From an uncultured Planctomycetaceae bacterium (GTDB lineage Bacteria > Planctomycetota > Planctomycetia > Planctomycetales > Planctomycetaceae): DNA of 64,000 nt. Position 1 is the stretch's first letter; each line of letters opens with the position of its first letter. The translations under genes and the position numbers were made by a program. Of the stretch, positions 1-64,000 are shown piece after piece. The notes beneath the pieces were generated by a model. That model searched no databases. It saw only the letters and a list, made by a program, of their open reading frames with translations, and was not told where the DNA came from. The stretch lies in contig CAWFGE010000013.1 of the NCBI GenBank assembly GCA_963815195.1, positions 672,001 through 736,000 on the forward strand. The letters run 5' to 3'.

Positions 1-578
1 TTGATCGGCTTATCGATCTTTTCGGAAAAGGCCTTGTAGATCTCGGCGAACTGCTCCTGGTTCAGTCCCCACAACGGCTGCCCGGCGGGGTTGCCTTGTT
101 TGCCGAACTTTTTGAGGTCCTCGAGATATTTCGACAGGTTCGCGGTCTGATCTTGGGAGAAGACTTTGTCGGGCAGAACGATCCGGCCCTGGCGGTCGAG
201 CCGGCCGATGACCGTGACCCGGCGGAAGGTGCCGACCTTGTCTTCTTTGATCTCCGGCTTCTCGCTGAGGTTGCCGGTGCGGATTCGCACATCGACCCCC
301 ATCTGCTCAAAAATCGGTCGCCACATTTGGGCCTGGAATCCCACGCCGTCCATGCCGCCCACCAGTTCCACGGAGAGCACCGTGTTGGACTGTTTGGACT
401 GTGACTGCTCCGCCAAACGCTGTTTCAACCGGTTGGTCGCGCGGCGGGGATCGTTCGGGCCGGGAAGAACCTTGTACCGCTGCGCCAACACCGGCCGCGC
501 TCCCCCCAGCACGCAGCCTGCCAGCAGGACTCCGCAAAAGACGCCGCGCGAAATGCTGGATTGGATGGGACGCTTCAT
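1..578 (-). CDS. Secreted hypothetical protein, partial (runs off the left edge)
   Basis: Hand translation from ATG 578: MKRPIQSSISRGVFCGVLLAGCVLGGARPVLAQRYKVL..., open to position 1. Signal-peptide-like N-terminus. Absent from the ORF track because there is no stop in the window. Confidence 0.7.
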   Translation of the reverse strand, partial: MKRPIQSSISRGVFCGVLLAGCVLGGARPVLAQRYKVLPGPNDPRRATNRLKQRLAEQSQSKQSNTVLSVELVGGMDGVGFQAQMWRPIFEQMGVDVRIRTGNLSEKPEIKEDKVGTFRRVTVIGRLDRQGRIVLPDKVFSQDQTANLSKYLEDLKKFGKQGNPAGQPLWGLNQEQFAEIYKAFSEKIDKPI

Positions 579-893
579 GGCCTTTTCCCCGTTGTCTTGT
601 GGGAGAAGTGCGGATTCTTAGACTCTCTCCATTCTAGTCCGCAATTCGGGCCGGCGAAAGGCGGTTTCTTTGATACTCAAGTTGTAGGGTGCACGCCTGC
701 TTTTCTCCCGGTTGCAAAATTCGATCATTTTGTCAACCGAGGAAATCAGGGCCCAAAACCGTTGTGTAATGGACTGCGTAGTTTGAGGTCAATGGTTTTT
801 ACATCCATTCGTCCGATATGGAACGAATCTAGCAAAGGGGCTTTGCCAAGACGCGCCGGATCACCCAATCTCAGCCATTCCGAATTGCGGAAA

Positions 894-1129
894 AGGGCCG
901 AAGGTCCGGGTCTATGTCAGCCCAGGGCGAAGCCCTGGGAAACGGTAACGAACAAAATGCAAAAGCCCCAACCGGGGCGGCCCTAAACCGGATTACGCGG
1001 CATTGATGAAGCCGCGCCTGCGCGTGTGCCAGATAGGGCCGCCCCGTTGGGGCTTGCATTTTATCCATTCGTAACTCAGGGCGGCGCTGCGCTTGCCCTG
1101 GGCTGACATAGGGCCGGGCCTTCGGCCCT
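894..1129. repeat. Long nested imperfect inverted repeat (REP/REPIN-like)
   Basis: Outer arms agggccgaaggtccgggtctatgtcagcccagggc / gccctgggctgacatagggccgggccttcggccct. Inner arms atgcaaaagccccaaccggggcggcccta / tagggccgccccgttggggcttgcat. Confidence 0.85.
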
Positions 1130-1245
1130 AAATCCTTTGCTCCTTTGGGGACTTTGTGGCCTTTGCCCCTTGAAATCAGATTCCTTTTGATAGAAGCCTC
1201 ATGAAACGAGAACACGCCGCTTACAGTTGGAGTGCAAGAGAAACA

Positions 1246-1320
1246 AGCCAGCTCCGCGGCGGCGCGGGGCCGGGCGGAGCTGGCTCGGGCTAAAGCAGCC
1301 TGACCTGTTCTTTTCAGGCT
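1246..1320 (-). terminator. GC-rich hairpins downstream of the thioredoxin-YHS gene
   Basis: Stems agccagctccgc...gcggagctggct and agcctga...tcaggct just past the stop at 1336. Confidence 0.4.
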
Positions 1321-1335
1321 TGGCAAATTGACAAG

Positions 1336-2241
1336 TTAGCGGCTGACGAATTGCTCGATCTCATCGACTTCCACAGCCAACTGCTTGTCGGCATAGTAGG
1401 CCGGGTTTTCGAGGAACTCGGTCCGGTTCGCTTCGTTCGCCAACAGGAAGACCTGGTCGCGGAAGAACACGCCGTGGCGAGTCTTTCCTTTTACGGCACG
1501 GCCTTCCTCGGCGAGGATCACCGGATCGCAGCCCAACAGCCGCGGGGCATAGCGGGCGGAGTCGGCTTCGAAGAGTTCCTGCTCTTCCCGGGTGACGAAG
1601 CGGTAAGTCACGCCGAGATAGTCGGCTTCAAATTCCGCCTGCCCCTTTTTCCAGAGCTTGCCGGTGGTGAGGGCCACCGGGCTGTAACCCTCCAGCCCCA
1701 AGTGTTTGGCTCCGGGCTTGGCGGCGATCGCCGGCCCGTTCTTGCGGGTGGATTTTCGGGAGGCGTCGGCCACTTCCGATGCCGGCTTGCCGGGATACTT
1801 GGCGGCGAGTTGCTCCAGGCGGGAAATGTAGGTGGACTCGGAGGTCGCCCCGACGTAGCGGGTGTCCACTTTGCCTGCGGGACTGACCATCACGTCCGTC
1901 GGAAAACCGGACACGCCGAACCGGGAGCGAATGGACGGATTGTGATCGGCATTGACCTTCACCCCGACCACGTCTTTCCCCAGGCGGCGGAGAACGGCCG
2001 GTTCGTTGAGAACGCTGTGTTCCATTTGCTGGCAGGGGCCGCACCAGTCGGCGTAAAAATGCACCACCAGCGGTTTCCCCAACGCTTTGGCCTCGGCCTC
2101 GGCTTGGGAGAAGTTCGTGTGCCAGCCGGACTTTTGCATCCGGTCTTTCGGAGCAGAGGACATATCCGCCAAAACGGACGATGCCAACGTGAGCGAAAGG
2201 CTGCAAATCATGGTCGCGGCTCGCAAACAAGACCTTTGCAT
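1336..2241 (-). CDS. Exported thioredoxin-family protein with C-terminal YHS-like domain
   Basis: Signal peptide; FYADWCGPC motif; C-terminal GLEGYSPVAL...YRF...YAP repeat typical of YHS-domain proteins. Start is ATG 2241 or 2277. Confidence 0.8.
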   Translation of the reverse strand: MQRSCLRAATMICSLSLTLASSVLADMSSAPKDRMQKSGWHTNFSQAEAEAKALGKPLVVHFYADWCGPCQQMEHSVLNEPAVLRRLGKDVVGVKVNADHNPSIRSRFGVSGFPTDVMVSPAGKVDTRYVGATSESTYISRLEQLAAKYPGKPASEVADASRKSTRKNGPAIAAKPGAKHLGLEGYSPVALTTGKLWKKGQAEFEADYLGVTYRFVTREEQELFEADSARYAPRLLGCDPVILAEEGRAVKGKTRHGVFFRDQVFLLANEANRTEFLENPAYYADKQLAVEVDEIEQFVSR

Positions 2242-2937
2242 CGCGGACTCCTTTTCGATGTCAAATGACGAGGACACGCCTCGCCTGGGAGGAAAACGTC
2301 CTCAAACCCCCGGACCTTCAGCCTTCACGACGAACGGAACCGTTGCGTCGAGTTGTGCGCGACCCGAAACGAATTGAATAAAGGGAATTGCCGGCCATCA
2401 GAGAATTGCCGCGAGCCAGCCCAGCTCGTGAGGCAATTTCGCAGGTCCCGCTGCGAAGGATGGCGGTGCAGATTGGAAAGTACTGAGGATGGAGTGAACG
2501 GCCTCTGGTAGGTGGGGAGCTTGGGGGGAAACAAATCAGGTGGAGAGGCTAGCCGGAAAAAATTGAGTTGTCAAATTCCAGCCGCCGATTTTTCGCAAGA
2601 AAAATAGAAAAAAATCCGGGAAACCAGCAGCGACGCCCTAATGGTTTTTGGGAACGCACGCCTGGAAGATTCTGTATAGTTAAACTGGGTAAAATATTAA
2701 AACTGGGTTGGGTAAGATTCTGTGATAAAACGCGGTTTGTCGGAGAATCGCCGACAGGCGGTTTTCCCGGCGGGATTTTAGAACCTTTCTCCGCCCGGAA
2801 GGAACTGAAAAAACCGCCGAATTGGAAATTTTTCGCAACTCTTTGGTAGGATTTGGATTGAGATGCGAAAATCGCCTCCCGGCGGAAGGCGATCCCTGAA
2901 CATTCCTGGAAGCGACAGCAGAATCGAGGCAATCGCA

Positions 2938-5814
2938 ATGAGCTTGTGGACAACTTGCAGAGCCGCTCTTTGGGTTCTGGCCGTCTTGGGAGTCGGGTTG
3001 ATGGGAAACGGCACGTGCGCGGCGGCGAAGTATGATCTGGTCATCCAGGGCGGCAAGGTGGTGGACGGCAGCGGTGCTCCGTGGTATGTCGCGGACGTGG
3101 GAATCCGCGAGGGAAAAATCGCCAAGATCGGCCGGATTGCCGCTGGCGAAGCGGAAACCGTGATCGATGCCCGCGGCCTCGTCGTGGCCCCGGGGTTCAT
3201 CGACATGATGGGCCAGACCGCGACCCCGATGATGGAAGACCCCGGCACTGCGCTCAATCTGCTCACCCAGGGTATCACCACGATCAACGCGGGCGAAGGC
3301 CAATCGGCCGCCCCGTTGAGTGAAGCCGACGGCCGACCGACCGGCTGGACGACGATGGCCGAGTATTTCACGCTCCTGGAACTCAAGGGGCTGCCGATCA
3401 ACGTGGTGCAGACGGTCGGGCACACGCAAGTCCGGCGGATTGTTATTGGCGACGTCGAGCGCCGGCCGACGGCGGAGGAACTGGACCGGATGCGGGATCT
3501 CGTTCGGGAAGGCATGGAAGCCGGGGCCATCGGCGTGTCGACCGCGCTCATCTATCCGCCCGCCGTGTATGCCGACACCGAGGAAATCGCCGCCCTCGCG
3601 GAAGTCGCCGGGGAACACGGCGGCCGATATTACACGCACATGCGAAACGAAGGCGACCAGCTTTTGGAAGCCATCGACGAGGCCCTCGAAATCGGCAAAA
3701 AAGGCAAAACGCCGGTGCACATATTCCACCTCAAAGCCGCCGGCAAACAGAACTGGGGCAAAATGCGGCTGGCGATCGCGAAAATTCAAGCCAGCCGCGC
3801 CGCCGGGCAGCAGGTCACCGCCGACATCTATCCCTACATCAACAACGGCCTGGGGATCGCGGCTTTGATTCATCCCCGGCATTTTTCCGAAGGTTACGAA
3901 AAGCTCCGCCGCCGGCTGGACGATCCCAAACTCCGCGCCGAAATCCGCAAAGAAATGGAAACCACCGGCGGCTGGGAGAACTGGTATCGGCACGTCGGCC
4001 ACGATTGGGACCGCGTCGTCATCGGCCAATCCAACGACAAACGCTACGAAGAACACGACGGCCAAAGCGTCGCCGCGATCGCCAAGGCCACGAACGAAGA
4101 CCCCTGGGACGTGTTTTTCGAACTCGTCAAATCGGGGGCCTTCGCGCTGCCTCAAAGCATGACCGAGGCCAACAAAATCCTCGCGATACAGCAGGAGTTC
4201 GTCTCGTTTTGCACGGACGTGGGACCCGCGGGCGGCAACCGGAACGCATCGCATCCCCGCGCGTTCGGGTCCTTCCCGCGAATGCTCTCCCACTACGTCC
4301 GCGACCTCGGGGCCATTTCGCTCGAGCGGGCCGTCGCCCAAGCCAGCGCGGTCGCGGCGAACGATGTCTTGGCCTACGATCGCGGCCGGATTGCCGAGGG
4401 CCTGGCGGCGGATGTGATCGTGTTCGATTACGAGAACCTCACGGACGCCGCGACCTTTGCGAACCCGCACGCGGTCTCCAAGGGCATGAAGCATGTGATC
4501 GTCAATGGCGTCCCGGTGTTGAAAGACGGCGAGTTCACCAAGAAACGTCCCGGCCGCGTGCTGCGGGGGCCGGGATATCAAGAAGTGAAAGCGTCCTACA
4601 ACATCTCCACCGGACCGACCGACGAACGGCTCGCCCCGTTTGACGAAATGATGCGCGACTTCCTGAAAAAGCACCGCATCCCCGGTGCAGCCGTCGCCGT
4701 CACCAACCACGGCCAACTCATGTTCGCCCGCGGCTACGGTTATGCCGACGTCGCCAACCGCGAACCGGCGACGCCCACGAGCCTGTTCCGCATTGCGAGC
4801 ATATCCAAGCCGATCACCGCCGTCGCGATTTTGCAATTGATCGAACAGAAAAAGCTCTCGCTCGACGACCGCGTGTTCGAGATTCTCGATTTCAACTCCG
4901 AGATCGAAAAGGCCGGCGACGACTTCGACCCCCGGCAGCGGGACATCACGATCCGCCATCTCTTGCAGCACCGCGGCGGCTGGGACCGCGATGAATCGTT
5001 CGATGCGATGTTCCAATCCGTCAGGTTCGCGAAGCAGTTTGATGTGCCCGCGCCGGCGGGGCCGCGGGACATCATCCGGGCCATGCTCCGGCAGAAGTTG
5101 GATTTCGATCCCGGCGAAAGATACGCATATTCCAACTACGGTTACTGCCTGTTGGGGCGGGTCATCGAAAAACTCACCGGCCGGAGTTACGAGGACTCTG
5201 TGAAGGAGCACGTCCTCGGGCCGCTGGGCATCCGGGACATGCGGATCGGCAAAACGCATCTCCCGGGGCGGGCGAAGAACGAGGTGCGGTATTACGATCC
5301 CGAACTCGGGAAGTCGGTGTTTCAAGCCGATTTGGGCGAGAAAGTCCCCTGGGCCTATGGCGGCTGGTATTTGGAGGCGATGGATTCCCACGGGGCCTGG
5401 ATCGCCTCAGCGGTCGATCTGGCCCGCTTCGCCGCCGCGTTCGACGATCCCGCAAAGTGCAAAGTGCTCTCCAAGGAAAGCCTCGATCTTATGCACGCCC
5501 GCCCGCCGGGACTGGCCGGACACGAGGAAAACGGCGACCCCAAAGAGGTGTTCTATTCCCTGGGCTGGATGAACCGCGCCCTTGGCGAGGACAAAACCAA
5601 CCACTGGCACACGGGTTCGCTCTCCGGCACCGCGACGATCCTCATCCGCCGCCACGACGGCAAAAATTTCATCGCCCTCTTCAACACCCGCACCAGCCCA
5701 GTCGCCGCCCATTTGGGAAGAGAAATCGACCCCCTCCTCCACAAAGCCGCGGATGCCGTGAAAGACTGGCCTCGGGAGGATTTGTTCGGCGAGTTTGGAA
5801 CATCGGACCGGTAG
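2938..5814 (+). CDS. N-acyl-D-amino-acid deacylase (amidohydrolase) fused to a beta-lactamase-family serine hydrolase
   Basis: N-half: PGFID, THMRNEG, FHLK, HPRAFGSFPR. C-half: FRIASISKP (SxxK), LLQHRGG, YSNYGY (YxN), HTG. Signal peptide. Confidence 0.88.
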   Translation: MSLWTTCRAALWVLAVLGVGLMGNGTCAAAKYDLVIQGGKVVDGSGAPWYVADVGIREGKIAKIGRIAAGEAETVIDARGLVVAPGFIDMMGQTATPMMEDPGTALNLLTQGITTINAGEGQSAAPLSEADGRPTGWTTMAEYFTLLELKGLPINVVQTVGHTQVRRIVIGDVERRPTAEELDRMRDLVREGMEAGAIGVSTALIYPPAVYADTEEIAALAEVAGEHGGRYYTHMRNEGDQLLEAIDEALEIGKKGKTPVHIFHLKAAGKQNWGKMRLAIAKIQASRAAGQQVTADIYPYINNGLGIAALIHPRHFSEGYEKLRRRLDDPKLRAEIRKEMETTGGWENWYRHVGHDWDRVVIGQSNDKRYEEHDGQSVAAIAKATNEDPWDVFFELVKSGAFALPQSMTEANKILAIQQEFVSFCTDVGPAGGNRNASHPRAFGSFPRMLSHYVRDLGAISLERAVAQASAVAANDVLAYDRGRIAEGLAADVIVFDYENLTDAATFANPHAVSKGMKHVIVNGVPVLKDGEFTKKRPGRVLRGPGYQEVKASYNISTGPTDERLAPFDEMMRDFLKKHRIPGAAVAVTNHGQLMFARGYGYADVANREPATPTSLFRIASISKPITAVAILQLIEQKKLSLDDRVFEILDFNSEIEKAGDDFDPRQRDITIRHLLQHRGGWDRDESFDAMFQSVRFAKQFDVPAPAGPRDIIRAMLRQKLDFDPGERYAYSNYGYCLLGRVIEKLTGRSYEDSVKEHVLGPLGIRDMRIGKTHLPGRAKNEVRYYDPELGKSVFQADLGEKVPWAYGGWYLEAMDSHGAWIASAVDLARFAAAFDDPAKCKVLSKESLDLMHARPPGLAGHEENGDPKEVFYSLGWMNRALGEDKTNHWHTGSLSGTATILIRRHDGKNFIALFNTRTSPVAAHLGREIDPLLHKAADAVKDWPREDLFGEFGTSDR

Positions 5815-5962
5815 GTTGTTCTTCTTGCTTTTCATTGGAAGAGCGCGCAGGTCAAAGGTCACCAAATTGAGGACGGAAACACAAAACGACCGCCTTGGTT
5901 CGCTCGGTGCAGCGCGGTAAAAACTTTCCGCCAATGCGGTCGAAACCCGGCATGGAACTCCG

Positions 5963-5968
5963 TATAAT
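5963..5968 (+). promoter_or_regulatory. Candidate sigma70 -10 box for the psd operon
   Basis: Perfect TATAAT about 50 nt upstream of the psd start in a GC-rich background; no clear -35. Confidence 0.35.
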
Positions 5969-6018
5969 AGGGGGCTTCCGTTCGATTTCCGCACGCCTCC
6001 AACCTGCTTTTGGTGATA

Positions 6019-7080
6019 ATGTCCGAGTCCGCCCCGCAATCCTCCTCCGTTTCTGAATGCACCGAATCGAACGCCGTCCCCCACCCGTCGACCGGAGAGC
6101 GGCTGCCTTTGGAACCCCTGGACCCTGAGTTGACGACGATCCAGCCCGGCGGGGGGGTGATAATTCACCTGGAGCAGTTTTGGGGCCGATTTCGCCGGGT
6201 CTATTTGAGGATCTTCCGGCGGGGCTACGTGAAACAGATGACCGAGCTGCGCCGGGGCGAACGCAATCCCTGCCCGCATGCCGTCCTCGATCCGCGGGAT
6301 ATGAAATACTATCAAAACCAGCCGGGCGGGTATTATTGGAATCCGGAGGACGACCCCTTCCGCTGGCGGGACAATTTGCCGTTCGCCCGCGCGGGGCTGG
6401 CGGAGCTTTTCGTGTTTTCCGTCTTGACGTTTGGCGGCGCGATTGGCCTGGCGGCGCTCATTCTCAGCCAGGGCTGGAGCGGAGCCGGGGCAAAAGTCGC
6501 CTGGCTCGGCGTGGCGGCGATTTCGGTCGTCGGGCTGTTGATCGTGTGGTTCTTCCGCAATCCCAACCGCATCATCCCGCACGGCGAAGGCGTGGTCGTT
6601 TCCCCGGCGGACGGCAAAGTCGTTCTGATCGAAGAATTGGAGCACGACGAGTTCGTAGGCGGGCCGGTCGTTCAAATCGGCATCTTTCTGTCGATTTTTA
6701 ACGTGCACATCAACCGCACGCCCATCGCCGGCCGCGTGATTGGGCTAAAGTACAAAAAAGGCAAATACCTAAACGCCCTCCGTCCGGAATCCGCCAAGGA
6801 AAACGAACAACTCGCGGTCAAGCTCGAAGGCACCACAGCCCCCTATCGCCGGATGGTCGTCCGCCAAATCACCGGAGCCATCGCCCGCCGGATTGTGTGT
6901 TGGCTCAAACCCGGCGATGAGCTGTCCAAAGGCGAACAACTCGGCATGATCAAACTCGGCTCCCGAACCGAACTCGTCCTCCCCAAGGAACCGGGCCTCA
7001 AAATCCTCGCCAAACTCGGCGAACACGTCCAAGCCGGCAGTTCGATTTTGGCGGAGTATGTTTCAGAGGCCAGAGGCTAG
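6019..7080 (+). CDS. psd: Phosphatidylserine decarboxylase proenzyme with N-terminal extension
   Basis: FFRNP, VVSPADGKV, IGIFLSIFNVHINR, KLGSRTEL (GS self-cleavage site). Neighbour of pssA. Confidence 0.92.
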   Translation: MSESAPQSSSVSECTESNAVPHPSTGERLPLEPLDPELTTIQPGGGVIIHLEQFWGRFRRVYLRIFRRGYVKQMTELRRGERNPCPHAVLDPRDMKYYQNQPGGYYWNPEDDPFRWRDNLPFARAGLAELFVFSVLTFGGAIGLAALILSQGWSGAGAKVAWLGVAAISVVGLLIVWFFRNPNRIIPHGEGVVVSPADGKVVLIEELEHDEFVGGPVVQIGIFLSIFNVHINRTPIAGRVIGLKYKKGKYLNALRPESAKENEQLAVKLEGTTAPYRRMVVRQITGAIARRIVCWLKPGDELSKGEQLGMIKLGSRTELVLPKEPGLKILAKLGEHVQAGSSILAEYVSEARG

Positions 7081-7097
7081 GGATCAGAGGCCAGGGA
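7063..7097. repeat. Heptamer tandem array (tcagagg/ccagagg), left arm
   Basis: tcagaggccagaggctagggatcagaggccaggga; overlaps the psd stop; reverse complement resembles 8038-8080. Confidence 0.75.
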
Positions 7098-7204
7098 GAA
7101 TTGATATTGGTCCGTTGTCAGCCGTCCCTAGCAAGAGGCGAGCGGAGGAGAGGCAGCCCGTTCGTAGCATAGAATGATTAAGTTTGCTTCCAAAGGAACC
7201 TCAC

Positions 7205-8023
7205 ATGCCTGCAACTGCTGAAACAATCTGGATGGTTCCGGTCTACTTGCCATGCCTCCAGCCGCCATTGACTTCCGGAATTATCGCTCAAGCGGAGAAG
7301 CAAATTGGATTCTCGCTTCCATCGGAGTATATCAGTCTGCTCAAGAAACAAAACGGCGGCTACATTCGCTTTACGTTGCCGGAAACTGCTCATCGGATGA
7401 TTGCTGGGATCGGCCCCCATTTTCCATCATTGACTGCTTTTGACTGGGAAGAATGTCAGGACTATGTCAGTTATCCACTCGATGGACTCATCCCGTTTGA
7501 TGGCGATGGGCATTGGCATCTTTGCCTTGATTACAGAAATCACACCTCTTATCCCGCCGTGTCCTTGATCGACGTTGAATGCGACAGCCAAGCGACCATT
7601 GCCAATACCTTTGCCGACTATTTGGATCAACTTCAAGTGATTGCTGACGACGAATTCGTGGTAGAAAATGCCACGGAAGTCGATGAGGTCATCTCGCGGT
7701 TGTCGGAGGCTCTTGGCGTTACTTTTGATCCGCCTGACCGTTATGCTCACGGGTATCCGATCTATCGGGCTAACGCAGGCAAAAGGAAAAGGCGAGAGTG
7801 GATCTGGCTGAGTCCCAACTTAGTCGAGCGCGGCTTCGTGCGAGAGGATGATCCCCGGCACTCGGAACTTTGCAATCTCATGCCCGGTGAAGCTCCGCGT
7901 TATCCAGAAATTCCAGATTCGAGTTTCATCTTGAGTGCCACGGATGGGATTCGGCCCAAGGTGATTGATGCCTGCAATCAAGCAGCATTCAACATTCGAT
8001 CCCTGCGTGAATATCTCAACTGA
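7205..8023 (+). CDS. SMI1/KNR4-family (SUKH immunity-like) protein
   Basis: IAQAEKQIGFSLPSEYISLLKKQNGG...LIPFDGDGHWHLCLDYR...IANTFADYL. RBS aagga before ATG 7205. Visibly more AT-rich than its neighbours. Confidence 0.85.
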   Translation: MPATAETIWMVPVYLPCLQPPLTSGIIAQAEKQIGFSLPSEYISLLKKQNGGYIRFTLPETAHRMIAGIGPHFPSLTAFDWEECQDYVSYPLDGLIPFDGDGHWHLCLDYRNHTSYPAVSLIDVECDSQATIANTFADYLDQLQVIADDEFVVENATEVDEVISRLSEALGVTFDPPDRYAHGYPIYRANAGKRKRREWIWLSPNLVERGFVREDDPRHSELCNLMPGEAPRYPEIPDSSFILSATDGIRPKVIDACNQAAFNIRSLREYLN

Positions 8024-8037
8024 GGTTCGTCTGCCTT

Positions 8038-8080
8038 TCCCTGACCTCTGACCTCCGGCCCCTGACTCCTGATCTCTGAC
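8038..8080. repeat. Heptamer tandem array (cctctga/cccctga), right arm
   Basis: tccctgacctctgacctccggcccctgactcctgatctctgac; ends 2 nt before the pssA start. Confidence 0.75.
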
Positions 8081-8082
8081 CC

Positions 8083-8940
8083 ATGAGCAAAAAAGAAAAA
8101 ATGTTCGCCGTCTTGCCCACGCTCTTGACGTTGGGCAATGCCACTTGCGGGTTCGGGGCGATTACGTTCGCGGCGAAATTGGGGCCCACGCCCACGGGGA
8201 ACCTGGGCGGGAACGAACTCTTGATCGCCGGGACGTTGATTTACCTGGCGATGCTGTTCGACGCCTTCGACGGGAGCGCGGCCCGGCTCATGAACCAGAC
8301 CAGCGACTTCGGGGCCCAGCTCGACAGCTTGTGTGATGCGATCAGCTTCGGCGTGGCCCCGGCGTATCTGATGCTGCAAATCATGGTGCATTCCTTCGGG
8401 CCGAACGTGTCGCCGCCTTTTAATTATCATCCGCGCCTCTTATGGATGATCGCCGTCTTGTTCGTGCTCTGCGCGATCCTGCGGCTGGCCCGCTTCAACG
8501 TCGAGACCGACGAAGACGACTCCCACGAGTTCTTCAGCGGCCTGCCTTCGCCGGCGGCGGCGGGCGTGGTCGCCTCGTTCCCCTTTGGGATGTACGGGCT
8601 TCGCGACTTGATGATCGACAGCGGAAACAGCGACATCACCTACACCATCGGCGGCTGGGTGCTGCCCGCCATCAAACTGCTGCTGCCCTTGATCACATTG
8701 GCGGTGGCGGTGCTGATGGTCTCCCGCGTCCGCTATGCCCACGTCTTCAATCAATTGTTCCGGGGCCAGAAAAGCCGCCGACATATCATCCAGTTGGTGC
8801 TGACGGTGGTCATTATCGTCGCAGCCCACGAACTCGCGCTCCCGGTGATTTTCTGCTATTTCGCGTTCGCGGCTCCCATCGCCTGGTTGTGGAAGGAGAT
8901 TTCCTCGCACGGCGGCCTTGGCAAACCGACGGAGGCTTGA
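8083..8940 (+). CDS. pssA: CDP-diacylglycerol--serine O-phosphatidyltransferase
   Basis: LPTLLTLGN, DAFDGSAAR...FGAQLDSLCDAISFGVAP (CDP-alcohol phosphotransferase motif), LRLARFNV, FSGLPSP. Confidence 0.93.
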   Translation: MSKKEKMFAVLPTLLTLGNATCGFGAITFAAKLGPTPTGNLGGNELLIAGTLIYLAMLFDAFDGSAARLMNQTSDFGAQLDSLCDAISFGVAPAYLMLQIMVHSFGPNVSPPFNYHPRLLWMIAVLFVLCAILRLARFNVETDEDDSHEFFSGLPSPAAAGVVASFPFGMYGLRDLMIDSGNSDITYTIGGWVLPAIKLLLPLITLAVAVLMVSRVRYAHVFNQLFRGQKSRRHIIQLVLTVVIIVAAHELALPVIFCYFAFAAPIAWLWKEISSHGGLGKPTEA

Positions 8941-9000
8941 CATACTCGGAAGATGGAGCAAACTCTCTTTCCCTCCCGACTTCAGTTATGCTCTCCCTCC

Positions 9001-9639
9001 ATGTTTACAGGCCTTGTTGAAGACTGCGGAACCGTCGCCGAGATCAAACCCCAAACCGCCGGCCTCTTGCTGGTGATTGATGTGGGCGGCACGCTGCTGG
9101 AAACCGGGCCCGAAGATTCCGCTCCCTCCCGCACCCAAATCGGCGACAGCGTCGCGATCAACGGATGTTGTCTCACCGTTGTCGAAATCGATGGGAACCA
9201 CTGGGCCTTCCAAGCGGGGACCGAAACCCTTTCCAAAACCAGCCTGGGAAAACTTTCCGCGGGGGATCCCGTGAACCTCGAACGCTCGCTCCAAGTCGGG
9301 GCCCGGTTGGGCGGGCATATCGTCCAGGGGCACATCGACGGCAGCGGCCGCGTCGCCGAGATTTCCCGCGAAGGGAGCGCAGAGGAACCCTGGGTCCGGA
9401 TGGTGTTCGAGGTTCCCGAAACCCTGACTCGGCAAATGGTCCCCAAAGGCTCGGTTGCGGTGGACGGCGTGAGTCTGACCTTGGTCGATGTGGCGAAAAA
9501 AACCTTCAGCGTCGCCCTCATCCCCCACACCCTGGAAGTCACCACCCTCGGCAAAAAAACACCCGGCGACCCCGTGAATATTGAAACCGACATCCTAGGC
9601 AAATACATCCAAAAACTGCTGAGTGATTTGCAATCGTAA
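9001..9639 (+). CDS. ribE: Riboflavin synthase (alpha chain)
   Basis: Invariant N-terminus MFTGLVE at 9001; GDSVAINGCCLTV, VNLERSL, GGHIVQGHID, KGSVAVDGVSLT. Confidence 0.95.
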   Translation: MFTGLVEDCGTVAEIKPQTAGLLLVIDVGGTLLETGPEDSAPSRTQIGDSVAINGCCLTVVEIDGNHWAFQAGTETLSKTSLGKLSAGDPVNLERSLQVGARLGGHIVQGHIDGSGRVAEISREGSAEEPWVRMVFEVPETLTRQMVPKGSVAVDGVSLTLVDVAKKTFSVALIPHTLEVTTLGKKTPGDPVNIETDILGKYIQKLLSDLQS

Positions 9640-9652
9640 CAAGAGACAACAA

Positions 9653-9704
9653 CCCAAGCCGACCGCTTGCGGTCGGAAGACCGACGCCAAGGCGTCGGCT
9701 TGGG
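9653..9704. repeat. 52-bp double-hairpin REP-like element, copy 1
   Basis: cccaagccgaccgcttgcggtcggaagaccgacgccaaggcgtcggcttggg. Confidence 0.9.
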
Positions 9705-9730
9705 CAGACGTTGGGGAACGAAACCCATAC

Positions 9731-10648
9731 ATGAAAGACACCGATCGGCAAACGCGGTCCCGGTTGATGGACCTGTTCGAAGAGCACGGTTTCCACCCCA
9801 ATACGCGCCTCGGGCAGAACTTTTTGATCGATCTGAACATCATCGATTTTATCGTCGATCAGGCTCGGCTGCAGCCGCACGATTTGATCTTGGAAATCGG
9901 CGCGGGCACGGGCGGGATGACGGCATTCCTCGCTCAAGCGGCCGGGCAAGTCATCGCCGTGGAGGTCGATGCCAATATGTATCGGCTCGCCTCAACCGTC
10001 ACGGCGGGTTATGACAACGTCACGCTCCTGAACTGCGACGCCCTCAAGAACAAAAACCATTTCGCGCCCGAGGTGCTCGAACAGATCGAACAGAAGCTGG
10101 CGCTCGAGGAGATTCGCGGGCTGAAGCTCATCAGCAATCTGCCCTATAGCATCGCGACGCCGGTCGTGTCGAATCTGGTCGCGACGGACCTGCCCTGGGA
10201 GCGGATGGTGGTGACAATTCAACTGGAACTCGGCCAGCGAATGTCCGCGAAGCCGGGCCGAAGCCATTACGGGTCGCTGACAGCCTGGCTGCAATCGCAG
10301 TGCCGGGTGAAGCTATTGAAGCGCTTGCCGCCTACGGTGTTCTGGCCGCGGCCCAAGGTGAACTCCGCCGTGGTGCAGTTGTTGCCCGATGAATACGGCC
10401 GGGCGGCAATTGCGGACCGGGCGTTCTTTCAGGATTTTCTAAGGCGGCTGTTCCATCAACGGCGGAAGTTTCTCAGAAGCGTTCTGGTCGGGATGTACCG
10501 CAAGCAACTGGATAAAGCAGAGATCGATCAAACCCTGGCCGAGATGAACTTCAAAGAGCAAGCCCGCGCCGAGGAAGAACCCCCGGAACGACTGGTCGAA
10601 CTCGCCAACCGCATCCATGCGAAGATTGAATCTTTGACAACCCAATAA
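9731..10648 (+). CDS. rsmA: 16S rRNA (adenine-N6,N6)-dimethyltransferase
   Basis: LGQNFLID, LEIGAGTG, VEVD, ISNLPYSI, FWPRPKVNSAVV, FHQRRK. Confidence 0.95.
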   Translation: MKDTDRQTRSRLMDLFEEHGFHPNTRLGQNFLIDLNIIDFIVDQARLQPHDLILEIGAGTGGMTAFLAQAAGQVIAVEVDANMYRLASTVTAGYDNVTLLNCDALKNKNHFAPEVLEQIEQKLALEEIRGLKLISNLPYSIATPVVSNLVATDLPWERMVVTIQLELGQRMSAKPGRSHYGSLTAWLQSQCRVKLLKRLPPTVFWPRPKVNSAVVQLLPDEYGRAAIADRAFFQDFLRRLFHQRRKFLRSVLVGMYRKQLDKAEIDQTLAEMNFKEQARAEEEPPERLVELANRIHAKIESLTTQ

Positions 10649-10653
10649 CTCCA

Positions 10654-10705
10654 CCCAAGCCGACCGCTTGCGGTCGGAGTTCCGACGCCAAGGCGTCGGC
10701 TTGGG
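10654..10705. repeat. 52-bp double-hairpin REP-like element, copy 2
   Basis: cccaagccgaccgcttgcggtcggagttccgacgccaaggcgtcggcttggg; differs from copy 1 only in the short linker. Confidence 0.9.
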
Positions 10706-10738
10706 TTTTTGAAATCCCCAATCACGCGAGAATCTCCC

Positions 10739-12225
<1,487 letters not shown>

Positions 12226-13348
12226 CCTCTGGCCGCTCGCGGTGGTTTTGATCGCACCGGGCTGCGGCACCGTGCCCGAGCGGTTGCCGATCCAGAATCA
12301 ATTCGCCGCCCCGCACCAACCCTATCCAAACCAAGAGCGCGCTTCGCGGTTCGCCGACATCAAGTCGGCCACGTTCTTCGCAGGGGTCCAAGCGGGGCTG
12401 ATCCCGCCGGCTCCCGTCCAACCCGCCCCGATCGCCCCGGCGATGGAACCGCCGGCGTCTTTGGTGTCCTGCCGGCCGAAGGGGGCCGACATCGAGCAAG
12501 TTCAAAACCGGGCCTATGAACCGGTCCCGGACCGGATGGGCGAAGACGATTACGTGGCCCATCCGCCCGCGGACGATCCCGCGAAGCTCAAACGGATCAC
12601 CGAGATCCAACCCTATGCGAGTTACGAACCGGATCCCGACGTCCGCGCGGAAAACCCGTGCGATAATCTGTGCCCGCGGCCGGACGGTCTGCCCTGCGAG
12701 CCGACCAATAAAGTCTGCCCGGAGGAAGTGGTGCTCAGCAACGAACCGTACCAGCCGCGAAACTTCGCGCAGACCGTGTTCGGCTGGGAAGCCTCGAACC
12801 TGTACCATAACCCGATTTATTTCCAGGATGTGCAGTTGGAACGCTACGGCCACACCTATCCCTGCTGGATTCAGCCGTTCGCCTCGGTGGGCAAATTCGG
12901 TCTGCAGTTCGCCGGGCTGCCTTATCAAATGGCGATCGATCCGCCCTGCAAGCGGATCTACCCGCTGGGCTATTACCGGCCGGGCGAATGTGCTCCGAAG
13001 TTGCACTATCAGATTCCCTGGAACACCAAAGCCGCCCTGACAGAAGCCGGCGTGGTCACTGGTTTGATCTACTTGTTCCCGTAAACCCGTGGTTTCCATC
13101 GACCAGACCGGATGAGGCGAAAAACTCCTCCGGTCTGGTTTTTCATTTCCCCGGCACGCGATGCGGCATTCCCGAAGACTCTCGGCACCCGGCCGAGCGG
13201 CAAAGTCGCCTTGACCGTTCCCGCCGGATCTGCAACAACTTCGCGTGTCCCCGGGGAGGTTTTCCTCTCATGGATTTTTGGGGACCGGCTTCTCCCGGCG
13301 GGAGAATTCGAGACAAGGAGCGTCGTAGGACGGGAATTGCCGACGGAC

Positions 13349-14698
13349 ATGAATACCAGCCGACCTCACCCGGATGAATCTCGCGCGGTCATCACCGGCC
13401 TCGGTTTGCTCAGCCCTTTGGGAATCGGCGCCGAGGCGTTCTGGCAAAAACTATCCGCGGGCGAAAGCGGCATCGGCCCGATCCGCTGGCTCAGCGATTC
13501 CGCCGCGCCGCAAAATATGGGCGGCGAGGTCTGGGATTACGACGAAAAAGCCGCCCGCAAAACTTATCTTCAGCCGCAAAAGAAAACCGTCCGGCTGATG
13601 TGCCGGGAAATCCAGCTTGGCGTGGCCTCCGCCAATCTCGCCGTCGAACATGCGAAGTTGGACCTCGACTCGCTCAAAAGAGACCGCTTCGGGGTGGAGT
13701 TCGGAGCGAACTTGATGCTCAGCCCGCCGGACGTGCTCAAGGACGGCTGCTGGAAATGTGTGGACGCCGACAATCCCGATCGCCCGTTCCATTTCGAGCA
13801 GTGGGGCTCGGCGGGCGAAAACGAGGAGCGGCCCAACGGGATGCAGCAACTGGAACCACTTTGGCTGCTCAAATATCTGCCCAACATGCCCGCGTGCCAC
13901 ATCAGCATCGGCCTCGACGCCCGCGGGCCCAGCAATTCGATGACCATGGACGATGCCTCCGGGAACCTGGCGCTCGCGGAGGCGATGCGGATTATCGGCC
14001 GGGGCCGGGCCGATGTGATGATCGCCGGCAGCACCGGGACGCGGCTGCATCCGGTCAAGAGCGTCCATGCCCGCCTCTGGGAACAAATGGCCGAGTCCGA
14101 CCGGCCCGCCGATGCCTGGTGCCGGCCCTTTGACCGGAACCGCAACGGCCAGGTCGTCGCCGAGGCCGCGTGTTCGTTCCTCGTGGAAAGCGAAGCCCAC
14201 GCCAAAAACCGCGGCGCGGCCATCCTGGCGGAAGTGCACGGGGCGGGGTCGTCGTGCGTCGCCGACGCCCAAGGCAAACCCGATCTCCGCAAAGCGCTCG
14301 CGCTCGCCATGCAAAGCGCCCTCGCCGATGCGGGGATGACCCCCAAAGACATCGGGCACATCAACGCTCACGGATTGGGCACGCAAGCCGGCGATGCCGC
14401 GGAAGCGGGGGCGATTTTGGACGTCTTCGGGGAAACGCATCCCAATATCCCCGTCACCGCGCTCAAAAGCTACTTCGGAAACTCCGGGTCCGGCAACGGA
14501 CTTTTGGAACTCGCCGGCTCCCTCCTCTCCTTGCGGGAAGGTCTCATTCCGCCCACGCGGAATTACGAAATCCCCGATCCCGACTGCCCGATCAATATCG
14601 TCGCAGGCGAGCCGATCCCCGCCGCCAACCGCGTGGTCCTAAACCTCAATGTCACCACCATCGGCCAGGCGAGCGCCGCGATTGTGGAAGCGGTTTGA
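13349..14698 (+). CDS. FabF-like beta-ketoacyl-ACP synthase homologue with non-canonical active site
   Basis: VITGLGLLSPLG, YLPNMPACHI, RPFDRNRNG, HINAHGLGT. The catalytic Cys position reads MDDASG, and the second His motif reads KSYFGNSG. Confidence 0.88.
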   Translation: MNTSRPHPDESRAVITGLGLLSPLGIGAEAFWQKLSAGESGIGPIRWLSDSAAPQNMGGEVWDYDEKAARKTYLQPQKKTVRLMCREIQLGVASANLAVEHAKLDLDSLKRDRFGVEFGANLMLSPPDVLKDGCWKCVDADNPDRPFHFEQWGSAGENEERPNGMQQLEPLWLLKYLPNMPACHISIGLDARGPSNSMTMDDASGNLALAEAMRIIGRGRADVMIAGSTGTRLHPVKSVHARLWEQMAESDRPADAWCRPFDRNRNGQVVAEAACSFLVESEAHAKNRGAAILAEVHGAGSSCVADAQGKPDLRKALALAMQSALADAGMTPKDIGHINAHGLGTQAGDAAEAGAILDVFGETHPNIPVTALKSYFGNSGSGNGLLELAGSLLSLREGLIPPTRNYEIPDPDCPINIVAGEPIPAANRVVLNLNVTTIGQASAAIVEAV

Positions 14699-14821
14699 TC
14701 GAGGCCGAGAATTCTTCGCCCGGGTAAACGGTCCGAACGTGATTTCCGGTGGACCCCGGTTTATCATGGTGTCGTTCTCGTGTTGATGGAACCGGTTCTC
14801 CATTCCGTATGAGGATTCCCG

Positions 14822-15337
14822 ATGCGCCGCGATGATTTCGATGACGACGATGAGGAATACGAAGACGACGATTTCGATTCGGAGTTTGAACGGCCCCGCC
14901 CGCCCGAACGGCCCCGGCGGTCCGGCGTCCCCCGCTGGCTCATCATCCTGGGCGCGGTGTTTGTCGTCCTGCCCGTGAGCTGCTGCGGTGGGATCTTGTG
15001 GTGGACGTCGACGTTCAAGGATTTCGAGCTCAGCAACGGCGAGCACCTGGGCGGCGCGGCGATGAACGTGAGATTCGATTACCACATCAAGATCAAAGAC
15101 ATCGTTCTCAAAGATGCCTATCTGATCGTCGCCGAAACCGCCGACGGCGTCACCCGGGACCGGCCGGTCCCCCGGAGTTTTCCGACGCGCGGGACCTGGT
15201 ATTTCAATGCACTCGACGTCGGCCCCGCCGAGCCGAAAAAGTCGCCCGTCAAGGTCTGGCTCGAAAAAGAAGACATGCGCGGCAATCGCAGCCGGGCCTC
15301 GAACGTGATCCGCATCGAACTCAAGACCGGCAAGTGA
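14822..15337 (+). CDS. Single-pass membrane hypothetical protein
   Basis: RBS gagga; acidic N-terminus, TM helix ending SCCGG, beta-rich C-terminal domain. Confidence 0.75.
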   Translation: MRRDDFDDDDEEYEDDDFDSEFERPRPPERPRRSGVPRWLIILGAVFVVLPVSCCGGILWWTSTFKDFELSNGEHLGGAAMNVRFDYHIKIKDIVLKDAYLIVAETADGVTRDRPVPRSFPTRGTWYFNALDVGPAEPKKSPVKVWLEKEDMRGNRSRASNVIRIELKTGK

Positions 15338-15408
15338 CAATTCCGCACCGGTTAGGTTAGCATAGAAGGAAACCATCTTTTCGAGCGTTCCTTCTTGGGA
15401 GAACACTC

Positions 15409-15573
15409 ATGTTCGGTTCGCGGCCAAAAGCCGGCCTGGGTCTGATGCTGTTGGGGGCCTGGCTGATTCTTCTCAATGCGCTACCCCTGTTCCACATTCG
15501 CTTTATGGGGAGCGAAACGGTCGTAGCCGCATTGGGGATTGCGGCGGGCGTGTGTTTGATCTTGGGGCGATAA
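15409..15573 (+). CDS. 54-aa two-helix membrane protein (below the ORF-track cutoff)
   Basis: RBS ggaga; MFGSRPKAGLGLMLLGAWLILLNALPLFHIRFMGSETVVAALGIAAGVCLILGR*; fills the gap between genes exactly. Confidence 0.8.
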   Translation: MFGSRPKAGLGLMLLGAWLILLNALPLFHIRFMGSETVVAALGIAAGVCLILGR

Positions 15574-15592
15574 TTTGCGGGGAAGTCATCCG

Positions 15593-17023
15593 ATGAGCCG
15601 GCGATTTTTATCTTCCAATTTGCTTCTCGTGATTGCGATGTCGCCGCTTTGGGTCTCGGTTTCACTGCGGGCGGAATCTGGGGCCGCGGAGAAGCCGAAT
15701 TTTATTGTGTTCCTCGTGGATGACATGGGTTGGATCGACCCGGCGTGTTATGGGAATCCGTTTCACGAAACGCCCAACATCGATCGGCTGGCCCGCGAAG
15801 GCGTGCGGTTTACCGATGCCTACGCCGCGGGTCCGGTGTGCTCTCCCACGCGGGCGAGTTTGCTCACCGGCAAAACGCCGGCCGCGGTCAATATCACGGA
15901 TTTCATTCCCGGCCATCCCTTTGCGTGGGCGAAGCTCAAGCCACCGGAAATCGCCGGGGCGCTGCCCTTGGAGGAAATCACCTTCGCCGAGGTCTTGAAA
16001 CAAGCGGGCTACACGTCGGGTTCTTTCGGGAAATGGCATTTGGGCGGGCGGGAAAATTATCCGGACCATCAAGGCTTCGACGAGTTCGTGGTGACGAGCG
16101 GCCGGCATTTCGCCCCCAACTTCCGCAGCACGCCGCCGCTCGACACCAAGCCCGGCGACTACCTGGCCGATGTGCTCACCGACCGGGCGGTGCGGTTTCT
16201 CAAAGACCACCGCAACGAGCCGTTCTGTTTGTACCTGCCGCATTACGCGGTGCACATCCCGCTCGAAGCAAAGCAGGAGTTGATCGAAAAATACCAGCGA
16301 AAACTGCCCAAGCCCAAAGACCGGGTGAACAACCCCATCTATGCCGCGATGGTGGAGCACACCGACCAGAGCGTGGGGCGGCTGGTGAAGACTCTGGAGG
16401 ATCTCGATCTCACCAAGCGGACCGTGTTTATCTTCGTCTCCGACAACGGCGGCCTGTATCAATCCGCGAGCCGGTCTGGTTCGCCGGTGATGACCAATGC
16501 TCCGCTCCGCGACGAGAAGGGCACTCTGTACGAAGGCGGCATTCGGGTTCCGCTGATCGTCCGCTGGCCGGGCGCCGTCAAAGCGGGCCGGGTTTGCGAT
16601 GTGCCTGTTTCCACGATCGACGTGCTGCCCACGCTCGCGGACCTGGCGGGCGTGAAGCTCGCCCATTCCGTGGAGGGCGTCAGCCTCGCGCCGTTGCTCA
16701 AAGAGTCGGGCGAGTTTTCGCGGGAGGCTTTGTATTGGCATTATCCGCATTATCATCATTCCACGCCGGGCGGTGCGGTCCGCGCGGGCGCTTACAAGCT
16801 GATCGAGTTTTTCGAAGACGGCCGGCTGGAGCTTTACAACCTCCGCGAAGATCTCAGCGAAACGAAGAACCTGGCCGAAGCTGATCCCGAAAAAGCCAAG
16901 TCCTTGCAGCAAAAACTGAACGCGTGGCGAAATTCGGTTCACGCGAAAATGCCCGCGGCCAATCCCGATTACGACCCGGCCAAGGCGGATCGGCTCAAAC
17001 CCCGTCGGCGGGCGAAGCGATGA
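15593..17023 (+). CDS. Sulfatase (formylglycine-dependent, S1 family)
   Basis: PNFIVFLVDDMG, CSPTRASLLTG, GKWHLG, SDNGG, KGTLYEGGIRVP; signal peptide. Confidence 0.93.
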   Translation: MSRRFLSSNLLLVIAMSPLWVSVSLRAESGAAEKPNFIVFLVDDMGWIDPACYGNPFHETPNIDRLAREGVRFTDAYAAGPVCSPTRASLLTGKTPAAVNITDFIPGHPFAWAKLKPPEIAGALPLEEITFAEVLKQAGYTSGSFGKWHLGGRENYPDHQGFDEFVVTSGRHFAPNFRSTPPLDTKPGDYLADVLTDRAVRFLKDHRNEPFCLYLPHYAVHIPLEAKQELIEKYQRKLPKPKDRVNNPIYAAMVEHTDQSVGRLVKTLEDLDLTKRTVFIFVSDNGGLYQSASRSGSPVMTNAPLRDEKGTLYEGGIRVPLIVRWPGAVKAGRVCDVPVSTIDVLPTLADLAGVKLAHSVEGVSLAPLLKESGEFSREALYWHYPHYHHSTPGGAVRAGAYKLIEFFEDGRLELYNLREDLSETKNLAEADPEKAKSLQQKLNAWRNSVHAKMPAANPDYDPAKADRLKPRRRAKR

Positions 17024-17796
17024 TCCTGTCGTGGTTCAAAAACCGCCGGCGAAAGAAGCTGGCCGCAGAGCCCTTCCCGGCGGATTGGGACGCAGCGATC
17101 CGCGAAAACGTCGCCCATGTGTCCTATCTGACCCCGGACGAATACGAGCGGCTGAAACGTTGGGTGCAGGTGTTTGTCGCGGAGAAGTATTGGGAAGGCT
17201 GCGACGGTTTGGAGATCACCGGCGAGATGAAAGCCGTCATCGCGGCGCTCGCGGGGTTTCTGGTGCGGAAATTTGCGGATCGCTATTACGACCGCTTGCA
17301 AACGATCTTGGTGTTCCCCCGCGTGGTTTGGAGAACCGAACATTTTCCGCGGGGCGGCATCGTGAACGAAGAACCCACCGGGCGGTTGGGCGAAGCCCTT
17401 TTGAGCGGCCCCGTCAGTCTGGTTTGGCCGCACGTTTTGGACGGAGCCCGCCAAGCCCGCGACGGCCAGAATGTCGTGTTCCACGAGTTCGCCCACGTCT
17501 TGGATTTGGAAGATCAGTTCCTCGACGGCACGCCGAATTTGGGCTCGGCCGATCTTTTCGATCGCTGGGAGCCGGCGGTGAAGCGGGAATATCAGGCCCT
17601 TGTCGATGCCGCCCAGCACGGCCGGTCCACCTTAATCGATCCCTACGGGGCCACGAACATCGCGGAGTTTTTCGCGGTGAGCACCGAATGTTTTTTCGAG
17701 CGGCCGAAACAGATGGCCCATCGCCACCCGGAATGGTATGCTTTGCTCCGCGAATTCTACCAGCAGGATCCCCAGACGTTTGCGGCGCGGCATTAG
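17020..17796 (+). CDS. MtfA-like zinc peptidase (M90 family)
   Basis: FVAEKYWEGCDGLEIT, NVVFHEFAHVLD, DPYGATNIAEFFAVSTECFFE; ATGA overlap with the sulfatase. Confidence 0.9.
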   Translation: MILSWFKNRRRKKLAAEPFPADWDAAIRENVAHVSYLTPDEYERLKRWVQVFVAEKYWEGCDGLEITGEMKAVIAALAGFLVRKFADRYYDRLQTILVFPRVVWRTEHFPRGGIVNEEPTGRLGEALLSGPVSLVWPHVLDGARQARDGQNVVFHEFAHVLDLEDQFLDGTPNLGSADLFDRWEPAVKREYQALVDAAQHGRSTLIDPYGATNIAEFFAVSTECFFERPKQMAHRHPEWYALLREFYQQDPQTFAARH

Positions 17797-17817
17797 CAAG
17801 AATTGTTGTTCATCGAA

Positions 17818-19624
17818 ATGGCGGAAATAACTTCATCGTCACCCAGACCCGTGTTGATCCTGGGAGCCGGCATCAACGGATGCGCGGCGGCGCGCGAGTT
17901 GGTGCTAAACGGCGTGCCCGTGTGCCTCGTCGAACGCAGCGACATCGCCTGGGGCGCGACCTCGCGGAGTTCGCGGCTGATTCACGGCGGCCTTAGGTAT
18001 TTGGAGCACGGCGAGTTTCGGCTCGTGCGGGAATCGCTGGCCGAGCGGTCCCGCCTCCGCCGGCTCGCGCCGCAGTTCGTGCGGCCGTTTCGTTTGCACA
18101 TTCCCGTCGCCCGGCGGACCGGCGGGCTGTTCCGCTCTGCGGAAAGATTTTTTTCCGGCGGACGGTGGGGCAAAACCGAGACATGCGCCGCGCGGGCTTT
18201 GGCTCGTGCGAGTGGGGCTTTGGTTTTATGACCGGTTTGTGAGCGATCCCGACTTTCCGGATTCGGACGTCGTGCCCAGCGGTGCTCCCGACGCCCCGGT
18301 CGTGGATGCCTCGCGGTACCGCTGGTTGTGCCGCTATACCGATGCCCAAATGATCTATCCCGAACGCTTCGTGCTCTCGATGCTGTCCGACGCCCAGGCC
18401 ATCGCCGCGGAGAAGGGGCTCGAGTTTGCGGTGTGGACGTATCACGAAGTCCGCCGGGACGCCGATCGCTGGAAGGTCATCGACCGCAACACGGGCGAGG
18501 CCGTCAAAGCGCTCGAACCGGCCCTCGTGATCAACGCCACCGGGGCCTGGGGCGATTTGACGTTGGACGAACTGTCGGTTCCCAGCCCCCCGCTCTTCGG
18601 CGGCACCAAGGGAAGCCATTTTGTGACGTACCAGAAAAAGCTTTGCGAAGCCGTGGGAGACCAGGGCGTCTACGCCGAGGCCGAGGACGGTCGGCTCGTG
18701 TTCGTCCTGCCGATGGCCGGCGGCGTGATGGTCGGCACCACCGATGAACCCTTCGCAGGAAATCCCGACGCGGCGATCGCCTCCGAACACGAGTTGGCCT
18801 ACCTCATCGAAATGGTCAACGAACTCTTTCCGCAGGTTTCGCTTGCGCGGGACGATTTGGAAATGCACTTCGCCGGGATCAGGCCGCTTCCCAAGCAAGA
18901 CGTCAACTCGACCAGTGCGATTTCCCGCGATCATTCCATCCAGATCAATGAGGAACAAGGGGTTCCCATTCTGACGCTTGTGGGAGGCAAACTCACGACG
19001 GCCCGCGCGTTCGGTGAAGCCATCGCCGATCTGGTTCTGCTCCGCCTCGACGTTCCCCGCACCGCCGGGACCCAGGACCGAGTGTTTCCCGGCGGTGAAG
19101 ATTATCCAACTCCGGAAAAACTCCAAGAAACGATCGAACAACTCGCCCAGCGCTTGGGGCGGCCCGCCGGGCACATCCGGGCGATGTGGGCGATCTGCGG
19201 CACGCGGACCGGCACGATTCTCGCCTCGATTTCCTCGCCCGATCAATCTCCGATCGCGGGCACGGACCTTCCGCGGGATTTTGTGCGGTGGGTCATCCAG
19301 AACGAATGGGTCAGCAGCCTAGGCGATTTGATCGAACGCCGATTGATGCTCATCTATCGGCACAAACTCCCCCGGGAATGCCTGGACGAACTGGCCGATT
19401 TGCTGATCGAAGCCGGGCGGATGGACCCGAGCGAGCGCGAAGCCAGAATCGAGGAGACCCGCGTTCGATTGAAAACCTATTATGGAAAAGAAGTCTTTCC
19501 TTCGGACGCCAGCCGCGCAAACAGACGACGCCGCGACGGATTATCAACGTTCCACTTCGAAGTGATTCTTTTAAGCAAGATGACTCGAGGAATACATGTT
19601 GCATCATTAGCCGCAGGGCGCTAG
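17818..19624 (+). CDS. glpD: FAD-dependent glycerol-3-phosphate dehydrogenase/oxidase (frameshift near 18185)
   Basis: ILGAGINGC, ATSRSSRLIHGGLRYLE; next frame VINATGAW, KGSH, VGTTD, AGIRPL, GGKLTT. Confidence 0.85.
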
Positions 19625-19725
19625 CCCCGGTGCTCCGAGACAACCGGACGCGAGCCCGTTGCGGCTGATCGGGCAGACGTTTTTCGAAATGAATGATCTT
19701 TAACACCCCTGGTCCGCACGAATTG

Positions 19726-20516
19726 ATGTCGAGGCAACCCCAGCCCGAAACCGAACTCTCGCCGCCGCTCCCGAAGCCGGGAAAAACAGTGGCCGTGATG
19801 CCGGCTTATAACGCCGCCGCGACTTGGAACGCACCGTGGCGGATATTCCGGCGGGCACTGTGGATGAAATCATCCTTGTGGACGACCGCAGCCGGGACGA
19901 CACCGTGGCGATCGCCAAGGGTTTGGGACTCACCGTCATCGAGCACGAGCAAAACCGCGGCTACGGCGGCAATCAGAAAACCTGCTACGAAGAGGCCTTG
20001 GGCCGCGGGGCGGATTACATTGTGATGATCCACCCCGATTATCAATACGACAGCCGGGTGATTCCCGTGGCGGTCGAGATTTTGCGGTTGGGGATTTGCG
20101 ACTGCGTGCTGGGGTCGCGGATCCGCACCCGGCGGGAAGCCCTGGACGGCGGAATGCCCCGCTACAAATACCTCGCCAATCGCCTGCTGACTTTTGTGGA
20201 AAACATCGCGCTCGGCCAAAACCTGGGCGACTTTCATAGCGGGTTTCGCGCCTATCGCCGGGAAGTCCTCGAGACGCTGCCTTGGCGGAGGAATTCGGAC
20301 GATTTCGTGTTCGACAGCCAATTCCTCGCGCAGCTTGTGCACTTCGGATTCAAAATCGGCGACATTCCCGTCCCGGTCCGCTACTTCGAGGAAGCCTCCA
20401 GCATCAATTTCCGCCGCAGCGTCCGCTATGGACTTGCGACTCTGGGTGTCCTTGGACGATTTTGGATGCATCGCCTCAAATTGTGGAAATCCCCCCTCTT
20501 TACGCCGCGGGAATGA
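19726..20516 (+). CDS. Family 2 glycosyltransferase, DPM1-like (frameshift near 19822)
   Basis: [11 protein letters not shown] / [41 protein letters not shown]. Confidence 0.88.
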
Positions 20517-20817
20517 TCGATCGCAGAATCAGGCTTCACAGGATCATGACTTTGTGAACCGTGATGCTGTGATGAGTGGTGCCCGCCGCGTCCCGGCGGG
20601 GGGTCGGAAAAATCCGCGTTCCGCTTGCGAATTCGTCGTGTTCCTGGTGGAATTGGAAAAATTTTGCGAAAGGCGTTGGATTTCGCCATTTTCCGTTCAT
20701 CCATCCGCGAAAAAAATCGTTACCACTTTCTGTGGGTTTGGGTTATCTTGGCGGGGACATTTTCTTCGTACCCGTCCAAACAAAGATTCTTCAATTTGCC
20801 GGAAAGTCAGAGAATCC

Positions 20818-21282
20818 ATGGATGCCTTGGGACGGCACTTGATGATTGAGCTTTGGGACTGCAACGCGTCCATCAACGGACCCGAAGCCGTGCGGGCGGC
20901 CATCGAGCGAGGCGTTCGCGAAATCGGGGCGACGCTGTTGAACTTGCACGTCCACGCCTTCAGTCCGCAGGGCGTGACCGGAGTGGCTTCGCTCGCCGAG
21001 TCCCATTTGGCCCTGCACAGTTGGCCGGAGCATGGCTACCTGGCGGCGGACGTGTTTACCTGCGGCGAGCATGTCGAACCGGAGGCGTTGGTGGAGGTTT
21101 TGAAAGCATGGTTTGAGCCGGGCGTTGTGGAAGTCAAAAAACTCGAGCGCGGCCGCCGACCTGCCCCTCACCCTAACCCTCTCCCCCGAGGGGAGAGGGG
21201 ACCAGAGGTTGCCCCTCACCCTAACCCTCTCTCCCGAGGGGAGAGAGGACCAGACGTTGTTGGAAAAAGGGCGAATTTGTGA
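20818..21282 (+). CDS. speD: S-adenosylmethionine decarboxylase proenzyme
   Basis: LGRHLMIELWDC, FSPQGVTG, LAESHLALHSWPEHGYLAADVFTCG (ESH pyruvoyl site). The C-terminus is extended by two repeat units. Confidence 0.93.
   Translation: MDALGRHLMIELWDCNASINGPEAVRAAIERGVREIGATLLNLHVHAFSPQGVTGVASLAESHLALHSWPEHGYLAADVFTCGEHVEPEALVEVLKAWFEPGVVEVKKLERGRRPAPHPNPLPRGERGPEVAPHPNPLSRGERGPDVVGKRANL
21162..21257. repeat. Two tandem 48-bp palindromic repeats inside the speD 3' end
   Basis: tgcccctcaccctaaccctctcccccgaggggagaggggaccagaggt followed by a near-identical copy; translated as PHPNPLPRGERGP twice. Confidence 0.9.
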
Positions 21283-23208
21283 GTTTTCAAGCCTCGTGTC
21301 CTGCCTGTGGTTCGCCGGTTCAGTTTGATGTGGCCAATTCGGTGGTCACCATCTGCCCGAGTTGCCATTCCGCCGTAGGGCGGGCGGACGGAAAACTCGA
21401 AAACCTGGGCAAAGTGGCGGATCTCGCCGAGACTGACTCGCCGTTCCAATGCGGGCTGCGGGGGAAGTTCAAAGGCGTGCCGTTTGAAATCACCGGCCGG
21501 TCGCAAATCCGCCACTCGGCGGGCGGGGTCTGGGACGAATGGTACGTCGCGTTCCGCGGCGGGCAGCGGTGGGGCTGGCTCGCGGAAGCCCAGGGCCGAT
21601 ACTATTTGACCTTCGAGCACGAGCTGCCGCCCAATCACGAAATCCCCCCGCTGTCGGAACTCGACATCGAAGACACGATCGCCATCCCCAAAATGGGCCA
21701 GATGAAAATCATCGAGATCGGCGAAGGCACGGTCGTTTCGGGCGAAGGCGAAATCCCCTGGGCCCTGAAGCCCGGCGAAGTCGTCGAGTTCGCGGACCTC
21801 TCCGGCGGCGGGCGGAAGTTCGGCACGCTCGATCAGAGCCACGGGCAGTTGTCGTTCTACGCCGGGGGCGAAGTCACGCTGCACGAGTTGGGCCTCGAGT
21901 CCGCCGCGTCTCGCGAACGGGAAGCCCGCATCGTCGCCGCCGCCCAGGTCAACTGCCCCAAGTGCGGCGGGCCTTTGGAGACTCCAAGCCCCCGATCAAA
22001 CCCTCCGCGTGGCGTGCCCGTTTTGCGGTTCGATGCTCTCCTGCGATCATGGCAATTTGAAATTCCTCCAGGCCCTCGGCAAAAAGAAAATCGAACCGGT
22101 CCTGCCGCTGGGCTCCAAAGGCGTGTTCGATCCCGAAGTCGTCCACACCGATTGGGAAGAGCCGCAGGAACTGACCGTCATCGGCTTTATGCAGCGAAAA
22201 GTGACTTACGAGGGCATCGATTACAGCTGGCACGAATACCTGCTCTACAAACCCCGGTTGCCGTTTTACTGGCTGATCGATAACGACGGCCATTGGAGCT
22301 TCGGCCAGTCGGTGCCGGCGGGCGATGTGAAGGCGGGCCCTCAGGAAGCCTATTATTCCGGGACGGGCTTCAAGATTTTTGACCGCAGCGAGCCGGTGGT
22401 GGCGTATGTGCTCGGCGAGTTTTATTGGGAAGTCAACATGGGCGAGAAGGTGAAGTCCGCCGACTACATCCACCCGCCGGACATGCTCTCCCGCGAGACG
22501 AATCAGAACCCGAGCCCCGGCCCCAACAAAAGCCCCAACGCCAAGCGCGACAAGAAAAACCGCGAGATCAACTACACCGTCAGCCGGTATGTGCCGGTCG
22601 AGGAAATCGAAAAAGCCTTCGGCCGGGACGACCTGCGGACGCCGGTGTCCGTCGCCCCCAACCAGCCGTATCCCCACAAGGACATTTACAAATACTGGGG
22701 CCTGATGTGCGCGGCGGCGTTGTTTTTGGTGCTCGTTGTGTACGGCACCAGCGAAAGGCGTTTGGTTTACGGAAACAGCCGGACCTTTTCCTTCCAGCCC
22801 GGGGCTTCCAAGGAGGTGCTCACCGAACCGTTTCAGCTCGAAGGCGGAGACAATATCGCCGTGGGCGTGAACTGCTTTCAGTGGGTCTATCTTGACGGCG
22901 AGTTCATCAACGAAAAAGGCGAAGTCCCGGCGAACGGGAAATTCGGCGTCTCGTCGGGAAAGAAGGTGTATCTGGAAGCTCTGCCCGCCGGGACCTATAA
23001 GATGCGGTTCAACACCAAGTGGAAAACGATGACCTCGCCCAGCCCGAGTTTCACCGTGGAAGTCCGCCAGGACGTGCCGCACTTCTCGCAAATGTTTTGG
23101 CTAGGGGTGGGAGTGATGGTGTTGCCCATCGGCGTAATAATTCATCACGTGACCTTCAACGCCCGCCGCTGGCAGGAAAGCGATTACAGCCCGTTTCAAA
23201 CCGAATGA
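21279..23208 (+). CDS. Tandem zinc-ribbon + DUF4178 membrane protein (frameshift near 21981)
   Basis: CPACG...CPSCH then G-x-W-D-E-W-Y...WGWLAEAQG; CPKCG...CPFCG then YSWHEYLLY...WLIDNDGHW...VLGEFYW; two TM helices near the C-terminus. GTGA overlap with speD. Confidence 0.85.
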
Positions 23209-23280
23209 CCAAATCCCAAATCCCAAATCCCAATGACCAATGACCAATTTCAGTAGTATCAAAGTCGTATCAAAAACGTA

Positions 23281-23350
23281 TGAGCCGCGCACGAAGTAAG
23301 CGGTGTTGGACTTCGGGAATCTGAAGACCGCTGACTTCGTGCGCGGCTCA
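23281..23350. repeat. REP-doublet family A, copy 1, nested in heptamer arrays
   Basis: tgagccgcgcacgaagtaagcggt...accgctgacttcgtgcgcggctca, flanked by (aatgacc/aaatccc)n and tggtcattggggttttgggg. Confidence 0.9.
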
Positions 23351-23415
23351 AGAAACCTCCAATGGTCATTGGGGTTTTGGGGCTTGGAACTTTTCCCCAA
23401 CCAGGGGCATAAAGC

Positions 23416-23607
23416 ATGTTGACGAAAATCTATATGGGTTTAGGAATCCTGGCGTTGGGATTCTATGCGTTTTCCACCTTTTTCGGGTGGGAATTTGGCA
23501 GTACGAAACTAAGTTCCTCGCCGCCCAGCAACTACACGTCGAGCGGACGCAGTTCCGGTGGCGGGGGGTTCTTCTTTGGCGGCGGCGGATTTGGAGGAGG
23601 AAAGTAA
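23416..23607 (+). CDS. 63-aa membrane-anchored Ser/Gly-rich peptide
   Basis: N-terminal hydrophobic helix; tail SSGRSSGGGGFFFGGGGFGGGK*; TAATG overlap with the DUF350 gene. Confidence 0.85.
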   Translation: MLTKIYMGLGILALGFYAFSTFFGWEFGSTKLSSSPPSNYTSSGRSSGGGGFFFGGGGFGGGK

Positions 23608-23924
23608 TGCTGGATCGACTTGCGATGGCCATTCACTCGTGGACGCTCAATCTGCCGTTGTTCGCGGCGGAGGGCGATGTTCCCGCGACGCCCCAACCGA
23701 CGGCGGACTCGCTCAGCAGAATCGCCGGGCCCCTCTTGATGGCCGTGATCTTTACGCTGGTGGGCATGGTGCTGTTCGGCCTCTCTATCTGGGTGATCGT
23801 CAAACTCGCCCCGTTCTCGGTGCAAAAAGAAATCGAGGAAGACCAGAACACGTCGCTGGGCATCATCATGGGCTCCATCATCCTGGGCATCGCTTTGATC
23901 CTCGCCGCCGCCATTCAAGGTTGA
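23607..23924 (+). CDS. DUF350-family small membrane protein
   Basis: Two TM helices separated by PFSVQKEIEEDQNTSLGI; RBS ggagg. Confidence 0.85.
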   Translation: MLDRLAMAIHSWTLNLPLFAAEGDVPATPQPTADSLSRIAGPLLMAVIFTLVGMVLFGLSIWVIVKLAPFSVQKEIEEDQNTSLGIIMGSIILGIALILAAAIQG

Positions 23925-24048
23925 AGCAGAGAGCCCAGAGCGGAGAGCCGGAAAGAACTCGCACGCGTTTTCACATCGCTCCCCCTTTGTCCGGATTTTT
24001 CCCTTTGCGGCCCCTGCGGCCTGTGTGGCCTCTGTGGCCTTTTGAAAT

Positions 24049-25637
24049 ATGATCCCGACCGACGACGAACCGGAACCGCCCGCTCCCGACGACTCCGCCG
24101 AGTGGGACCTCGCCCGATTGCACCCGAAAACCCGCCGCCGAAACTGCACACGCCGGCTTTGTTTTTGAACGTGTTCATCATTGCGATCTGCGGGCTGGTG
24201 TATGAACTCGTGGCCGGGACTTTGTCCAGTTACGTGCTGGGCGATTCCGTCACGCAGTTCTCGCTGTGCATCGGGATCTATCTCTCCGCGCTCGGCATTG
24301 GAGCCTGGCTGTCCGGCTTCATCGAAAAATCCCTCGCTAAAACTTTCATCGAAGTCGAGCTCGGCGTGGCCTTGTTGGGCGGCATCTCGGCGCCTTTGCT
24401 CTTTATCAGCTTCGCCCGCGTCGGCGGCTGGTTCTCCGTGCTCTTATACGGGCTGGTGCTCGGCATCGGCACGCTCGTCGGGTTGGAATTGCCGCTGTTG
24501 ATGCGGATCCTCAAAGAGAACCTGGACTTCAAAGAACTCGTCTCGCGCGTATTGACCTTCGATTACATCGGGGCCTTGGTCGGGTCGCTGCTGTTCCCGA
24601 TTCTGCTGTTGCCCAAGATGGGCCTGATCCGCACCTCGCTGTTATTTGGGATGATGAATGCCCTCGTCGGATTGTGGGGCACCTGGCTCTTGAAGCCGCT
24701 TTTGAGCGGACGATCCTGGGGCTTAAGGCTGCGGGCCGGTTTGACGCTCTGCCTGTTGATCGCGGGGTTCCTTTTTGCCGACCGGTTGACGACGCTTGCG
24801 GAAGAGCGGCTGTATCCGAACCCGGTCGTGTATGCGACGCAATCCCCTTACCAGCGGATCGTTGTGACCCGCGCGGGCAAGGACTTTCAGCTTTGGCTCA
24901 ACGGCAAGTTGCAATTCGACAGCCACGATGAATACCGCTACCACGAGGCCTTGGTGCATCCCGCCATGCTCGCCGCGGGCCGCCGGCACAAAGTTCTGGT
25001 CTTGGGCGGCGGCGACGGGCTGGCGCTTCGGGAGATTCTCAAATATCCCGAGGTCGAATCGGCCACGCTGGTTGATTTGGATCCGGCGATGACTTCCCTT
25101 TCGCAAAACTTCCCGCCGCTGGCCGAGCTCAATCAGCACGCCTTCGCGGATCCCCGCGTCACGGTGGTGAACGAAGATGCGATGATCTGGCTGGAAACGG
25201 TGACGGATCGGTTTGACGTGGTGATCATCGATTTCCCGGATCCCAACAACTTCGCGCTGGGCAAGCTCTACACGCGGCGGTTTTACCGGATGCTCAAAGA
25301 GCGGTTGGCTCCCGAGGGGGCGGTGGGGATTCAATCGACCTCGCCGCTGTTTGCCCGCAAGGCGTTCTGGTGCATTCAGCACACGCTGGAAGCCGGGGGC
25401 TTTGTGACGCACCCCTATCAGGTCGCGGTGCCGTCGTTCGGTTTGTGGGGCTTCGGCCTGGCGAAGCGGCACCCGTTTTCCCCGCCCAGGAGCTTGCCCG
25501 AGGGTCTGTCTTTCAAATACCTGACGCCCGAGTTGCTCTCGGCTCTGTTCGTGTTGCCTGCCGACATTGCGAGGGTGGACACCGAAGTCAACCGCCTCGA
25601 CAACCAGATCCTCGTGCGGTATTACGAACGATATTGA
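24049..25637 (+). CDS. speE: Membrane-anchored polyamine aminopropyltransferase (spermidine synthase-like); probable frameshift near 24114
   Basis: Multi-TM N-domain (CGLVYEL...GDSVTQFS...DYIGAL), then [47 protein letters not shown]. The likely start ATG 24049 (MIPTDDEPE...) is one base out of frame. Confidence 0.9.
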
Positions 25638-25727
25638 GGGAGCGGGTCCCGTCCAAAAAACCGAAATCCGAAACAATTCCAAAACCTGAATGACCGAAAC
25701 GCCCAGGGATGACGTTGGTTTGGACTC

Positions 25728-25931
25728 TACCGCGAACCGGTTACACATTAAAGCCCAGGGTCGCGCAGCGCACCCTGGGTCATCGGAATCACAAGAGCAC
25801 TTTACGCCGAAGGCGTTATACAACACTTTTGTCTAACGCCTTCGGCGTATGGTTTAACATGGAACCCGGAACCCAGGGTGGCGCGGCTGCGCCGCTGACC
25901 CTGGGCTTTGTTATATAACGTCTTCGGCGTA
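25728..25931. repeat. Composite REP-like inverted-repeat cluster
   Basis: aaagcccagggtc...accctgggt, tacgccgaaggcgtta/taacgccttcggcgta, acccagggt...gaccctgggcttt. Confidence 0.85.
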
Positions 25932-26100
25932 CAATCGTGCTACCTCACCACTCAGCACGTCGCTGCCCTCTGCCATTCGCCCACTTCATATTCAGGAATA
26001 ATCCCAGGCTGCGGAAAACTCTCCTGCACGAGGCCCTTCCGAACGATTATGATGGACTCTGTCGAGCGGAGAAAGGACCGGTTGAATTGAAGATGGACCC

Positions 26101-28320
26101 ATGACGAACGACAAAACGCAACCCATGTCCGAGGAGGAGCAGGCGCTGGCTCAACGGTGGAGCCTGGAGCCTTCGCGCCCGCCGGCCCAGATTCCGGGCT
26201 ATGTGCTGCATCGGCTGTTGGGCACGGGGGCCTTCGGCCAGGTCTGGATGGGCACCGATGAAAACACCGGCCGCAGCGTGGCGATCAAGTTTTACGCCCA
26301 CCGCGGCGGCTTGGACTGGTCGCTGCTTTCACGGGAAGTCGAGAAGCTCGCGTTTTTGTCCTCGGACCGCTATGTGGTGCAGGTCTTGGATGTCGGTTGG
26401 AACGCCGATCCTCCTTACTGCGTGATGGAATACGTCGAGCAGGGCTCGCTGGCGGATTGGCTGGAGTCCGGTGCGGACGTGTCCATCGCGGATGCCGAGC
26501 GGCTGATCCGCCAAATCGCCATCGGCCTGATGCACGCGCACGCCAAAGGGATTTTGCACTGCGATTTGAAGCCCGCGAACGTGCTGTTGGATCAGGATCG
26601 GCAACCCCGGCTCGCGGATTTCGGGCAGGCCCGTTTGTCCTACGAGCAAACGCCCTCCCTGGGGACGCTGTTTTACATGGCCCCGGAGCAAGCCGACCTC
26701 GCAGCGGTGCCCGACGTGCGTTGGGACGTGTACGCCTTGGGGGCGATCATGTTCCGCATGTTGACGGGCTATCCGCCGTATTACACGAGCGAAATGGCGG
26801 AAACGCTCGAGCACATGACGGGCCTCGAAGAACGGCTGACGAAGTACCGGGAGTTGCTCCACGAATCGCCGCGCCTGCATGTGCGAAAAGCCATTCCCGG
26901 CATCGACCGCGAATTGGCGACGATTCTGCATCGCTGCCTCGCGCTCAATCCCCATCACCGCTACGCCAGCGTGCAGGCGGTGCTTTACGATCTGGAAGAG
27001 CGGGCCAGCCGGCGGGCGAGGCGGCCCTTGGTGTGGTTGGGGCTCGTCGGTCCGTTGCTCGTGCTGCTGCTGTCTTCGATCTTCGCCGTGGATTGGATGG
27101 ATACCATCATGGACGATTCCCGCAACGAGATCGTGCGGCGGGCGCTCGAGGGCAACCGCTTCGCGGCCCGGTTGGCGGCGGGGCAGGTGGAAGACGATCT
27201 GGCCCGGCGGTTTGAATTGGTGGAAGACGAGGCCCAAAAGTCGGAACTGAGCCGGCTCGTGTCGAGCGTGGTCAAGTCGCCGGCCTGGCGGGACCGGCTG
27301 AAGCAGATCGCCACGCTGCCGGAAGGCGATCCCCTGCTGGAGACCCAGGAAAAACAGTATCAGGCCGCGGTCGCCGGTCCGCCCGATTCGCCGCCCGCGA
27401 AGCTCGAACATTGGCTGGTCGACTTGGGAAAGGCCCCGCGGTTTTCGCATTCCAACGGGAAGTTGTCCATCGCGAGTTGGCTGGTGTGCGACTCCCGCGG
27501 CGTGTGCTTGGGCCGCTGGCCCCAGAGCGATACCATCGGCCATAACTATGCGTGGCGGGCCTATTTCAACGGCGGCCCGAAAGACCTCCCGCCCGATTGG
27601 CGGCCCGCGAAGCCCGGAGATCTCAAGGTCGTCGACAAGCCGTCTCTCTCGCCGGTGTTTCTGAGCCAGGCGAGCAATCGCTGGATCGTCGGCGTTTCCA
27701 GCCCGATCCGCGAGGACGGGGAAATTCTCGGCGTGTTGACGATGACGTTCGCGGTGGGGGAGATCATCGACCTTCCCGAAGCCCAGTTTCAAATCCCGGT
27801 CCTGGTCAACAAAACCTCCGAGCAGCATCCGGGCATCATTCTGGAACATCCGCTTTACGAAAAGGACCACCACGTCGCCGGGCAGTACACGGATCCCAAA
27901 TTTCGGCTCTTGCCGGAAGATTATCCCGACACTCCGGAGCGCCGGGAGAGCTACCACGACCCCATGGCGAAAGCCCAAGACGGCCGGGACTACCAGGGCC
28001 GCTGGCTCGCGGAAATGGTTCCCGTCCGCGTCCATGCGCAGAACACCGGCTGGGTGGTCATCGTGCAGGAGGCCTATGACGATGTCATCGGCAAACCTTT
28101 CCAGAACACCCGGCGGGAATTGCTCTGGCTCGGCATTCGGTCGCTCGCGGTGGGCGTGGGCGTCTCCGCGTTCGTCTGGTTCGTGCTGATCCGCCAGGTC
28201 GTGAAGCGGCAACATCTCCAGCGGCGGCGGTTTGAGATTCTGGGCGGGACCACGTCCTCATCCGCCGGCACATGGACGTCGGGATCGGGGGCCGGCTCCA
28301 CGGAGGAACCGCCCCCATGA
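26101..28320 (+). CDS. Hanks-type Ser/Thr receptor kinase with two TM helices and a Cache-like extracytoplasmic domain
   Basis: LGTGAFGQV, VAIK, HCDLKPAN, DFG, YMAPE, DVYALG; TM; IGHNYAWRAYF...LSPVFLSQAS...VSSPI...ILGVL (Cache-like); TM; Ser/Thr/Gly tail. Confidence 0.9.
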   Translation: MTNDKTQPMSEEEQALAQRWSLEPSRPPAQIPGYVLHRLLGTGAFGQVWMGTDENTGRSVAIKFYAHRGGLDWSLLSREVEKLAFLSSDRYVVQVLDVGWNADPPYCVMEYVEQGSLADWLESGADVSIADAERLIRQIAIGLMHAHAKGILHCDLKPANVLLDQDRQPRLADFGQARLSYEQTPSLGTLFYMAPEQADLAAVPDVRWDVYALGAIMFRMLTGYPPYYTSEMAETLEHMTGLEERLTKYRELLHESPRLHVRKAIPGIDRELATILHRCLALNPHHRYASVQAVLYDLEERASRRARRPLVWLGLVGPLLVLLLSSIFAVDWMDTIMDDSRNEIVRRALEGNRFAARLAAGQVEDDLARRFELVEDEAQKSELSRLVSSVVKSPAWRDRLKQIATLPEGDPLLETQEKQYQAAVAGPPDSPPAKLEHWLVDLGKAPRFSHSNGKLSIASWLVCDSRGVCLGRWPQSDTIGHNYAWRAYFNGGPKDLPPDWRPAKPGDLKVVDKPSLSPVFLSQASNRWIVGVSSPIREDGEILGVLTMTFAVGEIIDLPEAQFQIPVLVNKTSEQHPGIILEHPLYEKDHHVAGQYTDPKFRLLPEDYPDTPERRESYHDPMAKAQDGRDYQGRWLAEMVPVRVHAQNTGWVVIVQEAYDDVIGKPFQNTRRELLWLGIRSLAVGVGVSAFVWFVLIRQVVKRQHLQRRRFEILGGTTSSSAGTWTSGSGAGSTEEPPP

Positions 28321-30099
28321 CCGACCTCATCGCCCAAGGAGCCCAACCGCACCAGCGTTGGCGGCACGAACTGCCCGTCGATCGCCCCGTGGTCTTGGGC
28401 CGTTCGATGGGACCTTGGGGCGTGCCTTGGGATTCGCACATCTCCCATCGCCACGCCGAGTTGGTCTGGAACGGGAAGACTTTGGACGTCCGTCGGATCG
28501 CCACGGCGGTCAATCCGATCTTCATCCACGGGCAGCAGACGGACCATTGCGAACTCGAAGCGGGGCGGCATTTCGTCATCGGGCACACGACGTTCACGCT
28601 CGTGGAAGAAGACGTGGAGATGGCCGAGAAGCTGTCGGAGCCTTCGCGCGAGCAATCCTTCAGCCCGCAGTATCTCCGCCGGGCGAAATATCGCCACGCC
28701 AGCGAGCGGATCGACGTGCTCAGCCGGCTGCCGCAGTTGATCACCGACGCCACCAACGAAACGACGCTGTTTTCGAGCCTGGTGAACCTGCTGTTGGCGG
28801 GCATTCCCCGCGCGGACGCCGTCGCCTTGGTCGCGGCTTCGCCCGACGAAAAGGCCGAGCAGCGGGTGCATCTTTTGCATTGGGACCGCCGGCGGTTGTT
28901 GGGCGGCCGGTTCCGGCCGAGCGAGCGGTTGATCCTCAAGTCCGCCCGCAGCCAGCAGAGCGTCCTGCACGTGTGGTCGGCTTCGGACCGCCCGTCCGAG
29001 TTCACCGCCAGCGAGGACATGGATTGGGCCTTCTCGTCGCCCGTGCCTTCGGCGAGTTGTCCGAACTGGTGCATTTATGTGGCGGGCAGTTTTGGCGAGC
29101 ACATTTCCGGGGCCGGCTTGGATTCCGAACCGGCCGACCTGCAAGACGATTTGAAATTCACGGAACTCGTCGCCTCGGTGTTGGGCTCGCTTTGGCAGCT
29201 CGAAAACCCTCGAACGCCGGAACGCCAGCTTCAGCCAATTCTTTTCGCCGGCCGTGCTCGCGGCGCTCAGCGAAACCGATCCCGAGGTCGTGCTCACCCC
29301 GCGGGAAACGGAAGTCACCGTCCTGTTCTGCGATCTGCGGGGATTCTCGAAAGCCTCCGAGGAATCCGCCAACGACCTGAAAGGCCTGTTGGACCGCGTG
29401 AGCCAGGCCTTGGGCGTTTCCACGCATCACATCCTCGAGCACGGGGGCGTGGTCGGGGATTTTCAAGGCGATGCCGTGATGGGCTTTTGGGGCTGGCCCG
29501 TCCCGCAGAAAGACCGCCTGGTCCGCGTGTGCCGCGCGGCTTTGGGCATCCGCCGGCAAATGGAAGTCGTCGCCCAGCGGGACAACCACCCACTCGCCGG
29601 CTTCCAAATGGGCGTCGGCATCGCCACCGGCCGGGCGATGGCGGGCAAGATCGGCACCGCGGACCAGGTCAAAGTCACCGTGTTCGGCCCCGTCGTCAAT
29701 CTCGCCTCCCGTTTGGAAGGCATGACGAAAATCCTCCGGGCGCCGATCCTCGTCGATGAACTCACCGCGAAACTCATCCATGAGCAAACGCAAACCGACC
29801 AGGTCCGGCTGCGGCGGATCGCCCGCGTCAAACCCTACGGCATGGAGAACGCGCTCAACGTTACCGAACTCCTGCCGCCCGAGTCCGAATACCCTGCCCT
29901 CTCGGACCAGGACATCGACTACTACGAAGCCGCGGAGGAAGCCTTCGTCTTGGGCGATTGGTCGTTGGCGTTTGCCCTGTTGGACCGCGTTCCCACCGAC
30001 GACCGGGTGAAGGATTTCCTGCTCGTCCGCATCGCCGAGTCCAACCGCCAACCGCCCCCGAACTGGACCGGCGTCATCGACCTGGCGAGCAAACGCTAA
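28317..30099 (+). CDS. FHA-GAF-class III nucleotidyl cyclase (frameshift near 29204)
   Basis: VVLGRS...DSHISHRHA (FHA); GAF-like middle; TVLFCDLRGFS, GDFQGDAVM, GVGIATG, TVFGPVVNLASRLE. ATGA overlap with the kinase. Confidence 0.88.
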
Positions 30100-30234
30100 A
30101 CGACCGGAGAGCACGACGCCAAAAAACAACTCGCCGAATGGGACAGCGGGGACTATCGGAACGCCTTGAAATACGCACTCGATCGGTTGAGCCAGAATTA
30201 AGCCGACTGGACGCAATCTCAAAGTGACGATGCG

Positions 30235-30705
30235 TCAGCTTTTGTCGCGTTTGAGGATCAACAAGAATTGGCCCTTCACCGTTTCAAACGTTTTGGGCCG
30301 TTCGCGCCGGGCGACGCACCAGTACAGCGTGTCTTTTTCCAGCTTGTAGATGCCGATCCACGTTTCTTTTCTGCCGCGAGCGTTCGTTTTTAGGCCGTCC
30401 AGGTGCACTGGATTGGCTTTGAGGTCCAGCGAATAAGACCCTTCGCCGTGGTCGATCGACTCGCCGCCCTTGAACTCGGTGCCTTTGATCTTTTCCCGGG
30501 TGATGGAGAGTTCCAATTTGACGGGACCCTCGTCGGGCTTCTCTCCTTTGCCTTCCACGGCAAACCCGCGCCAGACCCCGGACAGATTCTTGCGTGCTTG
30601 AGCCTCGGCGGACGAAAGCGGTTCCGCCCCTCTGGCATGCCCCACACCGATGAGAACAGCAAATGCAACACACGCGACCCAATGATGAGTGAATTGTTTC
30701 ACCAT
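30235..30705 (-). CDS. TIGR03067-like exported planctomycete protein
   Basis: Signal peptide; LSGVW...YSLDLKANPVHLD...GIYKLEKDTLYWC...RPKTF...LKR. Confidence 0.8.
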   Translation of the reverse strand: MVKQFTHHWVACVAFAVLIGVGHARGAEPLSSAEAQARKNLSGVWRGFAVEGKGEKPDEGPVKLELSITREKIKGTEFKGGESIDHGEGSYSLDLKANPVHLDGLKTNARGRKETWIGIYKLEKDTLYWCVARRERPKTFETVKGQFLLILKRDKS

Positions 30706-30775
30706 CTCTCCCCTTTCGCGGATCGGCCACTGTCCAAAGATCGAAACATAAGCGCCAAGCACAAAATGGTTTCTC

Positions 30776-31753
30776 TCAAAACAGATGGTAGGCTTTCTTG
30801 TCCCAGGCGTCTGCCAACTCGGGATCTTTCGCTCGCCTGAGCAAATCGTAGTAGCTGTAGGGATACTTAAAGACATGCCCGATGCCCAGCGCGTGGTCGC
30901 CGCGCTTTTCCCAGTATTTTTTGTCCTTGGGCCTGAGTGGGCTCGGCTTGTGATCGGGAAACCGCCGATCCTTCGGTCCCGGACCTTGCCGGGTGACGGT
31001 GACATACTTGCGAAATGCCGTCCGGCAACTCTCCGCCAACTCGACGTCTCCCATTGCGGCCAGTTCGATGAGAGCCTGCCCGAACGTCAGCATGTGCCCT
31101 GCGAATCCCTGCCCGAATCCGACGAAACGATCAATCGAGGCCAGAGCTTCTTTCAAGACGAATCTCGAGGCGGCTTGCGATTCGGCGAACGGCGGCGGAT
31201 CGACCTTCGGGTCGGGCTTTTCATCCCGCCAGGGTGTGAATGACCGGATCAGGCGGCAAACCCCATCGATCCGCTCGGGGGTCGCGGCACTCGGCAGGAG
31301 ACGGAAGGCCCGGATCGCCAGCATCGCGAAAATGGCATTGTGCCCGACTTGCCTTAACACCTCGCCCCCTTCACGGAGGGCATCGCCAATTTTCGAGATG
31401 CCCTTTTCGTTCGCTTCGGTTTCCGGAAACGGGGCGCACAACTTCGTGGACGACCAATTCAGATTAAAAAGTTCCACAATCCGCGAGTGGGCGGCCTCAT
31501 CCAATTTGTTCTCGACGCAGAGCAGATGGGCCGCCACCAAACTGGCCCCGCGATGCCCGTCCGCGAAGTAGTTCATTCCGGGGGACCGCGCAAGAGCGTT
31601 GAGTCCCAACAGGACCAGCCCTTTATCCGTTTTGTCCTGTTCCGCTGGCGGTGGATCGGCTGCCAATTCATAACCGAGCGGTCCCATCAAAAGGCCAGCG
31701 ATGCCGGCCGATGTCTGGATCGAAAAGTCCCTGCGGTTCAGATGGCTTTCCAT
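30776..31753 (-). CDS. Tat-exported helical hypothetical protein
   Basis: LNRRDFS twin-Arg leader; RBS ggagg; four spaced GH motifs. Confidence 0.75.
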   Translation of the reverse strand: MESHLNRRDFSIQTSAGIAGLLMGPLGYELAADPPPAEQDKTDKGLVLLGLNALARSPGMNYFADGHRGASLVAAHLLCVENKLDEAAHSRIVELFNLNWSSTKLCAPFPETEANEKGISKIGDALREGGEVLRQVGHNAIFAMLAIRAFRLLPSAATPERIDGVCRLIRSFTPWRDEKPDPKVDPPPFAESQAASRFVLKEALASIDRFVGFGQGFAGHMLTFGQALIELAAMGDVELAESCRTAFRKYVTVTRQGPGPKDRRFPDHKPSPLRPKDKKYWEKRGDHALGIGHVFKYPYSYYDLLRRAKDPELADAWDKKAYHLF

Positions 31754-31937
31754 GAAACACACCTCCAACGAACGAAGCGGCAAACGGGCGAATTCCAACA
31801 ATTGCATTATCAGCGTACGGAACCGGATTCGCCAGTGAGCAGACTCGTTTTTGAACCGCCCAGCCCGCGGAAGTTGAACCGTCCCGGACTCTGGAGTATC
31901 GTCGAAAGCATCCTTTCACATCCTCAGCGAGGCCGCG

Positions 31938-33695
31938 ATGAAATCGACCATCCCATATTCTGTCCTGCTAATCGGGATTCTCTTGGCGGGGAACACAGTT
32001 TTGGCGGCTGAAGAAACGGCGCATGCAGAGCATCCCAATGTGCTGTTCATTGCGGTGGATGATCTTCGGCCGTCGATCGGTTGTTACGGAGACCCGCACG
32101 CGATCACGCCGAATCTCGACCGGTTGGCCAAACGGGGCGTGCGTTTTACGCGGGCTTATTGCCAGGTGGCGGTTTGCAATCCGTCGCGGGCGAGTTTGCT
32201 GACCGGGCAACGGCCCGACCAACTTGGCGTCTGGACATTGCCCATCCACTTTCGGGAAGCGCAGCCCGATGCGGTCACGCTGCCGCAATGGTTTCGCAAA
32301 TTCGGATACACCGCGATCAGTCATGGAAAGATCTTCCATAACCCCACGCCCGACCCGCAATCCTGGAGCGAACCGATTCGCCCAGGGCCTGCCCTCAAAT
32401 CGCCTTACCCGGAAGGGACGGCCGAGCAAATCCGGGCTGTTCAAAAAACGCTGCCCGCCACCGATTGGCGAAAGAACAATCTCCGCGGTCCCAGCTCGGC
32501 GGCTCCCGACGTTGATGACAATGAACTTCTCGATGGCGCGCGAACGCAGATGGCGATTGAAGATCTCAGGCGGCTCGGAAAACGAGGCCAACCGTTTTTT
32601 CTCGCGATGGGCTATATTCGGCCGCATCTTCCGTGGATTGCCCCCAAAAAATACTGGGACCTCTTCGACCCGGCGAAACTTCCCGTGATCAGCGACGGCC
32701 ATGTGACGCCGAACACGCCGGCTTATGCTCTGTCGAACAGTTACGAGCTGACGCATTACGTCGATTTGATCGACTTCCCCAAACCGTGGGATGAGAAACG
32801 GATCGATGAGAAACTCGCCCGCCGGTTGATGCACGCTTATTATGCCAGTGCATCCTACGTCGATGCGCTCCTTGGCCAACTTTTGGATGCCCTCGATGAA
32901 GAAGGCCTGGCGGAGAACACAATCATCGTGCTGTGGAGCGATCATGGATGGAAACTGGGTGAGTTCCACGGGTGGGGCAAGATGACCAATTACGAAATCG
33001 ACACCCGCGTCCCCTTAATCATCGCCGCTCCCGGTTTGAAGACCAGGGGACAAGCTTCGGACGAATTGGCGGAGCTCGTGGATTTGTTTCCCACGCTCTG
33101 CGATTTGGCGGGCATCGACATTCCGGATTTTGCCCAAGGCTCGAGCTTGCTTCCGAACCTCAAGGATGTGGGCGTGAAGGTCAACGACGCCGCATTTAGT
33201 CAATACTACCGCAACTGGGAAGGCAAAGAATACATGGGTTATGCCATCCGGACGGACTCGCACCGTTTCGTGGAATGGCGGGAATTCGAGACGGGCCGGC
33301 CCACGGCGCGGGAGCTTTACGATCATCGCGAAAATCACGCGGAGACGAAAAACATCGCCGAGTCGGCACCGTCCGAACTCTTGGACCGGCTGACGGCTCA
33401 ACTTTTGAAATCGCACCCCCGCCGAGAATTGCGGATGACGCCCGCGGTGCATTCCAACCCAAACCCCGGCCGCTGGCCGGCGGACATTTCCTTCGCGAAC
33501 AAGACGCAGACCGTGGCGCTGATTTATCCGATAACGCCCCAAGGCCGACGCGGGCGGGAGTTCGAGCTCCAGCCGGGCAAAAAGATCACCATCAAAGCCC
33601 GCATCGGCGGCGTGTTCGTCGTGGAAAGCCGGGACGGAACAATTCACCAAATCCACTCGCCCTCTTTCCCCCCACGCACCGTTGTTCTTGAATAA
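31938..33695 (+). CDS. Sulfatase (iduronate-2-sulfatase-like) with extra C-terminal beta domain
   Basis: PNVLFIAVDDLRP, CNPSRASLLTG, GKIFH, RPHLP, WSDHGWKLGE. Confidence 0.92.
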   Translation: MKSTIPYSVLLIGILLAGNTVLAAEETAHAEHPNVLFIAVDDLRPSIGCYGDPHAITPNLDRLAKRGVRFTRAYCQVAVCNPSRASLLTGQRPDQLGVWTLPIHFREAQPDAVTLPQWFRKFGYTAISHGKIFHNPTPDPQSWSEPIRPGPALKSPYPEGTAEQIRAVQKTLPATDWRKNNLRGPSSAAPDVDDNELLDGARTQMAIEDLRRLGKRGQPFFLAMGYIRPHLPWIAPKKYWDLFDPAKLPVISDGHVTPNTPAYALSNSYELTHYVDLIDFPKPWDEKRIDEKLARRLMHAYYASASYVDALLGQLLDALDEEGLAENTIIVLWSDHGWKLGEFHGWGKMTNYEIDTRVPLIIAAPGLKTRGQASDELAELVDLFPTLCDLAGIDIPDFAQGSSLLPNLKDVGVKVNDAAFSQYYRNWEGKEYMGYAIRTDSHRFVEWREFETGRPTARELYDHRENHAETKNIAESAPSELLDRLTAQLLKSHPRRELRMTPAVHSNPNPGRWPADISFANKTQTVALIYPITPQGRRGREFELQPGKKITIKARIGGVFVVESRDGTIHQIHSPSFPPRTVVLE

Positions 33696-34366
33696 AAAAC
33701 CAGCGGCCGCGTTTGATCCTGATCCGTGGAAGCGATTGTCGAGTTGGCAAATGCAGCCGCCGTCTGGCACATTGAGCAAAGCTTCGCGGGCGAGGCGCGG
33801 TAAGAGGATTGAGTTTCGCGTGATGGGATTCAGGGTGAGCGGGAAATCAGGGTTTCGCGTGTTTTTTTGTGTCTCGAAAATGGCTTAATATATCGTTTTT
33901 TGGTGCTTCGCGGTAGTACGTACTACCGCCGATTCTCGGGGGGATTGCCGAGGCTCCGCACGCTGGCGGAAATCACCCACCACGACATCCACACCGCGGC
34001 GTCTATCGGTCGCCATCGATGGGGAAGCACAACCACGACTGGCGGCCGACGACGAAATCCGCACCGCGGCGTCTCTGGTACGGTACTACCACAACACCAA
34101 CCCCACTGTGGAAGAGGCAAACCTACTGAGGCACCCAAACGAAGGAAGGATCACAAAAAGAGCAAAGAGGACGCGGAACCTCAGAAATGGGGCAGCGCGG
34201 TCCGCTGCCTTCGGAACTAGACAATGAGATCACTGTCGGTCTGGCAGAATGAAAGAGGAATCCCGCGAAGCCCACAGCGATTTTCGGAGTGGGCGATGCA
34301 CACACTCGGTGTGGTCTTCATGCCAGCCGATTGAATCCACACAGCTTTTTCCGGTATCCTCAGGGC

Positions 34367-36628
34367 ATGAAGACACACATGCGCTGGGTCGTTTTTTGGC
34401 TTTTTTGCTTCGCGCTGCCAAATCCCGGAGCGGGAGAGGATGCCAGACCCATCCATTTTGAAAAGCAAATTCGCCCGATTCTCACATCGCGTTGTGGTAA
34501 GTGCCACGGTCCGGAAAACCAAAACAGCGACTTGCGGTTGGACGCCAGACACACGGCCCTCAAAGGTGGCGTGAGCGGGAAGGTGATCGTTCCCGGGAAA
34601 AGCTCGGCCAGCGAACTGATCCGACGCATTGAAAACCCGGACGAAGCCGAGCGAATGCCGCCGGAGGGCAAACCGTTATCCAAGGCAGAGATCGGCTTGC
34701 TCAAACGCTGGATCGATGCCGGTGCCCACTGGCCCGAAACAGAGTATGATCGCCAGGCCAGGAGAGATTCTCGACGTGAGCATTGGGCGTTTCAACCGAT
34801 TCAAAAGATTCCGCCCCCAACGGCGTCAGATTCCACCCGTAACCCAGTCGATCAGTTCATTTTCCGAAAACTCAAGGAAAATGGATTGAACTTTTCTCAA
34901 AAGGCTGATCGTCCCACGCTGATTCGTCGGCTCTCGTTGGATTTGCTCGGCTTGCCGCCAACGCCCGAAGAGGTCGAAGATTTTGTAAGCAATACCGCTC
35001 CCGATGCCTATGCCGCGCTCGTGAATCGGATGCTGGCCAGTCCGCGTTACGGCGAGCGCTTTGCACAGCATTGGCTGGATGTGGTGCGCTATGCGGACAC
35101 GCACGGCTTTGAAGTCAATACGCCCCGCGAACATGCCTGGCCCTACCGCGACTACGTCATCCGCTCGTTCAATGAAGACAAACCCTACCGCCAATTCGTG
35201 GTGGAACAACTCGCCGGCGACGCATTTTCCGCAGGTGAGGCAACAGGGTTTCTGGTAGCTGCCGCCGTATTGTTGCCGGGACAGATCGGCAAAGATGAAG
35301 AATCCAAACGACAGGCCCGACAGGACGCATTGGACGAGATCATCGTCGGGACGAGCGCCACGTTTTTGGGACTGACTCTCGGCTGCGCTCGCTGCCATGA
35401 CCACAAGTTCGATCCGATTCCGCAAAGAGATTATTATGCGATGCAGGCGTTTTTCGCCGGTGTCGAGTACGGAGATCGCCCGCTGCGAAACGAAGCCTAC
35501 CGAAAGCGCGTGGCCCGAGCGGAAACATTGGTCCCCCGGATTCAGGAACTGGAATCCCGCTTGCAAAAGTGGGAGCCGATGACGCCCAGCCAGGTAAAGG
35601 CGATCGTCGAAGAGCACGATCGCCTTACGGCACGGCGGGCCGAACTGGTAAAACCGCGGCTGGTGTATGGGGGGGAGTTTCGTGCACCGGATCCGACCTA
35701 TCTGCTTCGTCGTGGCGACCCGGAACAGCGCGTCGAACCGGTCGGGCCGGCTATTCCCCAAGTGTTGGGCGAGTTGAATATTTCTGCCAACGACAGCGAA
35801 CAAGACCGCCGGGTCAAGCTGGCCCGGTGGATGGCTTCGCCGGAGAATCCGTTGACGGCCCGCGTCATGGTGAATCGGATTTGGCAATCCCACTTCGGCC
35901 GGGGCCTCGTGGCGACGCCCAGCGATTTCGGCACCAACGGCATCCGGCCCACCCATCCGGAACTGTTGGATTGGCTCGCCGCGGACTTTATTGAAAGGGG
36001 TTGGTCGATCAAACATCTGCATCGCTTGATCGTCCATTCCCGAACCTATCAACAGCAAAGTGCCCGGCCTAAATCGGCACAGGCGCGCGACGACCGTTGG
36101 CTCTGGCGATTCCCGTCGCGGCGATTGGAAGCCGAGGCCATCCGCGACAGCATGCTCCTCGTCAGCGGCGAGTTGAACGACCAGATGGGCGGTCCCGGCT
36201 TCAACTTCTTCAAAAGCCGAGGCGGTTTGAGCGGCTTTCCCCCCGTGGAGGACTTCGGTCCGAATGAACTTCGCCGGATGATCTATGCCCACAAGGTGCG
36301 GATGGAGACGGTTCCGATCTTTGGCACCTTCGATTGCCCCGACGCCGGACAAGCCATGCCCAAACGCAGGCAATCGACGACAGCCATCCAGGCGCTGAAT
36401 CTGTTCAACAGCCAGTTCGTGATCGACCGGGCCCGCCAATTCGCATCGCGAATCCAAGCGGAAAGCGAAGGCGTTGAGGCACAGGTCAAGACGGCATTTC
36501 GATTGGCTTTGGGGCGGGATCCCGAGAAAACGGAGTTTGTCGCGGCGATCGCCACGACGAAACAACACGGCTTGGAGACGCTGTGCCGGGTTCTGTTTAA
36601 CACCAACGAGTTTCTGTTTCTGCCGTGA
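34367..36628 (+). CDS. Planctomycete cytochrome c / DUF1549 / DUF1553 protein
   Basis: IRPILTSRCGKCHG, EHWAFQP, LIRRLSLDLLGLPP, CARCHDHKFDP, NPLTARVMVNRIW, PTHPELLDWLA. Confidence 0.92.
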   Translation: MKTHMRWVVFWLFCFALPNPGAGEDARPIHFEKQIRPILTSRCGKCHGPENQNSDLRLDARHTALKGGVSGKVIVPGKSSASELIRRIENPDEAERMPPEGKPLSKAEIGLLKRWIDAGAHWPETEYDRQARRDSRREHWAFQPIQKIPPPTASDSTRNPVDQFIFRKLKENGLNFSQKADRPTLIRRLSLDLLGLPPTPEEVEDFVSNTAPDAYAALVNRMLASPRYGERFAQHWLDVVRYADTHGFEVNTPREHAWPYRDYVIRSFNEDKPYRQFVVEQLAGDAFSAGEATGFLVAAAVLLPGQIGKDEESKRQARQDALDEIIVGTSATFLGLTLGCARCHDHKFDPIPQRDYYAMQAFFAGVEYGDRPLRNEAYRKRVARAETLVPRIQELESRLQKWEPMTPSQVKAIVEEHDRLTARRAELVKPRLVYGGEFRAPDPTYLLRRGDPEQRVEPVGPAIPQVLGELNISANDSEQDRRVKLARWMASPENPLTARVMVNRIWQSHFGRGLVATPSDFGTNGIRPTHPELLDWLAADFIERGWSIKHLHRLIVHSRTYQQQSARPKSAQARDDRWLWRFPSRRLEAEAIRDSMLLVSGELNDQMGGPGFNFFKSRGGLSGFPPVEDFGPNELRRMIYAHKVRMETVPIFGTFDCPDAGQAMPKRRQSTTAIQALNLFNSQFVIDRARQFASRIQAESEGVEAQVKTAFRLALGRDPEKTEFVAAIATTKQHGLETLCRVLFNTNEFLFLP

Positions 36629-36637
36629 GATGCGCCG

Positions 36638-38152
36638 ATGACTCCTCATTCTCAATTCGGACCGCAACCGGCCAAGCCGCTGGATGACGTTCTCAGCCAT
36701 CCGGGACGCGGCTATTTGAAGAGACGCGATTTTCTCGCGAACACGGGCACGGCCCTCGGAGCGATCGCTTTGACGCAGTTGCTGGCCGAGGATCGACTGT
36801 TGGCCCGCGAGAAATCCGTGACCCCGGAGATTGATCCCGCCAATCCCCATGCCGCCCGGCGGCCGCATTATCGGGCGAAGGCCAAGAATGTTGTCGTCAT
36901 TTTCTGCGCCGGGGCGTGCAGCCAGTTGGAGACCTGGGACTATAAACCGGAACTCATCAAGCGAGACGGCCAACCGATGCCCGGCGGGCCTGCGGTGACG
37001 TTTCAAGGCCCTGCCGGCAATCTCGCCCGGCCGCAGTATGCTTTTCGGCCACGCGGCGAAAGCGGCAAAATGGTTTCGGATATGATTCCGCACCTCGGAG
37101 AATTGGTCGACGATTTCGCCTTCGTCCACAGTCTGACCAGCAAATCGAACACGCACGGGCCCGCCGAGAATTTTCTTTCCACCGGATTTGTGCAGGATGG
37201 GTTTCCCAGCATCGGCGCCTGGGCGACTTACGCGTTGGGCTCGGAGTGCCGCGATCTGCCGGCGTTCGTGGCCATTCCCGATCCCCGCGGTGTGCCCCAG
37301 GCAAGCGTCAATAACTGGGGCCCGGGATTTTTGCCGGCCGTCTTTCAGGGGACGCCTTGGAGCACGACGCAGCCAATCCAAAACCTGCTGCCGCCCAAAG
37401 GTCTCGGCTGGGAGAAAGACGGCGGTGCCCGTGAATTGCTGCAACTATTGAATCGGGAGCATCTCAAGCGAAATCCCGGCGATACGAACCTCGCGGCCCG
37501 GATTGCGAGTTATGAACTCGCGGCCCGCATGCAACTGTCGGTGCCCGAGGTCAGCGATTTGTCCTCCGAACCTGCGCATCTTCTGAAAATGTACGGGGCG
37601 GACGATCCGAAAGACAAAATTAAGGCGGGCTTCGCCAGGAACTGCATACTTGCGAGACGGCTGATCGAAAAGGGCGTTCGGTTCGTGCAGCTATTTAACG
37701 GGGCCTATGCCAGCGGCGGGGCGCTCAACTGGGACGGCCATCAAAAACTTCGCGAGCAATACGATGTGCATGGCCGGGTGATGGACCAGCCCGCGGCCGC
37801 ATTGATACGCGACCTCCGCCAACGCGGATTGTTGGAAGACACGCTTGTGGTGTGGTGCACGGAGTTCGGGCGGATGCCGATGTTCCAAAAAGGCGCGAAT
37901 GGGCGGGACCATAACCCCAACGGATTCACGGCCGTGCTCGCAGGAGCGGGAATCAAACCGGGCGTGAGCTATGGCATAACGGATGAACTCGGCTTCAAAG
38001 CCGTTGAGAACGTGCTCTCGGTGCACGACCTCAACGCAACCATCTTGCACTTACTCGGGCTGGATCACAAGCGGCTCACCTTCCTGCACAACGGCATCAA
38101 TCGCCGCCTGACCGATGTGCACGGCCACATCATTTCGGAAATCGTGGCGTAG
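36638..38152 (+). CDS. DUF1501 protein (Tat)
   Basis: [47 protein letters not shown]. Confidence 0.92.
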
Positions 38153-38202
38153 TAACGCGAGAATTGCGAGATTAAGAATCACTCACTTGCAGGCAAATGA
38201 CA

Positions 38203-38874
38203 ATGTGCGGCCGCTACACTCTACGTTCAAATCCAAGTCAGATTGCTTCGACTTTCGGTTTGGATTCCGTTCCCGAGTTGCCGTCCCGGTACAATATTGC
38301 TCCCACTCAGGATGTGGCGGCGGTGAGATTGAGCCACGAATCCGACGGCCGAGAATGGGTCCTGCTCCATTGGGGCCTGATCCCTTCCTGGGCGAAAGAG
38401 GCCAAAATCGGCCATCGGATGATTAACGCACGCGCCGAAACCATCGCCGAGAAGCCCTCGTTCCGCAGTGCCTTCACCAAGCGCCGCTGTTTGATTGTCG
38501 CCGATGGATTCTACGAATGGCAGAAAGTGGATGGCAATAAACAGCCGTACTTCATCCATCGGGCGGACGACGAGCCGTTCGCCTTCGCGGGCTTGTGGGA
38601 ACACTGGAACGCCAAAGGAGAGGAAATCCAATCCTGCACGATCATCACTACGGCGGCAAACGCCTTGATGGAGCCGATTCACGACCGCATGCCCGTGATC
38701 CTCGGCAACAAGGATTGGCCGACCTGGTTGGACGTGGAGTTCAAGGATAAGGATTTGTTGAAAGGCTTATTGAAGCCGTGCGATCCTGACGTGTTGGACG
38801 CCTACCCGATCAGCACGCTCGTCAATAACCCTGGAAACGATGTCGCAAAGTGCATTGAGCGAATCGAACAGTGA
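38203..38874 (+). CDS. SOS response-associated peptidase (SRAP, YedK/HMCES family)
   Basis: N-terminal MCGRY, YNIAPTQ, WGLIPSWAK, INARAET, RRCLIVADGFYEW, IHDRMPVIL. Confidence 0.95.
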   Translation: MCGRYTLRSNPSQIASTFGLDSVPELPSRYNIAPTQDVAAVRLSHESDGREWVLLHWGLIPSWAKEAKIGHRMINARAETIAEKPSFRSAFTKRRCLIVADGFYEWQKVDGNKQPYFIHRADDEPFAFAGLWEHWNAKGEEIQSCTIITTAANALMEPIHDRMPVILGNKDWPTWLDVEFKDKDLLKGLLKPCDPDVLDAYPISTLVNNPGNDVAKCIERIEQ

Positions 38875-38941
38875 ACGACCCCCCTTGAATTTGTCGCCCA
38901 GGAATGGAGCGAGCGGGCAAACGAACTAGCCACATCGGGTC

Positions 38942-39536
38942 ATGCGTCACATGGTGAACCGCACGGACGTGTGGGGCCGGTATGTCCGCAAACGCGGTGT
39001 GGAAGGCCACCAAGCATTGACGGCCCCGTTTAAGGACGAACGCGGAAAAACTTTTTTCGATGAGACCTGCAGAAACATTTCAAGGTTCGATCCGGCAACG
39101 GTGTTCTCGACCTCCATTCGGCATCGGCAGACCAGTCGTCTCGCTGGATGGCATTCGACATTGATCGGCATGATCCCGATGATCTTTCCATTACGCCGTT
39201 GGACACCTTCGGTGCGGCTCGCCAAATCTATGATCGATTAAGATTACTGGGCCTCGACCCGCTGCTGATGGACTCCAGCGGCGTCGGCGGATTACACGTG
39301 CTGGCGATCTTTATGGGGATTGGCTTCAATTGTTCGGTCGGCATCATACGCGGGACCACTCCACCCGCGTCTGGAATGATGAACCCGACATGGAGGATAC
39401 CTGGCGGCGACGCCGCCGCCTCGTCCGCCCGATCTCAGCGGTCAAGTTCTCAACCTCGACGAACGTCCCCAACTTGGCCAGCCGATTTTTTCCTGAACCG
39501 CCAACCGCCGAGCAAACACAAACACTTCCTGCTTGA
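38942..39536 (+). pseudogene. Degraded archaeo-eukaryotic primase (AEP)-like gene remnant
   Basis: Fragments across frames: VNRTDVWGRY; LHSASADQSSRWMAFDID; DSSGVGGLHV; WLQLFGRHHTR. Appears internally deleted and truncated. Confidence 0.55.
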
Positions 39537-39859
39537 GTCGGTCATCCGTGATCCAATCTCCCTAAAATCCCCAACTTCAGAAAATCCCAACGATTTCCCA
39601 CGAGCGCACATTGTGCACATTTCACGCCAACTGCAAAGTGAGGAATGCAGTCGTGATATGGTTTTGGGGACTTTGAGACTTTTCGCGACGTGCGTTTTTC
39701 GCTAGACTTCCCCATACCCTCACCTTTCTGGCGAAACGATTAAGGTGATTTTCGCCTCTCGTGGCCCTTATTCACGAGGGGCAATTTTGGTCCCGGTCGT
39801 GCAAACAATTCCAACCGTCAGCCGGGAAAATGAAGCAAAGCCTGGAAAATCAGATATTC

Positions 39860-39948
39860 GGAGAGATGCCAGAGCGGCCGAATGGGCCGGATTGCTAATC
39901 CGGTGTACGGGGAAACCCGTACCGCGGGTTCGAATCCCGCTCTCTCCG
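39860..39948 (+). tRNA. tRNA-Ser(GCT)
   Basis: Acceptor ggagaga/tctctcc; anticodon arm ccgga-ttGCTaa-tccgg; long variable arm; T-loop ggttcgaatcc; CCA not encoded. Confidence 0.97.
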
Positions 39949-39951
39949 CGT

Positions 39952-39988
39952 ATGCCCCTTGTGCCTCATGTCGCAAGTGGGCATTTTT
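39952..39988 (+). terminator. Probable intrinsic terminator after the tRNA
   Basis: Imperfect stem atgccc.ttg...caag.gggcat followed by a T run. Confidence 0.5.
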
Positions 39989-40072
39989 CGTGGGGTTATG
40001 GCGAGCGGCGACGGCTTAGATAAAAACTCAAACGGAACCAAATCTCAATTCCTGTGGAGGCATGTCGCGGTG

Positions 40073-42248
40073 ATGAATTTGCGGTCGATCATTTCTTCGT
40101 CGATTTGTGGGTTGATGCTGTGGGCCGGCTGGATCCCGGCGGCTTGGGGGCAGGCGGAAGAATCCTGCGCCAGAGACCAGCCTCCCCGCGAAGGAGCGAT
40201 TTCATTTGTTTTTGCTCGTCGGGCAATCCAACATGGCCGGGCGGGGGAAGGTTTCGGAAGAGGACCAAAAGCCCCGCGAGCGGGTGTTGATGCTGAGCAA
40301 AGAGGCAAAGTGGGTTCCCGCCGTCGATCCGTTGCATTTTGACAAGCCCGGCATCGCGGGCGTCGGTTTGGGGCGGAGCTTTGGCCTCGAAATCGCCAAG
40401 GCGCACCCGGACATCACCGTCGGGCTCATTCCCTGCGCGGTGGGCGGGTCGCCGATCTCCAGTTGGGAGCCGGGCCAGTTTTACAAGCCCACGAACAGCC
40501 ATCCGTACGACGATGCCCTCCGCCGGCGCGGGCGGCGTTAAAAGCCGGGACGCTCAAGGGCATCCTCTGGCACCAGGGCGAATCCGATTCCAACCCCAAA
40601 CTGGCCCCGGAGTATGAAGCGAAACTCCACGCGCTCGTCGCCCGCTTCCGCAAGGAACTGGATGCTCCCGACGTGCCGTTCATCCTGGGTCAGATGGGTC
40701 AGTTTGAAGATGTGCCCTGGAGCGATGCCAAGAAGCAAGTCGATGCCGTCCACCGCGAATTGCCCAAGCACGTCCGGAACTCGGCTTTCGTTTCAGCCGA
40801 AGGCCTCTCGCATAAGGGGGATAAAGTCCACTTCAATGCCGAATCCTATCGCGAATTCGGCCGGCGGTTTGCGAAAGCCTATCTGGATCTCGAAAAAGAA
40901 TTGCAACCCGAATCGCAGGTAACCGGCATCGGATCCCGGCGGGAGTTATTTGTCGATCACGCGTTGATCGAACGCATCGAAGGCGCTGCGAAACTCGAAG
41001 TTCAAGAGCCGGCGCCAGAGGAAGTCGTCCTGGTCACAGACCAGCCCTGGGAAGGCAACACGTGCGCGTATTACACGATCTTCCAGGACGGCGATCTCTA
41101 CCGCATGTATTACCGCGGCTCGCATTGGGACGAGAAAACCAAAAAAGCCACTCACCCTGAAGTCACGTGTTATGCCGAGAGCAAAGACGGCATCCATTGG
41201 ACCAAGCCGAATTTGGGGCTCGTGGAATGGGACGGCTCGAAGGCGAACAACATCCTTCTCGACGGCTTGGGCACGCATTGCTTCGTCGCGTTCAAGGATG
41301 AGAACCCGGCCGCGCCCCCCGCAGCCCGCTACAAGGGAATCTCCCGCGGCCGGCCGGTGGGGAAGGCGGGCCTGTATGTGTTCCAGTCGCCGGACGCGAT
41401 TCATTGGTCGCTGATCAAAGACGAGCCGGTGATTACCGAAGGGGCGTTCGATTCGCAGAACCTTGCGTTTTGGGATCCGCTCACGAAAGAATATGTCGAT
41501 TATCACCGCATCTTTGTGGACGGTGTGAGATCGATTATGACTTCGACCTCGAAAGATTTCGTCAACTGGACGAAGCCGGTGCTGCTCAAATATCCGAACG
41601 CCCCCAAGCAGCATCTTTACACGAACGCGGTCCGGCCGTATCCGCGCGCCCCGCATATTCGGATCGGTTTTCCCACGAGGTATTTGCCCCAAGGCAGCCG
41701 GGTGGAGCCGGTGTTCATGGCGAGCCGGGACGGGGTAACGTTTGAGCGATACCAGAAGCCCGTGATCCCGCACCGCCCCCAAGGACCGCGACGGCAACCG
41801 CAGCAACTACATGGCCAACGGACTCATCAAGCTGCCGGGGAACGACCGCGAGTATTCGGTCTTCGGCACCGAAGCCTATTACACCGGCCCGAACAGCCGG
41901 CTTAGGCGGTTCACGTACCGCATGGATGGTTTTGTGGCCTTGGAAGCCTCGCCCCAAGGCGGGGAACTGATCACGAAGCCGATCACGTTCGCGGGCGAAA
42001 ACCTGTTCGTGAACTTCAGAACAAAAGCCGGCGGCGAACTGCGCGTGGAGATTCAGGATCCGTCAGGCCAACCGCTCGAAGGATTCTCACTCGCCGATTG
42101 TCAGCCGCTCTCGGGCGATGAGATCGAACAACCCGTCGCCTGGAACAGCAATGGTGGTCTAAAAAAGCTCGCCGGCCGCCCCATCCGCCTGCGGTTCGTC
42201 CTGAAAGCCGGCGATCTGTATGCCTATCAGTTCCGTCCCGGGCGATAA
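40073..42248 (+). CDS. Sialate O-acetylesterase (SASA/CE6-like) domain fused to a glycosidase-like beta-propeller (frameshifts near 40180, 40527, 41771)
   Basis: Signal peptide; FLLVGQSNMAGRG, IPCAVGGS, ILWHQGESD, DKVHF; then RRELFVD, Asp-box-like ESKDGIHW, QSPDAIHW, TSKDFVNW, SRDGVTF; RMDGFV. Confidence 0.8.
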
Positions 42249-42254
42249 GTCGAC

Positions 42255-42325
42255 AAGAGCCGCGCACGAAGTAAGCGGTCTCAAACGTTCAAATCCCGAG
42301 ACCGCTTACTTCGTGCGCGGCTCTT
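42255..42325. repeat. REP-doublet family A, copy 2
   Basis: aagagccgcgcacgaagtaagcggtctc...gagaccgcttacttcgtgcgcggctctt (perfect arms). Confidence 0.92.
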
Positions 42326-42428
42326 ATGTTTTTGCCACGACGGCGTTTGACATTCTCAGTGCTTCGGAAATCTCCTATCCTCAAGAGAACCAAATTGAAG
42401 TGCATCGAAAACCAACGAGGACGAGGTG

Positions 42429-43361
42429 ATGACGGAAGAACCGAAGCCGCTGCGGATTGCCACGCGGGCGAGCGCGCTGGCTCTCTGGCAAGCGGAGCAC
42501 GTGGCGACATTGCTAAGGTCCGCGGGCGGAGAGCGCGAGATTGTGCTCGTCCACATTTCCACGCAAGGCGACCGCGATCAGAAAGAGCCTCTCTCTGAAA
42601 TGGGAGGCGTGGGTGTCTTCACGCGCGAGGTGCAAAAAGCCGTGCTCGAAAACAAGGCCGACGTGGCGGTGCACAGTTTGAAAGACCTGCCCACGGAGTC
42701 GGCGGCGGGATTGACCTTGGCCGGCGTGCCCCAGCGGGCCAATGGATTCGACGCGCTCGTGCTCCCCCAAGGACATGCGGCCGATGCCGGTTGGGATGCC
42801 CTTTCCCGGGGCGCCACAGTCGGCACCGGCAGCTTGAGACGGCAGGCCCAGGTGCGGAGGCTTCGGCCCGATCTCGGGATTTTGGAAGTCCGCGGCAACG
42901 TTCCCACCCGGCTCGATAAATTGGACCGCGGCGATTACGACGCCCTCGTGCTCGCGGTCGCCGGCTTGGAACGCTTGGGCCTCGCGAACCGGATTTCGTT
43001 AAAACTCCATCCGCCGGATTTCTTTCCCGCGGTGGGCCAGGGGGCGCTCGGCATCGAATGCCGGGCGGACGATGCCGAGACGGCCTCTCTGCTGGCGTCC
43101 ATCAGCGACCCCGCGGCGTTGGCGGCCGTCACGGCGGAACGGGCCTTGTTGGCCGAGTTGGAAGCCGGCTGCCACGCCCCGCTGGGGGCGCTGTCGACGA
43201 TCGCCGGAAACGACCTCACGCTGCAAGCCGTCGTGCTCAGTCCCGATGGAACCGAACGTCTCGAAGCCGCGCGGACCGGCCCTGTCAGCGATCCGGTCTC
43301 CATCGGCCAAAACCTGGCGGCGGACCTGCTCAACCAGGGAGCCGGCCGCTTGATGAATTGA
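42429..43361 (+). CDS. hemC: Hydroxymethylbilane synthase (porphobilinogen deaminase)
   Basis: LRIATRASALALWQA, GVFTREV, AVHSLKDLP, GTGSLRR, RGNVPTRL, PAVGQGAL, LEAGC. Confidence 0.96.
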   Translation: MTEEPKPLRIATRASALALWQAEHVATLLRSAGGEREIVLVHISTQGDRDQKEPLSEMGGVGVFTREVQKAVLENKADVAVHSLKDLPTESAAGLTLAGVPQRANGFDALVLPQGHAADAGWDALSRGATVGTGSLRRQAQVRRLRPDLGILEVRGNVPTRLDKLDRGDYDALVLAVAGLERLGLANRISLKLHPPDFFPAVGQGALGIECRADDAETASLLASISDPAALAAVTAERALLAELEAGCHAPLGALSTIAGNDLTLQAVVLSPDGTERLEAARTGPVSDPVSIGQNLAADLLNQGAGRLMN

Positions 43362-43449
43362 TTGGATTTTGATGACTCGACCGCACCCTTTTGGAGAACC
43401 ATCCGTTTGCCGATCCATCTCAAATACACTTCGTCTCACCGTGCACAGC

Positions 43450-44460
43450 CTAATCGGCTTTGACGAATTTCCCGTCGTTCCACACGTAATTGACGCGAGG
43501 GGCATCCATGACTTGGACCCGCGTCCCGTCCGGGATGAAGAAATGCTGCTCCAGGGCAAACTCCGGCCAGCCGTTTTTATCGAGGCTGAATTTCTTGACG
43601 CGAAACTCTCTGCGGCTCGTGCCCCCGCTCCCGTCGGACAACTTGGAAGTCGCCACCTGATCGAAGCCCATCATCACCGGCGTCTTGCCAGCTGAACCCA
43701 GCGTGATGTTTTCGAATCGCTCTGTGAATTCCAGCCTGACCGGACGATTTCGCAGATCCGGCCGGCGTCTAAGGATCCGCTCGCTTAGCGGTGGCGGCTC
43801 CGGAAGTCCTTTGTCTTTGGTTTTCCGGATTTCGATTTTTCGCGGCAGGCACCCGGCTTTCGGATCGAGCCAGACGGAATGGATCCCGAGCGGCCCTTCG
43901 CTGGTGACCCGATACGTGAGAGCGCCGCCGACGGTTTCGGGCTTCTCGTCCACTTCGAGCCGGGGCGCATCGAGCATGACCTTCCAGATCGGTTGGTCGT
44001 TATCAAGATAGGACACGCCGAAGAGCAGCATTCCGCAGTCCCAGATGTGTTGTGCCTGGATCTTTCCCTTTTCGACATCCAGATAACCGAGCAAACGCCA
44101 AAAGTCGCCGTGAAGGGAGGGACGCAGATCGACAGTGCAGATGAGCACCTCCCGGCCAACCAGGGTTTCCCGCTCGTAAACCCCACCCGGTTCCTCGACG
44201 ATCCCTCCCTTGTCCCAAATCCTCCAACGTTCCCCGTCGGAGTGGAAGGACATTTGATGTTTGTGTGTCAACCGGCCTTTCGCGGCCGGATCGGCCGTGC
44301 CGTCGTAATTCCGCATCTCCGCCTCGATGCCGAATTGCTTCATGGATTCGACGGTTTTTTGATAGGTCTTCAGCAACTCTTTGGCGTCGGGTTTTTCGTC
44401 CGCGAATCCGGCGGAAGAAACGGACAGCGCAACCAGCAAACAAGCCAGCGTTCTACACAT
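43450..44460 (-). CDS. Secreted hypothetical protein (LolA-like beta fold possible)
   Basis: Signal peptide MCRTLACLLVALSVSSAGFA; HSVWLDPKAGCLPRKIE. Confidence 0.7.
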   Translation of the reverse strand: MCRTLACLLVALSVSSAGFADEKPDAKELLKTYQKTVESMKQFGIEAEMRNYDGTADPAAKGRLTHKHQMSFHSDGERWRIWDKGGIVEEPGGVYERETLVGREVLICTVDLRPSLHGDFWRLLGYLDVEKGKIQAQHIWDCGMLLFGVSYLDNDQPIWKVMLDAPRLEVDEKPETVGGALTYRVTSEGPLGIHSVWLDPKAGCLPRKIEIRKTKDKGLPEPPPLSERILRRRPDLRNRPVRLEFTERFENITLGSAGKTPVMMGFDQVATSKLSDGSGGTSRREFRVKKFSLDKNGWPEFALEQHFFIPDGTRVQVMDAPRVNYVWNDGKFVKAD

Positions 44461-44625
44461 AACCCGGCCCTCTGGAAAAAGGGAGTTTGGTCGAGTTATT
44501 GCCTCCGGATAACTGACGGGGAAAGTTGACACGGATTAGATTCCGCGATTCATCCGTCTTTGAGATATTCCAAATACTGTTCGGGATTCTCGTCAAGACC
44601 GGCGGCTAGCGCCTTGCCGCTCACG

Positions 44626-47127
44626 CTACCGGTTAAACAAAAATGCCGGGCTGTTGATGAGGGCCCACATCAGGTCTTGGGCGGCTTCGGCGGGTTGGCC
44701 GACGTTCTTCATGTAGAGCAGCGAGTTTTGCAGTTCATCGCCGGTGGGATATCGGCAGAGGACGCCCATGTAAACCGTTTTCACCAGGTCTTCGTTGCTG
44801 GCTTTCTTGGCGAGGGCCTGGGCGAGTCGGCCTTGGGGATGCACGATGGACTCCGCGACCGTGGGGCCGTTGATCAGGTTCAGCGTTTGGGCCAGGCTGA
44901 CGGCGCTCGAGCGTTCGCATTCGCAGGGGCTTTCCCGCGGGGCCCGGCCGAACATGTCCAGAAAATCCACTTTGACGTTCGGGTCCGGCAACTGGCTCGC
45001 GCGGAAGCCCGCGGGCATCCCCGGCAAGTTCACCGGAGCCCCGGTGGCGACCAGGATCGCATCGAACAGTTCCTCCGCCGAGAGCCGGCGCGGAATCGCG
45101 TGCGAGAAGTTCACCGAATCCTCTTCGTTCCATTCGTTGGCCTTGTAGCTTCGCTGGTAGGTGTGCGAACGGACGATCGTGCGGATCAAATGCTTGAGGT
45201 CGAAATCGTGGGCGAGGAAATCCTCGGTGAGGGCCTGGAGCAGTTCTGGATTGGACGGCGGATTGCTCGCCCGGATGTCATCGACCGGATCGATAATCCC
45301 CCGGCCGAGGAAGTAGCTCCAATAGCGGTTGACGAGGCTCTTGGCGAAGTACGGGTTTTCGCGGGCGGTGAGCCATTCGGCCAATTGCACTCGGCGGTGG
45401 GCCTGGGCATCGATCTTTTCATTTTTGAAATCGAACGGAAACTCCGCCGGGACGGTTTGATTCGTGCCGGGATGCACCACGGGCTGCGGATTGCGGAGCG
45501 TGTAGATGATCTCCTCATCCGGCAGCACGCCTTTCTTGCGGCCGACGCCGGAGAAGTATGCGGAGAGTTCGTAATATTGCTCCTGGGTCCAGCGCTCGAA
45601 GGGGTGATCGTGGCATTGATTGCATTGGAACCGCGTGCCCAGGAACACCTGCGTCATGTTCTCCATGACGTCCTTCGGCTCGCGGGCGATGCGGTAATAA
45701 TTCGCGGCCGGGTTTTCGTAGGTGCTGCCGTTGGCGGTCATCAACTCATAGACGAACTTGTCGTAAGGCTCGTTGGTGGCGATGGCGTTGCGAATCCAAT
45801 TCCGGAAGGCCCACACGCCTTTCTCTTTGATGTATTTGCGGTTGGCCATCAACAGGTCGCTCCATTTGAGCGTCCAGTGGTCGACAAACTCCGGGCTGGA
45901 GATCAGCTCTTCGATCTTCGCCGCGCGTTTGGCCTGGGAATCGCGTTTGTCGTCGAGGAACGTGTTGACGGCTTCCGGCGTGGGCGGAAGGCCGGTGAGG
46001 TCGATCGAAACTCGCCTCAAAAACTCCGCATCGGTGCAGAGGCCCGAGGGCAGAATCTTCGACCGCTGGAGTTTGTTGTTGACGTGGGTATCGACGAAGT
46101 TGTACTCCGGCGTGGGTTTCCATTCGAAACCCTCCCGGCTGCCGATGACGGTCGAAGGCGCGACGCCGAACAGCCCTTCATACCGCACCAAAGCCGCGGC
46201 TTCGCCCCGCCGGACGCCTTGGATCAAGCCGGTTTTGGAGACGGTGAGGATTTCAAAGTTGCTGGTTTCGTAAACCGCTTCGCGGGTCACGTCGCGGGCG
46301 CTGCCGTCGGCGTAATGGGCGACCACGATGAGTTGCTGCTGATCGGTCGTATTTTGCAGCAGCGGCTTTTTCGGGAAGACTTCCAGTTCTTTGACGCGGG
46401 TCGTCTTTTCGTAGTCGCAGCCCTCGGCGATCCAGCGTTCGATCAGCTTGTAATAGCGCGAATCCTCATCGAACAAAAACCCGCCTTCGTGGGGCACGCC
46501 CTGGGTCGGTTTGAGGAGCATCAGGCTCTGCGTCGGCTGCGAGCGGTTGAACCGCCGGCCCGAAACATCATCGACGAGGGCCCGGTAATCGAACACCGGA
46601 TCGTAGCCCCTGAGCGACAGCTTGAAGCCCGCTTTGCCCTTTTGCGAACCGTGGCAGGTGCCCTGGTTGCAGCCGACTTTGCTGATCACGGGCATCACTT
46701 CCCGCACGAAGCTCACCGACTCCGGTTGGACGTTTTGGACCGTCACGGGGATGCGGGTTTCGAGATCTTTGTACCGGGCGATGAGGTCCGTTTGCCCCGC
46801 CTGTTTCGGCACGACGAAACCGTCGGCATCGAGCGCTGCGTTATTTCCCGCGATGAACAACTCGACATCGCCGGAGAGATCGTAGCTCAACCCGTTTTCG
46901 GACGTGCCGGCGACGATCACCCGCCGAATGTCGCGCTCGGCCGAGAGCGTCAACTCCGCGGGAAAGATGCCCAGTTTCACCATCTTCGGCAGCACGCGGG
47001 CCGGGGTCTTGATTGGCTCCTCCGCGGCTTTGAGGGGAATCGCCAGGCCGAGGGCGACGGCCATCGTCAGCGAACCCAAAACGAAAGAGGAGCAACGAAG
47101 CTTCGTGGGGCGGGCGAGTGGGAACAT
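44626..47127 (-). CDS. DUF1549/DUF1553 protein with Ig-like repeats
   Basis: SFVREVMPVISKVGCNQGTCHG, FLRRVSIDLTG, CNQCHDHPFERW, NPPSNPELL, CECER, WALINSPAFLFNR. Confidence 0.92.
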   Translation of the reverse strand: MFPLARPTKLRCSSFVLGSLTMAVALGLAIPLKAAEEPIKTPARVLPKMVKLGIFPAELTLSAERDIRRVIVAGTSENGLSYDLSGDVELFIAGNNAALDADGFVVPKQAGQTDLIARYKDLETRIPVTVQNVQPESVSFVREVMPVISKVGCNQGTCHGSQKGKAGFKLSLRGYDPVFDYRALVDDVSGRRFNRSQPTQSLMLLKPTQGVPHEGGFLFDEDSRYYKLIERWIAEGCDYEKTTRVKELEVFPKKPLLQNTTDQQQLIVVAHYADGSARDVTREAVYETSNFEILTVSKTGLIQGVRRGEAAALVRYEGLFGVAPSTVIGSREGFEWKPTPEYNFVDTHVNNKLQRSKILPSGLCTDAEFLRRVSIDLTGLPPTPEAVNTFLDDKRDSQAKRAAKIEELISSPEFVDHWTLKWSDLLMANRKYIKEKGVWAFRNWIRNAIATNEPYDKFVYELMTANGSTYENPAANYYRIAREPKDVMENMTQVFLGTRFQCNQCHDHPFERWTQEQYYELSAYFSGVGRKKGVLPDEEIIYTLRNPQPVVHPGTNQTVPAEFPFDFKNEKIDAQAHRRVQLAEWLTARENPYFAKSLVNRYWSYFLGRGIIDPVDDIRASNPPSNPELLQALTEDFLAHDFDLKHLIRTIVRSHTYQRSYKANEWNEEDSVNFSHAIPRRLSAEELFDAILVATGAPVNLPGMPAGFRASQLPDPNVKVDFLDMFGRAPRESPCECERSSAVSLAQTLNLINGPTVAESIVHPQGRLAQALAKKASNEDLVKTVYMGVLCRYPTGDELQNSLLYMKNVGQPAEAAQDLMWALINSPAFLFNR

Positions 47128-47476
47128 AGGACCGTGAGGAGGTTAAAGGTGAGAAAGCGGTTTGTCGTTCAGGTGGGCGGGCAGACTTCCGCGGGGAAAT
47201 CACCCAGCCCGTATTATATGCCGAAATACCGATCTTTTCGCAACTCCCCTTGGCGAATTCCTTATTATCGAGGGAAACAAACCCGCATCGGCATAGGCGG
47301 CAAATTCGGCGCAATCGGGCTTGATTCACCCAAAACCCCGCGCAAATTGGGAAAGCGGCGAGGCATCGTAAGATAAGATTCCATTGGCCCCTGATTGGAA
47401 ACTCGATCAAAACCCGGCCGCTGACGGGCTTGGAACTCAAAGTCGAATTTACAAATCGAAAAACCGGATCTCCCTC

Positions 47477-48514
47477 ATGGTTGAACTTCCGAATGCCGAA
47501 CGTTTGAAGCAATTGCCTTTGCGGGCTTTGGTGGCTTATGCCGTCCGCTGTGCGATGCGGGTGCAGTTGCTGTTTTTGAAGTGGCAGGACAATCAGCAAG
47601 GGGCCGACGGTCCGCCCGCGGGAATGGCGGAAGCCGTCGAGGAGGCGATCAAACTGGCCACGCGGTTTGCCGCCGACGAGGGCGAATACGACGTGAATCG
47701 CGGGCAGGAATTGGAAGAGACCGTGATCGAAGCGGTGATGCGGGCCAAGGGCGGCCATCGCGGGGCGGCGTTTGCGGCGAACGCAGCCTATGCGGCTCTC
47801 AACGCGGCGAACCTGGCATCGGGCGTCGGGAGCGGGATCAATCGCCGGTCCCAAGCGGAGAAAGTCGTGCTCGCGGTGATCACCGCCGCCGATGCCGCGG
47901 CCGCCGCTCACGAGCCGGTGATTCAAGCCGCGCTCGACGATTGGCACACGATGCAGCTCATGCGGTTCGGGCAGTTTCCCGAACTCGGCTCGGCGGTCGA
48001 TCCTCGGCCGCACGGGAAGCTGGGTCCGTTGTCCTCCAAGAACGCCGCGAAAACGGCGCAAGGCTGGAAGCAGCAATCCCCGACGCTCCGCCAGTTCATG
48101 AAGCACGACAATGTCCTCGAGCAAACCCGCGATGAACTCCAAATCCAAAAAGAGGAACGCAAGAAGGACCAGGCCGAGTTCGAAGCGAAGTGCGATGAAT
48201 ACGAGAAAACCATCCGGCATCTGAAGGCCGAGGTCATCCCGCTCAAGCAGGAACGCGACAGTCTGCAAAAGCAGGTGAAGAATCTCCAGGCGGAGCTCAA
48301 GGTCTTCAAGAATGAACTCTCGGCCCGCGGAAATCATCTGATGGAGTTCGCGAACCAACTCCTCGAATGGGCCGCCACCGAATCGGAATCCGAAACGGAA
48401 GAACCTCAGGACGAGGAATCCGCGGAAGCCGCGGAAGAGACACCGGAAGAATCGAATGCCTCCGAGGAAACGAGCGAAGCCCCCGAAAAAACCGCGGAAC
48501 CGGTGGAGTGCTGA
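47477..48514 (+). CDS. Hypothetical protein: Ala-rich helical domain, coiled coil and acidic tail
   Basis: LPLRALVAYAVRCAMRV helical N-domain; heptad-rich region; Glu-rich C-terminus. Confidence 0.75.
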   Translation: MVELPNAERLKQLPLRALVAYAVRCAMRVQLLFLKWQDNQQGADGPPAGMAEAVEEAIKLATRFAADEGEYDVNRGQELEETVIEAVMRAKGGHRGAAFAANAAYAALNAANLASGVGSGINRRSQAEKVVLAVITAADAAAAAHEPVIQAALDDWHTMQLMRFGQFPELGSAVDPRPHGKLGPLSSKNAAKTAQGWKQQSPTLRQFMKHDNVLEQTRDELQIQKEERKKDQAEFEAKCDEYEKTIRHLKAEVIPLKQERDSLQKQVKNLQAELKVFKNELSARGNHLMEFANQLLEWAATESESETEEPQDEESAEAAEETPEESNASEETSEAPEKTAEPVEC

Positions 48515-48540
48515 AACCGAGGGGCGGGAATGTTGTCGGT

Positions 48541-48778
48541 GAAATCTCAAATTCAGCAGTTCCAAAAGTCTCGGAAAAGGAATAGGTTCCCCAAGAGCCG
48601 CGCACGAAGTAAGCGGTTTTTCTAGTTTACAGATCGCAATACCGCTTACTTCGTGCGCGGCTCTGGCGTTTTTTGGAACGACCGAAATCCCAATCGTGAA
48701 AAACCATTCCACGCCATTGGTTTTCATTATTGGAATCTGCTATTTGTTTGAGATTTGGTGCTGCGGATTTGAGATTTC
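48541..48778. repeat. Outer imperfect inverted repeat enclosing REP-doublet family A copy 3 (48594-48664)
   Basis: gaaatctcaaattcagcag ... gctgcggatttgagatttc, enclosing agagccgcgcacgaagtaagcggt...accgcttacttcgtgcgcggctct. Confidence 0.88.
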
Positions 48779-48832
48779 TTTCACCGGTCGGGTGTCGGGC
48801 CCTTCCGAATCGAGCATGGATCAAAACAACCG

Positions 48833-49669
48833 ATGTGGGGCGCGGAGTATCTTGAAGCCGCGGTGCTGGGGGCCGTGCAGGGCGTGGCCGAGTTTCTGCC
48901 GATCAGTTCGTCCGGGCATCTGGTGATCCTGGGGGAGTTGATTCAACGGCTGACCGGCCGCGACGTCGATCCCGAAGCCAACCTGCGGATGAACGTCGCC
49001 TTGCACGTGGGGACGCTGCTTTCGATCTTTTGGGTGTATCGGTCCGACCTGTGGGAATTGAGAAAACGCCCGCAGGTGGTCTTTGCGATCGTCATCGCCA
49101 CGCTGCCTTTGGTGGCGATCGGGCTCTCGCCTTTGAAGGATGTGATGAAGCACGGGTTCGAGACGCCGCTGGTCGCGGGCGTTTGTTTGCTGGTGACAGC
49201 CGGACTTCTCGCGGCGGCCCATCGCCGGGAAACGAACGCCCGGCCGTTCGAAGACCTGACGCCCTTACGGGCGGGCGTGATCGGGCTGTTTCAGGCGGTG
49301 GCTTTGTTTCCGGGCATCTCGCGTTCGGGCAGCACGATTTCGGGCGGCCTGCTGTTGGGTTTTCGCCGGGATGTCGCCGCGAACTTTTCGTTCTTCATCG
49401 CGATCCCCGCGATCGCCGGGGCCGCGGTGCTGACGTTAAAAGACGTCCTCACCGAAACGCCCGCCCCGGGTTCGGTTGTCGGCTACGGCTGGGGACCGAT
49501 TGTTCTGGGCACGGCCATTTCGTTTCTCGTCGGCTTGATGGCACTCCGCTGGCTGCTGCGGATCATCTCCGAGCGCCGCCTGCACTGGTTCGCCTGGTAT
49601 TGTGCGGCCGTGGGAACAGTTACCATCATCTGGCAATTGCTGGAACGTTTTTCCCTCGATCAATCGTAA
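48833..49669 (+). CDS. uppP: Undecaprenyl-diphosphatase (BacA)
   Basis: GAVQGVAEFLPISSSGHL, LHVGT, PGISRSGSTI, FSFFIAIPAI. Confidence 0.95.
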   Translation: MWGAEYLEAAVLGAVQGVAEFLPISSSGHLVILGELIQRLTGRDVDPEANLRMNVALHVGTLLSIFWVYRSDLWELRKRPQVVFAIVIATLPLVAIGLSPLKDVMKHGFETPLVAGVCLLVTAGLLAAAHRRETNARPFEDLTPLRAGVIGLFQAVALFPGISRSGSTISGGLLLGFRRDVAANFSFFIAIPAIAGAAVLTLKDVLTETPAPGSVVGYGWGPIVLGTAISFLVGLMALRWLLRIISERRLHWFAWYCAAVGTVTIIWQLLERFSLDQS

Positions 49670-51084
49670 AGCAAGTCGATGGGGCGTCCGGTCGAGATGG
49701 GGAACTGGCGTCCCAGCGTGTCGGTAAAGTGGGCGGCCGGATCGAGACCGAGGGCGGAGAAGATCGTGGCGGTCATATCCCAGGGGCCGAACTTTTCCGA
49801 TCGCGGATAAGCGGCCGAATCATCCGATTGACCGGCGACCGCCCCGCGCTTGATGCCGGCGCCGGCCAGCATGACGGAATAACAAGCCGCCCAATGTTTT
49901 CGCCCCGGCGAGGCCCCTTTGAAGTTCGCTTCGAACGCGACGCGGGGCGCTCGCCCAAATTCGCCCATGCAGACGACCAGCGTCTCATCGAGAAGACCGC
50001 GTTCGTCCAAGTCGAGCAGCAACGCGGAAAGGCCGAGGTCAAACCGAGGGAGAAGCCGCTCACGCAGCGCGTAGAAAATATCGTTATGCGTGTCCCACCC
50101 ATAGGCGTCCGTGTCGTCCGGCGTGACGTCCTGGCCGCGGTTGCAATTCGTCTGATACACCGTGATCAAGGGCACGCCGGCTTCCACCAGGCGGCGTGCC
50201 AAGAGCATTGCCTGACCCGATCGATTTCGCCCGCATCGGTCGCGAAGTTTTTCCGGCTCGGCGGCAAGATCAAACGCGCGGCGCGTGACCGGAGTGGCCA
50301 GCATGTCGAAGGCCTGCGCATAGAGGGCATTCATCTCCCCGAGTTTCGCGGAGCCGCCGGAATGACCCTGAGCCGTTTCCAGCGATCCCAGAAGGGTCCG
50401 GCGGGTTTCCAGCCGATCTTGCGGGAGAGACTCTTGCGGCGTCAAGCCGGGAATCACGACGGGTTCGGCGGTGACGTTTCCGACGACCATCGGATCGTAG
50501 TCGCGACCCAAGACGCCGCCGAACTGTCCCGGAGCCGGGGTTGTCGGCGTAATCGCGGGAGCGTTGATGTGAATCGCTGTTTGCGGAAAACGCGGATTGG
50601 GACGGAGCCGCTCGAGCACCGATCCATAAGCAGGCAGGTCGGCCGAATCCGGGGGCGGATTCGAGGATCGGCGTTTGTGGTAGTGTCCCGTCATGGACAG
50701 ATAAAACGCGGAACCATGATCGAGATCTTCATGCGACATGGTCCGCAGGATCGTATAGCGGTCCGCCAATCGGGCGAGCCGGGGCAGATGCTCGCTGACA
50801 AACGTGCCGGGGACCGCCGTTGAAATCGCGCCAAAGGCACCGCGCGTTTCTCGGGGAGCGTTCGGCTTAGGGTCCCAGGTCTCCAATTGGCTTTGCCCGC
50901 CGTTGGCGAAGACGACGATCACCGCTTTGGCGCGCCCAAAGCCGCGGGGCCGTGCCGAGGTCTCGGCGAATAACCTGGTCGATCCGGCCAACCCCGACAA
51001 GGCGGCCCCGCTGACGAATTGGAGCCAATCGCGGCGGCCAATCGGCGGCGGTTGTCGTCGGATGTTTTCTGGGACCTTTGGCAT
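49660..51084 (-). CDS. DUF1501 protein (Tat)
   Basis: RRDWL, GGQSQLETWDPKP, LLARRLVEAGV, WDTH, GEFGRAP, GRKHW. Confidence 0.92.
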   Translation of the reverse strand: MPKVPENIRRQPPPIGRRDWLQFVSGAALSGLAGSTRLFAETSARPRGFGRAKAVIVVFANGGQSQLETWDPKPNAPRETRGAFGAISTAVPGTFVSEHLPRLARLADRYTILRTMSHEDLDHGSAFYLSMTGHYHKRRSSNPPPDSADLPAYGSVLERLRPNPRFPQTAIHINAPAITPTTPAPGQFGGVLGRDYDPMVVGNVTAEPVVIPGLTPQESLPQDRLETRRTLLGSLETAQGHSGGSAKLGEMNALYAQAFDMLATPVTRRAFDLAAEPEKLRDRCGRNRSGQAMLLARRLVEAGVPLITVYQTNCNRGQDVTPDDTDAYGWDTHNDIFYALRERLLPRFDLGLSALLLDLDERGLLDETLVVCMGEFGRAPRVAFEANFKGASPGRKHWAACYSVMLAGAGIKRGAVAGQSDDSAAYPRSEKFGPWDMTATIFSALGLDPAAHFTDTLGRQFPISTGRPIDLLYD

Positions 51085-51087
51085 GGT

Positions 51088-51999
51088 TCAAGCGCCTTCG
51101 TGAAATCGGAGCGCTCCTCTCGCAAGATCTATCTCTGCGCGTTTGAACTGCTCTTTCAAAGCGCGCTCGCGAGCGGCTTTGGCTTTTTCTCGGAGTGCTG
51201 TCTCGGCTTGCAGGCGGGCTTGTAATTCGGCTTGGGCGGCCTCCGCCTGTTTTTGAGCTTCTATTGCAAGCTTGGCTTGCTGCTCGGCTTTTCGGCGGTG
51301 TAGGGTCGCCTCTTTGTCCGCCTCGCCCGTTCTCGCGCGTTCGGCATTGACGCTCGCCTTGAGTTTCTCGAGTTCCGCCTGCATGTGCTGCATCTGTTGG
51401 GCGAGCATCAAAACATGCTCGGCAAGCTTCGCCGTGTGTTGCCGGCGGCCGGCCCTCTTGTTGCGTTTGGACTTTTTGTTCTTTTTGGGCTTCTGCTTGG
51501 GGGCCGTTTCGGACTTGGACTTTTGGGGCGCGGCTTCGGCAGCTTGGCGGGCGGCTTCCGCCTGTTGTCGCGCGATGGCTTCCGCCGCCTTGGCAACCTC
51601 CGCTCGCTGGAGGGCTTTTGCCCGTTCCTGCTCCGCGATTCCTTTTTGCCTTTGGGCTTCTGCGAGAGCCTGCACCGCCCGGTCGCGTGCCACCTCCGCC
51701 GCTTTTTGAGCTTCTTCCGCCCGCTGGCGTTGCTGCTGCGCTTCGACTTGGGCGATCTCTCGGGCTTGACGTTCTTTTTCCAGCGTGGCTTTGCCTTCTT
51801 CCAACGCCTTCTGAAGCGCCGCCGCAAAATCTCGTTGCTGAACCGCTTCGGCTTCCACTTGGAGCAGAGCGCTTTTTGACTCCACGGCGTTTCGCTGAGT
51901 TTTTCCTTTTGGTTTGGGCTTCGGCTTGGGTTTCTCGTCAGCTGCGGCGAATGCGGTCATCCCGCAAACCAAAACCAACGCGGCGGCTTTCCAAAACAT
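51088..51999 (-). CDS. Secreted coiled-coil hypothetical protein
   Basis: RBS ggaga; signal peptide; A/E/Q/K/R-rich helical sequence. Confidence 0.75.
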   Translation of the reverse strand: MFWKAAALVLVCGMTAFAAADEKPKPKPKPKGKTQRNAVESKSALLQVEAEAVQQRDFAAALQKALEEGKATLEKERQAREIAQVEAQQQRQRAEEAQKAAEVARDRAVQALAEAQRQKGIAEQERAKALQRAEVAKAAEAIARQQAEAARQAAEAAPQKSKSETAPKQKPKKNKKSKRNKRAGRRQHTAKLAEHVLMLAQQMQHMQAELEKLKASVNAERARTGEADKEATLHRRKAEQQAKLAIEAQKQAEAAQAELQARLQAETALREKAKAARERALKEQFKRAEIDLARGALRFHEGA

Positions 52000-52040
52000 G
52001 ATCGTCTCCCAAGTTCAAAGTAAATAACGGACGGGCGAAT

Positions 52041-52934
52041 TTATTTCCAACGGTAGTCGTTTTGTTTTTGAAAACCGGAAACGCGGATCGTCCCGTCGCC
52101 GGACATCTCCATCAGCGAGTAGCCGTTGTTCGCGAGGCCCGATCCCTCCACCATCGCCACCAGCACACAATAATGGATGCCTGCGATTTCTTTGTAGTCG
52201 TTTTTATGGCTGTGCCCTTGGAACACCGCCAGGACCTTGCCGGACTCTTCCAGGACCCGGCGGACGGCCTTCCCGTTTTTCACACCGTAATGATTGCTCA
52301 CGTCCAGCCGCTGATGGGCGAACACGACGGTCTTTCCCGCCGCGGCTTTCAGGTCGGCGCTGAGCCATTCCAGTTCCGCGTCCGGAATGTTGGCGTCGGT
52401 CCACTGGAAGTTCTTCCGGCCGTAGGCCGCACCGTCGCTGCGGAAGCAGGCATCCAACACCACAAAATGAAAGCCGCCGGCGTCAAACGAATAATACGAC
52501 TTCTTCTGCGAGACGCCTTCGAGAAACTCCGGCTTGGTGAGGTGAGACACGCAGTGGTTGCCGAGCACGTAGTGTTTCTTGCCCGGCAGTTTTTGGAGCT
52601 CGGCTTGAATCCGCTTGAGGTATGCTTTTTCGGCCTCGATCGAGTCCGCTGCATCGATGAAGTCGCCCAACTCCACGATAAAATCCGGCTCGTCTTGGGC
52701 AAACTCTTTCGCGGCTTCGCCCAGTTTGGCGAGCGTTTCCCGGTAATGCCTCGAACCGGCGGGCGGTTTGTCCGCGTAATGCAAATCGGTCACAAGCCCG
52801 GCCCGCAGCTTGGGCTTGGCATCGTCCGCAAAGGCGTTTGACGAACTCGCAAGTCCCGCGCCCAACAGGACCAGCGAACCATGTTTCAAAAACGCCCGGC
52901 GGCCCAGGGGAATCTGGGAAGTGGAAATCATCAT
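52041..52934 (-). CDS. Tat-exported calcineurin-like metallophosphoesterase
   Basis: RRAFLK; DLH, LGDFID, LGNHC, FAHQ, QGHSH. Confidence 0.92.
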   Translation of the reverse strand: MMISTSQIPLGRRAFLKHGSLVLLGAGLASSSNAFADDAKPKLRAGLVTDLHYADKPPAGSRHYRETLAKLGEAAKEFAQDEPDFIVELGDFIDAADSIEAEKAYLKRIQAELQKLPGKKHYVLGNHCVSHLTKPEFLEGVSQKKSYYSFDAGGFHFVVLDACFRSDGAAYGRKNFQWTDANIPDAELEWLSADLKAAAGKTVVFAHQRLDVSNHYGVKNGKAVRRVLEESGKVLAVFQGHSHKNDYKEIAGIHYCVLVAMVEGSGLANNGYSLMEMSGDGTIRVSGFQKQNDYRWK

Positions 52935-53086
52935 CGATAAGTCCTCGCGGCAAAACGGTCATTGTAAACCGAAGACAACACGTCTCGAAAGACCATTTCG
53001 GGCCGGTCTTAAATTCTGGCTCAAACGGTCAGCTACACGTTCATTTTTCCGGCTCTCGGCACTCCGCTCCTGGCTCTCCGCTGAAA

Positions 53087-54400
53087 TCACGTCGCGATCA
53101 GCCGGGTCGAGCAGATTTCGCTGAGGGAGTTTTCATTGTCGATTTTTCGCACGTCCACGCCCTCGGCGATCAACCGGCCCGCGCGCTCGGCGTCGTCGAA
53201 TTCATCGGCGGTGGAGATCAAAAACGCGGTGACGGCGTAGCCGGTCCGCTTGAGGCCGCCCAATGTGATCGCGGTCTCGTCCGAGACATCCGACAACACG
53301 GCGGCCACCGTCGCATCGCGGGGCAGATGGCCGCTGACCTCGACAACCAGTTGTGCGAACGTCAACCCGTCGGTGAGTTCAACGCGGGCCAACGTTTCCA
53401 GAATCCGCGCAAACTGCTCGGCTCCACGATTATTGCGGACCTCCACCGGCCGGAGGCGATCGCTGGCATCGGACATGCCCAATGTCTGTTGTGCCGCGAT
53501 CCGAGTCCGAAAGTCATGTCGAAAACCTTCCTCGCGGATGCGGTCGGCGGCATCGCGGCCGTTGGTGAAAAACCCAATCTGCTGCCCCATCTGATACACC
53601 GTATGCGCAAGCGATGCGACCGCCGTCACCGCCAATTCCGAGCGGTGCGGCTCGCCGCGGGACGGGTATGTCTCGCGGTGAAAATCCAACATAAGCGTGA
53701 TCCCGGCGATCGTCGAAGGCTCGTAGGTTTTGCTGTGGAGTTCCCCAGTGCGGGCGGTGGCCCGCCAATGGATGCGGTTCAGAGGATCGCCGTTCTGATA
53801 AGCCCGCACGCCGGAGATCCGGGTCGGATCTTCGAACAGGCGGTGCGTCATGCGGACCTCGCCGATGGGCCGGCGGCTCGCGAGGTCATAACCTTCCAAC
53901 GCGACGACTTTGGGATAAACCAGCACATAGCGCGGCTCGGTCAAAATGCGATACCGGCGATGGAGGCCGAACAAGTCCCCGGTCTCCGCCAAGAGCGGGC
54001 CGATCTGATAGTAGCCGCGCATCAAAAACCGCACTTGATAGTTCAGCGTGTGCGCGCCGCCGGGCGCGAGATCTGTGATCGCCGCGCGTTTGTTTTTCAC
54101 GCTGATTCGCGGTGGCCGCTGCGCGAGGGCGTCGCGGGGCAAGGAATCCTCGAGCAGCACCCAGGTGATCGGCAGGTTGCTCGTGTTATGAAGTGTGACG
54201 ACCACCGCGACCGTATCGCCGATCTCCGCCGTGAGTCGATTGCACTCCCGGCGGGCGGAGAGGTTTTCGATCCAGTTGCGGGCGAAATACCGGCTGGCGA
54301 GCATCACGCCCAACAGCACGTACATCGCATAGACCAGAAGTTCCAATTGCAGAACCAGGCCCAACAGCAACAAAAAAATCGCCCCCGAATACCAACGCAT
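53087..54400 (-). CDS. DUF58 protein (MoxR-associated family)
   Basis: N-terminal TM; RGYYQIGP...GDLFGL, VLVYP, GVRAYQNGDPLNRIHWRATAR. Confidence 0.9.
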   Translation of the reverse strand: MRWYSGAIFLLLLGLVLQLELLVYAMYVLLGVMLASRYFARNWIENLSARRECNRLTAEIGDTVAVVVTLHNTSNLPITWVLLEDSLPRDALAQRPPRISVKNKRAAITDLAPGGAHTLNYQVRFLMRGYYQIGPLLAETGDLFGLHRRYRILTEPRYVLVYPKVVALEGYDLASRRPIGEVRMTHRLFEDPTRISGVRAYQNGDPLNRIHWRATARTGELHSKTYEPSTIAGITLMLDFHRETYPSRGEPHRSELAVTAVASLAHTVYQMGQQIGFFTNGRDAADRIREEGFRHDFRTRIAAQQTLGMSDASDRLRPVEVRNNRGAEQFARILETLARVELTDGLTFAQLVVEVSGHLPRDATVAAVLSDVSDETAITLGGLKRTGYAVTAFLISTADEFDDAERAGRLIAEGVDVRKIDNENSLSEICSTRLIAT

Positions 54401-54627
54401 GAAAGCCGCTTTTGAATGAAACCGAACAACGAACGGGGAAACCACGAAGACACGAAGGACGCGGAGAATGCCGCGCTTCGCGACCAGGGGCGAATTTAAG
54501 TTTTGCGTGAAACCCGCCGGAATTCCAGGGCCAGCGTTGCGGTTCGCTTTCCGGTCGGTTAGATAAAGGAGTGGTTCGATCCATCGGTTCCGATCTTTTT
54601 GCCTCCTCGAGCCAAACGAAACGTCAC

Positions 54628-55548
54628 ATGTCTCGCTCCGACTGGAAACCGCGCCACGTGTTCTTTTCCTACCATTTGCCGGTGTTCTTCGCATGCGTCC
54701 TGATAGGGCAATGGGTCATGGCGCAGGACAACCCCGCGAACGTTCCCCGCACCACAGAATCCAAACTGAAGATGTCCGCTGCCGAGATCCTGAAAACGTT
54801 TCGGGACGAGTTCGTTCCGATCACGCCGGGAAAAGGCCAGTTTCCCAAGTCGTTCGAGATGGGTGCGGACGACTCAGCGAAAGCCGAGCGGCCGCGGCAT
54901 CGGGTCGAGTTCGATTCTGATTTTCAGTTCGCCAAATACGAGGTGCCGCAAAACCTCTACGAAACGGTGATGGGCAAGAATCCGAGCGTTTGGGGCGGCC
55001 CGCGAAACTCGGTGGAGATGGTCACCTTTCGCGACGCCCAGGCGTTTTGTGCGAAGGCCACCAAGATGCTTCGCGAAGCCGACTTGATCGAGAAGGACGA
55101 AATCGTTCGTCTCCCCAGCGAAGCCGAGTGGGAATACTGTTGCCGCGCCGGCACGACGACCGCTTACAGTTTTGGTGACAAAGCCCGGGCCGAGGGCGAT
55201 CAAGGCCTGAAGGCGGCGCTCTTGGACAAATACGGTTGGCACACGGGCAACGCGGCGGGGAACGATCCGCCGGTGGGAGCCCTCGCGCCGAATGCGTGGG
55301 GGCTTTACGACATGCACGGGTATCTGTGGGAATATGTCGCAGACGGCTGGCATCCCGATTACGAGAAAGCCCCCACGGGCGGCCGGAGTTGGGACCCGGA
55401 CAAGCGGGACGTGCCGCGGGTCATTCGGGGCGGCTCGTGGCGCGATCCCTACTCATTGTTAAAGTCCGCAACGCGGTGGTCGGTTCCGGATCACGTTCGC
55501 AGCGACGCCGTCGGCTTTCGCTGCGTGTTGGCGAAGGAATCCCCCTGA
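54628..55548 (+). CDS. Formylglycine-generating-enzyme (SUMF1/FGE-sulfatase) domain protein, exported
   Basis: ERPRHRV, MGKNPS, RLPSEAEWEYCCRAG, PNAWGLYDMHG, RGGSW, GFRC. Confidence 0.9.
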   Translation: MSRSDWKPRHVFFSYHLPVFFACVLIGQWVMAQDNPANVPRTTESKLKMSAAEILKTFRDEFVPITPGKGQFPKSFEMGADDSAKAERPRHRVEFDSDFQFAKYEVPQNLYETVMGKNPSVWGGPRNSVEMVTFRDAQAFCAKATKMLREADLIEKDEIVRLPSEAEWEYCCRAGTTTAYSFGDKARAEGDQGLKAALLDKYGWHTGNAAGNDPPVGALAPNAWGLYDMHGYLWEYVADGWHPDYEKAPTGGRSWDPDKRDVPRVIRGGSWRDPYSLLKSATRWSVPDHVRSDAVGFRCVLAKESP

Positions 55549-55706
55549 CGGCGGACGAAGAATCCTCGAGGTGTTTCCTGTTCAATTTTTCCCTGAACGA
55601 GTTTGCCCAATCTGTGGCGTTTTGCGCCGGAATCCGCTAACCTGCGTATGCGAAGATTTCGCAAGAACTGATGCGAGAAGAAGTTTGAGTTGAGGAATGG
55701 TTTGTG

Positions 55707-57653
55707 ATGAGTTCGGACGAAGCTCTCGAAAGAGACAATGTGACGACGGAAACTGAAAACCCGGAAACGGAAACCGCGTCTTCCCCCGACACCCAACAGC
55801 CCGCGGCCGCGCCCGCCAACGGCGCAGCGGAGAAAGCCCCCACGGAGCCTGCCGCCGCCCAAGCGTTCGCACCGTCCCCACCGGACGAGCAGCCAGCGAG
55901 CGAGACCGCTTCGGATTCCATCCAAGCCCCGGCGGAGCCTGCGCAATCGCCCCCTGTTGAGGAAACTCAAACTGCCGCGGCTGCGCCCGTCCGAGGAATA
56001 TCCGGTCGCGGAAACGTCGCCCGCGCCGGAACCCGCGAGCGCGCTCCAGTCGGAACCCGTTTCGGGAACGGAATCTTCCGCCGGCAGCGTTCCCACATCC
56101 CACGAAGGGACGGAGTCCCGTCCTCGTCCGCAGCTCAATCCCACGGTCGATCCGAACGTCGCCAGGCCGGTCCCGAGTTTAGATACGTCGCCGACCCCGC
56201 CGCCGGCCGTCAACCCGCCGAGCGAACAAGCGGAATCCGCAGAAGAGCCCCAAGCGCCCGAACCGCCGGAAGCCGAAGCCCCCGCGCCGCCGCCCGCGGC
56301 TCAAACTCGGGCCCCGCGGTCACCGGCGGAGATTCCCAAGGCCGAAGACCTGGATGCCGACCTGGAAGCGCAAATCGCCTCCGCCCTCGCCAGCGACCAG
56401 GCGGCGGGCACTCAGCCCGCGCCGCGCCGGCTCCGGAATCCGCCGAGGAAACGGCCGAGGGAACCGAAGCGCCCGCAAAACCCGCTGCCCCCACCAGCGA
56501 AGAGGAACTCGAACCCGGCCATCGCCTGCAAGGCAAGGTGCAGTCCATCTCCGGCGATGATGTGTTTTTCGACGTCGGGTTTCGCTCGCCGGCGGTGGTC
56601 TCGCTTCGCCAGTTCGATCCCGCCCGCCCGCTCGAAGTCGGGCAGCAGCTCACAATCGTGGTGGAAAAAGTCAACCCGGAAGAAGGCCTGATCCAGGCCA
56701 ACCTGCCGCGGGCCAAGCGGAAAATCCAAGGCAACTGGGACGCCGTCGAAGCCGGGCAGGTCGTGGACTGCATGGTCACGAAGACCAACAAAGGCGGACT
56801 GGAAATCACCGTCAGCAACATTCGCGGCTTTCTCCCGGCCAGCCAGGTCGATCTGCATTACGTTCCCGACTTGGAAAAATACGTCGGCGAAAAGCTGACA
56901 GTCAAAATCACCGAAGCCAACCGCGCCAAACGGAACTTGATCGTCAGCCGCCGGGCCTATCTCAAGGAAGAGCGCGACGTCCAGGCCCAGGAAGTCTGGA
57001 CCGTGCTCGAAGTCGGCCAGGAGAAAAAAGGCGTCGTGAAGACGATCAAAGACTACGGGGCCTTTGTGGACATAGGCGGCGTGGACGGGTTTCTGCACAT
57101 CGGCGAAATCAGTTGGACGCGAATCCGCCATCCTTCCGACGTGATCTCCGAAGGACAGGAAATCGACGTGCAAATCGTCTCGCTCGACCAGGACCGCAAA
57201 CGCATCGGCCTGGGCATGCGGCAGCTCGTCCAAAACCCCTGGGATACTGCAACCCAAAGGTACGCCCAAGGGACCGCCGTCACCGGCCGCGTCACCCGCA
57301 CCACCGACTTCGGGGCCTTTGTCGAACTGGAGCCCGGCGTCGAAGGGCTGATTCACATCAGCGAACTCGACTACCGCCGGGTCAACAAAGTCACCGACGT
57401 CTTAAACGTCGGCGACGAAATGGAACTCCAGGTGCTCGATCTCGACCTGGGCCGCAAACGCATCAGCCTGTCGCTCAAGGCGCTCAAAGAGAAGCCGCCC
57501 AAATTCGACAAAAAGCCCGAAAAGAAATCGGACGAGGATCTCGCCCCCAGCGACGGCGAAGCCTACGCCCGCAAACGCAAAGGCCCCCTCAAAGGCGGCA
57601 CCGGCGGCTCCGCCGGCGGCGGCCTGTTCGGCAACCCGGGCGATTTTTCGTAA
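55707..57653 (+). CDS. Ribosomal protein S1-like RNA-binding protein: four S1 domains and a long Pro/Glu-rich N-terminus (two compensating frameshifts near 55978 and 56420)
   Basis: [58 protein letters not shown]. The acidic low-complexity sequence switches frame between ~55978 and ~56420. Confidence 0.88.
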
Positions 57654-57682
57654 GGCCGCTTTCCCGCGACGAAAAGACGAGA

Positions 57683-57787
57683 AAGAGCCGCGCCACGAAG
57701 TAAAAGAGCCGCGCACGAAGTAAGCGGAAGGCGACGAAAAGCGGAAGGCGATGAACAGGAACACCGCTTACTTCGTGCGCGGCTCTT
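57683..57787. repeat. REP-doublet family A, copy 4, with a partial duplication of the left arm
   Basis: aagagccgcgccacgaagta + aagagccgcgcacgaagtaagcgg...ccgcttacttcgtgcgcggctctt; the right arm overlaps the oleC stop. Confidence 0.9.
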
Positions 57788-59440
57788 CAGAAAGTTTCTC
57801 CGCGGCCCAGACCGCGAGGTGTTCGCGGTTGATTTTGAAATTGTGCCGGACATCCACCGGCAGCGCGGGGTGAAAGAGAAACTCCTCGATCCCCGCCGTG
57901 AAGGACTGAGCCGCCCCGAGGTGCGCGAGTTCCTTCACGAAGACTCGCTCGTCCGCGGAACCGGACTTCGGCAAGTGGCCGGGTTCCGGTTCGACGATCA
58001 TCACCGGCCGCTGGTTCGGTTTTTCGCCGATGCCCACCAACGCCGAGCGAAACACGCGGGGATGCTCGTTGAAAATCGCCTCAGAGCATACGCTAAACCG
58101 CCGGCCGGCCGCGGTGTCCACGACGTGCGACTTCCGGCCGCAGAACCACAATCGCCCGCGGTCGTCGAGATAACCCACGTCGCCCATCCGATGCCAGAAA
58201 TTCTCGCCCTCGGGAATTTTCGCCAGCCTCGTCGCCTCGGGTCGCCGAAAGTATTCCCGCGTAGTCGAAGGCGATTGCACGATGATCTCCCCCACTTCGC
58301 CCGCCGGGAGTTCCGTCACGTCCGACAGCGATTCGATCGGCCCGTCGGTGATTTCGATGATCTGCACCGACACCTGCGGAAAGACATGCCCCACGCAGGT
58401 GCCGGCTCCTCGGCGTGACATCGCGGCCGTTTCCGCGAGGATCTCCCGGCTGGAAAAACTGGCGACCGGCAGCGATTCGGTGGCTCCATAGGGCGTGTGC
58501 ATGTTGGCTTCGGGATGCGAGAGCGCGGCCGACATTCGCTTCAAAACCGACACCGGCACCGGTGCCCCGGCGGAGAGCACGCGTTTGAGCGTGCCCGGCA
58601 GCTTGAGGTTTTCCCGCTCGCAGTATCGGCCGACGCGGTCCCAGATCGCGGGCGAGCCGAAGGCCTGCGTGGCGTGCCGGTCGCGAAGGGCCTCCAGGAT
58701 TTTTCGCGGATCGACTTTCGCGGGGCGGGTGGGATCCATGTCGGGGATCACCGTGGTCACCGCCATCGCCGCGTTGAATAGTGCAAACAGCGGAAACCCT
58801 GACAGATCGATTTCGCCGGGCTGGATGTCATAAAACTCCCTGAGCAATTCGACTTGGGCATTGAACATGCCGTGCTCGTAGAGGACGCCTTTCGCGGGGC
58901 CGGTGCTGCCGCTGGTGAAGATAATCGCCGCGGGGTCTTCGGGCTTTGTTTGCGGGATGTCAAATGGCGTCCAGCCTTCGCCCAAAAGTTTTCGGTAGGT
59001 CATCGGCGTGCGGGACCAGTTCGTTCCCACCGAGACATTGAAGCGGGCGTTCGGAAAGCGTGTTTGGTTCCACCAGCGCAGAGCCTGCACCGCCGGCACC
59101 GCCACGAAGCCTTCGGGGTCCACTTCCTCGAGGCAGCGAAACACATTCCTCGGACCCATGCCGGGATCGATCAGCACGATCACCGCCCCGGTTTTGAAGA
59201 GGGCGAACGTGAGCGAGATAAACTCCAAGCTCGGCCGGACCATGAGCACGATCCGCGTCCCCGGCCGGGCGCCCGATTTTCTTTAGACCCGCGCAGCCGG
59301 TCGCTTTCCCGTTCGAGTTCCGCGAACGTCAATGTCGTATACTGCACCCGCCCATCTCGGCCTCGCTTCGCCGGGAACACCACGGCCGTTTGATCGGGAA
59401 CATGGCGAGCGGTCTCCCGCAACCGGGCGGCGATATTCAT
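57768..59440 (-). CDS. oleC: OleC-like olefin beta-lactone synthetase / AMP-dependent ligase (frameshift near 59270-59295)
   Basis: MNIAARL start; [89 protein letters not shown]. Confidence 0.8.
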
Positions 59441-59675
59441 GGCGAGTTTCAAGTTTCAGGTTTCAAGTTGAGATTCGACCGGCAAGCCGGCACGGATTTT
59501 GAAGGCAGATGACATGGAAGTCAACATGCGGATCAAGAGGTTTCATGCCGTTCGAAACAAATTGCGCTGTGCGCTCGATTTTGTTCCGGCAGAATGGCGG
59601 TGGGCAGGAAGGCAATCCGTCTTCGGGAGGTCTGCCGTTTTTGGGAAATCCGGATTCTTTTTGTTGGAGGTCGCG

Positions 59676-60567
59676 ATGATTTCGAACCGCCCTCGTTCTG
59701 ACGCTGCTCGCGGGAATGCAACAACTGGCCGTTGGCCAAGACCAAAAGTCCCAGGCCCAGGAGGTCTTGCGGGAACTCCAAGCTGTGGAGGTGGCGGAAC
59801 CCGCCGTGGCCGCTCCCGTCAGGCTCTATATCTATCGTCCCAAGTACGTGCCCGCCACGGAGACTCAGACCCTGGTGCAGGGGCTGATGGGAAAAGGGGC
59901 CGCGATCGTGGCCGACCCCGTCGGCAACCGTCTGCTGATTCGAGGCTCCGACGCCCAGCTCAAGGAAATCCAGGCGGTCCTGGAAACCTTGGACCAACCG
60001 CCGAAGATGGTCGCTTTCGAAATCCTGTTCGCCGACGTGTCGGTCGAGGTCAAGGAGAAAAAAACCTGGACAACGATCGATGAAGAATGGCTTGCAGAGA
60101 TCGAGACCGTCGCGGCCAAACGCAAAGGCGGCTTCAGCAAAGTCCGGCTGACGGCCCTCGACAATCAAGCCACGATGGTGCAATACGGCGAGGAAACGCC
60201 GATCGTCACCGGCGTTCAAGCCTTTCCCAGTCGCGGCGGCAGCTCGCGGACCCCGATCCTGCAGCGGAAACAGACCGGAACGATCGTGCAGTGCACCGCC
60301 CGCATCCTGGAAGACGACACGATCATCGCGGCGTTCGAAATCGAACGCTCCCGGCTTTCGTCCAAGGAGGAAGCCGTCGCCTTGGAGGAAGGCGTCGAAA
60401 AAGACGCCCTCCGCACGCCGGCGCAGCTCACGACAACCTGCAAAACGACCCTCAAGTTAAAACCCGGCCGCCCCGTCGTGGTCAGCGGCCTCAAAACCGA
60501 AGGCCCGGACACCGGCACCAAAAATGTCATCATCGTCACCGCGGAACTCCTCCCGGCTGTCCCGTGA
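59676..60567 (+). CDS. Short secretin-like protein (N-domain repeat plus truncated secretin core); frameshift just after the start
   Basis: RBS ggagg. Removing one T gives the signal peptide MIRTALVLTLLAGMQQLAVGQ. IVADPVGNRLLIRG...LETLDQPPKMV, ALDNQATMVQYGEETP. Confidence 0.7.
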
Positions 60568-60672
60568 TTTCAAATCCGAAATCCGGGTGATTTGGCGCAG
60601 CATGGCTCAAGGGATTAGGATGTGTTGATTCATTGTCAACCATTCGTTTGTCCAAATGCGCAGGAGATAAAG

Positions 60673-63600
60673 ATGCGATTGGGGTTTGCTTTGCGGAATG
60701 GAGTGAGTCTCGGGTTGATCCTCGCGGCGTCTGTTTTGGGGCGGGCGGAAGAACCGGCGTACAAGCCCGGCCTCGAAAACCAGCCGATCTTCACAAAGGA
60801 CCTGGATGTCCGCATCCCCGCCATCTCGGCGGATGCCGATGTCAACATCGATTACGACATCGTCTATGTCCGCGCCCCACGCGAAGGCGACAAAATTCAT
60901 AAGCGGTTTTACACCGACTTCTCGCAACCGGTGACAATGGAACCCGGTGCCGACCTGATGCTGCTCCACCCCGACGGCGGCGAGGAGCTCCTGGTCGCGG
61001 GTGGCAACGGCTCGATCACTGACCCAGTCGTCTCCTTCGACGGGGAATGGGTTTACTATGTGCACATCTACAACCTGCAAAACCGCAGCCAATGGAATCC
61101 GCCGGCCGAGGGAGCGGACATCTTCAAAATCCACCTGAAGACCCGCAAAATCGTGCGGCTGACCAATCAGCAATATACCCCCAACACCGGGGCCGCGGAT
61201 TGGTCGAAGGACTTTCGCCCGGCGAACGGGAAGGACGGGATCTCCTACGGCGTCTATAACATGGGGCCTTATCCTCTCCCCGGCGGGCGGATCGTGTTCA
61301 GCAGCAACCGCGACGGCTTCACGCCGACCAAAGGCTATCCCGCGATGGCCTTGCAGTTGTTCGTGATGGACGATGCCGACGAAAGCATCGATCCCGACGA
61401 ATTGATGCCCGGCAACATCGAGAAAATCGGCCACTTGAACCTGGCGGGGCGCTGCATCCGGTGACGCTCTCCGATGGGCGGATCATGTTCAGCACGCTCG
61501 AGTCGCAGGGCATCCGCAGCAGCATTTCTTGGGGAATTTGGACGATCAAGCCCGACGGCACGGGCTGGAACCCTTTGGTCAGCGCGTACGATCCCGGCGG
61601 AGCCTCCAACGGGTTCCACTTTGAAACGCAGTTGTCCGATGGCTCGATCGTCGTCGAGGAATATTACAACCAGAACAACAGCGGATTCGGGGCTTATATC
61701 AAACTCCCGCAAAACCCGCCGGAGGGCATGGCCGCATTCGGCCCAGGCTTTATGAACAGCGACCGCAATCCGCCCTGGCGGTTTGGTCGGCATTACAACG
61801 CCAAGGGGCAATACTATCGCATGCCGTTTATGCCCACGGGTTCGGTGTCGCTCACGCCGTTTACGCTCAACCGCGAAGGACCGGCGGGCCCTTCGGTGCT
61901 CAAGGACAAAGACTCCCCCAAAGTCGGCAAGTTCACGCATCCGTCCGGTGGCGCCGGACAACCACATGTTGACAATCTATTCCCCCGGCCCGGCCAATCA
62001 TCAATATACCTTCCTCCCGCAGATCGACGGCGGGATCTATCTCTTAAAGAACGGCGAGGTCGTCACCGAGCCGGCTCAGCTTCGGCTGATTAAGAACGAT
62101 CCCGATTACAACGAATCCTGGCCGCGGGCCGTCGTGCCTTACGAGCGGATTTACGGAATGAAGGAACCTAAGAAACTCGCCGCGCTCAAAAACGACGGAT
62201 CGCTTTCGAAGCATTTGCCCGAAGGCACGCCGTTCGGTCTGATCGGCACGTCCAGCCTTTACAAGCGGGAGAGTTATCCGAATGGCGATGTCTTGAACGG
62301 CACAGTGACGGCGGCCTATCCCGGCGGGAAGGATCCCTGGAAAGGTTTGGACGCCTTCACCAGCCACGGCAACGGCATGCCGCTCAATTGGCACAACCAG
62401 GGCGGCGATGCGGGCCTCTATGAAAACAAAGACATCCATGCCGTGCGGATTTTGGCAATGGAACCCACCACCGACCGCCGGAACGGTCCCCACTCCGGGC
62501 GGAAGTTTTACAGCCACGCCCACGAACGGCTCCGCATCCTGGGCGAGATCCCCGTGCGGAAGTTCGGTCCCGCTGGCGAACCGGCCGATCCCGACGGCAA
62601 CCCGGACACCAGCTTTCTCGCCCGCATTCCCGCGGACACCGGGTTCACGTTTCAGACGCTCGATAAAGACGGCCTGGTGCTCAACATGGCCCAGACCTGG
62701 CATCAACTCCGCCCGGGCGAAGTTCGCTACGACTGCGGCGGCTGCCATGCCCACAGCCAACAGCCGACCGACTTCCATCAAACCCTCGCCGCCAAGGACG
62801 ATTACCAGATCTGGGACCTCGCGAACGGCACGCCGCTGGTCACCGAAAAGTCGCGGGACGAGTCCAAGCAGAAATGGGACGCGAAAAACGAGGCGGGCCT
62901 CAGGACCATCAAGGACAATGTGGTCTCGGTGGAGTATCACCGCGACATCCGGCCCATTTTGGAGCGAAGCTGCATCGCCTGCCACACCGCGAGCAACGGC
63001 AAACAACCCGCCAGCGAGTTCGACCTCGACGCCGACGAGGAATTGGTCCAATACAAAAGCGAAGGCAAATTCCCCGGCACCTATTACCGGTTGGCTTTGG
63101 ATAACGAAGCCAAGTTCGGCTATAAGCCCATCGGCTATCCGAGTTGGGGCTATCCCAATGCCTCGCGGACCGTGCGGATGCTGCAATCCCGCCGGAGTCT
63201 GTTGATGTGGAAAGTCCACGGCCGGCGGCTGGATGGATTTTCCAACGACGATCATCCCTCGGAGCCCAAACCGGGTGCGGGTTACTTCACCCATCACGGC
63301 GAGCGAGTGGACACCGACAAGACCCGCGCGAAATACGACCTGGACTACCTGGGCAGCAAAATGCCGCCGCCCGCCGCGGTCAAAGCCGGGAAGGTGAAGC
63401 CCCTCAGCGATGAAGACCTGAGGACCTTGGCCCGCTGGATCGATCTGGGCTGCCCGATCGATCTGGATTTCGATCCCGACCATCCCGAACAGCGAGGTTA
63501 CGGTTGGATGCTGGATGACAACCGCCCCGTGCTGACACTCACCGAACCACAGCCCGGCCGAAATGAAAAGCTCTCGCGGATCCTCATCGGCGGTTATGAT

Positions 63601-63831
63601 TACTACACGGGACTCGATCCCAGTTCTCTCACGGTCACCGCGGACTTCCCGATCGACGGCGCCGAGCCGGGCACGAATCTCGCCGACCGGCTCAAGCCCC
63701 AATCGCAAGGCGTCTGGGAATACCGGCTCCAACAACCGCCCAAGCATCTCGAAGCCGGCACCTTGACCGTCACGATCAAAGACAACCAAGGCAACATCAG
63801 CCGCATCACGCGGCGGTTCCAGGTGCAGTAA
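60673..63831 (+). CDS. HzsA (hydrazine synthase alpha)-related exported c-type heme protein (frameshifts near 61449 and 61950)
   Basis: Signal peptide; TolB-like propeller (DPVVSFDG, GGRIVFSSNR, DGRIMFS); SFLARIPADTGFTFQTLDKDG...QLRPGEVRYDCGGCH; second CIACH...WIDLG. Confidence 0.8.
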
Positions 63832-63851
63832 GAGCGTTAGTCGAGATGACA

Positions 63852-63935
63852 GGCGAGCGGGAGGCGTCAGCCTCCTGGTCTCTCTCATCAATCTAAGACT
63901 CCACGAAACCAGGAGGCTGACACCTCCCGCTCGCC
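63852..63935. repeat. REP-like inverted repeat between convergent genes
   Basis: ggcgagcgggaggcgtcagcctcctggt ... accaggaggctgacacctcccgctcgcc. Confidence 0.88.
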
Positions 63936-63943
63936 CGGTCCAT

Positions 63944-64000
63944 TTACGGACGCAGCCATTTGGGGGCGATCTGGTCGGCTTCGTCCGCGGTGATCAGCCA
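63944..64000 (-). CDS. Probable 3' end of a gene entering from the right edge
   Basis: Minus strand reads WLITADEADQIAPKWLRP* with the stop at 63944-63946. Confidence 0.45.
   Translation of the reverse strand, partial: WLITADEADQIAPKWLRP

Follow-up and report, generated by a model that had tools for sequence, protein, structure and literature searches.

A predicted outward-facing membrane aminopropyltransferase encoded beside a lysine-ended membrane peptide in a Planctomycetaceae bacterium

Within the window, a 64,000-nt stretch of an uncultured Planctomycetaceae genome, five co-oriented genes encode SpeD, a duplicated DUF4178 protein, a 63-residue membrane peptide, a DUF350 protein and a seven-transmembrane (TM) aminopropyltransferase (Table 1). 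Profile searches and the sequence confirm the whole set as the initial annotation had listed it, including its description of the last gene as a multi-TM aminopropyltransferase, which falls in PRK03612 and carries GGGDG at 25005–25019 and DFPDP at 25230–25244. A GT2 glycosyltransferase and a Ser/Thr kinase are encoded in the flanking ORFs. Clustering of the five genes lies far above chance expectation, and all five occur together in 35 of 57 related loci with sufficient upstream DNA; the accessory genes are conserved with the enzyme, a point on which the original reading had been made to depend. The enzyme family exceeds its cut-off in 38 of 301 same-phylum genomes and in 31 of 301 Pseudomonadota genomes.

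Table 1 Features of the aminopropyltransferase cluster, in window coordinates.
Feature	Position	Strand	Evidence or remark
speD, pyruvoyl S-adenosylmethionine decarboxylase, class 1b type	20818..21282	+	PF02675 120.7 bits; TIGR03330 123.8 (cut-off 75.65)
Two 48-nt repeats within the 3′ end of speD	21162..21257	none	copies 94% identical
(Zn ribbon + DUF4178) x2 with two C-terminal TM segments, interrupted by 1 extra base near 21980	21279..23208	+	PF13785 in each half
Palindromic repeat (REP-like), intergenic, between the DUF4178x2 and peptide genes	23281..23350	none	27-nt arms, 93%
63-aa single-TM peptide, Gly/Ser/aromatic tail ending GGGK, candidate acceptor	23416..23607	+	no Pfam family match
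GGAGGAGGA, Gly codons (GGA GGA GGA) of the tail	23593..23601	+	probable double role as DUF350 Shine-Dalgarno
DUF350 (YjfL-type) membrane protein, single 2-TM repeat	23607..23924	+	PF03994 46.7 bits (> 26), profile 5-66 of 133
7-TM aminopropyltransferase PRK03612	24049..25637	+	NF002956 647.4 bits (cut-off 472), profile 16-516 of 522
TM1-6, half-MFS fold, intramembrane acids E21, E115, D140	24150..24689	+	VIA-align to OxlT 8hpj: Z 18.7, rmsd 2.6, 178 aligned
TM7	24714..24773	+	precedes aminopropyltransferase domain
Aminopropyltransferase domain, predicted extracytoplasmic	24819..25634	+	VIA-align to 1uir: Z 36.4, rmsd 2.6, 277 aligned

SpeD retains an intact AESH motif, and E-S-H is the self-cleavage motif of class 1b AdoMet decarboxylases. 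The protein is classed there with SAM as its putative substrate; neofunctionalised class 1b homologues that use arginine or ornithine exist, and the TIGR03330 profile cannot separate them. Its final ~40 codons derive from inserted repeats, whose core motif has 15 copies genome-wide, while the SpeD proteins of G001 (same genus) and G002 are shorter. The GTGA overlap of speD with the DUF4178 gene is present in the sequence, but it exists because the two 48-nt repeats lengthen speD, and in G001 and G002 speD ends sooner. Conserved coupling of speD is not supported, the overlap being specific to the window relative to these two genomes. Of the 57 loci with long flanking sequence, 36 have speD.

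Both domain pairs of the duplicated Zn ribbon–DUF4178 protein are present, but the gene is split by one base and is not the single ORF first described. In G001 it is intact and encodes a 642-aa protein; the extra base, which falls within the second Zn ribbon, is the sole gap in the 1968-nt alignment to that genome and recurs at the same place in comparison with G002. A natural two-gene split was rejected, since the 13 loci with a natural split are divided ahead of the second Zn ribbon whereas the window breaks inside it, and programmed frameshifting was rejected because relatives are in frame. One base is also lost near 24121, severing the enzyme's leader from its true start at ATG 24049; such a start is in frame with the enzyme in 3/3 same-genus genomes, and the open frame as assembled begins at TTG 24042. 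Both breaks are probably assembly errors in an otherwise ordinary family member. That they are instead true mutations in a cluster decaying in this strain is very unlikely: both stand in the assembly, and no public contig of the sequencing runs spans either, because contigs end at 21973 and restart at 22042, yet three further breaks lie within 12 kb in unrelated flanking genes, 12/75 and 5/54 loci of sulfatase paralogues are divided between reading frames (kinase loci, 1/72), breaks occur elsewhere in same-genus assemblies, and outside the breaks residues are 86–92% identical to G001. The 16-nt core of the intergenic palindrome downstream has 227 genome copies.

The peptide gene overlaps the DUF350 gene through TAATG, as first noted, and its last codon, for Lys63, occupies 23602–23604. 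Lys63 is the only invariant column among 58 aligned peptides, which were selected as Lys-ended. A Lys-ended TM tail is found in 63 of 63 loci having both flanking genes (DUF4178, and DUF350 upstream of the aminopropyltransferase), as a separate peptide in 56 and fused in the remaining 7, and its carriers are mutually unrelated (short peptide, DUF4178 fusion, lipoprotein). Because the search targeted Lys ends, the presence rate of the tail is the informative figure, to be read against a background of 3.5% Lys-ended segments (763/21671); the loci are related and the counts not independent, the 80 loci being best matches at 52–65% identity. An evenly drawn Pseudomonadota set has the tail in 18 of 19 DUF350-bearing loci, G702 being the one without it, and Lys-ended tails beside the enzyme are found across both halves of the enzyme tree. 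The residue is kept in 17 loci where the next gene is uncoupled, and is encoded by AAA in 37 and AAG in 29 of 66 tails. Queries of the ESM Atlas returned only unnamed clusters (0.90-0.92) for the peptide and no usable match for DUF4178.

The three glycine codons ahead of the lysine likely double as the DUF350 ribosome-binding site: the glycine at −3 is encoded by GGA in 44 of 49 tails, whereas in the aminopropyltransferase genes GGA makes up 347 of 2800 Gly codons. This codon test rejects GGGK as a purely protein motif. The 63-residue TM peptide first proposed is real, with the terminal lysine, not the GGG, as its conserved element, and through that lysine it is the best candidate acceptor.

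An AlphaFold2 model of the enzyme (pLDDT 96.6), hydropathy and a PF01564 match (128 bits) place an N-terminal 7-TM region ahead of a fused Spermine_synth domain. Residues 1–188 (residue 1 at window position 24144) also match many MFS structures other than OxlT at Z 15–18, a similarity to which the helical-bundle caveat applies. The intramembrane acids are conserved (E21 in 88/92 homologues, E115 in 87/92, D140 in 92/92). Lys and Arg per loop, averaged over these 92, alternate from the N-terminal end (1.9) through L1-2 (0.04), L2-3 (2.1), L3-4 (0.3), L4-5 (3.0) and L5-6 (0.15) to L6-7 (3.5); by the positive-inside rule, TM7 therefore leaves the membrane outward, and the half-MFS match concurs. 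The prediction is thus of an enzyme that joins half of an MFS transporter and a seventh helix to an extracytoplasmic aminopropyltransferase facing outward. There is one MFS half per chain; a profile of the window half found no second half in the genome, and a tandem half-MFS was not detected in the genome's second aminopropyltransferase-like protein.

Decarboxylated SAM (dcSAM) is produced in the cytoplasm, and the YgiC/YjfC ligases require ATP. Both facts would suit a catalytic domain that is cytoplasmic or that acts as a sensor, binding dcSAM or a polyamine to gate the half-MFS or a membrane complex of PspA/SPFH type; transfer would then play a minor part or none. Polyamine-concentration monitoring by such systems is also proposed in the text of Ravi et al. 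2024 (PMC11237479; bioRxiv 10.1101/2020.09.24.301986). We consider this highly improbable here, as loop charges and MFS topology place the domain outside and the complete catalytic set is almost invariant.

That set, with roles assigned from passages of PMC13619349 and PMC10349129, comprises Q237 (92/92 diverse homologues), Q257 (91/92), H267 (91/92), D345 (92/92), the acidic position of GGGD291G (Asp in 88, Glu in 4) the catalytic D363 (91/92) and D366 (91/92). According to the same sources, the acidic residue of GxG(D/E)G and the catalytic Asp of DxxDP separate dcSAM users from SAM methyltransferases; the window enzyme has both and is classed by its sequence as an aminopropyltransferase, a putative dcSAM user. 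In the model, a helix (212–223) followed by four strands stands where canonical enzymes hold an N-terminal hairpin, which bears the Trp28 lid that PMC12812037 describes as blocking long substrates. The hairpin columns are unconserved, and a Glu found there in 11/11 canonical sequences (from 21 loci, 10 having been dropped by the extraction filter) is lost. The hairpin limiting substrate length is therefore predicted to be missing.

These observations led us to a model in which SpeD makes dcSAM for the enzyme, the outward-facing seven-helix protein moves the aminopropyl group of dcSAM onto the lysine that ends the membrane peptide encoded beside it, and a polyamine-capped protein end results. 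We give this extracytoplasmic modification about an even chance, on the strength of the retained dcSAM and catalytic residues, the conserved gene set, the predicted loss of the hairpin and the Lys tail next to the enzyme. Two half-MFS domains could pair as a 12-helix carrier whose acids pass dcSAM outward, DUF350 and DUF4178 may hold or read the tail, and the product might serve envelope charge or stress control. In human SPDS, the equivalent of D366 binds putrescine by its far amine, according to PMC13619349; the retained residue suits a free diamine and fits a terminal carboxylate poorly, which counts against the tail lysine, although conserved R265 (88/92) and K/R374 (89/92) might compensate for the carboxylate. 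The ribosome-binding site also explains part of the tail, and G702 and the loci lacking speD do not fit the scheme neatly.

A membrane-bound, outward-facing active site would also suit a different acceptor in the envelope, whether an amino-lipid, an amine of the cell wall or further exported proteins, leaving the Lys peptide as a cationic subunit, ligand or sorting tag. Ravi et al. leave aminopropylation of further substrates possible, and the tails are Arg-rich (over 58 peptides, the C-terminal 24 residues contain 131 Arg and 31 internal Lys), such that charge alone may count. A charge role would tolerate a terminal Arg, yet tails beside the enzyme end in Lys in both halves of its tree, the Lys-targeted search having found such a tail in 63 of 63 loci, and ligase operons switch to Gly/Ser ends; we judge this alternative unlikely. 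More unlikely still, the enzyme might synthesise a free polyamine, be it spermidine or some longer or unusual compound, on the outward side of the membrane and so couple synthesis to export. All putrescine-site residues except Tyr241 are kept (Y266, D363 and D366), with F432 in place of Tyr as in 1uir and 7xif; the enzyme is the only GGGDG-type aminopropyltransferase found in the genome; and a flavoprotein-like gene lies downstream in many loci, Ravi et al. naming a polyamine oxidase. However, PMC12803844, citing Li et al. 2019, reports that bacterial membrane-aminopropyltransferase fusions make neither spermidine nor spermine, negative biochemistry that also speaks against the initial statement that no biochemical characterisation was known. 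Nor was an ornithine or arginine decarboxylase recognised in the genome by a profile search covering PF02784 and PF16653 (PF01276 and agmatinase lay outside it), where two PF02784 matches score best as LysA and PF16653 has none, and the Lys tail would be left without explanation. The envelope aminopropylation system first suggested thus gains conserved accessory genes and a predicted outward enzyme, while its lipid-acceptor and export versions remain beside tail-lysine capping.

PRK03612 proteins are common and labelled spermidine synthase, reportedly without producing spermidine. Capping of the tail lysine would narrow their function to a single residue with a single mass shift, +57.058 Da at the terminal Lys. 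If correct, this proposal would add a new protein modification to those of bacteria and would account for polyamine-independent use of AdoMet decarboxylase. A terminal-Lys acceptor was not named in the literature searched, which lay outside subscription journals and bioRxiv supplements; Li et al. 2019 may bear on it.

Both the gene set and a role other than spermidine synthesis have been published. Ravi et al. describe operons of a 7TM-spermine/spermidine-synthase with YjfL/DUF350 and DUF4178, some with an AdoMet decarboxylase, and suggest aminopropylation of non-polyamine substrates. Unlike those operons, the window operon and flanking ORFs hold no CesT/Tir-PspA dyad, DUF4247 with DUF2617, Band-7-2TM-SHOCT with polyamine oxidase, or Ctha_1186; the text of that paper, as available to us, names no small peptide, terminal Lys, outward compartment or topology, or half-MFS. 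Li et al. 2019 (Biochem J 476:2579, PMID 31467246), as cited in PMC12803844 and PMC11237479, pair AdoMet decarboxylase with membrane-protein/aminopropyltransferase fusions, as in the window, the citing texts giving no acceptor. Canonical soluble SpeE (TIGR00417; 1uir, 3o4f, 9q41) shares the catalytic fold (Z 27–36) and the dcSAM and catalytic residues, whereas the window enzyme is membrane-fused through seven helices, scores below the TIGR00417 cut-off (140.3 vs 249.55), has a modelled helix for the β-hairpin (Trp28-type lid, dimer surface) and differs from 11 canonical sequences at R265, K/R374 and F432. Fungal NHMT (AN4663), described in PMC10349129, likewise sets seven TM helices ahead of a spermidine-synthase-like domain and modifies the terminal residue of secreted proteins in the ER, a precedent by likeness of architecture. 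In NHMT the acidic position of GxG(D/E)G is Ile, and an N-terminal His is methylated; the window enzyme has Asp, and dcSAM is therefore indicated.

A parallel in product may lie in E. coli yjfKLMC and ygiBC, which encode DUF2491, DUF350, a DUF1190 lipoprotein and a peptide-spermidine ligase (Pederick 2023, as related in PMC11762307, PMC12568646 and the RefSeq label). As in the window, DUF350 and an exported protein with a Ser/Gly/Arg-rich tail accompany a polyamine-transfer enzyme, but this is an ATP-grasp ligase and the tail ends in GG or S. Across sister DUF350 operons with the ligase, 28 of 31 tails end in Gly or Ser and none in Lys (the count leaves out 10 long bifunctional GspS loci and L127); an origin of the GG ends as a ribosome-binding-site artefact was rejected, an SD-like tetramer occurring in 4/28. 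DUF4178 and DUF2491 show no similarity by BLASTP (E 0.68), GSP_synth (PF03738) has no match in the genome (94.6% complete), and a search for YjfM homologues yielded only near relatives and was left out of the analysis. The lysine-capped end would resemble the Gly-Gly-spermidine terminus expected of YgiC/YjfC ligases, joining DUF350, DUF4178 and YgiC/YjfC operons by one product type. More tentatively, we propose that in bacteria of many phyla dcSAM passes out through a half-MFS homodimer to the outward catalytic domain of the same protein, which caps the C-terminal Lys of a membrane tail. YgiC/YjfC enzymes, by ligating spermidine to Gly-Gly tails, would reach a polyamine-capped protein end by a second, convergent route, with DUF350 as the shared reader.

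The five genes of the initial annotation are all present in the ORF list, the sequence and the family scans (see table), and the cluster, which is real, belongs to an already published module as one of its ordinary members. The neighbourhoods of DUF4178, DUF350 and aminopropyltransferase (APT) genes that the annotation mentions from comparative genomics are found in the available text of Ravi et al. 2024 (PMC11237479) as operons of a 7TM spermine synthase with DUF350 and DUF4178; that text also holds operon variants with AdoMetDC as well as ligase operons, and suggests that other substrates are aminopropylated. Neither the peptide nor its Lys is named in any paper listed by a literature search outside subscription journals and bioRxiv supplements. 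New here are the ribosome-binding-site control, the predicted half-MFS fold, the two frame breaks, a tail count that sets both operon types side by side, and carriers that are fusions or lipoproteins.

Features of the aminopropyltransferase cluster (window coordinates)
Feature	Position	Evidence
speD	20818-21282	ORF list and family scan
Two Zn-ribbon+DUF4178 units	21279-23208	ORF list and family scan
63-aa single-TM peptide, no family match	23416-23607	ORF list and family scan
DUF350, 2 TM	23607-23924	ORF list and family scan
PRK03612 membrane APT	end 25637	NF002956, 647 bits vs cut-off 472

Two single-base changes interrupt the cluster. The DUF4178x2 gene carries a surplus base near 21980, within the second Zn ribbon, which is the sole gap in 1968 nt aligned to the same-genus genome G001 and recurs against G002, while the APT leader lacks one base near 24121; its ATG at 24049 is in frame in the same-genus genomes G001, G002 and G003 (APT residues are numbered here from window 24144). 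Three more apparent one-base breaks flank the cluster, near 19825 in a GT2 glycosyltransferase gene (19693/19824), near 18205 in a gene that we take to be glycerol-3-phosphate-dehydrogenase-like (17803/18206) and near 29230 in an FHA-adenylate cyclase gene (28272/29254). Sulfatase paralogue loci are split over frames in 12/75 and 5/54 cases (KAS 2/8, kinase 1/72). Given these flanking breaks and split paralogues, assembly error is the likely cause of both interruptions, and the assembly looks indel-prone. None of the public contigs spans either site, and a copy truly broken by both changes is quite improbable. The overlap of speD with the DUF4178 gene holds for the window, where it is the product of two inserted 48-nt repeats, but is absent from G001 and G002. 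Beyond the APT gene lie nested inverted repeats, MITE- or REP-like (25723-25936), with a 16-nt core that occurs 37 times in the genome. Next come the genes for a membrane Ser/Thr kinase that has a Cache-like domain and for an FHA-adenylate/guanylate cyclase (26101-30099); by blastn, neither G001 nor G002 has this pair next to its cluster.

A protein above the NF002956 cut-off occurs in 38 genomes of the same phylum and in 31 of Pseudomonadota, with 301 genomes in each set. Our main set, the best 80 of 576 confirmed loci, spans Acidobacteriota, Myxococcota, Planctomycetota, Pseudomonadota, Spirochaetota and others. Among its 57 loci with at least 4 kb upstream, DUF4178 and DUF350 each occur in 48, a separate peptide in 44 and speD in 36, and the five genes annotated as one cluster do recur together, in 35. 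Where DUF4178 and DUF350 both lie upstream (63 loci of these best 80), a Lys-ended TM peptide intervenes in 56, and the remaining seven have a Lys-ended TM tail fused to DUF4178. The presence rate is the informative figure, because the search itself sought Lys ends; stop codons in the DUF4178-DUF350 interval typically number between one and five, and among 21671 background segments a Lys end is seen in 763. A quick tree of the enzyme has Lys-ended tails in each of its two halves. An evenly drawn set of 30 Pseudomonadota loci includes 19 with DUF350, and 18 of these carry such a tail (15 passed the filter and 3 were recognised by eye); two further loci have one without a DUF350 match. For APTs without a nearby same-strand partner, the tail lies next to DUF4178 in 5/5 genomes, either on the opposite strand or at another place, and next to DUF350 in 4/5 others.

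The module varies in architecture. Two separate genes, each for one Zn-ribbon+DUF4178 unit, naturally take the place of DUF4178x2 at 13 of the best 80 of 576 loci (L094, L097, L098, L100, L106, L109, L110, L113, L115, L117, L119, L120, L122), and one clade, mostly Comamonadaceae, fuses a TM segment and a Gly/Ser tail ending GG(G/S)HK to the DUF4178x2 C terminus (L101, L103, L105, L107, L108, L111, L121, L124). Lys-ended, Ser/Arg-rich tails also precede DUF350 on 300-380-aa proteins (L218, L221, L222, L228-L230, L041, L045), probably of the Ctha_1186 type of Ravi 2024. At many loci (L077, L081, L095, L112, L203-L205, L209, L210), the gene after the APT gene encodes a protein of ~550 aa that has a twin-arginine-like signal and is probably the flavin amine oxidase of Ravi 2024; the window's cluster lacks it. 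Plasmid records with this membrane APT, annotated as spermidine synthase, number 133, of which 120 are Ralstonia, mostly ~2-Mb megaplasmids.

The window tail is encoded by TTT GGA GGA GGA AAG TAA, its stop overlapped by the DUF350 ATG. Over 66 tails, the Gly two before Lys is GGA in 44 of 49 cases, compared with 347 of 2800 Gly codons in APT genes, an excess which argues that the tail GG is in part a ribosome-binding site. At 17 loci where DUF350 starts more than 10 nt away, tails end in, for example, YHK, SHK, RGK or SGK and hold no SD-like tetramer, and Lys takes either codon (AAA in 37 and AAG in 29 of all 66 tails); in the Pseudomonadota set such a tetramer occurs in 2 of 20 tails. Judged from these sequences, it is the terminal Lys that is under selection.

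An AF2 model of the APT, built on 92 diverse homologues (pLDDT 96.6), matches half an MFS transporter over residues 1-188 (OxlT, Z 18.7, rmsd 2.6, 178 aligned) and APT structures over residues 214-497 (1uir, Z 36.4), with Foldseek concurring for the APT part. Mean K+R counts alternate from loop 1-2 to loop 6-7 (0.04, 2.1, 0.3, 3.0, 0.15, 3.5), a pattern that predicts an outward TM7 and, after it, an extracytoplasmic catalytic domain. The stretch before the peptides' TM segment (1.2 K+R, 0.1 D+E) fits a tail outside, and at least one of the longer carriers has a lipoprotein signal. Beside this predicted topology and the nearly invariant dcSAM (decarboxylated SAM) and catalytic residues, a sensor or a cytoplasmic enzyme is very improbable. 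TM1, TM4 and TM5 each hold a nearly invariant acid; should two halves pair, these acids would be suited to a positively charged cargo such as dcSAM.

The Asp in GGGDG is described in part of PMC10349129 as a sign of aminopropyl, not methyl, transfer. Human SPDS Asp173 and Asp176, which bind the two amines of putrescine (available text of PMC13619349), both have retained equivalents. Free polyamine made at the surface is nevertheless unlikely: PMC12803844 states, citing Li 2019, that membrane-APT fusions of bacteria had been shown to take no part in spermidine or spermine synthesis. The window APT falls under the cut-off of canonical spermidine synthase TIGR00417 (140 vs 250). The hairpin whose Trp28 blocks long substrates (PMC12812037, in part) is replaced by a helix in the model; its canonical Glu, present in 11/11 canonical sequences (11 of 21 extracted), is lost, and R265 and K/R374 are family-specific against the same 11. 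In this genome, neither a GSP ligase nor a PF16653 match was found, and both PF02784 matches score best as LysA. A lone second SpeD-like gene (L170:1441-1950, C10; TIGR03330 73.1, just under the cut-off of 75.65) may encode a pyruvoyl-type arginine or ornithine decarboxylase; G001 has a similar gene just downstream of its APT. A large protein with a distant Spermine_synth domain (L172:319-3450, C7) is probably a methyltransferase, since its GLGSG motif has no acid.

We put at about even chances a reading in which the terminal Lys is aminopropylated: SpeD would make dcSAM, the half-MFS, as a dimer, would likely pass it outward, the APT would cap the tail Lys, and holding or reading the tail would be the likely role of DUF350 and DUF4178. 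This reading is specific and cheap to test. Some other envelope component as acceptor, which the suggestion of other substrates by Ravi et al. would allow, is rather unlikely beside the recurrent Lys-ended tails. Fungal NHMT, by architecture a 7TM and SpdS-like enzyme, acts in the ER, where a protein terminus is its methylation target (PMC10349129, in part).

The proposed terminal-Lys aminopropylation would have a counterpart in sister operons with a YgiC/YjfC-type peptide-spermidine ligase. In E. coli, yjfL (DUF350), yjfM and yjfC are adjacent, YjfM ends in HWGG and YjfC is labelled peptide-spermidine ligase, its natural substrate being stated as unknown in the available text of PMC11762307. 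At 31 stand-alone ligase loci, the upstream gene has a Ser/Gly-rich tail end in 28 (22 GG, 6 Ser) and a Lys-ended tail in none, and DUF350 lies within about 1.5 kb in 14; the GG ends use GGC or GGT codons, with an SD-like tetramer in 4 of 28. By chemical reasoning, Lys plus aminopropyl would give Gly-NH-CH(COOH)-(CH2)4-NH-(CH2)3-NH2, one carbon and a carboxyl apart from Gly-spermidine. From these tail counts and the product likeness, the end residue tracks enzyme chemistry, with an amine for the nucleophile-needing enzyme and a bare carboxyl for ligation. The two routes do not exclude each other, since some genomes, G360 (loci L126 and L110) and G113 (L136), have both enzymes. More tentatively, the half-MFS may export dcSAM as a homodimer and the catalytic domain cap the Lys outside, convergently with the ligase route and with DUF350 as the shared reader.
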